Source: Candidatus Latescibacterota bacterium (GTDB lineage: Bacteria > Latescibacterota > UBA2968 > SICM01). From it: 64,000 nucleotides of DNA. The position numbers were made by a program, and so were the translations under genes. The notes below the pieces were generated by a model. It was not told the origin of the DNA. It did not search any database and saw only the letters and a list, made by a program, of their open reading frames with translations. Below are positions 1 through 64,000 of the stretch, piece after piece. How positions within the stretch are numbered: position 1 is the first letter of the stretch; the number at the start of each line of letters is the position of its first letter. The DNA lies in NCBI GenBank assembly GCA_965217865.1, contig CBDCJO010000002.1:4896001-4960000 (forward strand), written 5' to 3'.

Positions 1-563
1 TCGCTGATGTAGACGGCGTCCGCCGTGTTGGCGTAGAGGCGATGGTCGGCTTCGGGACAGGTGGCCACCTGGTGGACGTCTTCGTGAAGATCGGGTGTTA
101 CCGGTTCCCACAAATCCCCTCCATCCTGGGACCGCATGATACTCCCCACGTGGATGTCTGCAAATACCCATCCTTCGCCGGTCGATGCCAGGCTGCGGAT
201 GGAGGGGGGGCCTCCCCACGGAGTATACCAGCCCCCCCTGCATTCCAGGGCGTCAAACGAAGGGATCCTCTGGACAGACCCGTCATCCCCAAGCCTGTAG
301 AGATGGGGTCCCTCGGTGCCGATCAACAAGGTCTTCGGGTTTTCCTGGAGGATCAAGAGGGATTCGATGGGTTGCTCTATTTCGGACGTGATGCGTTGGG
401 ATTCTTTACCGGATATGAAGAGGATGGCCCCTTCCGAAAGGGCGATGGCCGAAAAGCCAGCCCCTTGCGCCACACAAACCACCCTTTCTCCCTCAAACAA
501 CAAACCGGGTGTATCCTGATTCACCCCCAACCTGTAAACCGCGTCTTTTGTCGATATCAACAT
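1..563 (-). CDS. BNR/WD40-YVTN-like beta-propeller protein, runs off the window start
   Basis: Not in the ORF track. Manual minus-strand translation from ATG 563 is open to position 1: MLISTKDAVYRL...WYTPWGGPPSIRSL...HVGSIMRSQDGGDLWEP..., which contains an Asp-box (S-x-D-G-G-x-x-W). Confidence 0.75.
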   Translation of the reverse strand, partial: MLISTKDAVYRLGVNQDTPGLLFEGERVVCVAQGAGFSAIALSEGAILFISGKESQRITSEIEQPIESLLILQENPKTLLIGTEGPHLYRLGDDGSVQRIPSFDALECRGGWYTPWGGPPSIRSLASTGEGWVFADIHVGSIMRSQDGGDLWEPVTPDLHEDVHQVATCPEADHRLYANTADAVYIS

Positions 564-777
564 AAGTCACCCTTCGCTGGTTCTCTCAAAAGGCTTGACT
601 TCCATTCCCGGCTTCGCGTATCATGGCGGGCGATCAAACCGCTGCGCCCGTCCTTTCAGTATCTGGAATTGTGAAAAACGGGAACCAAGACAAATCTCTC
701 GCCCTCCCCTCTCATGGTTTCACCCCATCGGGGAATCCTGGAGGAGGAGGATGCCCTTTTAAGAAAGGGGTAAGTTT

Positions 778-1890
778 ATGCTTACGGTAGAGGGCTGTAA
801 GGAACGCCAGCGCCGCCTTCGCGAGCGTCTCTCGGATGAAAAGATCGATGCAATAGCCCTGACAGATCGTCGAGACATTTATTATTTCACAGGTGTGCTA
901 CTCGAAAAATTCCCGGCCCTCCTCTTTCTGGAGACGGAGGGAGACTCCTGGCTGGCCGCCCACACTGAGGAAGGTGATGCCCTGGTCGACGACCGAATCA
1001 CCTACGAATTTCAGACATTTTTTACCCTGAACCCGGATCCTCTTCGTTTTCTGAATGCGGCCGTCGCCAACCGCATCAAAGGTCACGCAACCGTATCTCG
1101 GGTCGGGCTGCAGGCCGAGGCCATGCCCAAGATCCTGGGAGACTCCCTCGCGGATGTCCTGCGGCCCATTGATTGGATCCAAGTGGATGACATTCTCGCC
1201 GAACTCGAGAAACGGAAGGATCCGGACGAGGTGGTGCTTCTTCGAAAAAACATCCAAACCTGTCTGGCGGCATATAACCGGGCTCAGGAGGTGATCGCCC
1301 CCGGGGTAAACGAACTCGATGTGCTGGCCGCGGGGCAGCAAGCCGCGATGCGAGAAGCGGGAGAGGTCATCTTCCACGGAGGAGACTACCAGTGCGCCGA
1401 GCTGGGCGGACCCGCCCGTGATCGGATAATCGAGGCGGGGGAACTGTATATCATCGACGCCCAGAGCAGCTACCGCGGGTATAACTCGGACATCTGTCGA
1501 ACTTTTCTCGTGGGGGAGAAGCCCACGGACCTTCAAGCCTCGGTCTACGAACATCTGGCAGAGATCCTGGCGGAGATCCCGAACCTTGTCAAACCGGGCG
1601 GCCGGGCAACCGAACTCTGGAAGACCCTGGATTTTCGTATCCGGGAACATCCCCGCTTCACGGATGTGGGCTTGATCCACCACGGAGGACACGGGGTAGG
1701 ACTTCGGCCACACGAAGCACCGGACATCAACCGAGACCGGGAGGGGATCTTCGAGGTCGGAGATGTCTTCTCCTGCGAGCCCGGGGCCTACTGTGATGAA
1801 CTTCGATGCGGTATCCGTGTCGAGAACACATTTTTAATTACCGAAACAGGCGTCGAAAATCTCTCGGAGTATCCACTCAGTCTAAAGTAA
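778..1890 (+). CDS. Xaa-Pro aminopeptidase / M24 metallopeptidase
   Basis: Creatinase-like N-terminal domain; motifs D..SDICRT, HHGGHGVGLRPHEAP, EPG, GIRVE. Confidence 0.9.
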   Translation: MLTVEGCKERQRRLRERLSDEKIDAIALTDRRDIYYFTGVLLEKFPALLFLETEGDSWLAAHTEEGDALVDDRITYEFQTFFTLNPDPLRFLNAAVANRIKGHATVSRVGLQAEAMPKILGDSLADVLRPIDWIQVDDILAELEKRKDPDEVVLLRKNIQTCLAAYNRAQEVIAPGVNELDVLAAGQQAAMREAGEVIFHGGDYQCAELGGPARDRIIEAGELYIIDAQSSYRGYNSDICRTFLVGEKPTDLQASVYEHLAEILAEIPNLVKPGGRATELWKTLDFRIREHPRFTDVGLIHHGGHGVGLRPHEAPDINRDREGIFEVGDVFSCEPGAYCDELRCGIRVENTFLITETGVENLSEYPLSLK

Positions 1891-1967
1891 CCGCCCGGAT
1901 TCATGGGCTGGAATCAATGGACCCGTGAAGCTGATGGTTTTTGACTGACGAGAACCGCGTCACAAGC

Positions 1968-2897
1968 TTACAGCAGCCCCTTCTCCTTCAGCAGCTTTCT
2001 CACCCGGCGCCTCCCCGAGGCGTCGAGCACCTCCCCGGTATCCCTGACAGGCCCCCCCGCCATTCCCATCATCTCCAGACCGGCTTTTAACATCGGAGTT
2101 CCAAGCTCCGTACGCAGATCCGTGAGGGGTTCGAAGAAGTCCCTTAAGGCCATGGCACCTTTCCAATCCTTCCGGATGGCCGCCCGATGAAGCTGGATAG
2201 ACACGGGTAGGAATAGGTTGGCCATTCCTGTGGTGAATCCCACGGCACCGGCCAGGTAGTAGTAAGGGACCATGTTTTCACCCCCGCCTGTGATAATGGG
2301 GATTGATCCCCCGCTGATTCGGATCCCGGTTCGCACCCAATCGACCGAACCGCTCTCCTCCTTGATCGCTACGAGATTCGGGAGCTTAATCAGACGTTTC
2401 ACAAGCGCGATGGACAGGGTTTGCTGCGGGGCGCGGAAAGGCAGGACACCGATATCGATCGATCCGGAGATCTCCCGATGGTGTTCCCACAAGGCATCAT
2501 CCCCTCTTTTTACGATGGGTGGATGAGGCATGATAAGCACCGCGTCGCATCCCGCACGCTCAGCGTCACGCGCCATTTTCACGGCGCTGTGGGTGTTCCC
2601 TCCGATTCCGCAGATGATTTTGCACCTTCCCTCTGCACCGGAAACCGCGGCTCGGGCGATGTCGATCACCTCAGATGCGGAAAGAGAGTGAAATTCACCC
2701 GATCCTCCGCATATGACCATGGCCTTCTCGCCTTTTGTGAGGGAAAAGCGGAGGATATTCCCCTCTACTCCGGGGAGATCAATTTGGTATCTTCCGAATC
2801 GGTTCCTTGTCAATTTAAAAGGCGTCATCACAAAAACGAAGACGCCGCGGGCATTGAAATCCGTCCGGAGTTTTGATTGAGAGGTAACTTGCTTCAC
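1968..2897 (-). CDS. Dihydrodipicolinate synthase family lyase (5-dehydro-4-deoxyglucarate dehydratase-like)
   Basis: TPF, GGSGEFHSLS, PNLVAIKE (Schiff-base Lys). Probable GTG start at 2897 overlaps the upstream TGA, so the track's N-terminal extension is spurious. Confidence 0.85.
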   Translation of the reverse strand: MKQVTSQSKLRTDFNARGVFVFVMTPFKLTRNRFGRYQIDLPGVEGNILRFSLTKGEKAMVICGGSGEFHSLSASEVIDIARAAVSGAEGRCKIICGIGGNTHSAVKMARDAERAGCDAVLIMPHPPIVKRGDDALWEHHREISGSIDIGVLPFRAPQQTLSIALVKRLIKLPNLVAIKEESGSVDWVRTGIRISGGSIPIITGGGENMVPYYYLAGAVGFTTGMANLFLPVSIQLHRAAIRKDWKGAMALRDFFEPLTDLRTELGTPMLKAGLEMMGMAGGPVRDTGEVLDASGRRRVRKLLKEKGLL

Positions 2898-4015
2898 AAG
2901 TATCGCTCGATCCGCACCTGGTCGATCGGTATCCTGGGCTTCCGGTCCATCACGAGATCGGTCAGGACCATCGCGGTTCCGGGCGCCTGTTTCATACCGG
3001 ACGCCCCGTGCCCGGCCGCCCATAGATAGCCTCCGCTTGCGCGTGGGTCGGGTCCGATGGTTGGCAACCCGTCGGGTGTGGCAGGTCTCAAACCCGTCCA
3101 GACGTCCAGGATGGGCCGTCCGGAAAGACTGGGCAGAACGTTCTGGACGATCTCGTTCAATTCGCCCATACCCTCTGGTGTGATCTGTTTCAGGAAACCC
3201 CAATCGTCCAGGGTGGCTCCTACCACCACCCGTCCGTCGGGCCTGGGGGTCACGTAACCCCATGCGCTCGTCCGCCAAACGTTGTGACGCAACCCGCAGA
3301 GGGGTCCGGAGACGGACATGATCTGCCCGTGATTCGGGTAGACGGGGTGCGGCAATTTCGAATCGAGCTTTCCCGCCCAGGCGCCGGCCGCATTGACCAC
3401 GATGCCCGCGTGAATCTCATCACCGCCGGAACGGACTCCGATCACCCGATCCCCGTCCCACACCATCCCGGTGACCGGCCATCCTTCATACACGGAAACT
3501 CCTTTCGCCTGGCCTGACAGCGCGATGGTGGCCGTGAAGTCTCGAGCGTCCAGGAATCGACCTTCCGGAAAAAAAGCAGCGGAGACGACTTCCTGGGAGA
3601 GGGCGGGTTCCCGCTTTACCGCCTCCTCCCCGGTCAGCCGCTCTGCTGCAACCCCCGCGCGCGCCTGTGTCTTCACCTCCATCTTCGTTTGCTCGATCTC
3701 AGCATCGGAGAGAGCGATGCTCAGGGAACCCTCACCGCCATAGCCGATCCGCCTGCCCGTTTCGGTGTAGAGACGTTCATTCAGGTCATCGTATATGATT
3801 TTCGAGAGGGAGGTCACCTTCAGAAACCAGGGATCCCCCTCAGGAGAGGATGTCGGTCCGATCATCCCGGCGGAGGCCCAGGATGCCTCCTGGCCGACTT
3901 TTACCCTGTCCAACAGGGTCACCCTCAGACCCTCTTCCCGAAGAAAATAAGCTGTCGTACTCCCGCAGGCCCCTCCGCCCACCACCACCACATCACAGGT
4001 TTCCAGAACAGCCAT
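2894..4015 (-). CDS. FAD-dependent oxidoreductase, glycine oxidase (ThiO)/DAO family
   Basis: VVVGGGACG FAD motif, ASWASAGMI, GLRPATPDGLPTIG, AAGH. Confidence 0.88.
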   Translation of the reverse strand: MAVLETCDVVVVGGGACGSTTAYFLREEGLRVTLLDRVKVGQEASWASAGMIGPTSSPEGDPWFLKVTSLSKIIYDDLNERLYTETGRRIGYGGEGSLSIALSDAEIEQTKMEVKTQARAGVAAERLTGEEAVKREPALSQEVVSAAFFPEGRFLDARDFTATIALSGQAKGVSVYEGWPVTGMVWDGDRVIGVRSGGDEIHAGIVVNAAGAWAGKLDSKLPHPVYPNHGQIMSVSGPLCGLRHNVWRTSAWGYVTPRPDGRVVVGATLDDWGFLKQITPEGMGELNEIVQNVLPSLSGRPILDVWTGLRPATPDGLPTIGPDPRASGGYLWAAGHGASGMKQAPGTAMVLTDLVMDRKPRIPIDQVRIERYL

Positions 4016-4024
4016 AGGGGGTCC

Positions 4025-4816
4025 TCAGGGATAATGGGTCACGATGGTATCCTCCTGTTCGACCTTCTCCCCGTAGAGCCAGTTCCAGATGTCCATCCAC
4101 ATGACCCGGTGCTTGTAGCGGGAGGATGCATCATCATACGGAAGCGCGGATTCGATCATCCGGGTCTTCATCGAGACCCGAAAGTCGGGGTCCGCGTGCC
4201 AACTGGGTTGCCTGGGTTCCTCTGTGCGATCAAACAGGAACTTCAACATAAAGCGAGTCTTGTCGCTGTGGTTGGCCATATTTGTGTGCCATATGTCGTA
4301 GTGTGCCACCACAACGGTTCCGGCCTTTACACAGAGCGGCACCTGGGCTTTTAAATTGACATAACTTTGCATCCGGGTGGTGGGTGTGTTATGATACTGA
4401 GTGCCCGGAACGATCAGGGTGGGCCCCATCTCCTCCGTGACGTCCTGCGGATAGTACATCGCGAGGATACGATTGATATGGTGGTGGCGTGCGTTGACGT
4501 CGTCCTGGTGCCAGAAGCTTCCCTGGCTACCAGGAGGATTCGTATGGCAATGACGGTGGCGATGCATGATATAATTCTGTCCCAAGACGCTGGTCAGAGT
4601 TCCGCGAACTGCCGGATGATCGTAAACCTCATGAAGGTCGGGGACGCGATCCAGGATCTCATTTCCCGGGTTGCCTTCCTTCTCGAACAGGTCTTCGATC
4701 TGCCGGTAAATCGATTCGTGGAATTCCGGGGGAAAATCTGTGTGAACAAGGGCATATCCATCCACGATGAAAGCCCTCATCCCCTCGTCGTCGAGGAGGA
4801 AATCTCTCTCATTCAT
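4025..4816 (-). CDS. Phytanoyl-CoA dioxygenase (PhyH) family Fe/2-oxoglutarate dioxygenase
   Basis: F..DGY N-terminus, WHQD, GPTLIVPGT, DIWH, R.MLKF. Confidence 0.88.
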   Translation of the reverse strand: MNERDFLLDDEGMRAFIVDGYALVHTDFPPEFHESIYRQIEDLFEKEGNPGNEILDRVPDLHEVYDHPAVRGTLTSVLGQNYIMHRHRHCHTNPPGSQGSFWHQDDVNARHHHINRILAMYYPQDVTEEMGPTLIVPGTQYHNTPTTRMQSYVNLKAQVPLCVKAGTVVVAHYDIWHTNMANHSDKTRFMLKFLFDRTEEPRQPSWHADPDFRVSMKTRMIESALPYDDASSRYKHRVMWMDIWNWLYGEKVEQEDTIVTHYP

Positions 4817-5201
4817 TGAAGATCTCCATTTTTTGTAAGATGAATTCAAAGCCTACGAAATCCACCTCCCTGTCGTCAAAAGGGGCCATCAGGTTCGGAA
4901 AATGGATGACATGCCAGCCGTCGGCCATGGCCTCCTGCACCGTGCCAAATGGCCAGTCCTTCCGCGTTCGATGTCGATCCCGCTGACCCACCACAGGCTC
5001 GTGCTCGGCCATGCCGATGATCTCAGAATGCACAGACGGCTCTCGCGTATGGACGTAGAGCAGGCGCTGGCGCGTGTCTTGAGTCACGGATTGGACCGTT
5101 TTTCCGAGTTGATCGAGATCGGATTTTTCCAGCGTTCCCCGGTCAAATTTTCCCCTGGAGTTGTCCAGCCATGCCTCGACAATTTTTCGGAGTGGGTTCA
5201 T
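4809..5201 (-). CDS. Hypothetical protein of about 130 aa, translationally coupled to PhyH
   Basis: Fills the gap between co-oriented genes; its stop overlaps the PhyH start region; C-terminus ADGWHVIHFP...FEFILQKME. Confidence 0.7.
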   Translation of the reverse strand: MNPLRKIVEAWLDNSRGKFDRGTLEKSDLDQLGKTVQSVTQDTRQRLLYVHTREPSVHSEIIGMAEHEPVVGQRDRHRTRKDWPFGTVQEAMADGWHVIHFPNLMAPFDDREVDFVGFEFILQKMEIFNE

Positions 5202-5220
5202 ATCTAAGGGTGTGTGGGGG

Positions 5221-6087
5221 TCAGGTTTCGACGTACTGTCGATACAAATCCTCAATTTTTTCCACTTCCGGCTCTCGATCAAGGATCGCAAAGCCATACC
5301 GGAGTTCAAGAACGTCTCCGTTTTTCAACTCAAGGGTGCCGTTTTTGAGGGGGGCGGTTCCCAGGAGGTTTTTGCGGGTGAACCAGGGGACCGGATGACG
5401 CGGATTCCGAGGGTGATCCATCAGGATCACTGCACCTCCGGAAGCGCCGCCGGCGCACACCCAGCGCGCCTCCCTGCCCATGATGTTTTCGTGGCCCTGG
5501 AGGCCTTCGCTGCTCCGATGGAACGCTTCTGAAAAGGGCTGTCCCATCCGCAAAACCAGACCACTGTACCGGGCGACGGCTTTTGTTGCCCCAATTGAGA
5601 GATGGTCACCGGCCGGTTTTATCTCCGTTTGAATCGTCCAGAGGTAGCCATCTTCACTTTTGTCGAACCCGAAGGACCGGGTCTCGGATGCCATGATTCT
5701 ATCCGCCTGGTCCAACCAGGTAAGGTCCTCTTTTACGGAAATTCCATGACCATCGCTTCGTTCGTCGGAAAAATTATTGTGGCGCTGGATGCCGTGGATG
5801 TTTTCCAAGAACTCATATTTTCCAGTCTCAGGAAGATACCAGGGGCCGCCCCACAGGTTGGCTTCGTTCACGTGGACCCAACCGAAAAACAATCCCGTGT
5901 GCCAGGAGTGGTCAGGGGGCCTGTATTCGGTAATCAAACCTCCCGATGGGGTATAGATCGGGGCGAAACAGGGTTTGGGGGACTCGGCCCGTGGGAGCAC
6001 CTCGTGGGCGCGGTATAGCGCAACCAGACGATCCCCATCGTGCAGTTCGAACCCCAGACAATTTCTCTGCAAACGCATTGACTCCAT
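5221..6087 (-). CDS. DUF6807 / 'PmoA family' beta-sandwich protein
   Basis: KPCFAPIYTPSG...PPDHSWHTGLFFGW, YSGL, MDHPRNPRHP.PW motifs typical of this family; not a true methane monooxygenase subunit. Confidence 0.7.
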   Translation of the reverse strand: MESMRLQRNCLGFELHDGDRLVALYRAHEVLPRAESPKPCFAPIYTPSGGLITEYRPPDHSWHTGLFFGWVHVNEANLWGGPWYLPETGKYEFLENIHGIQRHNNFSDERSDGHGISVKEDLTWLDQADRIMASETRSFGFDKSEDGYLWTIQTEIKPAGDHLSIGATKAVARYSGLVLRMGQPFSEAFHRSSEGLQGHENIMGREARWVCAGGASGGAVILMDHPRNPRHPVPWFTRKNLLGTAPLKNGTLELKNGDVLELRYGFAILDREPEVEKIEDLYRQYVET

Positions 6088-6230
6088 GGCCGCATAAAAT
6101 AGCCCCCCTGTTTTGGAATGTCAAGGAGCATATAAGCGACCGCCATGCCACGATTTTCGAGTAAAACCCGCTTGACGGAAGGGTTTACTTGGAGTAATTT
6201 GAGGCCTGTTCTCCGAGAAGGAATTGCAAA

Positions 6231-6380
6231 GTCAGGGGTTAGAAGTCAGAGGTCAGGGGCCAGAGGAAAGGCAGGATCAAAGGCCAGAGGTCAGGGATTG
6301 AAGATTGAAAAACCTGTAGCAGTAGCGGGCGGTAGTGGCAAGGAAAGCAAGGAAAGATAGCCGAGGCAGTGGCAGAAGCA
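6231..6380 (+). repeat. Degenerate heptamer tandem-repeat array (AGRGGTC, AGATTGA, GGCAGT types)
   Basis: agaagtc agaggtc aggggcc ... gattgaagattgaa ... ggcagtggcag; the same units recur at 26.1-26.3 kb and 41.6-41.8 kb. Confidence 0.7.
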
Positions 6381-6409
6381 AAACCCTTTACTTGGGAAGG
6401 AGTGTTTCT

Positions 6410-7286
6410 ATGGCAAGTGGTTTGATGGATCGTCTCAAGAGCGGATTCGTGCTGGGGGATGGCGGCTATCTCATGGAGCTTCGCCTCAAGGGGCTTCTTA
6501 AAAAAGAGTCGATGACCCCAGAGGTGATCGCCACTCACCCCGAAGAGGTTCGGGACCTGACAAGGGCCTTTAAAGAGGCCGGGGCCGAGGTGCTCCAGAC
6601 GCTGACCTTTTTTGGGACCTCGAACATGCTCTCCAGGGCGGGATTCGGGGACCGGGCGGAGGAGATCAACCGGACCGCTTGCCAGATCGCGAGGGAGGTG
6701 GCCGGGGGGGAGGCTCTGGTGGCGGGGAATCTGAACAGCCCCTTCTATAATGGTTGGAGATTATGAGGCCGGGGATTCGGCGATGAGGGACCGCACGCGA
6801 GCCTGGTTGGACGAACAGCTGCCGTGGATTCTGGACGAAGGGGTGGATTTTCTGATCCTCGAGACGTTTTCCTGGCTGGATGAGGCCCTGGTGGCCCTTA
6901 AGGTGGTCGGAGAGACTGAAAAGCCGGTGGTGGTGACGGTGAGCCTGGAAGACAGAGGTCGGAGGACACTGGATGGGATTTCGCCCGGTGACTGCGCCCG
7001 GCGCCTGGTCGATGCGGGGGCAGATGTGGTGGGGGTGAACTGTCTCCAGCGACCAGAGGAGATGCTGCCGTGCGCCGTGGAGATGCGAGAGGCCGTGGAG
7101 GCGCCGGTCTGCTGTCAGCCGTCGGCCTGGCATTCGTGGTGGCCCGACCCGGAGGCCGTCACTCCGGAGGGTTTTGCGGCCTTCGCTCAGGCCGGGATGG
7201 AGGCCGATATCCGTTTTCTAGGGGCGTGCTGCGGGGCCGGTTCGGATCACGTCCGGGCGATGGCGGAGGCGATGGGGAAGGGGTGA
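6410..7286 (+). pseudogene. Homocysteine S-methyltransferase (BHMT-like) with a +1 frameshift (pseudogene or sequencing error)
   Basis: N half has GDGGYLMEL...AGAEVLQT; C half has LILETF, VVGVNC, GACCG (Zn ligands). Removing one C from CCCC at 6739-6742 joins them into 291 aa. Confidence 0.8.
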
Positions 7287-7412
7287 GTTTCCGGTAAAAA
7301 AACGGTTCGACGTAGCCCGGGCAGAAGGCGTACTCGACGTCCGGTTCACTACGGCGTTCGACCGGAGGCCGGCCGGCGAGAGATGTTAGGAACAGGTTTG
7401 GGAGGAGGGGAT

Positions 7413-8252
7413 ATGCCCGTTTTAAGCCAAGACGACCGCGCCTTCTGGAAGGAGAACGGTTACGTCGTGGTTCACGACGCTGTGCCTCCGGAGAACGTGA
7501 ATGCGGCTGAGCAGGCGGTCTGGGAGTTTCTCGAAATGGATCGTGATGACCCGAAGACGTGGTATACGGCCCCTCCGCGAAAAAGCATCATGGTCGAGAT
7601 TTATCAGCATCAGGCTCTCTGGGACAACAGGCAGTACCCCCGGGTCCACCAGGCCTTCGCTGAAATCTGGGGAACGGAAAAGCTCTGGGTCAGTTTCGAC
7701 CGGGCGAGCATGAATCCCCCGGAACGCCCCGGACATTCGTTTCCGGGAAAAGTGCACTGGGATATACCCCTGGACCTGCCGATTCCATTTCAGGTTCAGG
7801 GGGTGCTTTATATGAGCGATACCGATGCGAACCAGGGAGCGTTCACATGTGTGCCGGGATTTCATAACAGGATCGAGGCATGGATTCGGAATCTGCCGTC
7901 GGATGCCGATCCGAAACAGCACGACATAAATCGCATGGGCCTCCAACCGATCGCAGGTAAGGCCGGGGATCTGATCATCTGGCACAGCGCCCTACCACAC
8001 GGGAGCAGCCCCAATACTGCCAACCAACCCAGAGTGGTTCAGTACATTACCATGTTTCCCGCCAAAGAGGAGAACGAATTTCCTCCAACAGATGGAAAGG
8101 AAGCTATCCGTAGCCGCCGGATTAAGGGCTGGCAAAACCGTCTGGCGGGCTTCAGCTCTGAGCGGAGAGAGAAGGAACACGAATGTGGGGAGACGGCGGA
8201 GTTGACCCTCCGGGGGAAAAAGCTGTTGGGGTTGGAGCCGTGGGAGGATTAG
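7413..8252 (+). CDS. PhyH family dioxygenase
   Basis: FWKENGYVV, HWD, GAFTCVPGFH, GDLIIWHSALPHGSSPN...R; GGAGG RBS. Confidence 0.9.
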   Translation: MPVLSQDDRAFWKENGYVVVHDAVPPENVNAAEQAVWEFLEMDRDDPKTWYTAPPRKSIMVEIYQHQALWDNRQYPRVHQAFAEIWGTEKLWVSFDRASMNPPERPGHSFPGKVHWDIPLDLPIPFQVQGVLYMSDTDANQGAFTCVPGFHNRIEAWIRNLPSDADPKQHDINRMGLQPIAGKAGDLIIWHSALPHGSSPNTANQPRVVQYITMFPAKEENEFPPTDGKEAIRSRRIKGWQNRLAGFSSERREKEHECGETAELTLRGKKLLGLEPWED

Positions 8253-8345
8253 GAAAATGCAAAATGAAAGGTGCAAATTGCAAAATTTGGGATCAAGAGA
8301 CGTTGCATCAAACCGACCCTCTAATAACCAAGAAGAGGCGTCATC

Positions 8346-9107
8346 ATGACCCGTTCAAAACTGGCCGCAACGCTCTACACATTGCGAGCCTATACAAAGG
8401 CTCCCTGGGACATCACACGTACATTGAAAAAAGTCCGGTCGATCGGATATGAGAGCGTTCAGCTGTCCGGTCTGGGGCCGATCGATCCCAGTGAGTTGAA
8501 GACGATTCTGGACGGCGAGGGATTAAGCGTGTGTGCCACACACGTAAGCTATGAGCGTCTCGAGAAGGAGCTGGATGTTGTCGTGGAAGAACATCGCCTG
8601 TGGGGCTGCAGGCATATCGCCATCGGTTCTCTCCCTGAAGCCTACCGCGAGGACGACGGATTTTCGAGGTTTGCTAAAGAGTCCCATGAAGTTTCGGGTC
8701 AACTCAAGAAGGCCGGCATGACGTTCAGTTATCACAATCACAATTGGGAACTGGAGCGGATCGACGGAAGAACGGGTCTGGACATCCTGGTTGAAGAGAG
8801 CGATCCGAGTCTATATTTCGAGATCGATACCTACTGGATTCAAGCGGGCGGAGGCGATCCCGCCTCCTGGATTCGAAGGGTGAAGGACCGGGCTCCGCTC
8901 GTTCATCTGAAGGATATGACCGTCTCCGAGAGAAAGCCTGTCATGGCCGAGGTGGGAGAAGGAAACCTGAACTGGGAGGGCATCCTTGAGGCATGCCGCG
9001 AATCCAATGTGGAATGGTATATCGTGGAGCAGGACTGGTGTGAGCGGGATCCGTTCGAAAGCATCGCAATCAGCCTTCGGAATTTGAAGGAATTAGGTTT
9101 GGCGTAA
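8346..9107 (+). CDS. Sugar phosphate isomerase/epimerase (xylose isomerase-like TIM barrel)
   Basis: YHNHNWE, EIDTYW, HLKD, GEGNLNW, IVEQD. Confidence 0.9.
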   Translation: MTRSKLAATLYTLRAYTKAPWDITRTLKKVRSIGYESVQLSGLGPIDPSELKTILDGEGLSVCATHVSYERLEKELDVVVEEHRLWGCRHIAIGSLPEAYREDDGFSRFAKESHEVSGQLKKAGMTFSYHNHNWELERIDGRTGLDILVEESDPSLYFEIDTYWIQAGGGDPASWIRRVKDRAPLVHLKDMTVSERKPVMAEVGEGNLNWEGILEACRESNVEWYIVEQDWCERDPFESIAISLRNLKELGLA

Positions 9108-9121
9108 ACCCCTCAACAAAC

Positions 9122-11221
9122 GTGACGAACAGAAAACGTAAAATTCGAATCGGTGCGGACGTAGGCGGAACCTTCACCGACGTGGTGCTCATCGACGAAA
9201 CCGGCAGGGTCTGGACCCATAAGGTCCCGTCCACTCCCCCCGCGTTCGAGCAGGCCGTTCTGTCGGGAATGGAGCATTTGCTGGGAACCGCGAATTCAAG
9301 GGGAAATGCTGTCGGGGAGGTTGCCCACGGAACGACGGTGGCCACCAACGCAGTCCTGGAACAACGCGGGGCCAAGACCGCGCTCATCACCACACGAGGA
9401 TTTCGCGACGTGCTGGAGCTCCGGCGCGTCCGTATTCCCAAGTTGTACGACCTGTTCTTCGATAAACCGCCGGCATTGATCGAGCGTTACCTTCGCCTGG
9501 AACTGAGCGAACGCCTGGACGCCAGCGGAAAAGTGCTGACCCCCCTGGACCAATCCGAGCTCTATCGGCTCAAAGAATTCATGAAAAAAGAACAGGTGGA
9601 ATCGGTCGCTGTATGTTTCCTTCACGCGTATGCATCTCCGCAGCACGAACGGGCGGTGGGAGATTTCCTCAAAGCGCATCTGCCGGATGTTCAGGTCTCC
9701 CTTTCCTCTGAAGTTCTGCCGGAGCGTCGCGAATACGAACGAACGGCCACGACAGCGGTCAACGCTTACGTGCGTCCGGTGGTGCAGAATTATTTAGGTG
9801 CGTTGCGCCTGGGCCTTAACGCCATGGGGGTCAACCCGCCCCTGCTTATCATGCAGTCGGCCGGCGGCTTGACGCCGGAGAAGGATGCGGCACAACGTCC
9901 GGTATTCATGCTCGAATCGGGACCGGCGGCAGGCGTGTTGGCCGCCAATTTTATTTCTCGACGTCTGGGGATCACAAACGTCGTCACGCTCGACATGGGC
10001 GGTACAACCGCAAAAGCCTCCACAATCGAGGAAGGACGAATCATCTACACGCCGCAGTACGAAGTGGGGGCTTCGCTCTCTGCCAGCACCCGGCTGGTGG
10101 GGGGCGGCGGTGAACTGGTGCGTGCACCTACGATCGACATTGCCGAAGTGGGGGCGGGTGGGGGGAGCATCGCCTACCTGGATAAGGCCGGCGGCCTGCG
10201 GGTGGGGCCCCGAAGCGCCGGGGCTATGCCCGGGCCGGCCTGTTATAGGCGGGGGGGAACCGAGCCCACACTCACCGATGCGAATGTTGTGTTGGGCTAT
10301 ATCTATCCCGGAAAACTGGCGGACGGAGAAGTGGAGATTGACCTTGATACGGCGAAGCGGGTTGTGAGCGATCGTATTGCCGGTCCCCTGGGCATGGACC
10401 TTCTTCAGGCGGCCGAGGGCATTCACCGAATCGCCAATGCCCGAACCATGCGCGCCCTTCGCCAGGTGTCCACCGAGCGGGGACGCGATCCTCGCGATTT
10501 CGTTCTTATGGCCTTTGGCGGGGCCGGTCCTATCCACGCCGCGGGCCTTGCCCGGGAGCTCAACATCCGCCAGGTCATCATACCCCCCCTCCCGGGGCTC
10601 TTCAGCGCGATGGGGTTGCTTTTTTCAGGGATCGAACACCACGATGTACGCAGCTGCATGTTTGTAGGCGAGGCGCTGACCGTAGAGGCGGTTCAAAAAG
10701 TTCAAGTTGGGCTGGAGCAGGCTATGATTGCTCAATTTGAATCAGAGGGCTACGCGGCCGGTAGCGTGGAACTCAGTTATAGTGCGGATGTCCGCTTCAG
10801 GGGCCAGACCTCGGAGTTGCGAATTCCCCTGTCGGGCAGTCCATTCACAGACGAAACATTACGTCGGTTTCAGGAAGACTTCGCCGTGGAGCATGAACGG
10901 CTCTACGGCCACCGATCGGATCCGAACAACCCAGTCGAGGTGGTGGCCATTCGCGTAGTCGGCCGCAGCGGAGCGCCGGACTGCGAAAGTCGCCTGGAGC
11001 CTGCGGATTCCCGCCACTCGTCGGAATCCTCTCGCCCGGCTTATTTCGGGCGACAGTGGGGCACTATCCCAACACCCGTCTGCCGGCGTCGAGATTTGAC
11101 CGGCGGGGCAAAAGGGCCTCTGTTCATCGACGAATACGACTCTACGATTGTGGTCCCCCCCGACATGCAGGTGGTTGTGGATGAGCACATGAATGTTCGT
11201 TTGGAGGTTCAGGATGACTGA
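9122..11221 (+). CDS. Hydantoinase A / 5-oxoprolinase family, ATP-binding subunit
   Basis: DVGGTFTD, HGTTVATNA, SGPAAG, DMGGTT, GAGGGS, FGGAGP. Confidence 0.93.
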   Translation: MTNRKRKIRIGADVGGTFTDVVLIDETGRVWTHKVPSTPPAFEQAVLSGMEHLLGTANSRGNAVGEVAHGTTVATNAVLEQRGAKTALITTRGFRDVLELRRVRIPKLYDLFFDKPPALIERYLRLELSERLDASGKVLTPLDQSELYRLKEFMKKEQVESVAVCFLHAYASPQHERAVGDFLKAHLPDVQVSLSSEVLPERREYERTATTAVNAYVRPVVQNYLGALRLGLNAMGVNPPLLIMQSAGGLTPEKDAAQRPVFMLESGPAAGVLAANFISRRLGITNVVTLDMGGTTAKASTIEEGRIIYTPQYEVGASLSASTRLVGGGGELVRAPTIDIAEVGAGGGSIAYLDKAGGLRVGPRSAGAMPGPACYRRGGTEPTLTDANVVLGYIYPGKLADGEVEIDLDTAKRVVSDRIAGPLGMDLLQAAEGIHRIANARTMRALRQVSTERGRDPRDFVLMAFGGAGPIHAAGLARELNIRQVIIPPLPGLFSAMGLLFSGIEHHDVRSCMFVGEALTVEAVQKVQVGLEQAMIAQFESEGYAAGSVELSYSADVRFRGQTSELRIPLSGSPFTDETLRRFQEDFAVEHERLYGHRSDPNNPVEVVAIRVVGRSGAPDCESRLEPADSRHSSESSRPAYFGRQWGTIPTPVCRRRDLTGGAKGPLFIDEYDSTIVVPPDMQVVVDEHMNVRLEVQDD

Positions 11222-12956
11222 GACCACCGACCCCATCACCCGGGAAATCGTGCAAAACGCGCTGGCTGCTGGGGCCGATGAAATGGCCATCGCCCTCTAC
11301 AGGACCGCTTACTCCACGGTCGTGCGGGACTGTCTGGATTTCTCCACATCCCTTTGCGACGCCAATGGAGAGATGATCGCCCAGGGGGTCACCATCCCTC
11401 TGCACCTGGGGGCGGTTCCCTTCGCCATGGAGACGCTATTTGCCAAGTTCGGTGAAGACATGGAAGAGGGCGATGTCTTTATCCTCAACGATCCTTTCGA
11501 AGGCGGAATGCACATCCCCGACATCTTCATCGTCAAACCGATTTTTTGGGAGGGATCGCGAATTGCTTTTGCCGTAAGCACAGCCCACCACCTGGACATG
11601 GGGGGACGTCTCCCCGGCAGTTCGGCGTGCGACAACACCGAGATCTTCCAGGATGGCTTGCGCATTCCCTGGCTCAAACTCCATCGCCGGGGCCGTCCAG
11701 ACGAGGCCATCTTCGCCCTATTGCGCGCTAATGTGCGTGTGCCGAACATGACCATCGGTGATCTGATGGCGCAGTTGGCCTCCTGCCACATCGGGGAGCG
11801 CGCCATACACGACCTGGTCCGGCGTTATGGCCCCCGGACATTCAAGGCGTGCACCGCGGACTTGCTCGACTATACGGAACGACTTGTCCGATCTGAGATA
11901 TCCTCCTGGCCAGACGGAAGCTATAGCTTCACCGACTACATGGACAGCGACGGGGTGGGTGGGCCCCCGGTGAAGCTCCAGGTGACCATCACCGTTTCCG
12001 GAGATTCCCTCACCGCTGATTTCACAGGCACAGCACCCCAGGTGCGCGGGGCCATCAACAACACGCTCTCCTTCACCTTTTCCGTGGTTGCCCTGTGTGT
12101 GCGCGGGGCCATGAAGCAGGACATCCCCAACACAGCCGGCATGTTCAAACCGCTCGAGGTCATCGCGCCAGCCGGGACCGTTCTCCATGGCGTCATGCCC
12201 GCCGCATCGTCCATGCGCGGCATCACGGCCTTCCGCCTGGCAGACGCGGTCTATGGGGCCCTTTCCGGTCTTCTGCCGGACCGAATCATGGCCGCCGGAG
12301 AGGGTGGGAATACCCTGGTCATCATCGGCGGCCAGAACCCGGGCCGCACGCCATATGTCTTCTTCGAACTCATGGCGGGCACCTGGGGCGCTCGGCCGGA
12401 CCGGGACGGAAACGACGGACTTTGCAATCCGGCCAACGTTGCAAGCAATATTCCCGTCGAAGAGGCCGAATGCAGTTACCCCCTGCGGATCGAGCGCTAC
12501 GGTATGGTGCGTGACAGCGGGGGCGCGGGAAAATTCCGGGGCGGTCTGGCGATCGAACGCGAGTGGCAGTTGCTCGACGGAGAAGCACATCTCGCCATCC
12601 GCTCCGACAGGCGCGACCACCTACCCTACGGCCTCTACGGGGGGAAGTCCGGGACGGGTTCGATCAACATCCTCCGCCACGTTGAAGAGGAAGAAGTGTT
12701 GCCGACTATGATTTCGACTTCGATTCGAGCGGGCGAACGTTTCTACCACCGTCAGGCCGCGGGAGGGGGTTGGGGCGATCCCCTGGAACGGGACCCGGAG
12801 TCGATATCCCGGGACGCCAAAAACGACAAGGTTTCCTGTGAAGGCGCTCGTGAACACTACGGGGTCGTGATCGACCCAAACAGTTTCGTTGTCGATAAAG
12901 ACGCCACCGCCGCGCTACGCAAGGAGAAAGCGAAGGATCGCAATCTCCCTGAATAA
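11214..12956 (+). CDS. Hydantoinase B / oxoprolinase family subunit
   Basis: DFS, NDPFEGGMHIPD, HHLDMGG, DSGGAGKFRGG, GGGWGDP; overlaps the end of the A subunit. Confidence 0.93.
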   Translation: MTETTDPITREIVQNALAAGADEMAIALYRTAYSTVVRDCLDFSTSLCDANGEMIAQGVTIPLHLGAVPFAMETLFAKFGEDMEEGDVFILNDPFEGGMHIPDIFIVKPIFWEGSRIAFAVSTAHHLDMGGRLPGSSACDNTEIFQDGLRIPWLKLHRRGRPDEAIFALLRANVRVPNMTIGDLMAQLASCHIGERAIHDLVRRYGPRTFKACTADLLDYTERLVRSEISSWPDGSYSFTDYMDSDGVGGPPVKLQVTITVSGDSLTADFTGTAPQVRGAINNTLSFTFSVVALCVRGAMKQDIPNTAGMFKPLEVIAPAGTVLHGVMPAASSMRGITAFRLADAVYGALSGLLPDRIMAAGEGGNTLVIIGGQNPGRTPYVFFELMAGTWGARPDRDGNDGLCNPANVASNIPVEEAECSYPLRIERYGMVRDSGGAGKFRGGLAIEREWQLLDGEAHLAIRSDRRDHLPYGLYGGKSGTGSINILRHVEEEEVLPTMISTSIRAGERFYHRQAAGGGWGDPLERDPESISRDAKNDKVSCEGAREHYGVVIDPNSFVVDKDATAALRKEKAKDRNLPE

Positions 12957-12973
12957 TTCGCGTTAATCAGTCT

Positions 12974-15106
12974 ATGCGTGGAACCTATTTCAAAAATCGA
13001 ATCATGAAAAGCGAAGCCCATGTATGGACAACAGGTTTGATCCTTCTGCTATTTCCCATCAGCCTGTACGGTGAAGGCCAACTGACCGAAAATCCGGAGG
13101 TCATCGCCCTTGAGGAGATCGTGGTAACCGCCAGTCGTACGGACCAGAGGCTTAAGGACCTCCCTGCGCACGCAACCATCCTCACAAAACGGGAAATTCA
13201 CCAATCCGCTGCCCAGGCTCTGGATGATCTATTAAGGCAGGTCCCCGGCTTCAGCCTGTTCCGGCGGTCGAGCAGCATTGTGGCTCATCCGACCACACAG
13301 GGCGTGTCGCTGCGGGGAATCGGGGGAAGCGGATCCAGCCGCACGCTTGTCCTCGTCGATGGGTTCCCTTTGAACGATCCTTTCGGCGGCTGGGTCCAGT
13401 GGAGCAAGGTGGGTCTGGTCGGTGTCGAGCGGATCGAGGTGCTCAGGGGCGGGGGATCTCATATCTGGGGAAACTACGCACTGGGGGGAGTCATCCAAGT
13501 TGTCACGGAACAACCCCAAAAAAGGGGGGGAAGTTTATCCGCTGGCGGGGGGAATGGGAAAACCGCATCTATGAGTTTCACTGCAAACGATCGATTCGGA
13601 TCCACCGGGGTAGGGCTTGCAGGAAGCTATTTCAATACGGGCGGATACCCGATCGTCCGGAAGGACCAGCGGGGAAAAATCGACATCAATGCCGATTCGA
13701 AAAACCGAATGGTCCGGTTAAAACTGACTCATGATTTCTCTCCGAACGCGGAAATCAGCTTCCAAAGCAGCTTTTTCAATGAAGAACGGGACAACGGGAC
13801 CCCGTTGACTCAGAACGGGACGGACGCGGGGTTCTTCGGGATCCGTTCTGTGTTAAGAAAGCAGGATGGGAACAAATTGACCTTTACCGGTTTTTCACAC
13901 GTTCAGCGGTTCAAGAGTTTTTTCTCATCCCAATCTTCCGACCGAAATTCCGAAAGGCCTGCTCTGGATCAATTTAACGTCCCTTCAACCGCAATCGGGC
14001 TCTCTCTTGAGTGGTTGCGGCCCACCAAAGACTCGCATTTGTTTACATCGGGATTGGACTTCAGACGGGCTTCGGGCGAAACACAGGAGGATTTTCGATT
14101 TGCAACCGACAAATTTATCAGGAGGCGAAAGGCGGGTGGGGACCAGCAGGGGATGGGATTTTACATCCAGGATATCTTCTATCCTCAGCGCCGCCTTCAA
14201 TTCACCGCGGGGGGGCGGGTCGACCTTTGGCGAAACTTCGGAGGCTTTCGTCGTGAGACGGATCTGGAGACGAATCAGGTCATACGAAACGACGTATTCG
14301 CGGACCGGACCCGTTGGGTCTTCAATCCCAAGGCTGGATTGCTTTTTACTCTGTCCGACGGGGTCTCCTTCCGGGGTTCGTTTTACCGAACGTTCCGCGC
14401 ACCTACGCTGAACGAACTTTTCCGTCCGTTCCGTGTCGGGAACGTGATTACGAGCGCAAACGAAGATCTGGATCCCGAAAGGCTTGTGGGAGGGGATGTT
14501 GGATTGGACTTCGTGACGCCTTTCCTGACGGGGCGATTCACGGGCTACTGGAATGAGGTCGAAGGCTCTATTGTGAACCTGACTATCGGTAGCGGACCCG
14601 GCTCCGTTTCTCCCTGCGGGTTCGTGCCCGCCGGCGGTCTCTGCCGCCAGCGGCATAACCTGGAACGGACCCGGTTCAGGGGTTTCGAAGCTGAATTATC
14701 TTATCGGTTTCGTCGTTTTTTGAGCTGCTCGGTGAGTTATCTGTTGAGTGACAGCAAGATCCTGCGTGCCCCCGGGAAAGGGGGTCTCGAAGGCAAACGA
14801 ATTCCACAAATTCCCGCGAATCAGGTGGTCCTGAAGGTGGGTTTTGTTCATCCGGAATATTTTTCGGCTTCCGTTCAGGGAAGATATGTGGGCACACAAT
14901 TTGAAGACGACTCGAATCTGCTTGAGCTGGGAGGTTTCGGGGTGTTGGACTTTTCGTTTTCGCGAAGTGTCGATTCAAAAAGAGAAGTTTTTTTCACCGT
15001 CGAAAACATGTTGAATCAATCCTACGCCGTAGGCCTGGGAAGCAATGGCCTGGAGACGATCGGGGCTCTTATGCGAATCCAGGGAGGCGTTCGTTTGTGG
15101 ATTTAA
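12974..15106 (+). CDS. TonB-dependent receptor
   Basis: Signal peptide, EEIVVTASR TonB box, plug motifs LVLVDG and ERIEVLRG, FRAPTLNEL, aromatic C-terminal strand. Confidence 0.92.
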   Translation: MRGTYFKNRIMKSEAHVWTTGLILLLFPISLYGEGQLTENPEVIALEEIVVTASRTDQRLKDLPAHATILTKREIHQSAAQALDDLLRQVPGFSLFRRSSSIVAHPTTQGVSLRGIGGSGSSRTLVLVDGFPLNDPFGGWVQWSKVGLVGVERIEVLRGGGSHIWGNYALGGVIQVVTEQPQKRGGSLSAGGGNGKTASMSFTANDRFGSTGVGLAGSYFNTGGYPIVRKDQRGKIDINADSKNRMVRLKLTHDFSPNAEISFQSSFFNEERDNGTPLTQNGTDAGFFGIRSVLRKQDGNKLTFTGFSHVQRFKSFFSSQSSDRNSERPALDQFNVPSTAIGLSLEWLRPTKDSHLFTSGLDFRRASGETQEDFRFATDKFIRRRKAGGDQQGMGFYIQDIFYPQRRLQFTAGGRVDLWRNFGGFRRETDLETNQVIRNDVFADRTRWVFNPKAGLLFTLSDGVSFRGSFYRTFRAPTLNELFRPFRVGNVITSANEDLDPERLVGGDVGLDFVTPFLTGRFTGYWNEVEGSIVNLTIGSGPGSVSPCGFVPAGGLCRQRHNLERTRFRGFEAELSYRFRRFLSCSVSYLLSDSKILRAPGKGGLEGKRIPQIPANQVVLKVGFVHPEYFSASVQGRYVGTQFEDDSNLLELGGFGVLDFSFSRSVDSKREVFFTVENMLNQSYAVGLGSNGLETIGALMRIQGGVRLWI

Positions 15107-15136
15107 GTATTGAAGATCGAAATAGGAGGTTGTTCA

Positions 15137-17101
15137 ATGATCCGGAATAATCTGAACCATGCGATCGGGATTTTGATTCTTTTGTGCCTTTGTTCCTGTT
15201 CAAAGCCGATCGATCGAGTGGGTGAATGGCGGTCTTACGGCTCTGACTACGCCAGCACCAAGTTCACACCGCTTGATCAAATCCACAAGGGCAATGTTCA
15301 GGACCTGCAAGTCGCTTGGCGGTGGGAGTCTCCAGACAGCGAAATACTCAAGGCAAATCCGGGGCTCTGGACCATGCTTAACGAAGCGACCCCCCTGATG
15401 GTGGGCGGCGTTATTTACACGAGCACCTCCCTAAGCCAGGTCGCCGCAATCGATGCGTTTTCGGGGGAGACCATATGGGTGTACGACCCTGAGACCTATA
15501 AAGATGGCTCGCCGGCCAATGTGGGTTTTGTGCATCGCGGTGTGGCTTACTGGGAGGATGGGGAGGATCGGCGAATTCTTTACGGAACGGGTGACGCGTA
15601 TCTGATCGCTCTCGACGCCGGGACGGGAAAACCCATTCCCGGGTTTGGGGAAAAAGGGAGAGTCGATTTGACGAAAGGCCTGCGGCGTCCGATCGACCGA
15701 GAACTCTACGCCATTCCGACTCCGCCGGTTGTCTGCCGCGATATGCTCGTCGTGGGATCGACTGTCCTGGATGCTTTCGCGGTCAACCGTATGCCGGATA
15801 AGGCCATGCCGCCGGGGGATGTCCGGGGTTTCGATATCCGAACGGGGCAGCAGCGTTGGGTCTTTCATTCCGTACCCCAGGATGGGGAGTTTGCGAACGA
15901 AACCTGGGAAGCGGGGTCTTGGAAGACAACGGGCAACACGAATGTCTGGACCTTGATGAGCTCGGATGAGGCGCTCGGTTATGTTTACCTGCCTTTCAGC
16001 ACTCCAACGAACGATTACTACGGGGGCCATCGCCCGGGTGATAATCTGTTCGCTGAGAGTCTGGTTTGCCTGAACGCCGAGACAGGGAAACGCGTCTGGC
16101 ACTTCCAGATCCTGCACCACGGGCTCTGGGATTATGATCTCCCCGCGGCTCCTAATCTGGTCGATATCTCGGCGGGTGGGAGGAAGGTCAAGGCCGTCGC
16201 ACAGGTCACAAAGCAGGGTTTCTGTTTTGTATTCGACAGGGTCACGGGAGAACCGATCTGGCCCATCGAAGAACGTGCGGTTCCGCAGTCGACGGTGCAT
16301 GGAGAGAAATCGTCGCCGACACAGCCTTTTCCTACGAATCCCCTTCCGTTCGATCGGCAGGGTCTGACCCACGACGATCTGATCGACTTTACACCAGAAT
16401 TGAGGAAAGAAGCGATCGCAATCGTCGATCGATACGCTTATGGTCCGCTCTTCTCCCCGCCAACCGAGAAGGGTACGATTATAATGCCCGGAATCATTGG
16501 GGGCGCGAGCTGGGCTGGGGCCGGGGTCAATCCGGAGACCTGCGTGATGTATGTTCCTTCTTACACGCTTCCTGTTATCTTGACGCTTACGAAATCGGAG
16601 GGGCCGGATGCGCCTTACGCGTACACGGGGAGATACAAAGTCGGACCGGACGGACCCAGGGAACTTCCGATCATCAAGCCCCCTTATGGACGCATCACGG
16701 CCATAGATCTGAATACCGGGGAACACGTGTGGATGAGTCCGGTCGGAGATGGCCCGAAAGACAATCCTGCGATTCAAAACCTGGACCTTCCCCGGCTGGG
16801 CTGGGATCGGCGCACGTTTGTTTTGTTGACAAAAACCCTGGTGTTCGGTGCTCAACAGGGAAAAGCAAGCGAACGCGGTGTCTCAGCCCGGGGAAACGCT
16901 TTGGAGTTTACGACCGAAACCCATCGTGCCTTTCTGCGAGCGTTTGACCCGGACAACGGAGATCTGATTGCGGAAATACCCTTACCGGGAAACGCGACGG
17001 GATCCCCGATCACCTACATGCGCAGAGACAAGCAGTTTATCGCGATTCCGATCGGGGGGGCCTCTCAGCCGGCTGAACTGGTGGGATTAACAATGCCGTG
17101 A
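15137..17101 (+). CDS. PQQ-dependent dehydrogenase (glucose/quinate type), probable lipoprotein
   Basis: Lipobox LCSC, EATPL, RGVAYW, DYYGGHRPGDNLF, HHGLWDYD, KPPYG. Confidence 0.9.
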   Translation: MIRNNLNHAIGILILLCLCSCSKPIDRVGEWRSYGSDYASTKFTPLDQIHKGNVQDLQVAWRWESPDSEILKANPGLWTMLNEATPLMVGGVIYTSTSLSQVAAIDAFSGETIWVYDPETYKDGSPANVGFVHRGVAYWEDGEDRRILYGTGDAYLIALDAGTGKPIPGFGEKGRVDLTKGLRRPIDRELYAIPTPPVVCRDMLVVGSTVLDAFAVNRMPDKAMPPGDVRGFDIRTGQQRWVFHSVPQDGEFANETWEAGSWKTTGNTNVWTLMSSDEALGYVYLPFSTPTNDYYGGHRPGDNLFAESLVCLNAETGKRVWHFQILHHGLWDYDLPAAPNLVDISAGGRKVKAVAQVTKQGFCFVFDRVTGEPIWPIEERAVPQSTVHGEKSSPTQPFPTNPLPFDRQGLTHDDLIDFTPELRKEAIAIVDRYAYGPLFSPPTEKGTIIMPGIIGGASWAGAGVNPETCVMYVPSYTLPVILTLTKSEGPDAPYAYTGRYKVGPDGPRELPIIKPPYGRITAIDLNTGEHVWMSPVGDGPKDNPAIQNLDLPRLGWDRRTFVLLTKTLVFGAQQGKASERGVSARGNALEFTTETHRAFLRAFDPDNGDLIAEIPLPGNATGSPITYMRRDKQFIAIPIGGASQPAELVGLTMP

Positions 17102-17161
17102 AGCGCAGAGGGCAAAATCAAAACTTTGGGTATTTTTAGATTCGCGTCGGCCTTTTTATCC

Positions 17162-17185
17162 GTGGGCGGGAGTTCACTCCCGCGA
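17162..17185 (+). repeat. GTRG-family REP element
   Basis: GTGG + GCGGGAG-TTCA-CTCCCGC + GA: tetranucleotide guide followed by a perfect palindrome. Confidence 0.6.
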
Positions 17186-17239
17186 AGGAGCGGATGAACA
17201 AATTCCTCAAAAAGGATCGAATGGATCGAAAGGAAACCC

Positions 17240-18667
17240 ATGAGCGGTATTTATGAGCCGTTGTCCGATTTTGAGACGCGGGATTTGCCCGAGAAAAAGC
17301 TCTCATTCTGGAAGATGGCCGGTCCGGGGGCCATCCTGGTTGGGCTTTCGATCGGGGCGGGCGAAATCGTGGTGTGGCCCCGGATTGTCGCGGAGTTCGG
17401 GGCAACCATGGTCTGGGCCGCGGTGCTGGGGGTCTTTCTTCAATTGTGGGTGAACCTGGAAGTGGGCCGCTGGACCATTGCCACGGGCGAGACGGTCTAC
17501 ACGGGCTATTGCCGGGTTTGGCGGGGCTTCGCGCCGCTTTTTCTTTTTCTGACGATTTTGAGCTGGCTCGCGCCGGGGTGGGGTCGCGCCTCGGGCCTTG
17601 CCCTCAAAGCCCTCCTGGTGGGTCCCGGAGGACCCGGATCCGACACCCTCTGGACCGTGGTTACGTTCGCCGCGGTTGCTCTGGTTTTGTTCGGTCCGAA
17701 GGTGATCTATCAGTCTGTCGAAAGGACGATCGAGGTCCTGGTTGCGATCGTCACTTTGGGGCTTATCACCGTTGCGGTATTCGTCGGTTCAGGGGACACG
17801 TGGGCAGAGATTGGATCCGGGATCCTGAATGTTGGATACAAGGACCCGGGGATGACGGTCAAGGTGATGTTCATTGCGATCGTATTCGCGGGGGCCGGAG
17901 GGACGGCGAATCTTTTCTACACCTTCTATCTTCGGGATAAGCACATCGGTATGGGCGTCCACCTTCCGAGTCTCCTGAACCCCTTGCGCGGGAGGACGGA
18001 AGCGATCTCATCCACGGGTTTCCGATTTGAGGATTCCGAGGAGAATCGACTGCGCTTCAAGGCCTGGTGGGACTATATTAAGAAAGATCAGGTCCTTTTC
18101 TTCTGGTTTCTGAACACGTTTACCATCCTGCTTTTCATTTTTGGCGCCCTCGCGGTGCTTCATCCCCAGGGGATCGTGCCGGCCAAGGGGACCCTCATCT
18201 GGGACGAGGCTCAGATTCTCGGTGAGATCTGGGGAGGGCCGGGCCGTACTATTTTCCTGCTTGTGGGCATGGCCACCCTTTTCAGCACGCAGCTCGCCCT
18301 GGTGGACGGTGTGTCCCGCTCAGTGGCCGATATCATACACACCAATATCAAAGGGGCACGGAAGCGAGACCTGGGCTGGTGGTATCTCGTGGTTGCAGGG
18401 ACGTGGATCGTCGCGGGATGCCTCATCACCTATGTCATGGAAAGCAGGGGGGTCAGCGAACTGGGTTTTATTTTCAACGCGGCCTATATGGGGGGATTTG
18501 CGATGGCGATTTATGTGCCTCTAACGCTCTATATCAACTATCGGTTTCTTCCACGAGGGGCCAGGCCGAGAACCCTCAACACGGTGATGATGATCATCGC
18601 CTCGCTGGTTTATGTGGGGTTTGCAATATCGAGCATTGCCTGGGAGATCGGGCAGTGGACAGGATGA
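17240..18667 (+). CDS. Nramp-family (APC superfamily) transporter
   Basis: GPGAILVGLSIGAGE, EVGRWTIATGE, about 11 hydrophobic segments. Confidence 0.85.
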   Translation: MSGIYEPLSDFETRDLPEKKLSFWKMAGPGAILVGLSIGAGEIVVWPRIVAEFGATMVWAAVLGVFLQLWVNLEVGRWTIATGETVYTGYCRVWRGFAPLFLFLTILSWLAPGWGRASGLALKALLVGPGGPGSDTLWTVVTFAAVALVLFGPKVIYQSVERTIEVLVAIVTLGLITVAVFVGSGDTWAEIGSGILNVGYKDPGMTVKVMFIAIVFAGAGGTANLFYTFYLRDKHIGMGVHLPSLLNPLRGRTEAISSTGFRFEDSEENRLRFKAWWDYIKKDQVLFFWFLNTFTILLFIFGALAVLHPQGIVPAKGTLIWDEAQILGEIWGGPGRTIFLLVGMATLFSTQLALVDGVSRSVADIIHTNIKGARKRDLGWWYLVVAGTWIVAGCLITYVMESRGVSELGFIFNAAYMGGFAMAIYVPLTLYINYRFLPRGARPRTLNTVMMIIASLVYVGFAISSIAWEIGQWTG

Positions 18668-18716
18668 TGATGTGTTGAAGTTAAAGAATTTCGTTTTCAG
18701 GATCTTCGTAGTTCTT

Positions 18717-19005
18717 TTTGGTGGAAAGCGAGGTTCTGTGAGCGACGCATCAACGGGCCAACGGTCCGCGATCCGGATCAGTCCCACACATACCGTTCAT
18801 CGAAGGACATGGTTTGGGGCATTACGTTGTGAAATTATCGCGGCCCTTCAGGCCGCACGACGCTATTGTTTCGCACAACCCAGGGCGCTGCCCTGGGTTG
18901 AGGGACAACGCGCCGTTGGCGCTGAAAAAAGGCCTTGCCTTTAATCTCGGCTTATCGATTAGCACGAAGGCCCGGATGTCTATCGCGAAGACAGAGTCCA
19001 CTATA
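18717..19005. repeat. Dispersed MITE/BIME-like element, copy A
   Basis: Closely similar to 42966-43207; internal hairpins GGCCCTTCAGGCC, CCCAGGGCGCTGCCCTGGG and GCGCCGTTGGCGC; ends TTTGGTGGA...TCCACTATA. Confidence 0.85.
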
Positions 19006-19024
19006 TTCCAGGGAGAGCATGTTT

Positions 19025-19509
19025 TTACAATCCCTTAAGCCCCTGCTCAAAGTCTGCACAGAGGTCTTCGGGGGACTCGACGCCCACCGCAACCCGGATC
19101 AAGCGGTCGGAGATGCCGAGTCGAGCCCGATCCTTCGGGATCAGTCCCGAATGTGAGGTGGTGGCGGGTCGGGTGATCAGGGTCTCCACACCGCCGAGGC
19201 TGGGCGCGGAGATCGGGAGCTTCAATCGTGAGATCAGCTTATCCGCCTGTTCCACCCCCCCGCTCATCTCGAAACTCAACCCCCCCCCCGAGCTTCCCCC
19301 TTCTCGATGGCGGCTAACTTGGCGTGCAAAGCCAGGTGATTCGGAGTATTGTTCAGACGGATATATTTCAGGTCGTCATAGCTGCCCTGGCCCGTGTAAG
19401 TGAACGTCGCACTCTGAAAGACCGGCATGCTGACAGCCCCCTCGATCTTTTCCTGGGGTTCTCCCGCGTGGATCAGCATGGTTTGAAGATCTTGATAGGG
19501 TTTACCCAA
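19025..19509 (-). pseudogene. Cystathionine gamma-synthase / methionine gamma-lyase family gene with a large internal deletion
   Basis: N-terminus (IHAGE...GAVSMPVFQSATF...YIRLNNTPN...LAAIE) abuts the C-terminus (LSFE...APSLGGVETLI.RPATTSH...LIRVAVGVE) at a G10 run. The PLP-lysine core is absent. Confidence 0.85.
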
Positions 19510-19747
19510 TGGGACACCCTCCTCCGCTGGCTATCGCATCTGCCAGCGCATGTTCGTCACCTTGCCGCCCTTGAATGTAAACCACTTTGTCCAATCTGAA
19601 TGGGATCCGTCGACTCTCCGATTTTAGGAGAAGAACGACATGACAGGGCTCAGTGGCCCCTTCAAGAATGGCGAGCTCCATATCTGACACCGAAAATGTT
19701 GCGTGAAATCGCAAGTCGCCTTCTGATAGTTTAATAGTTTTCATCAT
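19502..19747 (-). CDS. Small hypothetical protein (possible IS passenger)
   Basis: 81 aa MMKTIKLSEG...GGGCPIG with an AAGGA RBS, immediately downstream of the transposase. Confidence 0.4.
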   Translation of the reverse strand: MMKTIKLSEGDLRFHATFSVSDMELAILEGATEPCHVVLLLKSESRRIPFRLDKVVYIQGRQGDEHALADAIASGGGCPIG

Positions 19748-19793
19748 CCGTATCCTTTTCTTTAGATGTTGCGTAGGTCGGGGCTTGTCTGGT

Positions 19794-20678
19794 TCATGTG
19801 AAGCATCCTTCAAGAAACGTTCCGAAGGCGTTCTCGTTCTTCCGGTTGTTGTATTTGTAGCAGGCTTCGGCCACGTATAGGGGCATGTAATGCTTTCTGT
19901 AGTGATGATGGGTTCCGTACCACGCTCGCTTGAGCAGGGACCAAAAGCCTTCGATGGTGTTGGTGTGGGTTGCTCCGTCCGCGTAGGCCATGGTGTGGTT
20001 GATGACGGAATGAGGCATGAACCTTCGCACGATGTCATAGGCTTGATATTCGTCTGAAATGAGGATAGAATCTTGAGGATCGACCGTTCTGGTAATAAAG
20101 TCGATGATGCTTCGTCCTGTGGTATCTTCTGCGACGCAGGCCGTGACGTTCCCGGATCGCTCCACCGCCCCCAGAACCGGAGTCTTTTTGGTTCCCCGGC
20201 CTCTCTTGTTCTTTGGTTTTTGGTCATCGTCCTTGCGGTTTCTGCGTCTTCTGGGCCGTCCTCCGACGTAGGTCTCGTCCGCTTCGATGATCCCCTTGAG
20301 CAGGGGGAGTTGTTTGGAGGCCATTGCCGCCCTTATTCGCTGTTGCATATACCATGCCGTGGATTGGATAAGGTTCAGGTCCCGGGCCAGCTGGTAACTG
20401 GACAGGCTTTTCTTGGCGTTAACGATCAATCCGATTGCGCAGAACCATTTTTGGAGAGGAATATGGGTGTTCTGCATGATGGTTTTGGACAATACGTTGA
20501 AGCTGGATTTGCAATCGTGACAGTTCCAACGCCCGATGCGGTTTCGCTCCTTCTTTTGCGCAACATCCATACCCCCGCAGAGCGGGCAGTAAGGCTCGTC
20601 CCCGAACCTGATCCTTTCAAGGTGATCTATGCATGATCTTTGGTTTGGGAACCGGTTGAGTATATCAAATAAATTCAT
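19794..20678 (-). mobile_element. IS1595-family transposase (ISXO2-like DDE domain with Zn ribbon)
   Basis: CPLC...CHDC zinc ribbon, IEADETYVGG, SDE, HTNTIEGFWSLLKR, Y..E..YKYN.R; AAGGAGG RBS. Element ends were not resolved. Confidence 0.95.
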
Positions 20679-20702
20679 GTGAACCTCCTTAAGTATATAT
20701 AT

Positions 20703-20731
20703 AATATACTTGATATGGGTCCACTTGTCAA
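20703..20731 (-). promoter_or_regulatory. Sigma70-type promoter of the transposase
   Basis: TTGACA-17 nt-TATATT on the minus strand; the -10 box lies within an AAGTATA...TATACTT inverted repeat. Confidence 0.7.
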
Positions 20732-20925
20732 GCCCAAATCGCTTTATCACCTTGTTTAATATCATCTTCCGTCATCGCCGTTCGGTTCTCCTTTCTGCGA
20801 GGAGGTGAGAGGTTTTAAATTCTGGCAAAGATAGTGTAGAAAACATTCGGTGTCAATCTTCATGAGACGTGCGTCCTGTGAATGGTTATCCCAGGGGGCG
20901 TATTCTCCAAGGAGGAGACGGACAT

Positions 20926-21771
20926 ATGGACCGAAAGGGTTATTCCAATCCGGGGCTCCTGATGTCTCCGGTCAAGGTGCTTGAACGCCTGGGTGATCCT
21001 GGCATCTGCATCGTGGATGTCAGACCCACCCACGCCTATGCACGGGGTCATATCCCGGGGGCTGTCCATCTGGACTTTTATGGAATCAGTCTGAACAATA
21101 CGGGGAACGAGGCCTTTCAGGCGTTTATGTGGACCTGTGAGTATCTGCTGGGAAGCCGGGGAATCGACTCGGGAAAGACGATCGTTTTCTACGAGGATTC
21201 GTCGGGGATGCGCGCGGCCAGGGGTTTCTGGATCTGCGAGTACCTCGGACACGAGGATGTCCACGTTTTGGACGGCGGTATGCCCGCCTGGAAGGCGGCC
21301 GGGGGGGAGGTCACGACGGACCACCCAGAACCCCCGCACGCGGAATTTCGGGGGAATCCGGTCCCGGAGAGGCACATCAGCGCGGAGGAGATACGTGAAT
21401 CGCTGGGGCGGGAAGACTTCCTGGTGCTCGACGTGCGAAGAGAAGATGAGTATTACGGACGGAAGGTTCGTGCGGCAAGAGGCGGGGCGATACCCGGTGC
21501 GATCCACGTCGAGTGGACCCGTAATCTGGACGATCAAGGGGCATTCAAATCCGGAGGAGAATTGAAGAGCCTTTACGAAGGGGCGGGGGTTTTACCCGGT
21601 AAGGAGATCGCCTGTCATTGCCAGGGTGGCTACCGCTCGGCCAACACCTATCTGGCGCTTCGTCTGCTCGGGTACCCGAAGGTTCGCAACTATATCGGTT
21701 CGTGGAAGGAGTGGGGGGACAGGATGGATCTGCCGGTGGAGATGCCAAGACCAAAGACCCGCGAAACGTGA
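20926..21771 (+). CDS. Two-domain sulfurtransferase (rhodanese)
   Basis: GHIPGAV, LDGGMPAW, DVRREDEY, catalytic CQGGYRS, YIGSWKEW. Confidence 0.92.
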   Translation: MDRKGYSNPGLLMSPVKVLERLGDPGICIVDVRPTHAYARGHIPGAVHLDFYGISLNNTGNEAFQAFMWTCEYLLGSRGIDSGKTIVFYEDSSGMRAARGFWICEYLGHEDVHVLDGGMPAWKAAGGEVTTDHPEPPHAEFRGNPVPERHISAEEIRESLGREDFLVLDVRREDEYYGRKVRAARGGAIPGAIHVEWTRNLDDQGAFKSGGELKSLYEGAGVLPGKEIACHCQGGYRSANTYLALRLLGYPKVRNYIGSWKEWGDRMDLPVEMPRPKTRET

Positions 21772-21857
21772 AGGCTGGGTTTCGGGTAAAATAAAGTTAG
21801 TGACGGGTCCTGAGCTTCGCCCTTTGAAGACAGGGTTTCTGCTTTTTGACGACCTAG

Positions 21858-22790
21858 CTACCCGAAGGTTGTCCTGAGCCGCCGGATGGTATCCTCTGAC
21901 AGCGGATTCCCGGAGGCCTTCACATTTTCAACGACCTGATCCGGCGTTTTTGCCCCGGGGATTACGGTTGAGACTGCGGGATGGGCCAGGGCGAACCGGA
22001 GGGATCCCTCGGTTAAAGTGGAGGCTTCTTCAAGAAGGAAACCGAGCCGGCCGACTTTGGCGGCCATTTTCACGCACCGGCTCATCGGATAGGTCTGGCT
22101 GCGGTGGTCATCCTGAGGAAACGCCGTCTCGGCGCTGTATTTACCCGTTAACCACCCCGATGCAAGCGGCACCCGAACGATGATCCCCACCCCTTTTTCC
22201 TGAGCCAAAGGGAAGATCGTGTCTCCTACCTTCTGCTGGAGGATGTTGTAAACCAGTTGGAGCGCTTGAGCGCCTCCCTCGATGGCCCGCATACCCTCTT
22301 CGATTGAGTCGATCGAGACGCCCCACGAACGAATCCTCCCACCTGTTTTCAAGTCTTCCATCAAACTGAATAACTCGTCCGTCATGACTTCCTCCTCCGG
22401 TCCGTGAAGCAGATAAAGATCGATGCAGTCCATCTCAAGCCGGGTAAGGCTGGCGTCGAGCGAGCCCCGAATATAATCCGGCGAGAAATCCTGGCCTGGC
22501 AGAGACAGCCTGTTTCCCACCTTCGTAGCAATTACCGCGTCTTCTTTGTTCCCGAGTAAACCGAGACCGACCAGCACCTCGCTTTTGCCCCGCCCATAGG
22601 CATCGGCCGTGTCGTAGAAGGTTACTCCCAGCTCCCAGGCTCGTCGGACCGCCTCGAGGGATTGATCGATTTCCGCTCCAGCCCAGCCAGAAGGATGGCC
22701 CCCCCTGAAGGATGCCCCACCGATCCCCCAACAACCCAGACCGATTTCGGAGACACTGATACCGGTTTTTCCGAGTTCGCGGAACTCCAT
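21858..22790 (-). CDS. Aldo/keto reductase
   Basis: VSEIGLGCW, DTADAYG, ATKVG, DLYLLH, VIPGAKT. Confidence 0.92.
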   Translation of the reverse strand: MEFRELGKTGISVSEIGLGCWGIGGASFRGGHPSGWAGAEIDQSLEAVRRAWELGVTFYDTADAYGRGKSEVLVGLGLLGNKEDAVIATKVGNRLSLPGQDFSPDYIRGSLDASLTRLEMDCIDLYLLHGPEEEVMTDELFSLMEDLKTGGRIRSWGVSIDSIEEGMRAIEGGAQALQLVYNILQQKVGDTIFPLAQEKGVGIIVRVPLASGWLTGKYSAETAFPQDDHRSQTYPMSRCVKMAAKVGRLGFLLEEASTLTEGSLRFALAHPAVSTVIPGAKTPDQVVENVKASGNPLSEDTIRRLRTTFG

Positions 22791-22810
22791 AGTTTATGCC
22801 TTTCTTTTTA

Positions 22811-22839
22811 TTGACATTTTCTGAGCCTCGATGTATCCT
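22811..22839 (+). promoter_or_regulatory. Sigma70-type promoter of pfkA
   Basis: TTGACA-17 nt-TATCCT. Confidence 0.55.
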
Positions 22840-22898
22840 GTTTTATATAAATAATTTTTGCTGATTCCGCAGTTTATACATTTCACAGTGGATTACGA

Positions 22899-24002
22899 GT
22901 GAACGCCGGCATCAAGAAAGTTCTGGTCGTCACCGGCGGCGGAGACGCTCCGGGTCTCAACGCCGTCATCCGGGCTATTGTAAAGCTTGCGGTCCGCGGT
23001 TACGGATGGGAGGTTGTCGGCAGTGCAGACGCATATAACGGTATCCTGTCCGACCCGATGGATGTCTGCCCTCTTACGATGGAGAGCGTCCGGGGTCTCC
23101 TGGCCCGGGGGGGCACGATACTGGGTACGACCAGTAAGGGCTCGCCTTTCGAATTTCCAATCCAGGGACCCGACGGGCAATGGACTGAAGTGGATCGATC
23201 CGACGACCTGATCGAACGGATCAGCGACCTCGAGGTGGATGCCGTGATCAGCATGGGCGGAGAGGGCTCCCAGGCCATCTCGCAGAGGTTGTTTGAAAAG
23301 GGTCTCCCGATCGTCGGGGTCCCCAAGACAATCGACAACGATCTGTCCGCCACGGATATGACCTTCGGTTACCAGACCGCGGTTGAGACTGCCACGGATG
23401 CCGTCGACAAACTCCATTCCACGGCCGAGAGCCACGATCGCGTGATGATCCTTGAGGTGATGGGCCGGGACGCCGGCTGGATTGCCATGGCCTCCGGGAT
23501 CGCGGGGGGCGCCGATGTGATCCTGATTCCAGAAATCCCCTACGACATCGAAAAGGTGGCCAAGCGGGTCAAAATCAGGAGTCGCAGGGGGATCATGTTT
23601 TCAATCATCGTCGTGGCAGAGGGTGCTTACCCGAAGGATGGGGCGCCCATCGGGGAGAAAAGCGACATTTTGGGCCGCCAGCAACCTATTCTCGGTGGGG
23701 TCGGAAGGTGGCTGGTCAAGCAACTCCAGGGTCTCACCAACCAGGAAGCCCGGGTTACGGTCCTCGGCCATCTACAGCGCGGCGGAAGCCCGTGTGCGAT
23801 GGACCGCATCCTGGCATCACAATATGGTGTGGCCGCGGTCGAGCTGGTTGCAGAAGGCAAGTTCGGTCAAATGGTCTCCCTTCGGCACCAGGAGATCGTC
23901 AGCGTTCCGCTAACGGAAGCCATCAAAGAATATCACTACGTTGACCTGAACCATCCCCTGATTCATACCGCAAGGGCTCTGGGGATCAGCCTCGGGGATT
24001 GA
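22899..24002 (+). CDS. pfkA: 6-phosphofructokinase (group III, probably ATP-dependent)
   Basis: GGGDAPGLN, GGTILGT, GGEGS, PKTIDND, EVMGR, LGHLQRGG. Confidence 0.93.
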   Translation: MNAGIKKVLVVTGGGDAPGLNAVIRAIVKLAVRGYGWEVVGSADAYNGILSDPMDVCPLTMESVRGLLARGGTILGTTSKGSPFEFPIQGPDGQWTEVDRSDDLIERISDLEVDAVISMGGEGSQAISQRLFEKGLPIVGVPKTIDNDLSATDMTFGYQTAVETATDAVDKLHSTAESHDRVMILEVMGRDAGWIAMASGIAGGADVILIPEIPYDIEKVAKRVKIRSRRGIMFSIIVVAEGAYPKDGAPIGEKSDILGRQQPILGGVGRWLVKQLQGLTNQEARVTVLGHLQRGGSPCAMDRILASQYGVAAVELVAEGKFGQMVSLRHQEIVSVPLTEAIKEYHYVDLNHPLIHTARALGISLGD

Positions 24003-24018
24003 ACCTGTTTCCCGAGGC

Positions 24019-24930
24019 TTACGCCCCGATTTCTTCCCGTTGTTCCCGATTGACGATTGCAATGCCCGCCCCGACGAGGATCATGCTGGCCAGGAGGCCC
24101 GGCGAGATCGTCTCGTGGAGCAGAAGATCGCTCAGGAGGACTCCGAACACGGGAGTACAAAAACCGAATACTCCCAGCCGACTTGCGCTGTATCGTCGCA
24201 AGAGGGTTGTGTGAATAACAAAACAGAAACCGGCGACCACAAGCCCCTGGTAGAGAATGGCCACGATGATGGTGGGATCGAACCGGTAACCGGCCCCACC
24301 TTCGAAAAGCGCACTGAGAAGGATGAAGAACGGCAAGCTCAAGGTCGATTGCCAGAGGAGGAGCTTGTAGGGATGAATCGCCTGAGTGAGGCGCTTACTG
24401 TAGACTTGACGGGCGCCCAGCAGGATGCCGCTTCCTAAAACCATTATGTCTCCGGACAGGTTCGAAAAATCGCCGAGCTTCAGGGATTCCCCGAAGATGA
24501 GGACGACTCCGGAAAATGAGAGAACCATTCCGAACACCTTGAGCCGGCTGAGTCTATCTCCCGGAACGAAAATATGTGCGAAGAGGGCCGTAAAGAAGGG
24601 ATAGATGGTGATCAGCACGATCGATCGGCTTGCGAGGGTATGGTGGGTTCCCAGGTTGAGGAGAAGGATCTGGGCCAGGAACAACAGAGACAATAGGAAG
24701 AGGCGAAGTCGGTCGCACGCCTCCATACGGAGGGAAATACCATTCAGCAGGGACAAGAAAATAACCACAAGGGAACCGATCAAAAATCGGACCCCCGCCA
24801 GCGCTATCGGAGGCAAACCGACCAGGGCCAGTTTGATCGAAACCGAATTGCCCCCCCAGAGTATTGCCGCCAGGATGGCCAGGGCGCCCGCTCGTGGTGT
24901 GATGGATTCATTGAGGACTTTCAAAGGCAT
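24019..24930 (-). CDS. DMT/EamA family transporter
   Basis: Ten hydrophobic segments in two EamA repeats; LWG, RFLIG, TPVFGV. Confidence 0.88.
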   Translation of the reverse strand: MPLKVLNESITPRAGALAILAAILWGGNSVSIKLALVGLPPIALAGVRFLIGSLVVIFLSLLNGISLRMEACDRLRLFLLSLLFLAQILLLNLGTHHTLASRSIVLITIYPFFTALFAHIFVPGDRLSRLKVFGMVLSFSGVVLIFGESLKLGDFSNLSGDIMVLGSGILLGARQVYSKRLTQAIHPYKLLLWQSTLSLPFFILLSALFEGGAGYRFDPTIIVAILYQGLVVAGFCFVIHTTLLRRYSASRLGVFGFCTPVFGVLLSDLLLHETISPGLLASMILVGAGIAIVNREQREEIGA

Positions 24931-25058
24931 ATATCCGTCGACTCTTGTGTGGAAAAAAACTTGAATATACAGGCCCCTTCTTAAACGGTCAACCTTTTTT
25001 GACGCGGTGAAATTGTTCTGGGATAATCATCAAGGTGTGGAACAGGCAGAGGTGTTCA

Positions 25059-26096
25059 GTGGATGAGATCAAGGTGATATTCGATGGTGTGCCGACGGGT
25101 ACTCTGGAGGAGGTTGGGTTGAAAGAGGCAGATGTGGAAGTTCCCCTGGAGCGGTTTTGCGCGTCTGTGGGGGCGGATCTGGACGTATCAGAGGGTAAGA
25201 CGGTTGTCTGTTCGGGAGATCTCTGCGTCATGGTGGAGGTCACGCGCACTCATGAGGGGAAGTCCTTTACCTGGTTATCCGGATTGACCCAGGCGCTCGG
25301 ACTGACCTGGGTCTTTCAGGAGGGGGACCGGGAACTCCGGTTGACAACGGAAGTTGAAAGGACAACCGGGGTGAGTCTGCGGGTGGGTGACCTCGCACCC
25401 GAATTCACGCTTCCGGACCTGTCCGGGCGGTTGTGTTCTTCCAGTTCGTTCAGGGGAAGGAAATCCGTCTTTTATGTCTGGGCTTCCTGGTGAGGCTGTC
25501 GAGGCCAGCTGCCCGGGTGGCAGTCCTTCTTTTCAAGGTTCCAAAATTCGATCCGGGTGGTGGTCATCGCGGCGGATGCGCAAGGTCCCGAAGTGGTGAA
25601 GCCGTGGGTCGAAGGGATGGATTTCCAGACACTGGTCGATCGGAACAACCTCCTCGGCAAGTTGCTGAACGTTAAATTCGTCCCCTATATCATCCCTGTG
25701 GATGAAAAGGGGCGGCTTTGCCGGGGGATTGCCGGTTTCGACATCCAGGAGGCGAATCTCAGGGATGACCTTGAGACCTGGGCTGCCACGGGGATGATTC
25801 CCAAGGCCTGGCATGAGGCGGAAGGCAAAAAGGTCCCATCTTGGAACCTGACACCGGATGGCCGGGAGGCAGACGATAGGTATCAGCGTGCGGTCAGGCT
25901 GCTGGATGAGGGAGAGCGGGAGGAGGCGATTGCCGAACTCTACGCGGCTTTCAGACGGGACCCGCAAAACTGGATCATTCGTAAACAACTATGGGCTGTG
26001 GAACATCCCGAGGCTTTCTACAAAGGTCCCGTGGATTACGATTGGCAGCGACGGAGGCAACAGGAGGAGGACAAAAACGTGGAGCGTATCTCTTAA
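25059..26096 (+). CDS. Selenocysteine-containing redoxin (ResA/TlpA-like, WAxxUGC motif) with a C-terminal TPR-like helical domain, about 345 aa
   Basis: Track ORFs 25035..25493 and 25557..26096 are in the same frame. APEFTLPDLSG...WASW[TGA]GCRGQLPGWQ reads through with no other stop. A hairpin follows the TGA. Confidence 0.85.
25494..25530 (+). promoter_or_regulatory. Putative bacterial SECIS element
   Basis: Stem CTGCC/GGCAG with G-containing loop CGGGT about 20 nt after UGA 25491-25493; lower pairing GAGG/CCTTC. Confidence 0.6.
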
Positions 26097-26098
26097 AG

Positions 26099-26303
26099 CG
26101 TGAAGCGGTCAAAACCCGTGGATCGTTATTCGTGAATCGGGGTTCGGAAGTCGGGGGTCAGAGATCAGGGATCGGAGGTCAGGGAAGTCAAAACCGGTAG
26201 TCAGGGGTCGGAAGCCAGGGAAAATGAAGATTGAAAATCGAAGAGATCCAGAATAAGCCCTGAGGTGTTCAAATATTCAATTTTCCGATATTCAATCCTC
26301 AAT
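26099..26303. repeat. Heptamer repeat arrays, partly in inverted pairs
   Basis: cggaagt cgggggt cagagat cagggat cggaggt; GATTGAAAATCG...CGATATTCAATC inverted pair. Confidence 0.7.
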
Positions 26304-26315
26304 GAAGTTTTTGAG

Positions 26316-26341
26316 GTAGGAGCCGCCTTCTGGCGGCGAAT
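26316..26341 (+). repeat. GTAG-family REP element
   Basis: GTAGGA-GCCGCC-TTCT-GGCGGC-GAAT. Confidence 0.55.
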
Positions 26342-26436
26342 ATGAAAAAGGACGTGAAGCGGGAAACCCCATATTCTTCAGGGTTTCGACGAGGTAAGCT
26401 TCACGATTCACGTTTTTCTTCAGGAGATCCTTTAAG

Positions 26437-27054
26437 ATGAATGGGAAATTTAGCCCGATCGGGAATTTTCTCAGTTCAAAAAAAGCAATTTTTGCGATCC
26501 TGGGGATAGTGTTGCTTTTTCCCGTGCAAAACCCTCAGGCCATGAAGGTCGTGGCCTTAAGACTCCAGGAGATGGTCGGACGTGCGGATCGCATCTTCGT
26601 CGGCACCTGTCTGGACGCGAAAAGCGAGGTCGATCCAAACCGAGGGTTTGTGGTAACAACCTATACCTTCTCGGTCGTTCATCCGGTTAAAGGAGATGTT
26701 GAAAAAACCGTACTGTTTCGACAGTACGGAGGAAGGACCGCGAAACGAAGATCGTTTATCGACGGCCTGCCGGTCTACCGACCGGGTCAGGAAGTCGTGC
26801 TCTTCCTGAAACCGGTGAGCGAATGGGGTCTCACGAGCCCTGTGGGCGTATTTCAGGGATGTTTCGGAGTTACCAGATCCAGGGCGGGGAGGCGTTTTGT
26901 GGTCAACAGCCCTTATTCCCGTCACCTTTCCGGCCAGGCATTGTTTCGAACAGCGCACGCCTTTTCCAAGCCCGCCCGACTGTCGCCCGAGGGTCGCATG
27001 GATCTTGAGGATTTCATCGAATTGATCGTGGGTATGGTAGAGGATGGTGAATAA
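26437..27054 (+). CDS. Exported hypothetical protein coupled to the downstream metalloprotease
   Basis: Signal peptide; ADRIFVGT...FRQYGG...PVYRPGQEVVLFL...PVGVFQG; overlaps the next gene. Confidence 0.75.
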   Translation: MNGKFSPIGNFLSSKKAIFAILGIVLLFPVQNPQAMKVVALRLQEMVGRADRIFVGTCLDAKSEVDPNRGFVVTTYTFSVVHPVKGDVEKTVLFRQYGGRTAKRRSFIDGLPVYRPGQEVVLFLKPVSEWGLTSPVGVFQGCFGVTRSRAGRRFVVNSPYSRHLSGQALFRTAHAFSKPARLSPEGRMDLEDFIELIVGMVEDGE

Positions 27055-28771
27055 GCGAAGAAACCATGGGACTACCATCAGGGAATCAAATCGAAAGCCA
27101 GATCGTTGTTGTTTCGGATTTCGGTTTCTTTGCAACGGATTCTTGATCTTAGTCCTGATCATCCTGTTGTCCTCGCCCGTCTCGGCCTACACCTTCCTGG
27201 TTGTGGACGAGACCGACGACGGGCCTGCCGCCTATCGATGGGACCCTAAAGAAAAAGTGGAATATCTGGTGGACGCGGGGAATCTGAGCCCGTCTATCAA
27301 TAACGCCGACGGGGTGAACCTTATCCAGAGCGCCTTCGATCGATGGGAAAATGGGACATGGAACGGCCGGAAGGTCATGGATCTGGATATAAGCTACGCT
27401 GGATTAACAAACATTGAAATTACGAGGAATAATTTTGAACTGTTCGAGGGGCAATCGGTCATCATCTTTGACAGAGATGGCTCGATCATCGATGCCCTGC
27501 TGGGAGGTGGAAGCTTTGTACTCGGTTTCGCGGAGGTGACAAACGTTGACGACGGGGAGGGAACTATTACGGCCGCCCGCGCTTTCTTTAACGGCACGAC
27601 CGCGGACAGGGCGGATCTGGGGGACTTCGAAGCGACCGTCGTCCACGAGTTGGGGCACTTCCTGGGTTTGGGGCACACCTATGTCGCCCAGGAGTTATTG
27701 AACGGGAACCCTTCTGATGACGGGCCGATACCGACGATGTATCCGACGAGCCTGGACGACGATACACACATGCGGACGCCTGAGTTGGATGACCTCGCGG
27801 GCATGGGCGATCTTTACGGATCGACGGAATTCCGGATGGAACTGGGTATTCTCGCGGGGAATGCCTCCTGGCCAGAGGATCTGCCGGTGCTTGGTGGGCA
27901 CGTCGAGGCGAGAAACCTGTCCGAAACCGGGATCCGGATCGGCGTTATTACGGGCTATCTGCAGGATGGGACCGGAAGTTATCGTATGGTGGGCTTACCG
28001 CCCGGGGATTACAAGGTGACGCTCGAGGCGATCCCGTTTAGTTTCGAAGGCGCATCCGTCATCGGACAGTATGATCCGCCGCTCCGGGATCTATTTCCGA
28101 CCTTGACTCATAAAACGCCGTCGGATACCTCGGACTTTACGACGGTCACCGTGTCAGCGGACAAGGTTTCGACCGTAGATTTTGTCATTCCCGAAGAGAA
28201 CTCAGGCTTCACGGTCGATCGGTTCTCAAGACTCAGTCCGATCTCTCTTGACGACGATGAGGTCACGACAGACACCCTGATGGTACCAAGGGAGATAATG
28301 ATCTCAGACTTTAAGGTCTTTTTAGACATCGTACACACGTACATCGGGGATCTCAAGATCAGTCTCACATCCCCTTCAGGGCGGACGGTTCTCCTGGTCT
28401 CGCAAGTGGGATTTTCCGGCAACCTGATCGAGACGACGTTTACACGGGAGAAGGTGCCGGCACTTTCGGGGTTTATAGATGAAGGCGCTGAGGGGACGTG
28501 GACCCTGGCCGTTGCGGACACGGCGCCTGAGGATGTGGGCACGCTTCGAAGGTGGTGGATCACGATCCTGAGCGAGGGGGCGACGACGCTCCAATCGGAC
28601 TTTAATTCGGACGGAGAGGTGGACCTGGATGATTTCTTCCTGTTTGCTGCGGTCTTCGGAACGGAGACGGGGGAGGCGGGGTTCGATCCGAAGTTCGACC
28701 TGAGCGTTAACGGAAAAATCGACTTCGACGACTTTTTTATGTTTGCGGCGAATTTTGGAAAAAAGGTTTAA
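27044..28771 (+). CDS. Secreted metzincin (matrixin-like) protease with proprotein-convertase P domain and a dockerin/EF-hand-like tail
   Basis: HELGHFLGLGH with Met-turn PTMYP; HTYIGDL.ISLTSPSG...GTWTL.V.D (P domain); DFNSDGEVDLDDFFLFAAVFG and DLSVNGKIDFDDFFMFAANFG. Confidence 0.88.
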   Translation: MVNKRRNHGTTIRESNRKPDRCCFGFRFLCNGFLILVLIILLSSPVSAYTFLVVDETDDGPAAYRWDPKEKVEYLVDAGNLSPSINNADGVNLIQSAFDRWENGTWNGRKVMDLDISYAGLTNIEITRNNFELFEGQSVIIFDRDGSIIDALLGGGSFVLGFAEVTNVDDGEGTITAARAFFNGTTADRADLGDFEATVVHELGHFLGLGHTYVAQELLNGNPSDDGPIPTMYPTSLDDDTHMRTPELDDLAGMGDLYGSTEFRMELGILAGNASWPEDLPVLGGHVEARNLSETGIRIGVITGYLQDGTGSYRMVGLPPGDYKVTLEAIPFSFEGASVIGQYDPPLRDLFPTLTHKTPSDTSDFTTVTVSADKVSTVDFVIPEENSGFTVDRFSRLSPISLDDDEVTTDTLMVPREIMISDFKVFLDIVHTYIGDLKISLTSPSGRTVLLVSQVGFSGNLIETTFTREKVPALSGFIDEGAEGTWTLAVADTAPEDVGTLRRWWITILSEGATTLQSDFNSDGEVDLDDFFLFAAVFGTETGEAGFDPKFDLSVNGKIDFDDFFMFAANFGKKV

Positions 28772-28820
28772 TGTGTATTTCTTGAGAAGTGAAACATATA
28801 TATTCGACTGGGGATAAAAC

Positions 28821-28849
28821 TTGACTTCGTTATGTCAAAGGCCTACTTT
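28821..28849 (+). promoter_or_regulatory. Sigma70-type promoter of the leader/GNAT unit
   Basis: TTGACT-17 nt-TACTTT; a TTGAC-N8-GTCAA palindrome overlaps the -35 box. Confidence 0.6.
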
Positions 28850-28902
28850 CTTAGAACTCTATACAGGCTAAAAGCCTTTCATATTTAGGATTGAACAAAG
28901 AG

Positions 28903-29052
28903 ATGACCGATTACACTACATTCTATCACGAGACGAGGCCGATGGCCGGTCTGACCAGGGGCGTATGCCTGCTTATGGATTGGACCGCGGACCAGGCTAA
29001 TTCAACTATCGTTACTGTCCACGATAGGAAACGACGGTGGGTGGGTCACTAG
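28903..29052 (+). CDS. Putative 49-aa leader peptide (uORF)
   Basis: MTDYTTFYHETRPMAGLTRGVCLLMDWTADQANSTIVTVHDRKRRWVGH*; its last codons carry the antiterminator strand. Confidence 0.5.
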   Translation: MTDYTTFYHETRPMAGLTRGVCLLMDWTADQANSTIVTVHDRKRRWVGH

Positions 29053-29076
29053 GATAACCTGAAAATCCAGTAATCG

Positions 29077-29113
29077 AACCCGCCGTCGAGTCAGATTCGA
29101 CGGCGGGTTTTTT
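29077..29113 (+). terminator. Intrinsic terminator / attenuator immediately before the GNAT gene
   Basis: 13-bp stem AACCCGCCGTCGA/TCGACGGCGGGTT with a T tract ending 1 nt before the ATG. Confidence 0.85.
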
Positions 29114-29114
29114 A

Positions 29115-29693
29115 ATGGTGGATATATTGAAACGACACGACATCACACTTCAGTGCGAGTTAACCGTCTTACGCCCAATGTCGGAGGGTGATTGGGAACG
29201 CCTTCTGCGTTGGAATAACGATCCCGAGGTGCTATATTTCGCCGAAGGTGATGAGGTCATTGATCGAAGCGCGGATGAAGTCAGAAAGTTGTATCGTTCG
29301 GTGTGCAGGAATGCCTTCTGCTTTATGATTGTGTATAAAGGCGTACCGATCGGCGAGTGCTGGCTGCAGAAGATGAACCTGGAGAGAATCCTTAAGGCTC
29401 ATCCCGGTATGGACTGCAGGCGGATCGACCTGATGATCGGTGAAAAGGATTTTTGGGGACAAGGTATCGGAACTCAGGCAATCGAACTGCTCACCAGTTT
29501 CGGATTTGAAGAGGAAGGGGCAGACGTGATCTTCGGCTGTGACGTTGCGGACTACAATCCAAGAAGCATCAAGGCGTTTCAAAGGGTGGGGTTTGAAGTC
29601 TGTAATGAAGTCAGGCAAACTCAAGGGAGCAAGGCCGAGTCGTGTTATGACCTGATCCTGACACGTGAAAAATATATGCAGAAAGGGATTTGA
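29115..29693 (+). CDS. GNAT N-acetyltransferase (RimJ/RimL or AAC(6')-like fold)
   Basis: LRPM...WNNDPEV, IDLMIGEKDFWGQGIGT, NPRSIKAFQRVGF. Confidence 0.88.
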   Translation: MVDILKRHDITLQCELTVLRPMSEGDWERLLRWNNDPEVLYFAEGDEVIDRSADEVRKLYRSVCRNAFCFMIVYKGVPIGECWLQKMNLERILKAHPGMDCRRIDLMIGEKDFWGQGIGTQAIELLTSFGFEEEGADVIFGCDVADYNPRSIKAFQRVGFEVCNEVRQTQGSKAESCYDLILTREKYMQKGI

Positions 29694-29763
29694 AAGTCGG
29701 ATATGGGTGGGACTGAATCTTGAGCCTCCAAAATTCCACCCGTGATCAACTGAGGGAGGTATT

Positions 29764-30771
29764 ATGGAAAAATCAAAAAAGAAGGTCCATTGGGGCATTC
29801 TCGGTACCGCGAACATCGCAAAAAAAGTTGGGCGGGCGATCCACCGGGCAAAAGGGACTGAATTGACCGCCATCGCCAGCCGTGACGAGGTCCGCGCCCG
29901 GAACTGGGCGGCCGACCACGATGTGGATCGTGCATACGGGAGCTACGACGCCCTCCTGGACGATGCGGAAATAGATGCTGTTTACATCCCCCTGCCGCCG
30001 TCCATGCACCTGGAATGGACGGCCAAAGCGGCTGAAAGGGGCAAACACGTCCTCTGTGAAAAGCCCCTGGCGGCGAATGCCGAAGAGGCGCTTGCCATGG
30101 CCGAGGTCTGCAAAAAGAACGATGTGCAGTTGATGGACGGTGTCATGTGGATGCATCACGAACGCGCAGAGATGATGAAGAAGGCCGTCGTCGACGGCGC
30201 GCTGGGGGAGCTGCGACGTGTGACCTCGGCTTTCTCCTTTAACTGGGGGGAGCTTCCTGTTGACAACATCAGGATGAAACGAGAGCTCGCGGGCGGGTGT
30301 CTCGGTGACCTGGGTTATTATTGCCTGCGCGCCATCCTCTGGACTTTTGGCGACCTACCAACCAGCGTTTACGCCACCGCCCGTTTTTTAAACGATGTGG
30401 AATTCAATCTGTCGGGAGTTCTCTGGTTTCGAGACAAACGGATGGCATCCTTCGACAGCGCCTTCGATACGACGAGCAGGCAATGGTTCGAGGTCGCAGG
30501 GGATGCGGGTTCTCTTGTGTGCGACGATTTCGTGGTTCCCAAAAGCGAAAAGAAGGCGAGGTTCTGGATTCACGGAAAAGGTGACGAAGATGGGAAACGA
30601 GAGGTCAAAGGCTGTGTCCAGGAGGTGCGGATGATCGAAAAATTCTCTCGCATCGTGCAAACCGGACAGCTCGAAGAGAGATGGCCGAGGATGGCGATCG
30701 AAACCATGCAGGTGTACGATGCGCTGCTTAAATCGGCAGGTGAGGAAAAAAGGGTGGAGATGGGGGGGTAG
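29764..30771 (+). CDS. Gfo/Idh/MocA oxidoreductase
   Basis: WGILGTANIA, DAVYIPLP, GKHVLCEKP, GGCLGDLGYY. Confidence 0.92.
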   Translation: MEKSKKKVHWGILGTANIAKKVGRAIHRAKGTELTAIASRDEVRARNWAADHDVDRAYGSYDALLDDAEIDAVYIPLPPSMHLEWTAKAAERGKHVLCEKPLAANAEEALAMAEVCKKNDVQLMDGVMWMHHERAEMMKKAVVDGALGELRRVTSAFSFNWGELPVDNIRMKRELAGGCLGDLGYYCLRAILWTFGDLPTSVYATARFLNDVEFNLSGVLWFRDKRMASFDSAFDTTSRQWFEVAGDAGSLVCDDFVVPKSEKKARFWIHGKGDEDGKREVKGCVQEVRMIEKFSRIVQTGQLEERWPRMAIETMQVYDALLKSAGEEKRVEMGG

Positions 30772-30875
30772 GAAATGAAAAATGAAAAATGAAAATTGAG
30801 AAATAAGCTTCCTCACTACCTCCAAAGTTGCCAAGCAGATTCAACGACGATCCTAAAGAGATCCAGATTTGAGAT

Positions 30876-31646
30876 ATGTATCTGTTTACCGACACAGACC
30901 TTGCCACTCAGCGGCTGAAATACCTCGCTGAAGTTTATGAAAAATCCACGCGTGAATTTGTTGTCGATGTGATCAAGCATCATCCCCAGTTGCTTTTGGA
31001 CCTTGGGTGTGGTCCGGGATTTACCACGCATCTTTTGGCGGAATTGACTCGATGCGATCGGGCTGTGGGGATTGATAATTCAGAACATTTCATCAAGTTG
31101 GCGGAACAAACCCGGACGGACCGGGTTGATTTCTGTCTTCACGACGTCACGTCCGTCCCATTTCCAATGACCCCGTGTGACGTTCTCTTTTGCCGGTATC
31201 TCCTGACCCATTTGAAGAATCCTCTGGACCTAATCGAAAAGTGGAGCACCCAGTTGGGCCCTACAGGGCTCCTGGTGATAGAAGAGGTGGATTGGATTCA
31301 TTCGGAGAATGAGATATATATCAGCTATCTCAATATCGTAGAAGCGATGCTCGCGGATCAATCTAGCTCGCTTTATGTAGGGCCGGTGATTAACGGACTG
31401 GAAGGCACGGATCTTCTGAAGAAACAATCCAGCCGAGTCGGGAGCCTGGCCGTTTCGAACCGTCAAGCGGCCAATTTATTCCATCTGAATATCCAATCCT
31501 GGAGGCATCAGTCTTTCATAAGGACTCACTATCGGATGGAGATGATCGATGGACTGGAAAGAGACTTGAAAATCCTGGCCGAAGATTCAGGCCAGGTGAG
31601 CGAAATTGAATGGGGCTTGAGGCAACTCGTGTTTGAACGAATATGA
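30876..31646 (+). CDS. Class I SAM-dependent methyltransferase
   Basis: LDLGCGPG, GIDNS, HDV. Confidence 0.88.
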   Translation: MYLFTDTDLATQRLKYLAEVYEKSTREFVVDVIKHHPQLLLDLGCGPGFTTHLLAELTRCDRAVGIDNSEHFIKLAEQTRTDRVDFCLHDVTSVPFPMTPCDVLFCRYLLTHLKNPLDLIEKWSTQLGPTGLLVIEEVDWIHSENEIYISYLNIVEAMLADQSSSLYVGPVINGLEGTDLLKKQSSRVGSLAVSNRQAANLFHLNIQSWRHQSFIRTHYRMEMIDGLERDLKILAEDSGQVSEIEWGLRQLVFERI

Positions 31647-31659
31647 TTGAAGTTTCATT

Positions 31660-32445
31660 ATGTTAAATATGAAGAACTCGCTGACACAATTTTACGATCG
31701 ACTTGCCGAGGACTACCATCTCATTTATCAGGACTGGGATCAGGCCATTCATCGACAAGCCCGGGCGCTGGACAACATCATTCAGGATCGTTTCAATGCA
31801 TCAAAAAGATCGTTATCCGTTCTAGACTGTTCCTGCGGCATCGGGACGCAGTCGATCGGTTTGGCTCTGCTCGGGTACAGGGTTCGCGGGACAGACTTGA
31901 GCACAAAAGCCGTTGAACGTGCGAGGAAGGAAGCGAACCGGTTGGGGGCTGTCCTTACTTTTGATGCGGCTGAAATTTGTGAGCTTGAGGACCGTATCGA
32001 GGGACTGTTCGACGTGGTCATAGCGTGCGACAAGTCGCTGCCACACCTTTTGAACGATAAGGATTTGCTTCAGGCCACGCGCGTCATTCGGTCGAAGTTA
32101 AAGCCCAACGGCTTGCTGATCGCGAGTATCTACGACTATGATTCAATCTTCGAGGAAAAACCCACCACGACGCCTCTAAAACTTTTTGATGATTCGGGGA
32201 AAAGACGGATCATACTTCAGATCTGGGATTGGAATTCGGATGGGCGCACCTATAAGTTCCAGCATTTTGTGATTAAGGAGGATGGGGAGGGGTGGCAGAC
32301 GACTTGTCGCACGGCGGAGTACAGGGCCCTTCTGCGAAGTGAACTCAGCGAGATTTTATGCCAGGCAGGATTTTCAGGGGTCAGCTGGCTTTTGCCTGAA
32401 ACATCCGGATACTTCCAGCCGGTTGTTACAGCGTTTAAACCTTAA
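31660..32445 (+). CDS. Class I SAM-dependent methyltransferase (glycine/sarcosine N-methyltransferase-like)
   Basis: FYD.LAEDYHLI, VLDCSCGIGTQ, DLS, SLPHL, LKPNG. Confidence 0.88.
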   Translation: MLNMKNSLTQFYDRLAEDYHLIYQDWDQAIHRQARALDNIIQDRFNASKRSLSVLDCSCGIGTQSIGLALLGYRVRGTDLSTKAVERARKEANRLGAVLTFDAAEICELEDRIEGLFDVVIACDKSLPHLLNDKDLLQATRVIRSKLKPNGLLIASIYDYDSIFEEKPTTTPLKLFDDSGKRRIILQIWDWNSDGRTYKFQHFVIKEDGEGWQTTCRTAEYRALLRSELSEILCQAGFSGVSWLLPETSGYFQPVVTAFKP

Positions 32446-32492
32446 GGTTCAAGTGGATGTTATAAACTGCTTTAAAATAGAAAAGGGATAAC

Positions 32493-33338
32493 ATGGACCA
32501 GGGTTCGATCGAAAGCCATTACACTGCGGATGACCTCGGAAATATCATCCTGGGCGCCTTAAAGGATATGGGAAAAGATATTGATGCCCTGTCGCAAGCG
32601 GATTTAGCCCCTGTCGACGAGTTTCATATCCGAGGAAGGGAGGCGACCGAGGAACTGTGTCAATTGACCCGGTTGAGCTCTGATCTTCAAGTCCTCGACG
32701 TGGGCTGTGGCCTCGGCGGATCGGCTCGTTTTCTGGCCTCCGAATATGGTTGCCGAGTGACGGGGCTGGATTTGACTGAGGCCTACTGCCGGGTTGCTTC
32801 GATGTTATCCGAAAGATTGGGCCTGGGGGACAAGACCGAATTCCGACACGGAAGCGCCCTGGATATGCCTTTCGGTGACGATAGATTTGACGTGGTTTGG
32901 ACCGAACACGCCCAGATGAATATCGAGGATAAACATCAGTTCTATTCGGAGATCAGTAGAGTCCTCAAACCGAATGGCCGTCTGGTGTTTCACGATATTT
33001 TTCAAGGTGACGGCGGAGATTTGCACTTTCCCGTACCGTGGGCGGACGATACTTCGATCAGTTCCCTCATCTCACCCGATTCGCTTCGGCCCTTGCTGGA
33101 TGGACTTGGCCTTTGTGCGGTTGAATGGAAAGATGTCACAAAGACGGCGATGGAGTGGTTCCGTAAGGCTACCGAAAGGGTCAGGCTGAGCGGACCTTCT
33201 CCACTTGGCCTCCATCTGTTAATGGGAAGAAACGCGGGTGTCAAATTTGAGAATATGACGCGGAACCTTCAGGAGGGCCGGGTTGCCGTCGTGCAGGCGG
33301 TTCTGGAAAAGGGAAGGATTTCTGGCGGTTCAAATTAA
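32493..33338 (+). CDS. Class I SAM-dependent methyltransferase (sarcosine/dimethylglycine N-methyltransferase-like)
   Basis: DEFHIRGREAT, VLDVGCGLGG, GLDLT, RVLKPNG. Confidence 0.88.
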   Translation: MDQGSIESHYTADDLGNIILGALKDMGKDIDALSQADLAPVDEFHIRGREATEELCQLTRLSSDLQVLDVGCGLGGSARFLASEYGCRVTGLDLTEAYCRVASMLSERLGLGDKTEFRHGSALDMPFGDDRFDVVWTEHAQMNIEDKHQFYSEISRVLKPNGRLVFHDIFQGDGGDLHFPVPWADDTSISSLISPDSLRPLLDGLGLCAVEWKDVTKTAMEWFRKATERVRLSGPSPLGLHLLMGRNAGVKFENMTRNLQEGRVAVVQAVLEKGRISGGSN

Positions 33339-33389
33339 TGTTCAGTTTAGGTGTTAAAATGGGATGAGCTGGGATCACAAGGCAATGAT

Positions 33390-34000
33390 ATGAAACTCGA
33401 ATCACAAAATTTGGATGATTATCTCAAGGCAACGCCTGTAATCGATTTTGATCATCCTGCGGTTTCAGGGAGAGCACGTCTATTGACCCGAAAATTTACA
33501 GATGATGCATCCCAGGCCAAAGCGCTCTTTGAATGGGTCAGAGACGAAATTCCTCACTCCCGAGATATCGGCGCAAAGGCGGTGACCTGCTCGGCCAGTG
33601 ATGTGCTGCTTCAAGGAACCGGGATCTGTTATGCAAAGAGCCATTTGCTGGCCGCGTTGTGCCGGGCTAAGAACATACCCGCAGGGTTTTGCTATCAGGT
33701 GTTTCAACGAAAGGGTTCATACAAGGGCCTCGGTTTGCACGGATTAAATGCCTTTATCTGAAAAACAGTGACCAGTGGATTCGTCTGGACGGGCGAGGTA
33801 ACACCGGAACGATTGATGCACAGTTCAGCCTGGGTGAAGAGAGATTGGCTTTTCCCGTGGATCCGGCAAAGGGAGAATTGTTCATCTATAACACGATTTT
33901 CGTGGATCCCGATCCCGGGGTTGTAAGCTATCTGAATCAGTTTGAGAACCTGGACGAAGCGTGGGGGGATCTGCCTTCCGATATAAGTAGGGAGGATTAG
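33390..34000 (+). pseudogene. Transglutaminase-like protein with a -1 frameshift (pseudogene or sequencing error)
   Basis: GICYAKSHLLAAL, HGLNA, then WIRLDGRGN in another frame. One extra T in TTT 33753-33755 restores a 203-aa protein with the Cys-His-Asp triad. Confidence 0.8.
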
Positions 34001-34069
34001 GCCAAGAACGATATATGGAAGTTGGTCTAATGATCTGGGGTAAGGATTAAACCTCAGGGAGTTGAGGAC

Positions 34070-34762
34070 ATGCCTTTCAAGACCGTTCTGCTTGACGCCG
34101 GCGGGATCATTTTAGACGAAGCTGAGCAGGAAGAGGCCAGGGCGGAGGTTATCGTTGAGGTCTTGAGAACTGTTGTGTCCGGATTCTGCAAAGACGATTA
34201 TTATTCTGATGTCGAAGAGGCTGTCCGCTGCTACTGTCCGGGGGTTGGCCCCTATGTGGTCTGGAAATACGCCGGGGGGGACTCGGTAAAATTCAATCGT
34301 TTATGGGATGGCTTCAATAGCCGGTGGAAGGAGGCCAGACCCCCAGTCAGGCTGTCAGCGGGAATCGACCGAGAAATCAGAAAGCTCGTCCGGCATTTCG
34401 ACCTTGCGATTGCCGGCCAGTATGGAGCAGAAATCCTGGATGCCTTGTCCCGTCACGACCTTCTGGACTGCTTCGTTCATCGGATCACTCAGGATGATTT
34501 CTCGATCACGAAGCCGGACCCGAGATACTATGAACAGATCCTGGCGAGAATCGGAGCCAACGCAAACGAGAGCGTCATGGTAGGGGATAGAATTGATAAA
34601 GACGTTATTCCGGCGAAACAGGTTGGCATGAAGGCGGTTCTTGTTCGGGTGGGCATACATAAGAACCAGCAGCCGAGGATGCCAACAGAGGTTCCTGACA
34701 TCGAACTGGGATCAGTTGTGGGACTTAGCGGAGCGATTTGCCGCATGGCGGAAGCTGAATAA
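34070..34762 (+). CDS. HAD-family hydrolase
   Basis: DAGG motif I variant, KPDPR, MVGDRIDKD. Confidence 0.85.
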   Translation: MPFKTVLLDAGGIILDEAEQEEARAEVIVEVLRTVVSGFCKDDYYSDVEEAVRCYCPGVGPYVVWKYAGGDSVKFNRLWDGFNSRWKEARPPVRLSAGIDREIRKLVRHFDLAIAGQYGAEILDALSRHDLLDCFVHRITQDDFSITKPDPRYYEQILARIGANANESVMVGDRIDKDVIPAKQVGMKAVLVRVGIHKNQQPRMPTEVPDIELGSVVGLSGAICRMAEAE

Positions 34763-34824
34763 CAGGGTCGGATTCAACGGCTGCGATGACCTCGACACGG
34801 TAGTTCAGGAAAGATTGTATTTTG

Positions 34825-35886
34825 ATGATATCCAGATTAAGCCGAACCTGTCGGATCGTTTGCTTGACCCTTTTATTCTATTTATTTTGCCCATCCCTTC
34901 CTGCAAGCGGAAAAGAGGGGATCCAGCGGGGCGTTTCTTGGGTTGCTTTCGGCAGGCCTATCACGGAAAATGATTTGCTTCCGCTTGTTTCTCACAATGT
35001 AAACTGGATTGTACAGACGCCTTTCGGTTGGCAGCGGAATTACAATTCAACCACGATCCGACTGAATACAGATCCGGATCACGCCGGTTGGGGAGAGAGT
35101 GATCTCGGGATTTCGGAAACCGCCAGACTGGCCAGAAAAGTCGGGATAAAGACCCTGCTCAAACCCCACATCTGGCTCATCAATCAGAGCGATGGAAAGT
35201 GGCGCGGTGATGTTAAAATGGACGATGAGTTCGGTTGGACCGAATGGTTTAAAAGTTACGGTCACTTCATCCTGCATTATGCACGGCTTGCAGAGGCTAG
35301 CGGCATCGAAGCTTTGTGCGTCGGCATGGAACTTCACACCTGCGCTGTCGAACGGGAGAAGGATTGGCGAAAGCTGATCGCTGCCGTTCGTGAGGTTTAT
35401 AGCGGTAAGCTGGTCTATGGGGCCAATTGGCACAGGGAATTTGAAGAGATTCCCTTTTGGGATGCTCTGGACTTCATCGGAATTCAGGCCTATTTTCCTC
35501 TGACAAAAAAAGAAAAGCCCTCTGTTGATGAGTTGGTAAAGGGATGGACATCTCATTTATCGGCGATTGAACGCCTTCAAGACCAGCATCAGAAGCCCGT
35601 TCTTATCACTGAAATCGGGTACCACAGCGCAGCGGATGCGGCGATCAAACCCTGGGAATGGAAGAGATGGGATTCGGCCCCAGCCGATAAAGTGGGATAC
35701 CAGACGCAAGCCAATTGTTATGAGGCGTTTTTTCGGACTTTTTGGGATAAGACCTGGTTCGCGGGCGTATATTTCTGGAAGTGGTATCCTGATTATAGAC
35801 GGATCGGAGCCAGATACGCCAGGGACTATACGCCGCAAGGCAAACAGGCCGGAGAAGTGATGCGTAAGTGGTTTGAATGTGAGTGA
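34825..35886 (+). CDS. Secreted glycoside hydrolase, GH113-like TIM barrel
   Basis: Signal peptide, LKPHIW, WRG, GMEL, YGANW, FWDALDFIGIQAYFPL, TEIGY, WKW. Confidence 0.8.
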   Translation: MISRLSRTCRIVCLTLLFYLFCPSLPASGKEGIQRGVSWVAFGRPITENDLLPLVSHNVNWIVQTPFGWQRNYNSTTIRLNTDPDHAGWGESDLGISETARLARKVGIKTLLKPHIWLINQSDGKWRGDVKMDDEFGWTEWFKSYGHFILHYARLAEASGIEALCVGMELHTCAVEREKDWRKLIAAVREVYSGKLVYGANWHREFEEIPFWDALDFIGIQAYFPLTKKEKPSVDELVKGWTSHLSAIERLQDQHQKPVLITEIGYHSAADAAIKPWEWKRWDSAPADKVGYQTQANCYEAFFRTFWDKTWFAGVYFWKWYPDYRRIGARYARDYTPQGKQAGEVMRKWFECE

Positions 35887-35910
35887 TCTGAGATTAAGGG
35901 GAGGAACCGG

Positions 35911-36525
35911 GTGAGGGATTTATTGTTGGGTGTCCTGGCGTCTCACGGCGGAAGCAACTTGCAGGCGATGATCGATGCGTGCCAAGACGGTCGTCTGAAC
36001 GCCAGAGTCTGCGTGATCATCAGCAACAACTCGGATTCCACAGCCCTTCGCCGCGCGAGGCGGGAAGGGATCCCGGGTTATCATCTGAGCGGGAAAACAC
36101 ATCCCGGATCCGGGGATCTCGATAAAGCGATTTTTGATGTCTTAAATCAACATAACGTTGATCTTGTCATCCTCGCTGGTTATATGAAGAAATTGGGGCC
36201 TCACGTCCTTTCTCGATATCACGGGCGTATCTTGAATATCCATCCGGCGCTTCTGCCCAGGTTCGGGGGGGCCGGGATGTACGGAAATCACGTCCACGAA
36301 GCTGTCCTGGAGGCCGGTGAAAGCGTGACGGGGGTGACGATTCATTTGGTCGACGAGGTTTATGACCATGGACCGATCATCGCACAATGTGAAGTCCCGG
36401 TTCTGGAGGGGGACACGGCAGACTCTCTGAGTGAGCGCGTTTTAAAACGGGAGCACGAATTCTATGTCGAGACCCTCCAGCGAATCGCTCAAGGAGAGAT
36501 TGAAGTTGCGGGTATTCATAATTGA
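35911..36525 (+). CDS. purN: Phosphoribosylglycinamide formyltransferase
   Basis: SHGGSNLQA, LAGYMK, NIHPALLP, GVTIHLV, YDHGPII. Confidence 0.95.
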   Translation: MRDLLLGVLASHGGSNLQAMIDACQDGRLNARVCVIISNNSDSTALRRARREGIPGYHLSGKTHPGSGDLDKAIFDVLNQHNVDLVILAGYMKKLGPHVLSRYHGRILNIHPALLPRFGGAGMYGNHVHEAVLEAGESVTGVTIHLVDEVYDHGPIIAQCEVPVLEGDTADSLSERVLKREHEFYVETLQRIAQGEIEVAGIHN

Positions 36526-36573
36526 GGTGTATCGTTTGCTGACTTGCAATTCAGACCGAAGGGAGGAACGATT

Positions 36574-37587
36574 ATGAGTGAACATCCAACCCCGGGTAAA
36601 ATCATTGAAGTTGGTCTTGGTTTTTGGGGCTCGAAAACCCTCCTGAGCGCCATAGAAATGGAGTTGTTCACCGAGCTGGGTAAGCATCCCGACAACCTGG
36701 AAACCCTTCGAGCGAGGTTAGGATTGCACCCTCGTTCGGCACGTGATTTTCTTGATGCACTAGTGGCTTTGGGTTTTCTACAACGAATAGATGAAAAGTA
36801 TCACAATACTCCTGAGACGGATATGTACCTGGACAAAGGAAAATCCTCCTATATCGGCGGATTGTTGGAGATGGCCAACAACCGACTCTTCGGCTTCTGG
36901 AACAACCTCACTGAAGCCCTCAGAACGGGAGAACCGCAGAATGAAGGAAAGCAGGGCGGCGAATCCTTTTTTGCTCTGTTATACGCAAATCCCGATCGTC
37001 TTAAAGGATTCTTGTCAGCAATGACCGGATTAAGCCGGGGGGGCAACCTGGCGATTGCAGAGAAGTTTCCGTGGAAGGATTACAAGACGTTTGCTGATGT
37101 AGGGACGGCTCAGGGAGACCTCGCCGTTCAGGTTGCCCTTGCCCATCCCCACCTATCGGGGACTGGGTTTGATTTGCCCGAGGTGGGCCCCATTTTTGAA
37201 GACTACATAAGGAAGAACGGTCTTTCTGAGCGCATGAAATTTGTTGGCGGGGATTTTTTCAAGGATCGCCTTCCTCAAGTCGATGTGATTATGATGGGTC
37301 ACATTCTTCATGATTGGAACCTTGAAGAAAAAAGAGGTCTCGTTCGGAAGGTATTCGATGCTATCCCGGAAGGCGGGGCTTTCATTGTGTTTGAATCCAT
37401 TATCGACGACGAACGTAAGGAAAATGTTTTCGGACTCTTGATGAGTCTGAATATGCTGATCGAGACGCCCGGCGGATTCGATTACACCGGAGCCGACTGC
37501 ATGAAGTGGATGAAGGAGATTGGTTTCCGAAAAACATGGGTGGATCACCTGGTAGGACCGGACTCCATGGTTATTGGGATCAAATAA
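36574..37587 (+). CDS. O-methyltransferase with dimerisation domain (acetylserotonin/COMT-like)
   Basis: [35 protein letters not shown]. Confidence 0.92.
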
Positions 37588-37701
37588 AAATCCTGATTGG
37601 GTGGCACTTTCCAGGAGACCGAAACCCTTGTACTGAAGGCAAACGCAAGTTATTAGGCCGGCCGATGTCCGGAGCTATAATGGTCGATCAGATCTTTCTA
37701 C

Positions 37702-37729
37702 TTGACACAAGGTTATACGTTTATAGAAT
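37702..37729 (+). promoter_or_regulatory. Sigma70-type promoter
   Basis: TTGACA-16 nt-TAGAAT upstream of the HTH gene. Confidence 0.55.
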
Positions 37730-37848
37730 GTATCGATGAAGCGACCCTCGTTTGCGAATGATTTTAATGTGAAAATTCATTCACGATCAAATATCGTTCA
37801 CAAATGAAGATTTGAACATATAACCCCAATCCAACGAGGTCTTGACGA

Positions 37849-38289
37849 ATGCCAGATTTTACCAAGGTTCTCAGGAGTGAGATCATCAGGCTTGCAAATA
37901 AGGAGGTCCGGAGGGCATTAGGACCGTTAACGAAGCAGTTGAAGGGTCTCCGGAAGGCGGTAAGAGACCAGAGTCGGCAGCTTTCCGGTCAACGCAAGGC
38001 CGTTTCAAGGATCGTGAAGGACCAGAGAAAAATCAGCGCAAGTCTTCCCCAGGAAGAGGATAACAAACCGATCAGGATTTCACCCGCTTCAATCAAGCGA
38101 CATCGGGAGCGTTTGGGGCTATCTCAAAGAGAGATGGGGTTGCTGCTTGGTGTGAGTACCGGTTCGGTTGTGGGTTGGGAGTCAGGGAGATCGAGTCCCC
38201 GGGGAAAAAATGGACAGGCATTTGCCCGTCTCAGAAAAATGGGAGTTCGGGAAGTTAAGGAACAGTTGGAAAAGATCGAGGGATCTTAA
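37849..38289 (+). CDS. XRE-family helix-turn-helix protein with an N-terminal coiled coil
   Basis: RERLGLSQREMGLLLGVSTGSVVGWESGRSSP. Confidence 0.85.
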   Translation: MPDFTKVLRSEIIRLANKEVRRALGPLTKQLKGLRKAVRDQSRQLSGQRKAVSRIVKDQRKISASLPQEEDNKPIRISPASIKRHRERLGLSQREMGLLLGVSTGSVVGWESGRSSPRGKNGQAFARLRKMGVREVKEQLEKIEGS

Positions 38290-38355
38290 GATTAAATTTT
38301 CAAAAGATCCGTCGGGCACGTGTTGCTGGGAGAATTTACACGAAAGAGGATTTCC

Positions 38356-38670
38356 ATGGACGCTACTACAGAAGTAAATCCAGAAGATAAGCGCCAATCT
38401 CCACGGGCTTCGATCGAGCTGTCGATCAACTTCCATGTGGACCCATCCACAACAATACAGGTTCAGTCCAAAGACTTCAGCGCGGGTGGAATGCAGCTTG
38501 AGATCATCAGCAGTTCAGATACCGAGGCTTTCGTAAAAGCACTGGGGAACGTGTCAAATTTCAAGGACCAAAAAGGTCGCTTTGAAATCCAGCTGTCCGC
38601 CCGGCTGGCCTGGGTTATAGAGGAACCCGGGGGGGTGTTTAAAACCGGGTGGGAGTTCAGCCTCCAGTAA
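38356..38670 (+). CDS. Single-domain PilZ protein
   Basis: RQSPR (RxxxR) and DFSAGG (DxSxxG) c-di-GMP motifs; C-terminal GWEF. Confidence 0.75.
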   Translation: MDATTEVNPEDKRQSPRASIELSINFHVDPSTTIQVQSKDFSAGGMQLEIISSSDTEAFVKALGNVSNFKDQKGRFEIQLSARLAWVIEEPGGVFKTGWEFSLQ

Positions 38671-38718
38671 TGTGAGGGATAAAGTCCGATAACGGTTGTG
38701 TATAAGGAGGAATCTTCA

Positions 38719-39594
38719 ATGCGAACGAACCCCCTCGGCCGTACGAAGCTCAAGGTTTCCGAACTCTGCTTTGGGGCATGGGAGATCGGAGGTCTCTTCT
38801 GGGGCCCCATCGATGCTTTTGCCGCGAAGAAACTCCTGAACGGCGCGTATGATGCGGGGGTCACCGCATATGATCTTTCGGATGCCTACGGCAACGGCCG
38901 GAGTGAATGCATCGTCGGCCGCACCTTTTCGGGTCGTCGGGACGAGGTTGTCCTGATCACCAAAGCGGGGTACCTCACCGGCATAGACGGCGCCCAGTTT
39001 TTATACGAGGCCGGCAGACAACAACCCAAGTGCTACGATGCGAAATACCTCACCTGGTGCTGCGAACAGAGCCTCCGCCGACTCGAGACCGACCACATAG
39101 ACGTCTATCTTTTGCACGATCCCCCGATCGAAGTCCTGAGGAAAAAGGGGGTCTGGAACACCCTTCGTCGCCTCAAACGACAGGGAAAGATTCGAAGTTT
39201 CGGGGCGTCCACAAATTCATCCGGAGGGATCGAAGCCGTCCGGATGGGTGCGGAAGTCATCGAGATCGGGTTCAGCCTCCTTCAAAGGGAACCCGCAGAC
39301 AAACTGCTGGACCTTGCAAAAGACAAGGGGGTAGGTGTCCTCGGCCGGTCGCCATTTGCCAACGGCAGGCTGTTTCAGAAAGGGAAGAAGGCCCCGGCAA
39401 ACGACTTCCGCTTCCTCGCGAAAACGGGACGCCCGTTGACCTCCGCAGCCATCAAGTATGTCCTCTCCCACGATAGCGTGTCTTCGGTGGTCACGGGAAT
39501 GATAAAAAAAGGGGAACTTAAAAAGAACCTGGGGGCCTGTAAACGTCCATTGCTCACCAAAGGGGAGGTGGCGCGGATCGAGGGTCTTCCCTGA
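38719..39594 (+). CDS. Aldo/keto reductase
   Basis: VSELCFGAW, D..DAYG, TKAG, SLRRLETDHIDVYLLH. Confidence 0.9.
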   Translation: MRTNPLGRTKLKVSELCFGAWEIGGLFWGPIDAFAAKKLLNGAYDAGVTAYDLSDAYGNGRSECIVGRTFSGRRDEVVLITKAGYLTGIDGAQFLYEAGRQQPKCYDAKYLTWCCEQSLRRLETDHIDVYLLHDPPIEVLRKKGVWNTLRRLKRQGKIRSFGASTNSSGGIEAVRMGAEVIEIGFSLLQREPADKLLDLAKDKGVGVLGRSPFANGRLFQKGKKAPANDFRFLAKTGRPLTSAAIKYVLSHDSVSSVVTGMIKKGELKKNLGACKRPLLTKGEVARIEGLP

Positions 39595-39687
39595 TCCCAT
39601 AGGACCGCGGTAATGTCCTTGACGATCGACCCGTTTTTTCTTATGTTTTTCATGGTTGTAAAGTTCTTTGACAGCTCGATGGTAGGA

Positions 39688-39765
39688 TCATTCACCAGGG
39701 GTGCCGTAAGGCTGAGAATATACCCTCGAACCTGATCTGGGTCATACCAGCGTAGGGAAAATGGA
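39688..39765 (+). ncRNA. TPP riboswitch aptamer (compact P3)
   Basis: AGGGGTGC...GCTGAGA..ATACCC..GAACCTGATC.GG.TCATACCAGCGTAGGGAA consensus, upstream of thiC. Confidence 0.95.
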
Positions 39766-39794
39766 CCGTGGTCGAAAACAGACCATTTTTTACG

Positions 39795-41586
<1,792 letters not shown>

Positions 41587-41589
41587 CGA

Positions 41590-41790
41590 GAAGCCAGGGG
41601 TCAGGGGTCGGAGGCCAGAGAAATTGAAGATTGAAGATCAAAACGAGAAAGAAGGTCAGGGGTCGGGAAATGTGAGTTGTCGGATGTGAAAATGCAGTAG
41701 CCGGTGGCAGTGGCAGAGAAGGCAAGGCATGGGGCCGGAGGTCAGGGGCCGGGAAAGGAAATTGCAAGGTGAAAATGCAAAAAGGAAATG
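41590..41790 (+). repeat. Heptamer tandem-repeat arrays
   Basis: aggggtc aggggtc ggaggcc; aaattga agattga agatca; ggcagtggcag; aaattgc aaggtga aaatgc. Confidence 0.7.
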
Positions 41791-41817
41791 AAAAAGGGGC
41801 GCACCTCGTGCGCCCCT
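41791..41817 (-). terminator. Intrinsic terminator
   Basis: AGGGGCGCAC/GTGCGCCCCT stem with a T5 tract on the minus strand, between convergent genes. Confidence 0.7.
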
Positions 41818-41908
41818 AAGTCGTTTTGGCCTGATACCAGGCCCCTCCCTTAGACTCGAACTCAAAGGCGAATACGGTCTCCCCCAAACATCCCTCCCGT
41901 CCCACTTA

Positions 41909-42922
41909 CTATTCCCTTTCCTCGTGTCTCACTTTCCCGTTCCCTGTTCCAGGGGTTTGTCGCGGTAAGGACGGTTTTCCCGCCTCGATCCATGCCGAAT
42001 ACCATAGATTTCCCAGGTAGACGGCCCCGGCCTCGAGTCGTTCTACGGCGAGTAGACCCACCTGTTCATCGAGGGCTTTGTAATAGATCCTGCGATTCGC
42101 CTCGAAGGCATTTTTTTCCTGAGGGTGGATATTCAGACTTTTCATGATGATTTTATCGGCCGCGATGATCCTGTCCAGATGGAAATAGGATCCCAGGATG
42201 AAATCGAATGCGCTTGAAAGGGGATCTCCCAGCGGCTTTCTATCCGCATCCGTGATCCGGATGGCCTCACGATAACGGGAGATGTTCAGGTTGACCAGGG
42301 ATAATTCGAAACGTTCGTGGATCGAACGGTCGGGATAGCCCTTATCACCCCACCGGACCTTGAAAATGATGTTGCCGCTGTACTGACCCTTGTAGTTTCG
42401 GGTCAGGTGCAGGGGCATGGAGGCGTCCCCCGTGAAGTGTGAAAGCAGGCCGGAATTCCGGATGACGCCGTCTAAATCGTTTTCTTTCCAGGCGTGGACA
42501 GTCGCTTTAAAGAAGTCCTCTATCGTCCATGGGAGATACCCAGCTATCCCACGCCCATCCATGAACGCATCAGCCCGGTCGTAGAGGGAGTCGGCCCCGG
42601 CACGCGTGCGCGGAAACTCGTCGAAGGGATATCGAAAGTGGAAGAGGTCCAGATCGAGAAAATGCCAGCTCGATCGGCTCTTCCACTCGGGATGCGCCGC
42701 CCACTGTTTCGGGTCCTTCCAGAGTTCATCGGGCTCGACCGAAAGGTGCTTCAATTCAGGGATCCGTGCATCGAACAGGGGCCTGATCTCCGGGGGAAGG
42801 ATCTCGACAGCCTTTACAACGATCAACTTATGGCCTTCAGCCCCCCACGGAAAGGCAGAATCCGGAAGAAAGATGATCAGGAGGATCAAGAGAGGTACAA
42901 CGATGTCGAGTCTCGGTCTCAT
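41909..42922 (-). CDS. S1/P1 nuclease / zinc phospholipase C-like secreted protein
   Basis: Signal peptide then WGAEGH, PD, WHFLD, SHFTGDASMPLH, IHERFE. Confidence 0.85.
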   Translation of the reverse strand: MRPRLDIVVPLLILLIIFLPDSAFPWGAEGHKLIVVKAVEILPPEIRPLFDARIPELKHLSVEPDELWKDPKQWAAHPEWKSRSSWHFLDLDLFHFRYPFDEFPRTRAGADSLYDRADAFMDGRGIAGYLPWTIEDFFKATVHAWKENDLDGVIRNSGLLSHFTGDASMPLHLTRNYKGQYSGNIIFKVRWGDKGYPDRSIHERFELSLVNLNISRYREAIRITDADRKPLGDPLSSAFDFILGSYFHLDRIIAADKIIMKSLNIHPQEKNAFEANRRIYYKALDEQVGLLAVERLEAGAVYLGNLWYSAWIEAGKPSLPRQTPGTGNGKVRHEERE

Positions 42923-42965
42923 CCCTTTGCCGATCCAACGGTATATAAAAAAAGGATTTCCTAGG

Positions 42966-43207
42966 TTTGGTGGAAAGCGAGGTTCTGTGAGGCGACGCAT
43001 GCCGGACAGGGATTGGGGCATTGGCGATGTGAAATTATCGCGGCCCTTCAGGCCGCACGACGTTATTGCTTTCCAAGGACCCAGGGCGCTGCCCTGGGTT
43101 GAGGGACAACGCGCCTTTGGCGCTGAAAGAAGGCCCTGACTTTAGTCTCGGCTTCTCGATTAGGTCGAAGGCCCGGGGTGTCAATCGCAAAGACAGGGTC
43201 CACTATA
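42966..43207. repeat. Dispersed MITE/BIME-like element, copy B
   Basis: Matches 18717-19005 apart from a roughly 50-bp internal segment. Confidence 0.85.
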
Positions 43208-43226
43208 CCACGAAGAGCCTAAAAAA

Positions 43227-43300
43227 AGTATGGGAAGTATGGAGATGTGAAAGTATGGAAGGAAGCTACTTCCAGACTCCACACTTCCGCACTCCCCATG
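43227..43300. repeat. Inverted pair of octamer repeats (AAGTATGG / CCACACTT)
   Basis: aagtatgg gaagtatgg agatgtga aagtatgg ... ccagact ccacactt ccgcact. Confidence 0.6.
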
Positions 43301-43332
43301 TCCCAATTCCAGCAAGCCATCCGGTTACGGGA

Positions 43333-44205
43333 TCAGGTTGCGACGACTGCTTTTACGGTTTCTCCAATTTCAGCCGGGCTTGAGCAGACGTGGATGCCGG
43401 CTTTTTGAAGTGCATCCATCTTTTCGGAAGCCGTGCCCTGGCCTCCGGAGATGATGGCCCCCGCGTGGCCCATTCGGCGACCGGGAGGGGCCGTCTGGCC
43501 TGCGATAAAAGCGACGACAGGTTTTTTATAGTTTTTTTCCACGTAGGCCGCGGCTTCTTCTTCGGCGCTCCCTCCGATCTCACCGATCATGACGACGGCA
43601 TCTGTATCGGGGTCCTCGCGGAAGAGCTTGAAGGCGTCGGTGAAGGTTGTGCCGATGACTGGATCGCCACCGATGCCGAGGCAGGTGGATTGGCCGAAAC
43701 CATTATGAGAGAGTTGGGCCACGGTTTCGTAGGTGAGCGTGCCACTCCTGGATATAACCCCGATCCGGCCTTCCTGATGGATGAAACCCGGCATGATTCC
43801 GATCTTCGCCTTATCGGGAGAAATGACGCCCGGACAGTTTGGGCCGATCAGACGGGTTTTCCTTCCCTGGAGAAAACGTTTGACTTTGACCATGTCAAGG
43901 GTCGGGATGCCTTCCGTAATGCATACGACCAGACCGATGTCCGAATCAGCGGCTTCCATGATGGCATCGGCCGCGAATGGGGCCGGCACGAAAATGACCG
44001 AGGCATTTGCGTTTGTGGCCTCCACCGCCTGTATCACGGTGTCGAAAACAGGGATTCCATCCAAGTCCCCACCCCCCTTTCCCGGGGTTACGCCGGCAAC
44101 CACCTTGGTTCCGTATTCCACCATCTGTTTCGTATGAAAGATCCCCTCCCCCCCGGTAATTCCCTGTACGACCACGCGCGTGTTACGGTCGACCAGGATG
44201 CTCAT
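43333..44205 (-). CDS. sucD: Succinyl-CoA ligase alpha subunit
   Basis: [33 protein letters not shown]. Confidence 0.97.
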
Positions 44206-44250
44206 AACCTTTCTCCGGTGTCGTGTTACGATCGAAATAAAGACTCGCGA

Positions 44251-45150
44251 CTAAAAATGAGTGATCCTTTTCAGCTCCTGGTACCGATCCTTGATCTCTT
44301 CCTGGTTGAGATTGTCCAGGCGTTCCACGCTGAATTTTTCCACGTTATACGACGCGATGACGGTACCATAGATCACGGCCTGCCGCAGGGTCTCGTCCGA
44401 GAGGACCCCTTCCCTGGCGATGTGTCCCACGAAACCCCCGGCGAAGGAATCTCCAGCCCCTGTCGGATCGAATACAGATTCGGTCGGGAAGGCGGGTGCG
44501 GCGAAAAACAGATCTTTTGAGATGAGAATCGCCCCGTGCTCCCCTTTTTTGACCACGACGATCTTCGGGCCCATGGTCAAAACCCGACGAGCGGCCTTGA
44601 TCAGGTCCGCTTCCCCGGCGAGTTGGCGGGTTTCAGAATCGTTCAGGATGAGGACATCGACGGATTGAAGGGTCTTGAGCAAGGCCTCACCTTTTCCTTC
44701 GATCCAGAAGTTCATGGTATCGCATACCACGACCCTTGGGTTTTCCACCTGTTGGAGGATGTCCAGTTGGAGCTCGGGGTCGATGTTGGCGAGAAAGACA
44801 TGTTCCGTTTTCCGATAGTTGTCGGGAATGGATGGTTTGAACGATTCAAACACATTCAGCTGCGTGTCGAGGGTCTCCCGTGTGTTGAGGTCGTATCCAT
44901 ATTCCCCTGACCATCGGAAGGTCTTTCCCGGTTCAACTGAAAGGCCGTTCAAGTCGACCCCACGATCTTCCAGAAATTTGAGGCTTTCCCTCGGGAAGTC
45001 CTCTCCAACCACCCCCACCACGTTGACGGGCACGAAGAAACTCGCACCTGCGGAGAAATAAACAGCGGAACCGCCCACGGCATCTTCGACCTTGCCGAAA
45101 GGTGTCACCACCGTATCCAGAGCGACTGAACCCACGACGAGTACGCTCAA
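44251..45150 (-). CDS. PfkB-family carbohydrate/nucleoside kinase
   Basis: VGSVALD, GGSA, N.SE, KKGEHG, DPTGAGDSFAGG. Confidence 0.92.
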   Translation of the reverse strand: MSVLVVGSVALDTVVTPFGKVEDAVGGSAVYFSAGASFFVPVNVVGVVGEDFPRESLKFLEDRGVDLNGLSVEPGKTFRWSGEYGYDLNTRETLDTQLNVFESFKPSIPDNYRKTEHVFLANIDPELQLDILQQVENPRVVVCDTMNFWIEGKGEALLKTLQSVDVLILNDSETRQLAGEADLIKAARRVLTMGPKIVVVKKGEHGAILISKDLFFAAPAFPTESVFDPTGAGDSFAGGFVGHIAREGVLSDETLRQAVIYGTVIASYNVEKFSVERLDNLNQEEIKDRYQELKRITHF

Positions 45151-45593
45151 ATGACCTCCGCAACGCTCGACGTTTGATCTCTGTCGACCTCATCCTCACC
45201 GGTTCTGTCGGCCTCCTCCTCATCGGCAATGATTTCCATCTTCGCATCCCCCCATAGCCTTTCCAACCGGTAGAACTCCCGAACGGATGTCTGGAAGATG
45301 TGTGTTACCACATCAACGGAATCCACAAGCACCCATTTTCGTGACTCGTATCCTTCGACGTGCCATGGACGGTGGGATTCTTTTTCAAGCGCTTCAATCA
45401 GGTTTTCGGCGAGGGCTTTGACGTGGGTGTCTGAGTTGCCCGTGCAGATGATAAAGTAATCGGCGACATCGGTTAATCCGCGGAGATCCAGGACGATGAT
45501 GTCCTCTCCCTTCGTTGATTTCAAGGCTTCCAGGCTGAGATCTACAACGGAACGGGGGTCCGGCTTGGGGCTACTCAAACGCAATCCCTTCAA
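45147..45593 (-). CDS. rsfS: Ribosome silencing factor
   Basis: KGEDIIVLDL, DYFIICTG.S..HV, WVLVD, R.FYRLERLW; start codon uncertain. Confidence 0.93.
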   Translation of the reverse strand: MKGLRLSSPKPDPRSVVDLSLEALKSTKGEDIIVLDLRGLTDVADYFIICTGNSDTHVKALAENLIEALEKESHRPWHVEGYESRKWVLVDSVDVVTHIFQTSVREFYRLERLWGDAKMEIIADEEEADRTGEDEVDRDQTSSVAEVI

Positions 45594-45715
45594 GGAAGTA
45601 GAACAGCAAACAAAAGATCATCGATACCCTTGGGTTCTGTCGGAGTCACTATCGAGCTGGGCCGCATCCTCAGGACCGAAGAAAGAAGTGCAGGGTATAG
45701 ATTGACGAACAATAC

Positions 45716-45758
45716 AAAAAAAGGATGCTCACCGGCCACGGACCCGTGAGCATCCTTA
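45716..45758 (-). terminator. Intrinsic terminator
   Basis: AAGGATGCTCAC/GTGAGCATCCTT stem with a T tract on the minus strand. Confidence 0.7.
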
Positions 45759-45796
45759 TGTGATCTTAAGTTAACTCGACGATCAAGATACCCCCA

Positions 45797-46270
45797 TCAC
45801 TCGTTGAATGGGTTGTAGAAACGGCCATAACGTCTGTGATAGCCGTAAGTTGGGCCTTGGGACATATGGAACTCGATGCGCAGGTTAGGGTTTGGGGTGT
45901 AGAGAAAACCGAGGTTCGGGACGACGAATTGTGCGCCGGGACCCGATGATCCGAATGCGTTCCTCCCGCCCAAAACCCGCTGTACGCCCACCTGCGCGTA
46001 GGCCGTGAGATTCGGCGAAAACTGGTAAGTCATTGTGTTCAGATAATACTGGCTGTTCCCGGCCGGAGAATTGAAGCTCATTCCCAGGCTGTGGGACATC
46101 GATAACCGGGTGGGGTCAAAAAGACCCCGAATGGCGCCCTGTGCGTTCTTGAAGTCTATTCCCTGTGGAGAATCATCCGAAGGTTTGATTCCTTCGATCG
46201 AATCGGTACCTGCCCAGACGGTTGCAGTCCCAACCAGGACGCACAGGGAAATTGCAGCGAGCATTTTCAT
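45797..46270 (-). CDS. Exported hypothetical protein
   Basis: Signal peptide; LFDPTRLSMSHS...YLNTMTYQF...Y.PNPNLRI, beta-rich. Confidence 0.7.
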   Translation of the reverse strand: MKMLAAISLCVLVGTATVWAGTDSIEGIKPSDDSPQGIDFKNAQGAIRGLFDPTRLSMSHSLGMSFNSPAGNSQYYLNTMTYQFSPNLTAYAQVGVQRVLGGRNAFGSSGPGAQFVVPNLGFLYTPNPNLRIEFHMSQGPTYGYHRRYGRFYNPFNE

Positions 46271-46466
46271 CACAAACAGCCTCCTCCCGGCAAGATCGTA
46301 ATTAAATATACACACTTTTTCGAGATAAAGTCAACGGTTTTTTGGAAAATTCATTTGCCTGACGCTCGTTGTTTTATTACACTTGTGAGTGGATAAAGTT
46401 CCGCTTTTTTGGAACGGATTTGGAGATGGCGCCGGGGAAGAACGTTTTAAGTGGTGGCGGTGTGCC

Positions 46467-47129
46467 GTGAAAAAACTCTTCTGCATAGTCTTTCTGGCCC
46501 TGGCCGCCTCGGCGGCCGGTGCTCAGGTCATCGGGGATCCTTCAAGTGAAGGGGAATTCGGCGGGGTATCGTTGAACCCCGTTCGGTCAGGTAAGTTTGA
46601 GTTGACACCCATTCTCTCCACGCGGTACAACAATGGGAGGGTGGCTGTTAACGTCGGTGCCTCGTTCGGATATCTGTTTACGCCCTCACATCAGATAGGA
46701 GGTACGCTCGTCTTCGGGAATACTCTCCGGGAAAGCCAGGCAATACGGGTTCGGAATTCGGCCGTCCGCAGTCAAATCGAAGAAGCGGTAAGCCCCACGA
46801 CCGGACAGGTTCTGTCCAATGTCAGCGCCCCCTTGGGGATCGGTCTTCCTTCTGAACTCGGGTGGGGGGCTTCGATGACTGGATTTTATCGATATAACAT
46901 CCCGTATGAACGTCGAAAAGTCAGTCCTTTCCTCTCGGTTTTCGGAGGGAGGGATTTCCACAACGGTTATAATTACAGTGAATTAGGCGGATCAATCGGC
47001 GCCCGGAAGGCCGTGTCACGCCGAGCAACTCTTACGATGCAATACGGTTATTCTTTTTTGTTTCTAGACGGCGGACACGAGCCGCGGAACATCGTTTCGA
47101 TCGGGGTGTCTACTTTCTTCGGGGGTTGA
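46467..47129 (+). CDS. Outer-membrane beta-barrel protein
   Basis: Signal peptide, amphipathic strands, terminal GVSTFF. Confidence 0.65.
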   Translation: MKKLFCIVFLALAASAAGAQVIGDPSSEGEFGGVSLNPVRSGKFELTPILSTRYNNGRVAVNVGASFGYLFTPSHQIGGTLVFGNTLRESQAIRVRNSAVRSQIEEAVSPTTGQVLSNVSAPLGIGLPSELGWGASMTGFYRYNIPYERRKVSPFLSVFGGRDFHNGYNYSELGGSIGARKAVSRRATLTMQYGYSFLFLDGGHEPRNIVSIGVSTFFGG

Positions 47130-47202
47130 TCGGTCAGTTGATGTTGAATTGTGACCAGGGAGGATGCTGAGGAAGCCCGGACACACAACAACCCAAACGT
47201 TC

Positions 47203-47243
47203 AAAAAGGTGACGAGCGGAAGGTGCCTCGTCACCCTTTTTTT
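47203..47243. terminator. Bidirectional intrinsic terminator
   Basis: AAAAA-GGTGACGAG...CTCGTCACC followed by a T tract, between convergent genes. Confidence 0.75.
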
Positions 47244-47352
47244 ATCCGGTTACTTTTATCCTGCAATTCTTGGTCTTCTGAGTTAAGCCGTCGGCAAGGA
47301 TCCAGCGATCTGGATGGCCAAACTTAGGTATCCGATTGTCTTGAGGTGGTTC

Positions 47353-48261
47353 TCATGGCTCGGTACCCAGCTTTTTTACGGGATTGGACAGCAATCCGAT
47401 CCCTTCGATTTCAATATCCACGCGATCACCGTCTTCGAGTGAGAATTCATTTGGTGGCATGATCCCGGTACCGGTGGAGACTGCTGTACCGACAGGTACG
47501 GGATTATCGCGTGTCAGATATTCGACTAGTTGATCGAATGGCCGGTTGATCTGCGATGAGTTGGTCTTCCCTTCATAGGCCACTTTTCCACCTTTAATGA
47601 TCCGGCACGAGATCTCCAGTCCTAGAGGATCGGGGATTCCCGGAATCGTAACCAAGGTGGGACCGAGGGCGCAGCACCCGAGGAAGGCCTTGGATTGGGG
47701 GAGATAGAGTGGATTATCACGCTCGATATCCCACGCAGACACGTCATTACAGACGGTGTAGGCCACGATCTCACGGTCTTTACCCAGGATAAAGGCCAGT
47801 TCCGGTTCGACAGCTGTGAGATCGGAATCCCGTCGGATGCAGATCGCACCGTTGGGGCCAACACACCGGGATGGCGTGGCCTTGAAGAACACCTCGGGCC
47901 GTTCCCCGAAATAGACCCGCGTGTAGATGTCCGACGCCGAATCGGTGTCACGCTCGAGGGCGCTCCGCTTGTAGGTAACCCCGAAACCCCAGACTTCGGG
48001 GGGATAAATCGGCATGTCGAGGTGGGGCCGCTCCGGGTCGGGCAGGACATTGAGGTCCGCGTATGGATGTACTTGAGACACCCCGGGCCGTACCCTCTCC
48101 ACCACCGCGTCCATCGATTCCCCTTGAGAGATGCTCCGGTTCAGGATGTCCAGAGTCGTCCCGAGGCCCTTATCCGCAGCGGTGAGATCCAGGATCTGCT
48201 CATCCTCCAGGATACCCACCCGTGTGCCCTTGTCCGGGATGTAAAACTGTAAGAGTTTCAT
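47353..48261 (-). CDS. Fumarylacetoacetate hydrolase family (2-keto-3-deoxy-pentonate dehydratase-like)
   Basis: EVWGFGVTYKRS, RPEVFFK, EPELA, NDVSA.DIE..NPLYLPQ.K, TGTG. Confidence 0.9.
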   Translation of the reverse strand: MKLLQFYIPDKGTRVGILEDEQILDLTAADKGLGTTLDILNRSISQGESMDAVVERVRPGVSQVHPYADLNVLPDPERPHLDMPIYPPEVWGFGVTYKRSALERDTDSASDIYTRVYFGERPEVFFKATPSRCVGPNGAICIRRDSDLTAVEPELAFILGKDREIVAYTVCNDVSAWDIERDNPLYLPQSKAFLGCCALGPTLVTIPGIPDPLGLEISCRIIKGGKVAYEGKTNSSQINRPFDQLVEYLTRDNPVPVGTAVSTGTGIMPPNEFSLEDGDRVDIEIEGIGLLSNPVKKLGTEP

Positions 48262-48456
48262 CTCGATATCTCCCCTCGAAGACCTGCCCGTTTCACTTCC
48301 GGGTAAAACCCGCGCGAATCACGAAATTAATATAACCGGTTGATAACACAAAGGTTATAATAACCCATTGACCTTCTCGAAGCCGAAAGTTCAACCCTTC
48401 CTAAAACAGGGCACCCCGAAAGGAACCCGAATTGACGAGGCGGATGCTCAAAAAAC

Positions 48457-48547
48457 AGGATAGTGTACTGCGGTTTTGTTGTCAACCTTTTAATAGGGCC
48501 ATGACGTGTGAATAACGCTTGACAAAAGGGTTGCGTAGGCTTATCAT
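48457..48547. promoter_or_regulatory. Divergent sigma70-type promoters
   Basis: Plus strand TTGACA(48519)-17-TATCAT; minus strand TTGACA(48485)-17-TATCCT. Confidence 0.6.
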
Positions 48548-48603
48548 TGACGCCATGTGAGGATTTTTCAGAGATCTATTTTAACCTTTCAACCGGGATA
48601 CCG

Positions 48604-49641
48604 ATGCCCGTAAAAACGATCGAATGGATTGATCCCGCGCTTCGGATCATCGATCAGACGAAGCTCCCTGTGGAGCTTGTTTATAAAGACTGCCTGAATG
48701 TTGAAACGGTCGCAGAGGCGATTGAAAGCCTGAGGGTCCGGGGGGCCCCCGCAATAGGCGTGGCGGCGGCCTATGGTGTCGTGGTTGGAGCGGATGAGGC
48801 GTTGAAAAAGGGAGGGGACATCAAGGCGCACATCGTGGAGAGCATCGGTCGGCTTTCCCGGACGAGGCCCACTGCGGTAAACCTGTTCTGGGCCCTGGAC
48901 CGGATGCAGAAGAGACTCGATCGCACTACCGGCCGGGATGGCGGAGCCTTTAGAAGGGAGCTTCTGGAAGAAGCAAACGCGATTTTCGAGGAGGATCGTT
49001 CTGTCTGCCGCCGGATCGGTCGGAACGGTATGGACCTGCTGCATCACGGAGCGAAGGTGGTCACCCACTGTAACGCGGGGGGGCTTGCCACCGCGGACTA
49101 TGGGACGGCTCTTGCGGTGATCTACGCCGCCGAAGAGGCGGACAAACGGATCGCGGTTTTTGCCGACGAAACACGACCTTTGCTTCAAGGATCCCGATTG
49201 ACCGCTTGGGAGCTAAACCAAAGCGGAATCGACGTGACCGTAATCTGTGACAATATGGCAGGGGCGATCATGCAGCGGAAGGGGATCGACTGCGTGATCG
49301 TCGGGGCCGATCGGATCGCAGCGAACGGGGATGTGGCCAACAAGATCGGGACATACGGTCTTGCCGTTCTGTCAAAGGCTCACGGCGTCCCTTTTTACGT
49401 GGCCGCCCCACTATCGACGATCGATATAAACACGCCCAACGGAGACAAGATTCCCATAGAGGAACGTCATGAGAACGAAGTCACTGAGGGGTTTGGTCGC
49501 AGGACCGCCCCTGAGGGGGTGAAGGTCTTCAATCCGGCCTTCGATGTGACCCCGCATACCCTTGTGACTGCAATAATCACAGAGCGGGGGATTGCAAAGC
49601 CGCCGTTTGCGCCTAAATTTCGCGATTGGTGCGAGGAATGA
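48604..49641 (+). CDS. mtnA: S-methyl-5-thioribose-1-phosphate isomerase
   Basis: IDQTKLP, VRGAPAIG, RPTAVNL, THCNAG.LAT, ETRP.LQG, GAD.IAANGD.ANKIGT, NPAFDVTP. Confidence 0.96.
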   Translation: MPVKTIEWIDPALRIIDQTKLPVELVYKDCLNVETVAEAIESLRVRGAPAIGVAAAYGVVVGADEALKKGGDIKAHIVESIGRLSRTRPTAVNLFWALDRMQKRLDRTTGRDGGAFRRELLEEANAIFEEDRSVCRRIGRNGMDLLHHGAKVVTHCNAGGLATADYGTALAVIYAAEEADKRIAVFADETRPLLQGSRLTAWELNQSGIDVTVICDNMAGAIMQRKGIDCVIVGADRIAANGDVANKIGTYGLAVLSKAHGVPFYVAAPLSTIDINTPNGDKIPIEERHENEVTEGFGRRTAPEGVKVFNPAFDVTPHTLVTAIITERGIAKPPFAPKFRDWCEE

Positions 49642-49648
49642 TCTTTCC

Positions 49649-50533
49649 GTGATCCGATATCCCTTTCTGGTTTTCGTCACCCTTTTTGTTTCTGCCCCCC
49701 TTCTGACGAAGTGTGCTTCGACTCGTGTAGGACTCCCTCCGGGGACCCCGGTCATCGGGGAGGAGTTCGATCCCCAGACTCTTGACGACGACGATTTTTT
49801 GATCCAACCTCCGGATGGAATGAATGAAATTCTGGAACCTTTACCGGAAAAAGAAACCGAGGAATATTCTGAAAATTCGGAGGAAAATCTCAAGCCAACC
49901 GATCAAGCGGAAGTCTCCAATGCTCCGGCTTTTAAACGGGTTTATCGGATACACGTGGCGGCCGTTATGACGATGGCACGTGCTGAACAGATGAAGAAAA
50001 AGGCTGAACGGACCTTCCACCTCCCGGCATACATTCGACATATTCCCCCTCACTATAAGGTGCGAGTTGGAGATTTTCCGACCAAGCGGGAAGCAAAGAG
50101 ATCCATGGCTGAGATGGAGGCCAAGGGCTATCAGGGGGCGTTCATGGTTTCTGCATGGGCGGCCCAACGTCCTTCAACGGTTTCCCGCCCGGATTCATCC
50201 GAACCCATGGACCCTGTGAATGCGAGGGGGGCGGAGGATGAGGGCCAGGGTGAACACACGGAATCCGCTCAGGGATATCGGGTTCAGATATTTTCAACTT
50301 CGGATCGGCAAAAGTCCCGGAGGGTTTATGAGACTGCTCGAAACCGGTTAAACCGTGAGGATATATACCTCCGGTTTGAGCCGCCCTTTTTCCGGATTCG
50401 CGTGGGGAACTGTCAAACCCTTGACGAAGCAGAAGAACTCGTGCGTATACTGGAAAAGGCAGGCTTCGAGGCGCTCTTTCCCGTGAGGACTCAGATCCTT
50501 GTACCTTCAGGGTCCCCTTCACAACCGGAATGA
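49649..50533 (+). CDS. Lipoprotein with two SPOR domains
   Basis: LTKC lipobox-like motif; YRIHV...YKVRVGDF and GYRVQIF...FRIRVGN. Confidence 0.82.
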   Translation: MIRYPFLVFVTLFVSAPLLTKCASTRVGLPPGTPVIGEEFDPQTLDDDDFLIQPPDGMNEILEPLPEKETEEYSENSEENLKPTDQAEVSNAPAFKRVYRIHVAAVMTMARAEQMKKKAERTFHLPAYIRHIPPHYKVRVGDFPTKREAKRSMAEMEAKGYQGAFMVSAWAAQRPSTVSRPDSSEPMDPVNARGAEDEGQGEHTESAQGYRVQIFSTSDRQKSRRVYETARNRLNREDIYLRFEPPFFRIRVGNCQTLDEAEELVRILEKAGFEALFPVRTQILVPSGSPSQPE

Positions 50534-50538
50534 TTTAG

Positions 50539-51054
50539 ATGATCCGTATACTGAGGAACCTCCTTCTCATTGCCCTTGCCCTGTTCGTCCAGTCTTCTCT
50601 TGCATCCGAGATGTCGGTGTTTGGAGTCACACCGGATCTTGTCCTCCTGGTCCTGGTGTATATCGGGATCTCGTACGGACAGATGGAAGGGGCGATATTC
50701 GGTTTTCTTGCGGGATTCCTACAGGATACCTATACCCCAGACCACATGGGCCTGAATGCGCTTGCCAAATCTATTGTGGGATTCGTCGTGGGGTATGGGA
50801 GGGGAGGGGTCGTGGCCGACAGCTTTGTGGTGCAGAGCAGCATCGTCTTTGGCGCGGTCTTGATGCACGACCTGGTCTATTTTATCTGTTATTCTGGCAA
50901 CGACCTGCCTGGAATTCTCTTCAATGTCCTTCGCTACGGTGTGGGAGCGGCTTTATACACGGCTGCCCTGAGCATCGTTTTCTCGGTTTTGGTCTCATTC
51001 ATCCGGTCATATGGGGGCGCTTATCTCAATGTTGAACGGCTATTCTCAGAATAA
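50539..51054 (+). CDS. mreD: Rod shape-determining protein MreD
   Basis: PDLVLL, GAIFGFLAGFLQD, GLNAL; directly upstream of mrdA. Confidence 0.9.
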   Translation: MIRILRNLLLIALALFVQSSLASEMSVFGVTPDLVLLVLVYIGISYGQMEGAIFGFLAGFLQDTYTPDHMGLNALAKSIVGFVVGYGRGGVVADSFVVQSSIVFGAVLMHDLVYFICYSGNDLPGILFNVLRYGVGAALYTAALSIVFSVLVSFIRSYGGAYLNVERLFSE

Positions 51055-52855
51055 CGGCGAGGGCAAGGAGCTAAGGGAACAGCACCTGCTGGGAGGCGTC
51101 TGTGTCCTGTTTGCGATCCTTGTCGTCCGGCTGTTTCTGATCCAAGTGGCCGACTCGGAGAGATACGATCAGCTGTCGGAACAGATCACCGATCAACCTG
51201 TCCCTCTGGAGGCCGCTCGGGGGTTGATTCGGGACCGGAACGGGGAAGTCCTGGTCGACAACCGCCCCTCCTACACCGTCTCCGTCGTCCCCCCACGCAT
51301 TGTACGGAACAATAAGCTCGACGAGGAAGTCATTGATCGACTCTGTTCCCTGGCAGGACTGGATCGCCAGGAGGTGCTGAAGAGCCTCCGATCCAAAAGC
51401 CGATATTACTACGAACCTGTGAAGTTGAAGCGAGACGTGGGATTCAAGACGGTGGCCAGGCTGGAGGAGGATCGATATGACTTGCCGGGTGTTGAGATAC
51501 AGGTGGAGTCTCGCCGGAGATATCCCCTGTTGGACGGCGAGATTCCTCTGGCATCGCACGTGCTCGGAAACACCAACATGATCGATCCCGACGAATATGC
51601 CCGTTTGTCCCCAAAGGGGTATTCCTACGGAGACTATATCGGAAAACGAGGGGTTGAAAAACTATGTGAGGGAGATCTTCGGGGAAAAAACGGATCTAAA
51701 TACGTTAGAGTGAATGCTGTCGGACGCGAGTTAGGTCTTATTTCAGAAAAGACCTGCCTTCCAACTCCCGGACAGGATGTTTACCTGACATTAGACAGGC
51801 GGATCCAGCAGGCCGCAGAGAAAGCGTTTCCCGATAGTATGGTCGGGAGTCTGGTAGCCATTGACCCCCGAAACGGGGAGGTTCTCGCCATCGTAAATCG
51901 CCCCCGGTTCAATACCAACACCCTTTCGGCTACGTGGAGCAAACTGGAAGCCCATCCCAAAGACCCCTTGATCAACCGGGCTTTGGTGGGTCTCTACCCA
52001 CCTGGCTCTACGATCAAGATGGTTTCTGCCCTCGCAGCTCTGGAATTGGGGGTTTCCGATCCTGAGGATACCTACGTGGTTTGCGATGGCGGGGTCCAGG
52101 TCGGCGACCGCTATTTTAAGTGCATGCACCACCACGGAAAATTGAATCTTACCCAAGCCATTGCACAATCCTGCAATGTTTATTTCGGCAAGTTGGGTCT
52201 GGAGATCGGGATCGATGAATGGCATCGGTACGGTCGAATGCTGGGTCTTGGAGAGAAGACGGGGATCGATCTTGCCAAAGGTGGGGACGGGGAGAAGGCG
52301 GGTCTGTATCCCGACAGATCCTACTACGGTGGGTCGGTGCTGGGAGGCGTCATGTTTAACCTTGCCATCGGGCAGGGGGAGGTAACCCTGACACCCCTTC
52401 AGATGGCTCGATACATCTCTGCGATTGCCACCGGCACACTGATTACGCCTCAGGTTATCAAAAACGGCACTCATTTCCCCACGAAACCGTTGAAGCACAT
52501 CTCCGAGAGAAACCTCGGGATTGTTCGATCGTCGCTTCTGGAGGTCGTTCTGGGAGAGCGGGGTACAGGGAAGAGGGCACGGGTGGGGAACTTCAAGATC
52601 GCGGGAAAGACCGGTACCGCACAAAACTCTCATGGTGCCGACCACGCGTGGTTCCTGGCCTTTGCGCCTTTTGATCGGCCTTCGATCGCTTTGGCTTTGA
52701 TCGTTGAAAACGCCCCTGGAACAGGGGGTGGCGTCGCGGCCCCGATTGCCCAGAAGGTCCTTCGGACCTATCTTGAGATTACCGAATCCTCCGGTGAATT
52801 GACCCCCCGAATGACGGCCCAAACAATAGAAACAGATGGTCCTGAGGTCCAGTAA
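51029..52855 (+). CDS. mrdA: Penicillin-binding protein 2
   Basis: RGLIRDRNG, YPPGSTIK (SxxK), SCN, KTGTAQ. Confidence 0.95.
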   Translation: MLNGYSQNNGEGKELREQHLLGGVCVLFAILVVRLFLIQVADSERYDQLSEQITDQPVPLEAARGLIRDRNGEVLVDNRPSYTVSVVPPRIVRNNKLDEEVIDRLCSLAGLDRQEVLKSLRSKSRYYYEPVKLKRDVGFKTVARLEEDRYDLPGVEIQVESRRRYPLLDGEIPLASHVLGNTNMIDPDEYARLSPKGYSYGDYIGKRGVEKLCEGDLRGKNGSKYVRVNAVGRELGLISEKTCLPTPGQDVYLTLDRRIQQAAEKAFPDSMVGSLVAIDPRNGEVLAIVNRPRFNTNTLSATWSKLEAHPKDPLINRALVGLYPPGSTIKMVSALAALELGVSDPEDTYVVCDGGVQVGDRYFKCMHHHGKLNLTQAIAQSCNVYFGKLGLEIGIDEWHRYGRMLGLGEKTGIDLAKGGDGEKAGLYPDRSYYGGSVLGGVMFNLAIGQGEVTLTPLQMARYISAIATGTLITPQVIKNGTHFPTKPLKHISERNLGIVRSSLLEVVLGERGTGKRARVGNFKIAGKTGTAQNSHGADHAWFLAFAPFDRPSIALALIVENAPGTGGGVAAPIAQKVLRTYLEITESSGELTPRMTAQTIETDGPEVQ

Positions 52856-52857
52856 AC

Positions 52858-54072
52858 ATGAACCTGACCCGCTACCAGAGGAACCTTGATATCTCGTTGA
52901 TGTCTGCCGTTATGGGGACTGCGATATTCGGGGTTTTTACGATTTACAGCGCCACCCACGGACCCGAAGCAGGCTCTTCGAACAACCTATATTTTCACCA
53001 GATCATCTGGATGCTGTTTGCCCTTGGGGCACTTGCGACCGTGATGCTTATTCCCCTCCGAGCTTTCCACACGGCCGCTTATTTAATCTACGGAGGAGCC
53101 GTCCTCTTTTTGTTGATTGGCCTGGAGGTGGGGTTCGGTCGGTGGGTGCGATGGGGAATCCTGGGTTTTCAACCGTCGGAGTTTGCCAAGATTGCAATGG
53201 TATTGGGGCTTGCGCGATATCTCTCAACCCGGGGTGTAAATCTCGAACGTCCCTTTTATCTTGTCATTCCTATATTGATGGTTCTGCTGCCGATGGGGCT
53301 GATTGCCAAGCAACCCGATCTGGGTACTTCTCTGGTCTACGGTGCCGTGCTGTTTCCGATGCTTTACTGGGCTGGCCTCAAACCTTTACACCTGTTTTTT
53401 CTCCTCTCTCCGTTTTTGACGATTCTCTGTGCTTTTCACAAGGTATCCCTCGGGGCGGTTATCGTCCTTCTGGGCGTCGTCGTTTATTTAACCCGGCCGG
53501 GTCTGGTTGCCACGGTTTTTATCGGATTGGCGAATCTGGGCGTTGCCCTCATCGCGCCCTTTCTATGGTATCAAAACCTCCACGAATATCAACGGAAGAG
53601 GATACTCAGTTTTCTAAATCCCGAAGGTGATATTCAGGGATCGGGCTACCAGCTCCTGCAGTCGAAGGTGGCAATCGGGTCAGGCGGGGTGGCTGGAAAG
53701 GGTTTTATGGAGGGCACTCAGACGAAACTCGCATTCCTGCCTGCACAGCACACGGACTTTGTGTTTGCCGTCATCGGGGAAGAACTGGGATTCCTTGGGG
53801 CGATTGGGGTCCTGGGGCTCTTCTTTTTTATCATCTGGCGTTCCATTCGGATCGCCGCTCTGGCAAGAGGGAAATTTTCGGGCCTGGTGGGCATCGGCAT
53901 GGTATCGATTCTCGTCTATCACGTATTCGTAAATATCGGAATGACAATCGGTGTGATGCCGATCACGGGGGTTCCGCTTCCCTTCTTGAGCTACGGGGGA
54001 TCCTCTCTGATGGTGAATATGATGCTTATCGGTTTTCTTCTCAACATCAACGCTCATCGACACGAATATTGA
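52858..54072 (+). CDS. rodA: Rod shape-determining protein RodA
   Basis: QPSEFAK, QPDLGT, HTDF, EELGF, PITGVPLPFLSYGGSS. Confidence 0.95.
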   Translation: MNLTRYQRNLDISLMSAVMGTAIFGVFTIYSATHGPEAGSSNNLYFHQIIWMLFALGALATVMLIPLRAFHTAAYLIYGGAVLFLLIGLEVGFGRWVRWGILGFQPSEFAKIAMVLGLARYLSTRGVNLERPFYLVIPILMVLLPMGLIAKQPDLGTSLVYGAVLFPMLYWAGLKPLHLFFLLSPFLTILCAFHKVSLGAVIVLLGVVVYLTRPGLVATVFIGLANLGVALIAPFLWYQNLHEYQRKRILSFLNPEGDIQGSGYQLLQSKVAIGSGGVAGKGFMEGTQTKLAFLPAQHTDFVFAVIGEELGFLGAIGVLGLFFFIIWRSIRIAALARGKFSGLVGIGMVSILVYHVFVNIGMTIGVMPITGVPLPFLSYGGSSLMVNMMLIGFLLNINAHRHEY

Positions 54073-54244
54073 CCCGGTACCCTGGGTGACTGGGATTAAC
54101 CCCCCACAGGGTTGATCGGCCCACCTGTTGAAGGGATCCGGTTCCAAATTGCGTTCTTCCTCACCGACCCCCCCCGTTATTTCTGCCTTCTAAATGAAAA
54201 GGAAGTCGTTTAGAAGGCCGTCTGTTATCCGAGCTTCAGGTTTC

Positions 54245-55045
54245 ATGTATCCGGTTTTATTCCACATCGGTTCCCTGGCCATCAGGACCTACGGGGTGCT
54301 TCTGGCTTTCTCGTTCCTGGCCGGTATATGGCTGGCAAGGAAACGAGCGGAGCGGACGATCATTACATCCGATCAGATTTTGGATCTATCGCTCTATCTG
54401 ATCATCTCGTCGGTGTTGGGGGCACGACTCCTTTACGTGGTGCTTCACTGGGGGGAGTTCTCAGACAACCTCTTTCTGATTGTAAACCCGTTTCAGTCTC
54501 CGGGAGAGTTCGGTGTCTCGGGTCTGGTATTCTATGGTGGTCTCCTTTCCGGAACGCTGACCGGTATCTGGTTCGCTTTTCGAAACGACCTCCCTTTCCG
54601 GGTCCTGGCTGATGTGATGACCCCTTCCATCGCATTAGGACTGGCGATATCGCGGATCGGGTGCTTTCTAAACGCCTGTTGTTTCGGGTTACCGTGCGAG
54701 CAGCCGTGGGGGGTAAGGTTTCCGATCGATAGCGTGGCCGGAAACCTGTTTCACGGTCCCATCCATCCGACACAGATTTATTCATCGGTCGGGGCTGCGT
54801 TTATATTCGGGATCGTGTGGCTCATTGATCGCCACCGTCCTTTTGATGGGTTCAGTTTTTGTGTCTTCCTGGCCTTATATGGGGTTTTGCGGTTCACGGT
54901 GGATTTCTTCCGGTTTTATGATGCCGAATCGATTGTCCGGATCTTCGATATTCCGTTTTCAGTCAATCAGTTGATCAGCCTAGGCTTCTTCATAGCGGCG
55001 TGGGTTGCCTATGTCAAATGGGGGAAAATGAAGAATGAAAAATGA
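54245..55045 (+). CDS. lgt: Prolipoprotein diacylglyceryl transferase
   Basis: YG, GARLLYV, GLVFYGG, RIGCFLN.CC.G, HPTQIY. Confidence 0.93.
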   Translation: MYPVLFHIGSLAIRTYGVLLAFSFLAGIWLARKRAERTIITSDQILDLSLYLIISSVLGARLLYVVLHWGEFSDNLFLIVNPFQSPGEFGVSGLVFYGGLLSGTLTGIWFAFRNDLPFRVLADVMTPSIALGLAISRIGCFLNACCFGLPCEQPWGVRFPIDSVAGNLFHGPIHPTQIYSSVGAAFIFGIVWLIDRHRPFDGFSFCVFLALYGVLRFTVDFFRFYDAESIVRIFDIPFSVNQLISLGFFIAAWVAYVKWGKMKNEK

Positions 55046-55102
55046 AGGTTCGAAATCCCGGAATTCGAGTTTTTCACTCCGAAATCCGCTGAGTGTTCGT
55101 TG

Positions 55103-55964
55103 ATGGAAGGCGAGGTCTTTGAAAACGGGCCCCACGCAGACCCTGAAACTGGATCTGATCTATCGGATGAGCCCGGAATTCGTTATCCCACCCTATCCCA
55201 GATCGCTGTCCTGATCTGTCTGCTTCCCTTCTCCTTCCTGATTCAAGGTGCCTTCTATCCTGACTTTCCCAGGCTCTCCGTCGTTGCCAGCGGGGCTTCC
55301 ATCATATTGCTCGTCAGTTTTGCTGATCAGGCGTTGGGGTATGGCGTGGAGAGAAGCCCTTATGATAAAGGGAATCGATGCCGGGGTGGCGTTTTCCGCC
55401 GTTCTGACGACCGGGGCCCTAGGCGTCGTCCTGGCCGAGGTTCAAGCCCTGACGTCCCCGTATTTTCCCCCTATGCCCCTGGATCTTGTGGAATCCACGA
55501 GAGCGCTGGCGACCGTGCAAAATGGGAGGGACCTTATCGCGGTGGTATTGGCGTTGGTATTGTTTCCGGCAGTCTCAGAGGAGATGCTTTTCCGGGGTTT
55601 GATCCTGAGGGGGCTGTGCGGGCGCTTCGGCCCGATCGCGGGTGTCGTGGGTTCTGGAGTCCTGTTCGCCCTGGTTCACCTGAATCCATGGCAGTTGCTT
55701 CCACTGTCTCTGATCGGGATCTTTATCGGTTTCATCGTATACAGGACAGGAAGTCTCTACACAGGAATCATCGCGCACGGGGCAAACAACCTTTTTTCTA
55801 TCGCGGCCCTCAATATGGGCCCTGGAATCGGTTCAGACACGATTCAACCCTCATGTCACCTTCCCTTTATCATAGTCGTTGGTGCCCTCCTGTTGTTTTT
55901 AGCTGGTACGGCAAGTTTTATTTACACGCCGAAAAAAACGTGTGGGGGACCAGCTACCGGTTAA
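55103..55964 (+). pseudogene. CPBP (CAAX/Abi) intramembrane metalloprotease with a +1 frameshift
   Basis: EEMLFRG, FALVH, H..NN motifs. Deleting one T from TTTT 55318-55321 fuses the two frames into 286 aa. Confidence 0.78.
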
Positions 55965-56061
55965 TTTGGAAACCCAGGTGTGGTTAGGAATGATGAAAAT
56001 TGGAAGGTGTGGGATGTGAGGAGTGGACGAACAAGCAGAGGAAGTGAACACGGATGACGAC

Positions 56062-57204
56062 TCACGAACGGCGAGAGACGGGATCCCGGGCCATCAATTT
56101 GATAAACGTTTCGAACAGATAGGCGGCGTCGTGGGGTCCAGCGGACGCCTCGGGATGATACTGAACGGAGAAGATCGGAAGATTCCGGTGGCGCATCCCT
56201 TCCAGAGTTCCATCGTTCAGGTTGATGTGTGTCAATTCGACTTCATCCCGGTTCAGGGAGTCCGGATCAACCGCGAAACCGTGGTTCTGGGCGGTGATCT
56301 CGACTTTTCCGGTGTCGAGTTTCCGAACCGGCTGGTTTGCTCCACGGTGCCCGAACTTGAGTTTGTAGGTCCGGCCTCCCAAGGCAAGGCCGAGGAGCTG
56401 GTGTCCCAGGCAGATGCCGAAGATGGGTTTTTTACCGAATAACCAGCGGATGTTTTCCACAGCGTAAGGGAGTCCCTCGGGGTCTCCAGGGCCGTTGGAG
56501 AGAAAAACCCCATCGGGGTCGGTTTCCAGGAGTTGCTCCGGTTCGGCAGATGCGGGAAAGATGGTTACGTCGCAACCGGATTGAACCAGGTTGCGGAGAA
56601 TGTTCTGCTTGATCCCATAGTCGTACGCGGACACCCGGAAGCGGCGATTTCCGATCGGTTGCGGTTTGTCTTTTAAGACGTCAAAAAGGCCCTGATCCCA
56701 TCTGTAGGACTCCTGACACGTAACCTCCCGGACCAGGTCCCGGCCGATGAGTCCGGGTGATGCCTTGGCCTTGCGGACCAGGCTTTCCGGGTCGAGATCC
56801 ACGGACGAAAGGACCCCTTTCATAGCGCCCACCGTCCGAGTTCGTTTGGTGAGTGCCCGCGTGTCGATCCCTTCAATACCGACGATATTGTAGCGTTTCA
56901 GAAAGTCCCCGAGGCTCTCCCGGCTGCGCCAGTTGCAGGGAAAGTCGCAATACTCCCTCACGGCGAAACCCTCTACACAGGGGCCCTTTGACTCAAAGTC
57001 GTTGGGGTTAACCCCGTAATTACCGATGAGGGGATAGGTCATCGTCACGATCTGCCCCTTGTACGAGGGATCGGTAAGTATCTCCTGGTATCCGGTCATA
57101 CTGGTGTTGAACACCACTTCACCCTCCTTTTCTCCCTCCGCCCCAAACGAACGACCTTCGAAAATCGCCCCGTCCTCCAGTGCCAGTAACGCTTTCTTGA
57201 TCAT
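56062..57204 (-). CDS. carA: Carbamoyl-phosphate synthase small subunit
   Basis: [45 protein letters not shown]. Confidence 0.98.
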
Positions 57205-57231
57205 GGGATCCCCGGTTCGTGTTGTATGATG

Positions 57232-57260
57232 ATATATATTCTAATTATTAGAATATATAT
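57232..57260. promoter_or_regulatory. Perfect AT-rich inverted repeat, candidate carA operator
   Basis: ATATATATTCTAAT-T-ATTAGAATATATAT, lying between a minus-strand TTGACA (57289-57294) and the carA start. Confidence 0.6.
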
Positions 57261-57290
57261 GACTATAATTACCCAATTAAAAAGGGTATG

Positions 57291-58541
57291 TCAAGAATAA
57301 TTATTATATTCTCTTGGAAATCTTTTAGTAACGGTGTGTTTTAACCCTGGATCAGCCCCTTTGAAGCCACAATAATGCAAAGCGGTCAAGGCATAGACGA
57401 GTGCGATCCGCTCAAGCTCGTCGATTGGGACCCATTCGTTCTGGGTATGGGCCCCTCTGGCGTTTGGGCCGTGGGTGATCGGCGGTATTCCCCCTACGAC
57501 GGAAAATGAGTTGCCGTCGTCCAAGATGGGTTTTCCGCCCAGGGGAAGAGGGCGGCCGGAAACGGCCGTGTGAGCGGCCTGAAATGAGGTTACTATCGCG
57601 TCGGTGGGATCGATATGAAAGGCATCGCCATAAACCTCGAAATCGAGCGAAATGATCGTCCGACTGGCCGCAGCAAGCTGATCCAGGATTGTTTGAAACT
57701 CCTCCCTGATGGCCTTGGCCGTACCGGGGGTGATCCAACGCCGCGTTCCGTTTAATCGGCACTCTACAGGAGACTGATTGTAGATTTCACCCGCGGTGAA
57801 TTTGCCGATAAAGACCGAATCGACCCCCGCGTAGCGATGGGTCGTCTCTTTGAGCTTGTCGTCCAATTTTCGGAGTTTTAGGACCAATTCGGCGCCGGTC
57901 CCGATGACATCCGGCAGATCCGACGGACGCAGGACTTCGTGGACGGGCTCGCCCGCTCGTCGGATGAGAACCTCGAAGATGGCCGTACCTCGTCCGGCGA
58001 TCGGCAAGCGATCGGAGAGGTACTCCGGTAGGAGGACGGCGTCCCCCACATAACCGGATTCGATCAAGGCGAGAAGCTGGCGACGATCCCCAGGTACTTC
58101 GTGGTGATCGTGAGCCGTCAAGAGGATGCCCCCCTGTCCCATGGCCCCGGTCTCCCGGAGAATCCGGAGGGATTCAACGAAGGCCGCAATTCCGCCTTTC
58201 ATGTCGGAGGAACCCGATCCGTAGAGGATCCCATCTTCGACACGGGGGGGGACAAAGGGAAGGTGAACGGTATCCAGATGGCCGTCGAATTGGAGGGTAC
58301 GGCCCGGAGTCCCGGTTTCAAACCGGACAACGACGGCCGGGGCCTCCGGCCAATTCGCAACGGGTCTTTCGACGATAAAACCGTCTTGCCGTAGGATTTC
58401 GGACAGACGATCGGCCACGGGACCCGCGCTTCGCGAAGGGCTCGGAACTTCAACGAGGGCGATAGCCGTTTCCAGGAGGCGCTTATGATTCAGCCCCTTC
58501 TTGATTTTTTCGATCAGTTTATCGGGTAATGAAATATCCAT
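57291..58541 (-). CDS. M20 family metallohydrolase (ArgE/DapE-like)
   Basis: DGHLDTV, LYGSGSSDMKGG, HE, GAHTQNE. Confidence 0.88.
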   Translation of the reverse strand: MDISLPDKLIEKIKKGLNHKRLLETAIALVEVPSPSRSAGPVADRLSEILRQDGFIVERPVANWPEAPAVVVRFETGTPGRTLQFDGHLDTVHLPFVPPRVEDGILYGSGSSDMKGGIAAFVESLRILRETGAMGQGGILLTAHDHHEVPGDRRQLLALIESGYVGDAVLLPEYLSDRLPIAGRGTAIFEVLIRRAGEPVHEVLRPSDLPDVIGTGAELVLKLRKLDDKLKETTHRYAGVDSVFIGKFTAGEIYNQSPVECRLNGTRRWITPGTAKAIREEFQTILDQLAAASRTIISLDFEVYGDAFHIDPTDAIVTSFQAAHTAVSGRPLPLGGKPILDDGNSFSVVGGIPPITHGPNARGAHTQNEWVPIDELERIALVYALTALHYCGFKGADPGLKHTVTKRFPREYNNYS

Positions 58542-58570
58542 CGGGGCTTCGAGCGGCTTTCCGGGGGAGA

Positions 58571-59458
58571 TCAGGCGAAGCTCTTGAAATATTCGAGAAA
58601 CCGTTTCGCATATCTATCGAGGTTGGCCAGGGAGCCCCCGCCGTCGAGCATAGAGCACATTTCATATCCCACGTACCCGGTGTAGCCGACCTGTTTCAGA
58701 GTCTCGAAGAAGGTCGCATAATCGACGTCTCCCTCGCCTACGGGAACGGCCCTGGCCTGGTCCCTCGACCGATCGTAGTTAACGATCTGGGGACGATAGA
58801 TAAACCTGGGCCTCAGGGTGTAATCCGCGACGGTGGTGTGAACGATGAAGGGGGCCATTTTACGCACGGCACGGGCAACGTCATCACCTTGAAGGAACAA
58901 CGTTCAGGCGTCGAACATGGATTTGCAATTCGGGTGATCGATCTCCTCAAGGAGGGCGTAGAGACTCTCGTAGTGGGATGCAAGGTCGTGGTGGTTCTGG
59001 ACGCCGATTGTGACGCCGAAGTCGGACGCACGCCGGGCACACTCCCGAAGGGCCCCCACGGTGCGATCCCAAAGCTCATCATAGCTCAACTCTGGACGTT
59101 CGAAGGCGGTGAAAACCCGGATAAGATCCGTCCCCAAGTCCCTGGCGAGGCGGGCAAGTTCTGTCACGTGAGCGATCTGCATCTCGATGATGGGCACGTC
59201 CGGACGGTCCGCTCCGGCACCGAAGTCGGTGTAGCCCGCCAGGCAGGCCAGTCCGATATTCTTGTCCCTGAGCTGGCCACGAAGACGGGCGCGGTCTTCC
59301 TGGTTCAAGTCGAGGACAGACCCGTGGGGACGTTTGGCCATCAGCATGATCCCGTCGTATCCGAATTCCGATGCCCGTTCTATGATTTGTTCAACGGTCA
59401 GGCGTTCCTGTCCGATCCAAACGCCGGCATAGCCGATGGTGTGAAGGGCCGTTTTCAA
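58571..59458 (-). pseudogene. Sugar phosphate isomerase/epimerase with an in-frame TGA
   Basis: The two track ORFs are in frame: KSMFDA[TGA 58904-58906]TLFLQGDD. QNHHD, GEGDVDY and GY.G...YEMC motifs are present. Confidence 0.8.
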
Positions 59459-59528
59459 ATAGGGATTCCGGTTTTGGAGGGGTTAAAAAGGAAATGGAAA
59501 ATGGAAAATGAAAAATGGAAATTGCAAG

Positions 59529-60041
59529 GTCGCGCCCAAAACCGATATTATGATTCAGGTACTGAGGGTTCAGGTAGACTCCGTAATTGGAGAGTCATTT
59601 TGTTTGCTTCCAACCCCTCCCCCCAGGTCGCCCTTTTTCTTGCTCATCCTAGAAAAAGGGCTGAAAAAGAAGGATCCTTCGACTACGCAGCGCTGGGGCG
59701 CTGCTCCGCTCAGGACAGGCTCTGCTCAAACGCCGCGGAGGCTGGGCGCGCCTAAGCCCGGACTGTAGATGACATTCAGGATTTTGTGTGGTTCCGAGAG
59801 GGATCGTGGCTTAACCGGGCCCTGGTGGAACGTTAAAAAGGAGGGACAGAGTCGCGCCCAAAAACCGATAATATGACTCAGGTTTTGAGGGTTCAGGTAG
59901 ACTCCGTAATTGGAGGGTCATTTTGTTTGTGCCCACTCCCCCCAAGTTCGCGTCGCGCCCAAAAACCGATAATATGATTCAGGTACTGAGAGTACGGAGA
60001 TCCTTCGACTGCGCGGCAAAAACCGCCGCTCCGCTCAGGAC
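59529..60041. repeat. Three direct repeats (about 95, 95 and 40 bp) interleaved with two CCTTCGACT...CGCTCAGGA REP-type hairpins
   Basis: GTCGCGCCCAAAA(A)CCGATA.TATGA.TCAGGT..TGAG starts at 59529, 59851 and 59952; REP-like units at about 59672 and 59999. Confidence 0.85.
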
Positions 60042-60091
60042 GTGGCTTTCGAAACCATCCCCTAGGTTAAGGCACCCCGATCCCCTCAGGG

Positions 60092-61570
60092 TCAACCGCC
60101 TCCCAGCCAATTCAAAAGCGGAAGGATGTCGTCGTATACCGCCCGGGCCCCGAAGAAGGTGAAAATAATTCCGCAGATGAGGTTGAGAATCAGAAGGGGC
60201 CTCCCCATCTGAAAGGGTTTGGGCAGGAACTTTCGATCCGTCCAGATCATGGCAAAGCACCACGGTCCGGCAAGAAGAACCCCTGTGATATGAAGGGGGA
60301 TGGTCATGATGGAGATGGGGTCCCACCCGACTCCGAGGGGATCGTTTACGGCGGTCCACCAGGCATAGAGGACCATTCCAATGGCCCCCACCCCGGCATA
60401 GATCAGGGTCGAAAGCCTTATCCTTGCGAGCGGGAGATCCCGCCACTTTGGGACGGAAACCCGGATACATTCGTGGGCGGTTCGAACGTAGAGTTCAAAC
60501 GCACCATAAACCGTACCCATGATGGCGAAGAAGATCCCCCCTTTATAAAGGATCTCCAAGAGGGTTTGGGCCAGGGTATTGGGATGTAATTGCGTCAGGA
60601 AAACCACCTGATGGTTGTAGAGATCCATCCCGCTGGGAGCGAGCTGCCTTGGATGCAACAAGGACGCCCCGAGGATAAGAAAAGCGAAGGTGAAGACCAG
60701 GACACACGAGAAGGAAGTGATGTTGTCGATAAGCGGGGCCCTCAGCCAGTTCAGTCCCATGCGAACGTTTGCGGGGTCCTCGGATAACGGGATCCGTTCG
60801 ATTTCTGAACCCGTTTGGGACCTTCGCCCGATCAGGCCCCATGCCTTCTCCCGCAACATTCCCACATATCCGAGGTAATCCTGCACGCCCCCTCCCATAA
60901 CACCCATGTAGGCGACCAACTCGATGATCAGTGTCCGCCTTGCGATATCCGGGTAGTTGACGACCCAATCCGGGTATTGGGGGAGTGTCGGGATGAATGC
61001 GCCTGCGACGGCTGCCCCCCAGTCGGGTTTGGCTGCGAAGGCCGCGATGATCATGACGAAAAGCATGATGCCGACGAAGGAAGTCTGGACTTTTTCCAGG
61101 AATCCGTAACTCTGGAGAAGGGTCAGGACGATGAGCAGAACGATCGATCCGATTGCGATGGGGTGGGCGTAAAGGTGAGGATCACCGAAAAGGGCCCAGG
61201 AGGCGATCGAGCCCAACATGATGGGCAGACTCGAGAGATAAAACGGAAAGGCTACGATAACGACCAAGCCGGTAAAGGCGGGGAACCAAGCTCGCGGTCC
61301 GGGGAGAAAAGCCCAGCGTTCTATCGGATGCTCTCCCGTCAGGGTCATGTAACGGGCGGCAGTATAAACCTGGATGCCCTTTGTCAGGCAAAAGAGGCTG
61401 AATGCCCAGAATAGGGAATACCCGAAGATCGCCCCGCTCCGTGAAGCCCAAAGGGTTTCTCCACTTCCGATGGTGACCGATGCGATAATCGCGCCCGGTC
61501 CGAAAAACTTCATAAAATCGGTTAGTCGCTTGGATCTGAGCTCGGGAAAACGGAGCTTATTTTCTTCCAT
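60092..61570 (-). CDS. Nramp-family (APC superfamily) transporter
   Basis: FGPGAIIASVTIGSGE, RY.TLTGEHP, multiple transmembrane segments. Confidence 0.85.
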   Translation of the reverse strand: MEENKLRFPELRSKRLTDFMKFFGPGAIIASVTIGSGETLWASRSGAIFGYSLFWAFSLFCLTKGIQVYTAARYMTLTGEHPIERWAFLPGPRAWFPAFTGLVVIVAFPFYLSSLPIMLGSIASWALFGDPHLYAHPIAIGSIVLLIVLTLLQSYGFLEKVQTSFVGIMLFVMIIAAFAAKPDWGAAVAGAFIPTLPQYPDWVVNYPDIARRTLIIELVAYMGVMGGGVQDYLGYVGMLREKAWGLIGRRSQTGSEIERIPLSEDPANVRMGLNWLRAPLIDNITSFSCVLVFTFAFLILGASLLHPRQLAPSGMDLYNHQVVFLTQLHPNTLAQTLLEILYKGGIFFAIMGTVYGAFELYVRTAHECIRVSVPKWRDLPLARIRLSTLIYAGVGAIGMVLYAWWTAVNDPLGVGWDPISIMTIPLHITGVLLAGPWCFAMIWTDRKFLPKPFQMGRPLLILNLICGIIFTFFGARAVYDDILPLLNWLGGG

Positions 61571-61752
61571 TTAGGGTTTCCTTTATCAACGTGAAACCGA
61601 CCCACGGGACGGAAATTACACGGATTTGATTCCAAATCGAGCCTTAATAAAATGAATATGGAATCTGAAAGAAAGATAAAAATGGTCACGAATCCTCAGA
61701 TCTTTCCATCCTCCATTTATGTCCCCCTTTGACCGGTCCAAATAAAAAACGG

Positions 61753-61781
61753 TTGACACGGCTCAGGCAGTGGGATATATT
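61753..61781 (+). promoter_or_regulatory. Sigma70-type promoter
   Basis: TTGACA-17 nt-TATATT. Confidence 0.65.
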
Positions 61782-61842
61782 AACGACGATTGGCGTTTAA
61801 CATCCTCTGTGTATGAAATTTACGTTTGGGATGGAGGTATCG

Positions 61843-62259
61843 ATGGCCAACTCAAAATTTAATGGCCTTGTGACATCATCTGACGGAAAAGGAATCAACA
61901 CAATCCTTGGACGCGGTTCGGTCATTGAGGGAAATCTCACCGTACCTAACGGGATACGTGTGGACGGTCACCTCAAGGGCTATCTTTCATCGTCGGGCAT
62001 GTTAATCGTCGGTGAGGTTGGGCTGATCGAGGCTGATCTTAAAGTGAAAGATGTGATGATCAGCGGCAAGATCGTCGGAGATGTCGATGCCGACGGAAAG
62101 GTTCATCTCAAGGCCCAGGCCGTTCTGTTGGGCAAAATCAAGACGCGCCTCCTCATCGTTGAAGAAGGGGCGATATTCAAAGGGGAGTGTGATTCGGGTC
62201 AGGACGTTCAAGTCGCTAAAGCGCCCGCAAGGGTAGAGGTCGCACAGAAGGCTACCTGA
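61843..62259 (+). CDS. Bactofilin (polymer-forming cytoskeletal protein)
   Basis: TILGRGSVIEGNL...IRVDG...LIVGE.G...LIVEEGAIFKGEC; GGAGG RBS. Confidence 0.92.
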   Translation: MANSKFNGLVTSSDGKGINTILGRGSVIEGNLTVPNGIRVDGHLKGYLSSSGMLIVGEVGLIEADLKVKDVMISGKIVGDVDADGKVHLKAQAVLLGKIKTRLLIVEEGAIFKGECDSGQDVQVAKAPARVEVAQKAT

Positions 62260-62294
62260 GTAATAAGGAAAATTCCAAATTCGAAATTTCATTC

Positions 62295-62324
62295 AGGCCC
62301 ATCGCAAGATGGGCTTTCTTTTTT
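62295..62324 (+). terminator. Intrinsic terminator
   Basis: GCCCATC-GCAA-GATGGGC followed by a T tract. Confidence 0.8.
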
Positions 62325-62407
62325 GCGTCTTCGACTCCGCAATAAAACGCTCCCATGTCCGAGGTGATTCAAATTTAAGATAAAAATCAGGGGATCGTGT
62401 AGAATCG

Positions 62408-63595
62408 ATGAAGGAACCTGTTTTCGACTCACAGAGAGCCCTCGGGCATGCCGCAGCGCTTTCGTACCCCCGACGGGTTGGGAGCCCCGGGGAAGATCGG
62501 GCTTTTCGTTATCTGAAGGGCCGGTTTCTCGATTGTGGGTTGTCCGTATCGGAGGAGCCATTCGGATTCAAGACCTGGCCGTGGGTTCTCCTCAGAATGA
62601 CTTTGGCCTGTTCGGTTGCGATGATCTTGACCGCGGCCTGGTCGGTCGGTTGGCATCCCCTCCTGTCCTGTTTTTTAGCAGGCCTGCCACTGGCGATCGG
62701 GTTATTCTCGAACCGATGGGTCCTTCTCCTGCTTTCGAAGGCCGTGCTGGATACGGTGGGGGACGAGGCGTTCCGGTCCCGTAATCTGGTTGCCCGCCGC
62801 CCCGGGTTCACCCGAGGGGAAGGTCCGCTTATCGTTTTGATGGCCCACTACGATTCCAAAGGACAGTGGATCTCTTTAGGGGCACGTATATTTTTATTTT
62901 TGGGTTATGCGATTGGGGGGATCGGATTGTTGATCAGGGCCATCGGCAGGGTGGGGGAAGCCCCCGGAACGATCGATCTCCCTTCCGTGGGTTTCGGACT
63001 CCTCGCGGCTCTCTCGGCTCTGGCGTTATTGCCCATGAGGGCGGATAACCGGTCCCCGGGGGCCGTTGACAATGCCTCGGGAGTCGGGGTTCTGACGTGT
63101 CTTGCGGAGTCCATCGGAAAGGAGCCGGGTCTATTTCCCCATTCTGAGATTCTGTTTGTGGGAACCGGAGCGGAGGAGATGGGCCTGTTGGGGGCTTTTG
63201 CGTTTCTGAGAAAGCACGCCGATGATCTGAAGGGGAAACGGGAGGTCTATGTTCTCAACTTCGATGGTCCGGGTGTGGATGGGAGGATCTACGTTTCCTC
63301 CAAGACCGGCCTGCGGCCGCGTTCCAGACGTCTCGTGCAGATCGTCCTGGAAGCCGGGAGGGACCGAGGGATCGGAATCGGAATGCCGGCTATTGTGATC
63401 GGGGCGATGGCGGATCATTTCCCGTTTGCGGCGGGGGGGATCGAGGCAATTACCTTCTCGGCCGTGGGAAGGGATTCCCTCGTGATCCACACCCCGCGGG
63501 ATACTCCGGAACGATTGAGCGCGGAGGCGATGGGCAAGGTCGGGGGCCTTGCCCTTTCTGTGATCGAAAAGATTGACGAATCCGCCGAGGGATAG
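62408..63595 (+). CDS. Membrane-embedded M28 family peptidase
   Basis: AHYDSK, GAVDNASG, AEEMGL.G, D, IHT..D, with inserted transmembrane hairpins. Confidence 0.88.
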   Translation: MKEPVFDSQRALGHAAALSYPRRVGSPGEDRAFRYLKGRFLDCGLSVSEEPFGFKTWPWVLLRMTLACSVAMILTAAWSVGWHPLLSCFLAGLPLAIGLFSNRWVLLLLSKAVLDTVGDEAFRSRNLVARRPGFTRGEGPLIVLMAHYDSKGQWISLGARIFLFLGYAIGGIGLLIRAIGRVGEAPGTIDLPSVGFGLLAALSALALLPMRADNRSPGAVDNASGVGVLTCLAESIGKEPGLFPHSEILFVGTGAEEMGLLGAFAFLRKHADDLKGKREVYVLNFDGPGVDGRIYVSSKTGLRPRSRRLVQIVLEAGRDRGIGIGMPAIVIGAMADHFPFAAGGIEAITFSAVGRDSLVIHTPRDTPERLSAEAMGKVGGLALSVIEKIDESAEG

Positions 63596-63915
63596 CGGCA
63601 GCGAGGGCCAATATCCCGGTTGTACAGAGTCCTTAAATTCTGGATGGATTCCCTGCCCTTACTTTAACCAGGAAGATATATTATATTTCTATCGCAAGGG
63701 ATCAACGAATCGTTTTTAGAGGATGATATGCATACCCAGATATCACTCCAAGATCAATGAGATGACACAGTAGTAAAAGGGTGTTAAACAAGCGTTTGGG
63801 CGATCGATTTTTCAATTGAGAATCATAATATGCAGACCGATTTGGCAGTGTTTGCAGTTGCTGGGCAGGTCTGTATAATTAATAGTTGGCTGGCACTGAC
63901 GATCAGAGAGGCATT

Positions 63916-64000
63916 ATGAAGAACCGAACGATCGAGAACCCGATTATCAAGGATAAAGTGACGTTCGTGAAGACCTCCGCGGAAACCGGTGGTGAGTTCT
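63916..64000 (+). CDS. Probable cupin-domain protein, 5' part only
   Basis: GAGG RBS; MKNRTIENPIIKDKVTFVKTSAETGGEF resembles cupin N-termini; open to the window end. Confidence 0.6.
   Translation, partial: MKNRTIENPIIKDKVTFVKTSAETGGEF

Follow-up and report, generated by a model that had tools for sequence, protein, structure and literature searches.

The leader in front of the GNAT acetyltransferase gene described here is one copy of a Latescibacterota-wide family of leader-peptide attenuators. It lies in a stretch of 64,000 nucleotides from a Candidatus Latescibacterota genome (the window), to which all coordinates refer unless a genome and contig are named. The original prediction for this region had recognised a switch coupled to an upstream ORF (uORF) but had missed that the element belongs to a large family, the other copies of which are amino-acid attenuators. 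Very probably the GNAT leader is a real attenuator. The explanation that we favour, with a probability of roughly 0.55, is that it senses a slowdown of translation in general, using the scaffold of an amino-acid attenuator, and opens an operon of the detoxification type.

The sequence contains everything that had been listed for it: a promoter-like site, a 49-codon uORF and a 13-bp terminator whose T tract ends 1 nt before the GNAT start codon. The predicted promoter (28821..28849, plus strand) is of the sigma-70 type, with the -35 box TTGACT, a spacer of 17 nt and the -10 box TACTTT. Its consensus score is 8/12, and a consensus promoter scanner with a threshold of 9/12 misses it. The motif is shared with other family members, TTG[AC][CA]x-N16-18-TAxxxT being found 90-330 nt upstream of 41 of 80 members as against 3 of 80 downstream control windows. 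An inverted repeat, TTGAC-N8-GTCAA, spans the -35 box (28821-28838). The form TTGA-N9/10-TCAA is present at 7 of 42 family promoters compared with 9 of 710 such sites genome-wide and could represent either an operator or shared ancestry. The leader ORF (28903..29052, plus strand, ATG to TAG) includes all 20 amino acids, and an in-frame TTG is located upstream of its ATG at 28891. The region is presumably transcribed and the leader translated, with codons 1-39 as the predicted sensing window.

The antiterminator strand (29032..29042, plus strand) falls within codons 44-47 and is complementary to 29078-29088. Immediately 5' of it a 7-bp hairpin (29006..29027, plus strand) is predicted, and the antiterminator strand stays free in the nascent-RNA fold. 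The intrinsic terminator (29079..29113, plus strand) is composed of a 13-bp stem with arms at 29079-29091 and 29095-29107, a 3-nt loop and a T6 tract (29108-29113), which a single A separates from the GNAT ATG at 29115. The 11-nt match between the end of the leader and the terminator 5' arm, as originally described, is the sole case of an upstream complement of at least 10 nt among 64 strong terminators genome-wide, the next best reaching 9. The sequence GGCGGG (29102-29107) inside the terminator 3' arm, 7 nt before the GNAT ATG, may be the ribosome-binding site of this gene; an anti-Shine-Dalgarno sequence was seen in the 16S gene. No riboswitch had been recognised by eye, and an Rfam scan of 26000-32000 likewise gave no family at its gathering score, the best being ncS01 (E 0.021, 30.5 bits against a cut-off of 58) and Trp_leader (E 1.8).

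As is general for leader-peptide attenuators, the uORF overlaps the antiterminator strand at a position which a ribosome can mask, and antiterminator and intrinsic terminator are mutually exclusive and covary. The predicted free energies are -29.1 kcal/mol for the antiterminator hairpin and -27.6 kcal/mol for the terminator. Since the terminator is what the complete transcript forms at equilibrium, the outcome of the switch has to be decided kinetically. Folding was performed with transcripts cut before the terminator 3' arm and an assumed ribosome footprint of -12 to +14 nt. Under this model the antiterminator has a probability of 0.92-0.97 when no ribosome is present or when the P site lies anywhere in codons 1-39; this falls to 0.69 for codon 40 and to 0.00-0.03 for codons 41-49. 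The model agrees with the earlier proposal that a ribosome which finishes the leader would mask the antiterminator (OFF) and one that stalls upstream would leave the genes ON. Similar behaviour is predicted across 78 family members, with a median probability of about 0.8 for ribosomes at least 11 codons before the stop and at most 0.03 from 9 codons on. In 72 of the 78 the last nine codons outpair the best of four upstream windows against the terminator arm. The ribosome-free probability does not separate the leader classes (0.875 vs 0.80), and the idea of a protector hairpin that distinguishes amino-acid from detoxification copies was rejected, as no difference was seen across the family leaders.

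In the mechanism that we propose, a ribosome keeping pace would reach codons 41-49 and cover the antiterminator, letting the terminator form. If a ribosome were held up anywhere in codons 1-39, the antiterminator would remain available to pair with the terminator 5' arm, allowing read-through into the GNAT/methyltransferase cluster. Formation of the antiterminator would also free the probable ribosome-binding site of the GNAT gene.

A DNA search of 40 relatives found the antiterminator-terminator stretch in one genome (G001; 76% identity over 94 nt), where it precedes the gene for an ABC exporter ATPase. With a DNA pattern free of ORF information, 10 copies were found in 8 of 168 genomes of the phylum, all of them with a stop codon placed exactly 18 nt past the start of the antiterminator and in the same frame. 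Covariation was evaluated in an alignment fitted to the terminator only, in which the ten antiterminator:terminator-arm pairs are formed in 90.6% of 615 cells, compared with 28-65% in slid controls; three of its 71 rows are reverse-strand partial hits, and kin are not independent. Two-sided changes occur in seven of the ten pairs and the covariation score was reached by 0 of 500 shuffles. A conserved uORF position and compensatory changes had been suggested as a check, and both were found. Stop position, folding of the GNAT leader, family-wide folding and covariation all agree with a uORF-coupled choice between terminator and antiterminator.

The same DNA pattern matched 13 loci in a collection of species genomes and 23 in metagenomes, where only a stricter version was run. 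Of its loci outside the lineage, those in Acidobacteriota are leaders rich in His upstream of hisZ-hisG, one in a Verrucomicrobia genome is rich in Leu and lies upstream of leuA, and a further one lies upstream of an EamA-like gene. The pattern hits were used to build RNA models which, with 24 candidates scored per genome, had matches in at least 79 of 132 (R1, E<=0.01) and at least 97 of 132 (R2, E<=0.001) genomes of the class. Most copies precede ilvB, valS, the gene for aspartate--tRNA(Asn) ligase, aspS, asd, ileS or other amino-acid genes, and the leaders of these copies contain single-residue runs, in most cases of the cognate amino acid. Within the Latescibacterota class the core also precedes lysS, leuA/leuS, thrS, glnS, metG and his genes (labels beyond ilvB, valS, AspRS(Asn), hisG and metG come from reading the protein sequences). 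A minority of copies are located before ABC/MFS exporters or GNAT/methyltransferase runs. Four terminators preceding ABC genes (G000e, G002e, G089d, G092) are without a usable uORF at the family position.

Several individual loci deserve mention. The Acidobacteriota loci before hisZ-hisG (L022, L025, L026 and L030, together with metagenome loci among L142-L162) are His-run attenuators with the terminator/antiterminator core of the family. In the host genome, two tandem Asn-rich family attenuators (G000:C2:4543423-4543785; L214, L215) precede the gene for aspartate--tRNA(Asn) ligase. Another attenuator of the family (G000:C2:4570521-4570675, minus strand; L216) has a Gln run, with 6 Gln in 13 codons, and precedes the gene for a MetRS-like paralog, which matches PF09334 and, as a partial sequence, reaches 198 against an NCBIfam cut-off of 587. 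A Met-rich leader with a terminator is found before a metG-like gene (G000:C2:4202323-4202392, minus strand; L218), with similar cases in G087 and G091. No family attenuator was found at the host-genome ilvB and bacterial-type valS. The leader before asd (G000:C2, about 1955050-1955400) we take to be lysine-riboswitch-like, and the leader at about 39690-39800 of the window, upstream of a gene for a 572-aa ThiC-like protein, is presumably thiamine-riboswitch-like.

In three other genomes (G078, G093 and G089; L133, L134 and L136) ilvB and the genes for ValRS and aspartate--tRNA(Asn) ligase lie within about 10 kb, each behind a separate attenuator, and a transposase-like ORF separates the Val leader from valS in G078. 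His-rich leaders in G078 (G078:C1:5142227-5142370; L176) and G028 (L231) are followed by a methyltransferase gene, plus a GNAT gene in G078, and then by hisG, which in G078 is followed by metG. Genus g9 has 19-codon Gln-run leaders before glnS-like genes (L193, L201, L229). The leader conserved in genus g4 has about 60 codons and an antiterminator match of 11 nt; it lies before VOC, gamma-glutamyltranspeptidase-like and methyltransferase genes (L202-L210), and G119 has a relative of this leader upstream of an MFS gene.

The first gene behind the leader (29115..29693, plus strand) encodes a GNAT acetyltransferase (Acetyltransf_3) which, judging from profile and structure matches, is distantly AAC(6')-Ie-like. 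Its best NCBIfam and PDB matches are AAC(6')-Ie and AAC(6')-Im (E 3.5e-16; 4qc6, E 3.9e-16), but 59.8 and 59.1 bits are below the respective AAC(6') cut-offs of 450 and 340. A role like that of MccE or RimL, the detoxification of aminoacyl-adenylate mimics, was considered and dropped, there being no such entry among the six PDB matches. In the alignment, GNAT Asp105 and Asp143 correspond to Asp99 and Asp136 of AAC(6')-Ie, which hold the 6'-amine according to the accessible part of PMC5722643. In the GNAT, Ala43 and Cys64 take the places of Tyr34 and Trp54, the two aromatics that stack the sugar rings according to that text. The earlier description of the enzyme as AAC(6')-like holds for the best matches, and AAC(6') activity is no more than possible.

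The rest of the predicted transcription unit consists of nine genes on the same strand (29764..37587), which encode a Gfo/Idh/MocA oxidoreductase, three class I methyltransferases, a transglutaminase-like protein, a HAD hydrolase, a GH113 protein, a PurN-like formyltransferase and an O-methyltransferase. With GNAT as the first, ten same-strand genes extend over 29115-37587. The transglutaminase-like gene (33351-34000) is frameshifted near 33750, and a related contig in run X2 has an indel difference there. Between 29115 and 37700 neither a family-type promoter nor a perfect-stem terminator was found. A promoter of its own for the GNAT gene had been named as an observation that would speak against attenuation, and the next family-type promoter is only at 37702. 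Blanks in the terminator scan are weak because it finds perfect stems only and misses the terminators of G077c and G077e.

These two attenuators belong to G077, a genome from another family. G077c, whose leader is dissimilar to the GNAT leader, stands at the head of a 25-kb array of about 30 genes, all on the same strand. The array includes orthologs of the window's GNAT (65%), transglutaminase (52%) and GH113 (50%) genes, an AAC(3)-like gene (a Pfam match below the NCBIfam cut-off), a CPT-like gene, more GNATs, VOC and HAD genes and, about 24 kb downstream, an APH(3') gene above the cut-off. No family-type promoter was found inside it and the array is presumably co-transcribed. G077e, a paralog of G077c that was found after the idea of a general sensor had been noted, contains 19 of the 20 residues and directly precedes a GNAT gene and a 25-ORF same-strand run; GNATs make up 7 of the 12 proteins tested.

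It might be thought that such a link between GNAT and attenuator is fixed. Orthologs of the GNAT are present in 32 of 168 genomes, yet none of the 29 other ortholog loci scanned has an attenuator within 1.5 kb upstream, and in the wider surroundings of 11 further loci one was found only in G077, so a fixed link was rejected. The GNAT leader could be a relic or captured amino-acid or ABC-exporter attenuator, now drifting, behind which genes have accumulated and whose effect on the GNAT cluster is incidental. The closest leader homolog, in G001, controls the ABC exporter, and the GNAT ortholog of that genome sits elsewhere without an attenuator. Small genes hitch-hike behind other leaders as well, with methyltransferase and GNAT genes following ordinary leaders of the His or Val type (G078d, G028c, G094b, G095). 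The leader peptide, moreover, changes at about the neutral rate. This was seen in a relative of about 90% identity (runs X2 and X4, one sample; the comparison drew on 40 of 96 rows, which seem to cover the whole leader), in which 14 substitutions in the uORF give 10 residue changes where 9.6 are expected. In the same relative, however, the order of leader and GNAT is kept, the start, stop and frame of the uORF are preserved with no stop and no indel, and there is no change in the 10-bp core stem and one, at the G-U pair, in the antiterminator, as against six in the 25-nt spacer. Run-free leaders also head similar operons twice in another family. We consider a relic or captured switch unlikely.

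The amino-acid content of the leaders bears more directly on what is sensed. A first round comprised 78 leaders, namely 71 of 76 inspected model hits (five were dropped for want of a family uORF, for belonging to a different subtype or because no terminator was seen) and nine pattern hits, less two that had no usable start; start codons were picked by hand. Compared with proteome windows of matched length, residue diversity had z +0.74 for leaders of exporter/detoxification genes (n=12) and -0.74 for those of amino-acid genes (n=61), with p 2e-4, a value overstated by kinship. A second round of 36 out of 51 further hits and two g4 leaders, from which 15 duplicates or hits with no clear uORF or start were omitted, gave z +0.50 (n=8) and -0.53 (n=30), respectively (p 0.02). 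With both rounds combined, 75 of the 93 leaders of amino-acid genes have a residue that occurs four or more times between codons -22 and -9, as against one of the 20 leaders of exporter/detoxification genes. The GNAT leader, with a top count of 3, indeed has no amino-acid run, and the cognate codon run upstream of the antiterminator that marks classical amino-acid attenuators is absent from it.

All 20 residues were found in 3 of 20 exporter/detoxification leaders and in none of 93 amino-acid-gene leaders, including 20 with at least 43 codons, a pattern noticed post hoc in three leaders from few lineages. The three are the GNAT leader (P 0.018 against the proteome), G077c (P 0.009) and G099a, which precedes an MFS gene (P 0.043, the count depending on use of the first start codon). 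In the GNAT leader 19 of the 20 occur before the switch point, and all 20 are retained in the relative of about 90% identity (neutral P 0.22). Complete sets are not general: in the g4 leaders of about 60 codons before the VOC gene there are just 17-18 different residues, a number not above chance, and in ABC leaders 14-18. Nineteen residues are present in three amino-acid-gene leaders (G094a, G077d, G000f).

A leader with no single-residue run and with every amino acid present could therefore respond to ribosome inhibitors, to synthetase inhibitors or to a shortage of almost any amino acid. The suggestion that translation stress is sensed fits these data, and the run-free leader with all 20 residues, together with the G077 operons, makes a general signal likely. 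For induction by ribosome-targeting drugs the downstream genes give an indirect hint. A more specific alternative would be an attenuator for Thr, Ile and Val, derived from ilvB/valS leaders, in which shortage of these amino acids or inhibitors of their synthetases induce the cluster. Codons 35-39 read T-I-V-T-V, there are 8 Thr in 49 codons, the hydrophobic codons occupy the window of cognate runs in other members, and scaffold and leader are visibly related to the ilvB and AspRS leaders of the family; stretches of V/L/I/M occur in ABC leaders as well. Yet no residue exceeds 3 in codons -22..-9, two of the five residues at codons 35-39 change in the close relative, and G077c and G077e have no such stretch. 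Nor do the ten downstream genes include a biosynthetic or synthetase gene for branched-chain amino acids, Thr or any other amino acid of the leader. This alternative appears quite unlikely.

The leader might instead encode a drug-specific arrest peptide of the erm/TnaC type, responding to one antibiotic class such as macrolides at its R-K-R-R motif. It does end in a basic R/K-X-R/K motif, and such motifs have a role in macrolide arrest. In the folding model, however, a stall at codons 41-46 would mask the antiterminator and turn the genes OFF, the Arg codons are dictated by RNA pairing and recur in ilvB and AspRS leaders, and the peptide is not conserved. A conserved arrest peptide was rejected because the peptide varies about neutrally and an Arg-codon stall would close the switch; drug-specific arrest in general is very improbable. 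Most improbable is a stand-alone small RNA or small-protein gene, with the GNAT cluster transcribed otherwise: the unit does possess a promoter as well as a strong terminator, and shuffled versions of the region fold less well (z -3.6), but the GNAT ATG 1 nt past the T tract leaves no room for another promoter, none is found until 37702, and both the covarying antiterminator and the cognate runs of sister copies are as expected of an attenuator.

For a general sensor of translational slowdown, whiB7/wblC of Actinobacteria offers a counterpart. In the portions of PMC10274678 and PMC11550727 consulted, efficient translation of the uORF leads to the terminator and stalling by antibiotics or amino-acid shortage to the antiterminator; the M. 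smegmatis whiB7 uORF lacks only Cys among the amino acids, and what it senses is determined by its composition. The GNAT leader likewise combines a long and diverse uORF, with 20 of 20 amino acids, and a predicted choice of terminator or antiterminator. The available text of PMC7157823 describes a WblC regulon in which GNATs, methyltransferases, ABC/MFS exporters and tRNA synthetases abound, and the gene classes behind G077c and G077e match it as far as that text goes. Unlike whiB7/wblC, the GNAT leader sits directly on the effector operon, the first gene encoding a GNAT rather than a WhiB-family regulator and no transcription factor gene following, and it has an RNA scaffold in common with amino-acid attenuators. 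With the classical attenuators of the trp, his, thr, ilv and pheST type and their Latescibacterota counterparts it shares the topology, but not the cognate run or an amino-acid gene in the controlled unit.

Another parallel is bmrB-bmrCD of Bacillus subtilis, for which the accessible part of PMC4191407 describes ribosome-mediated transcription attenuation under ribosome-targeted antibiotics. The bmrB leader is of similar length (162 bp) and controls a resistance-type operon, which makes it a possible analogue, although it comes from another phylum and controls a single ABC exporter. Removal of the bmrB start codon lowered read-through according to the same part of that paper, whereas folding predicts the GNAT leader to be ON without a ribosome. 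The earlier suggestion that no translation would mean ON is a prediction of equilibrium folding.

Leader-peptide systems were, in the part of PMC2965389 available, known mainly from Proteobacteria and Actinobacteria at that time. A literature search judged by titles and abstract openings, with subscription journals thinly covered, found nothing on this attenuator family, and no paper in the collection contains both 'Latescibacter' and 'attenuator'. What is new here is the combination of a shared amino-acid-attenuator scaffold with a residue-complete leader. Tentatively, Latescibacterota may possess one portable attenuator cassette whose leader codons set its specificity. Leaders with single-residue runs would be amino-acid sensors, and leaders selected for all 20 residues would be universal sensors of translation stress which switch arrays of 10 to 30 antibiotic-modifying or detoxification genes directly, in the manner of WhiB7 without a transcription factor; the uncharacterized genes behind them would be candidates for new resistance chemistry. 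If the favoured explanation is true, a difference in leader codons has by itself retuned one RNA switch from sensing a single amino acid to sensing translation stress in general, and matched natural pairs would allow a direct test of how antibiotic-responsive attenuators arise from metabolic ones. A run-free, residue-complete leader would then provide a sequence rule for recognising inducible detoxification operons in this uncultured phylum, and the GNATs and methyltransferases behind such leaders would be possible drug-modifying enzymes.
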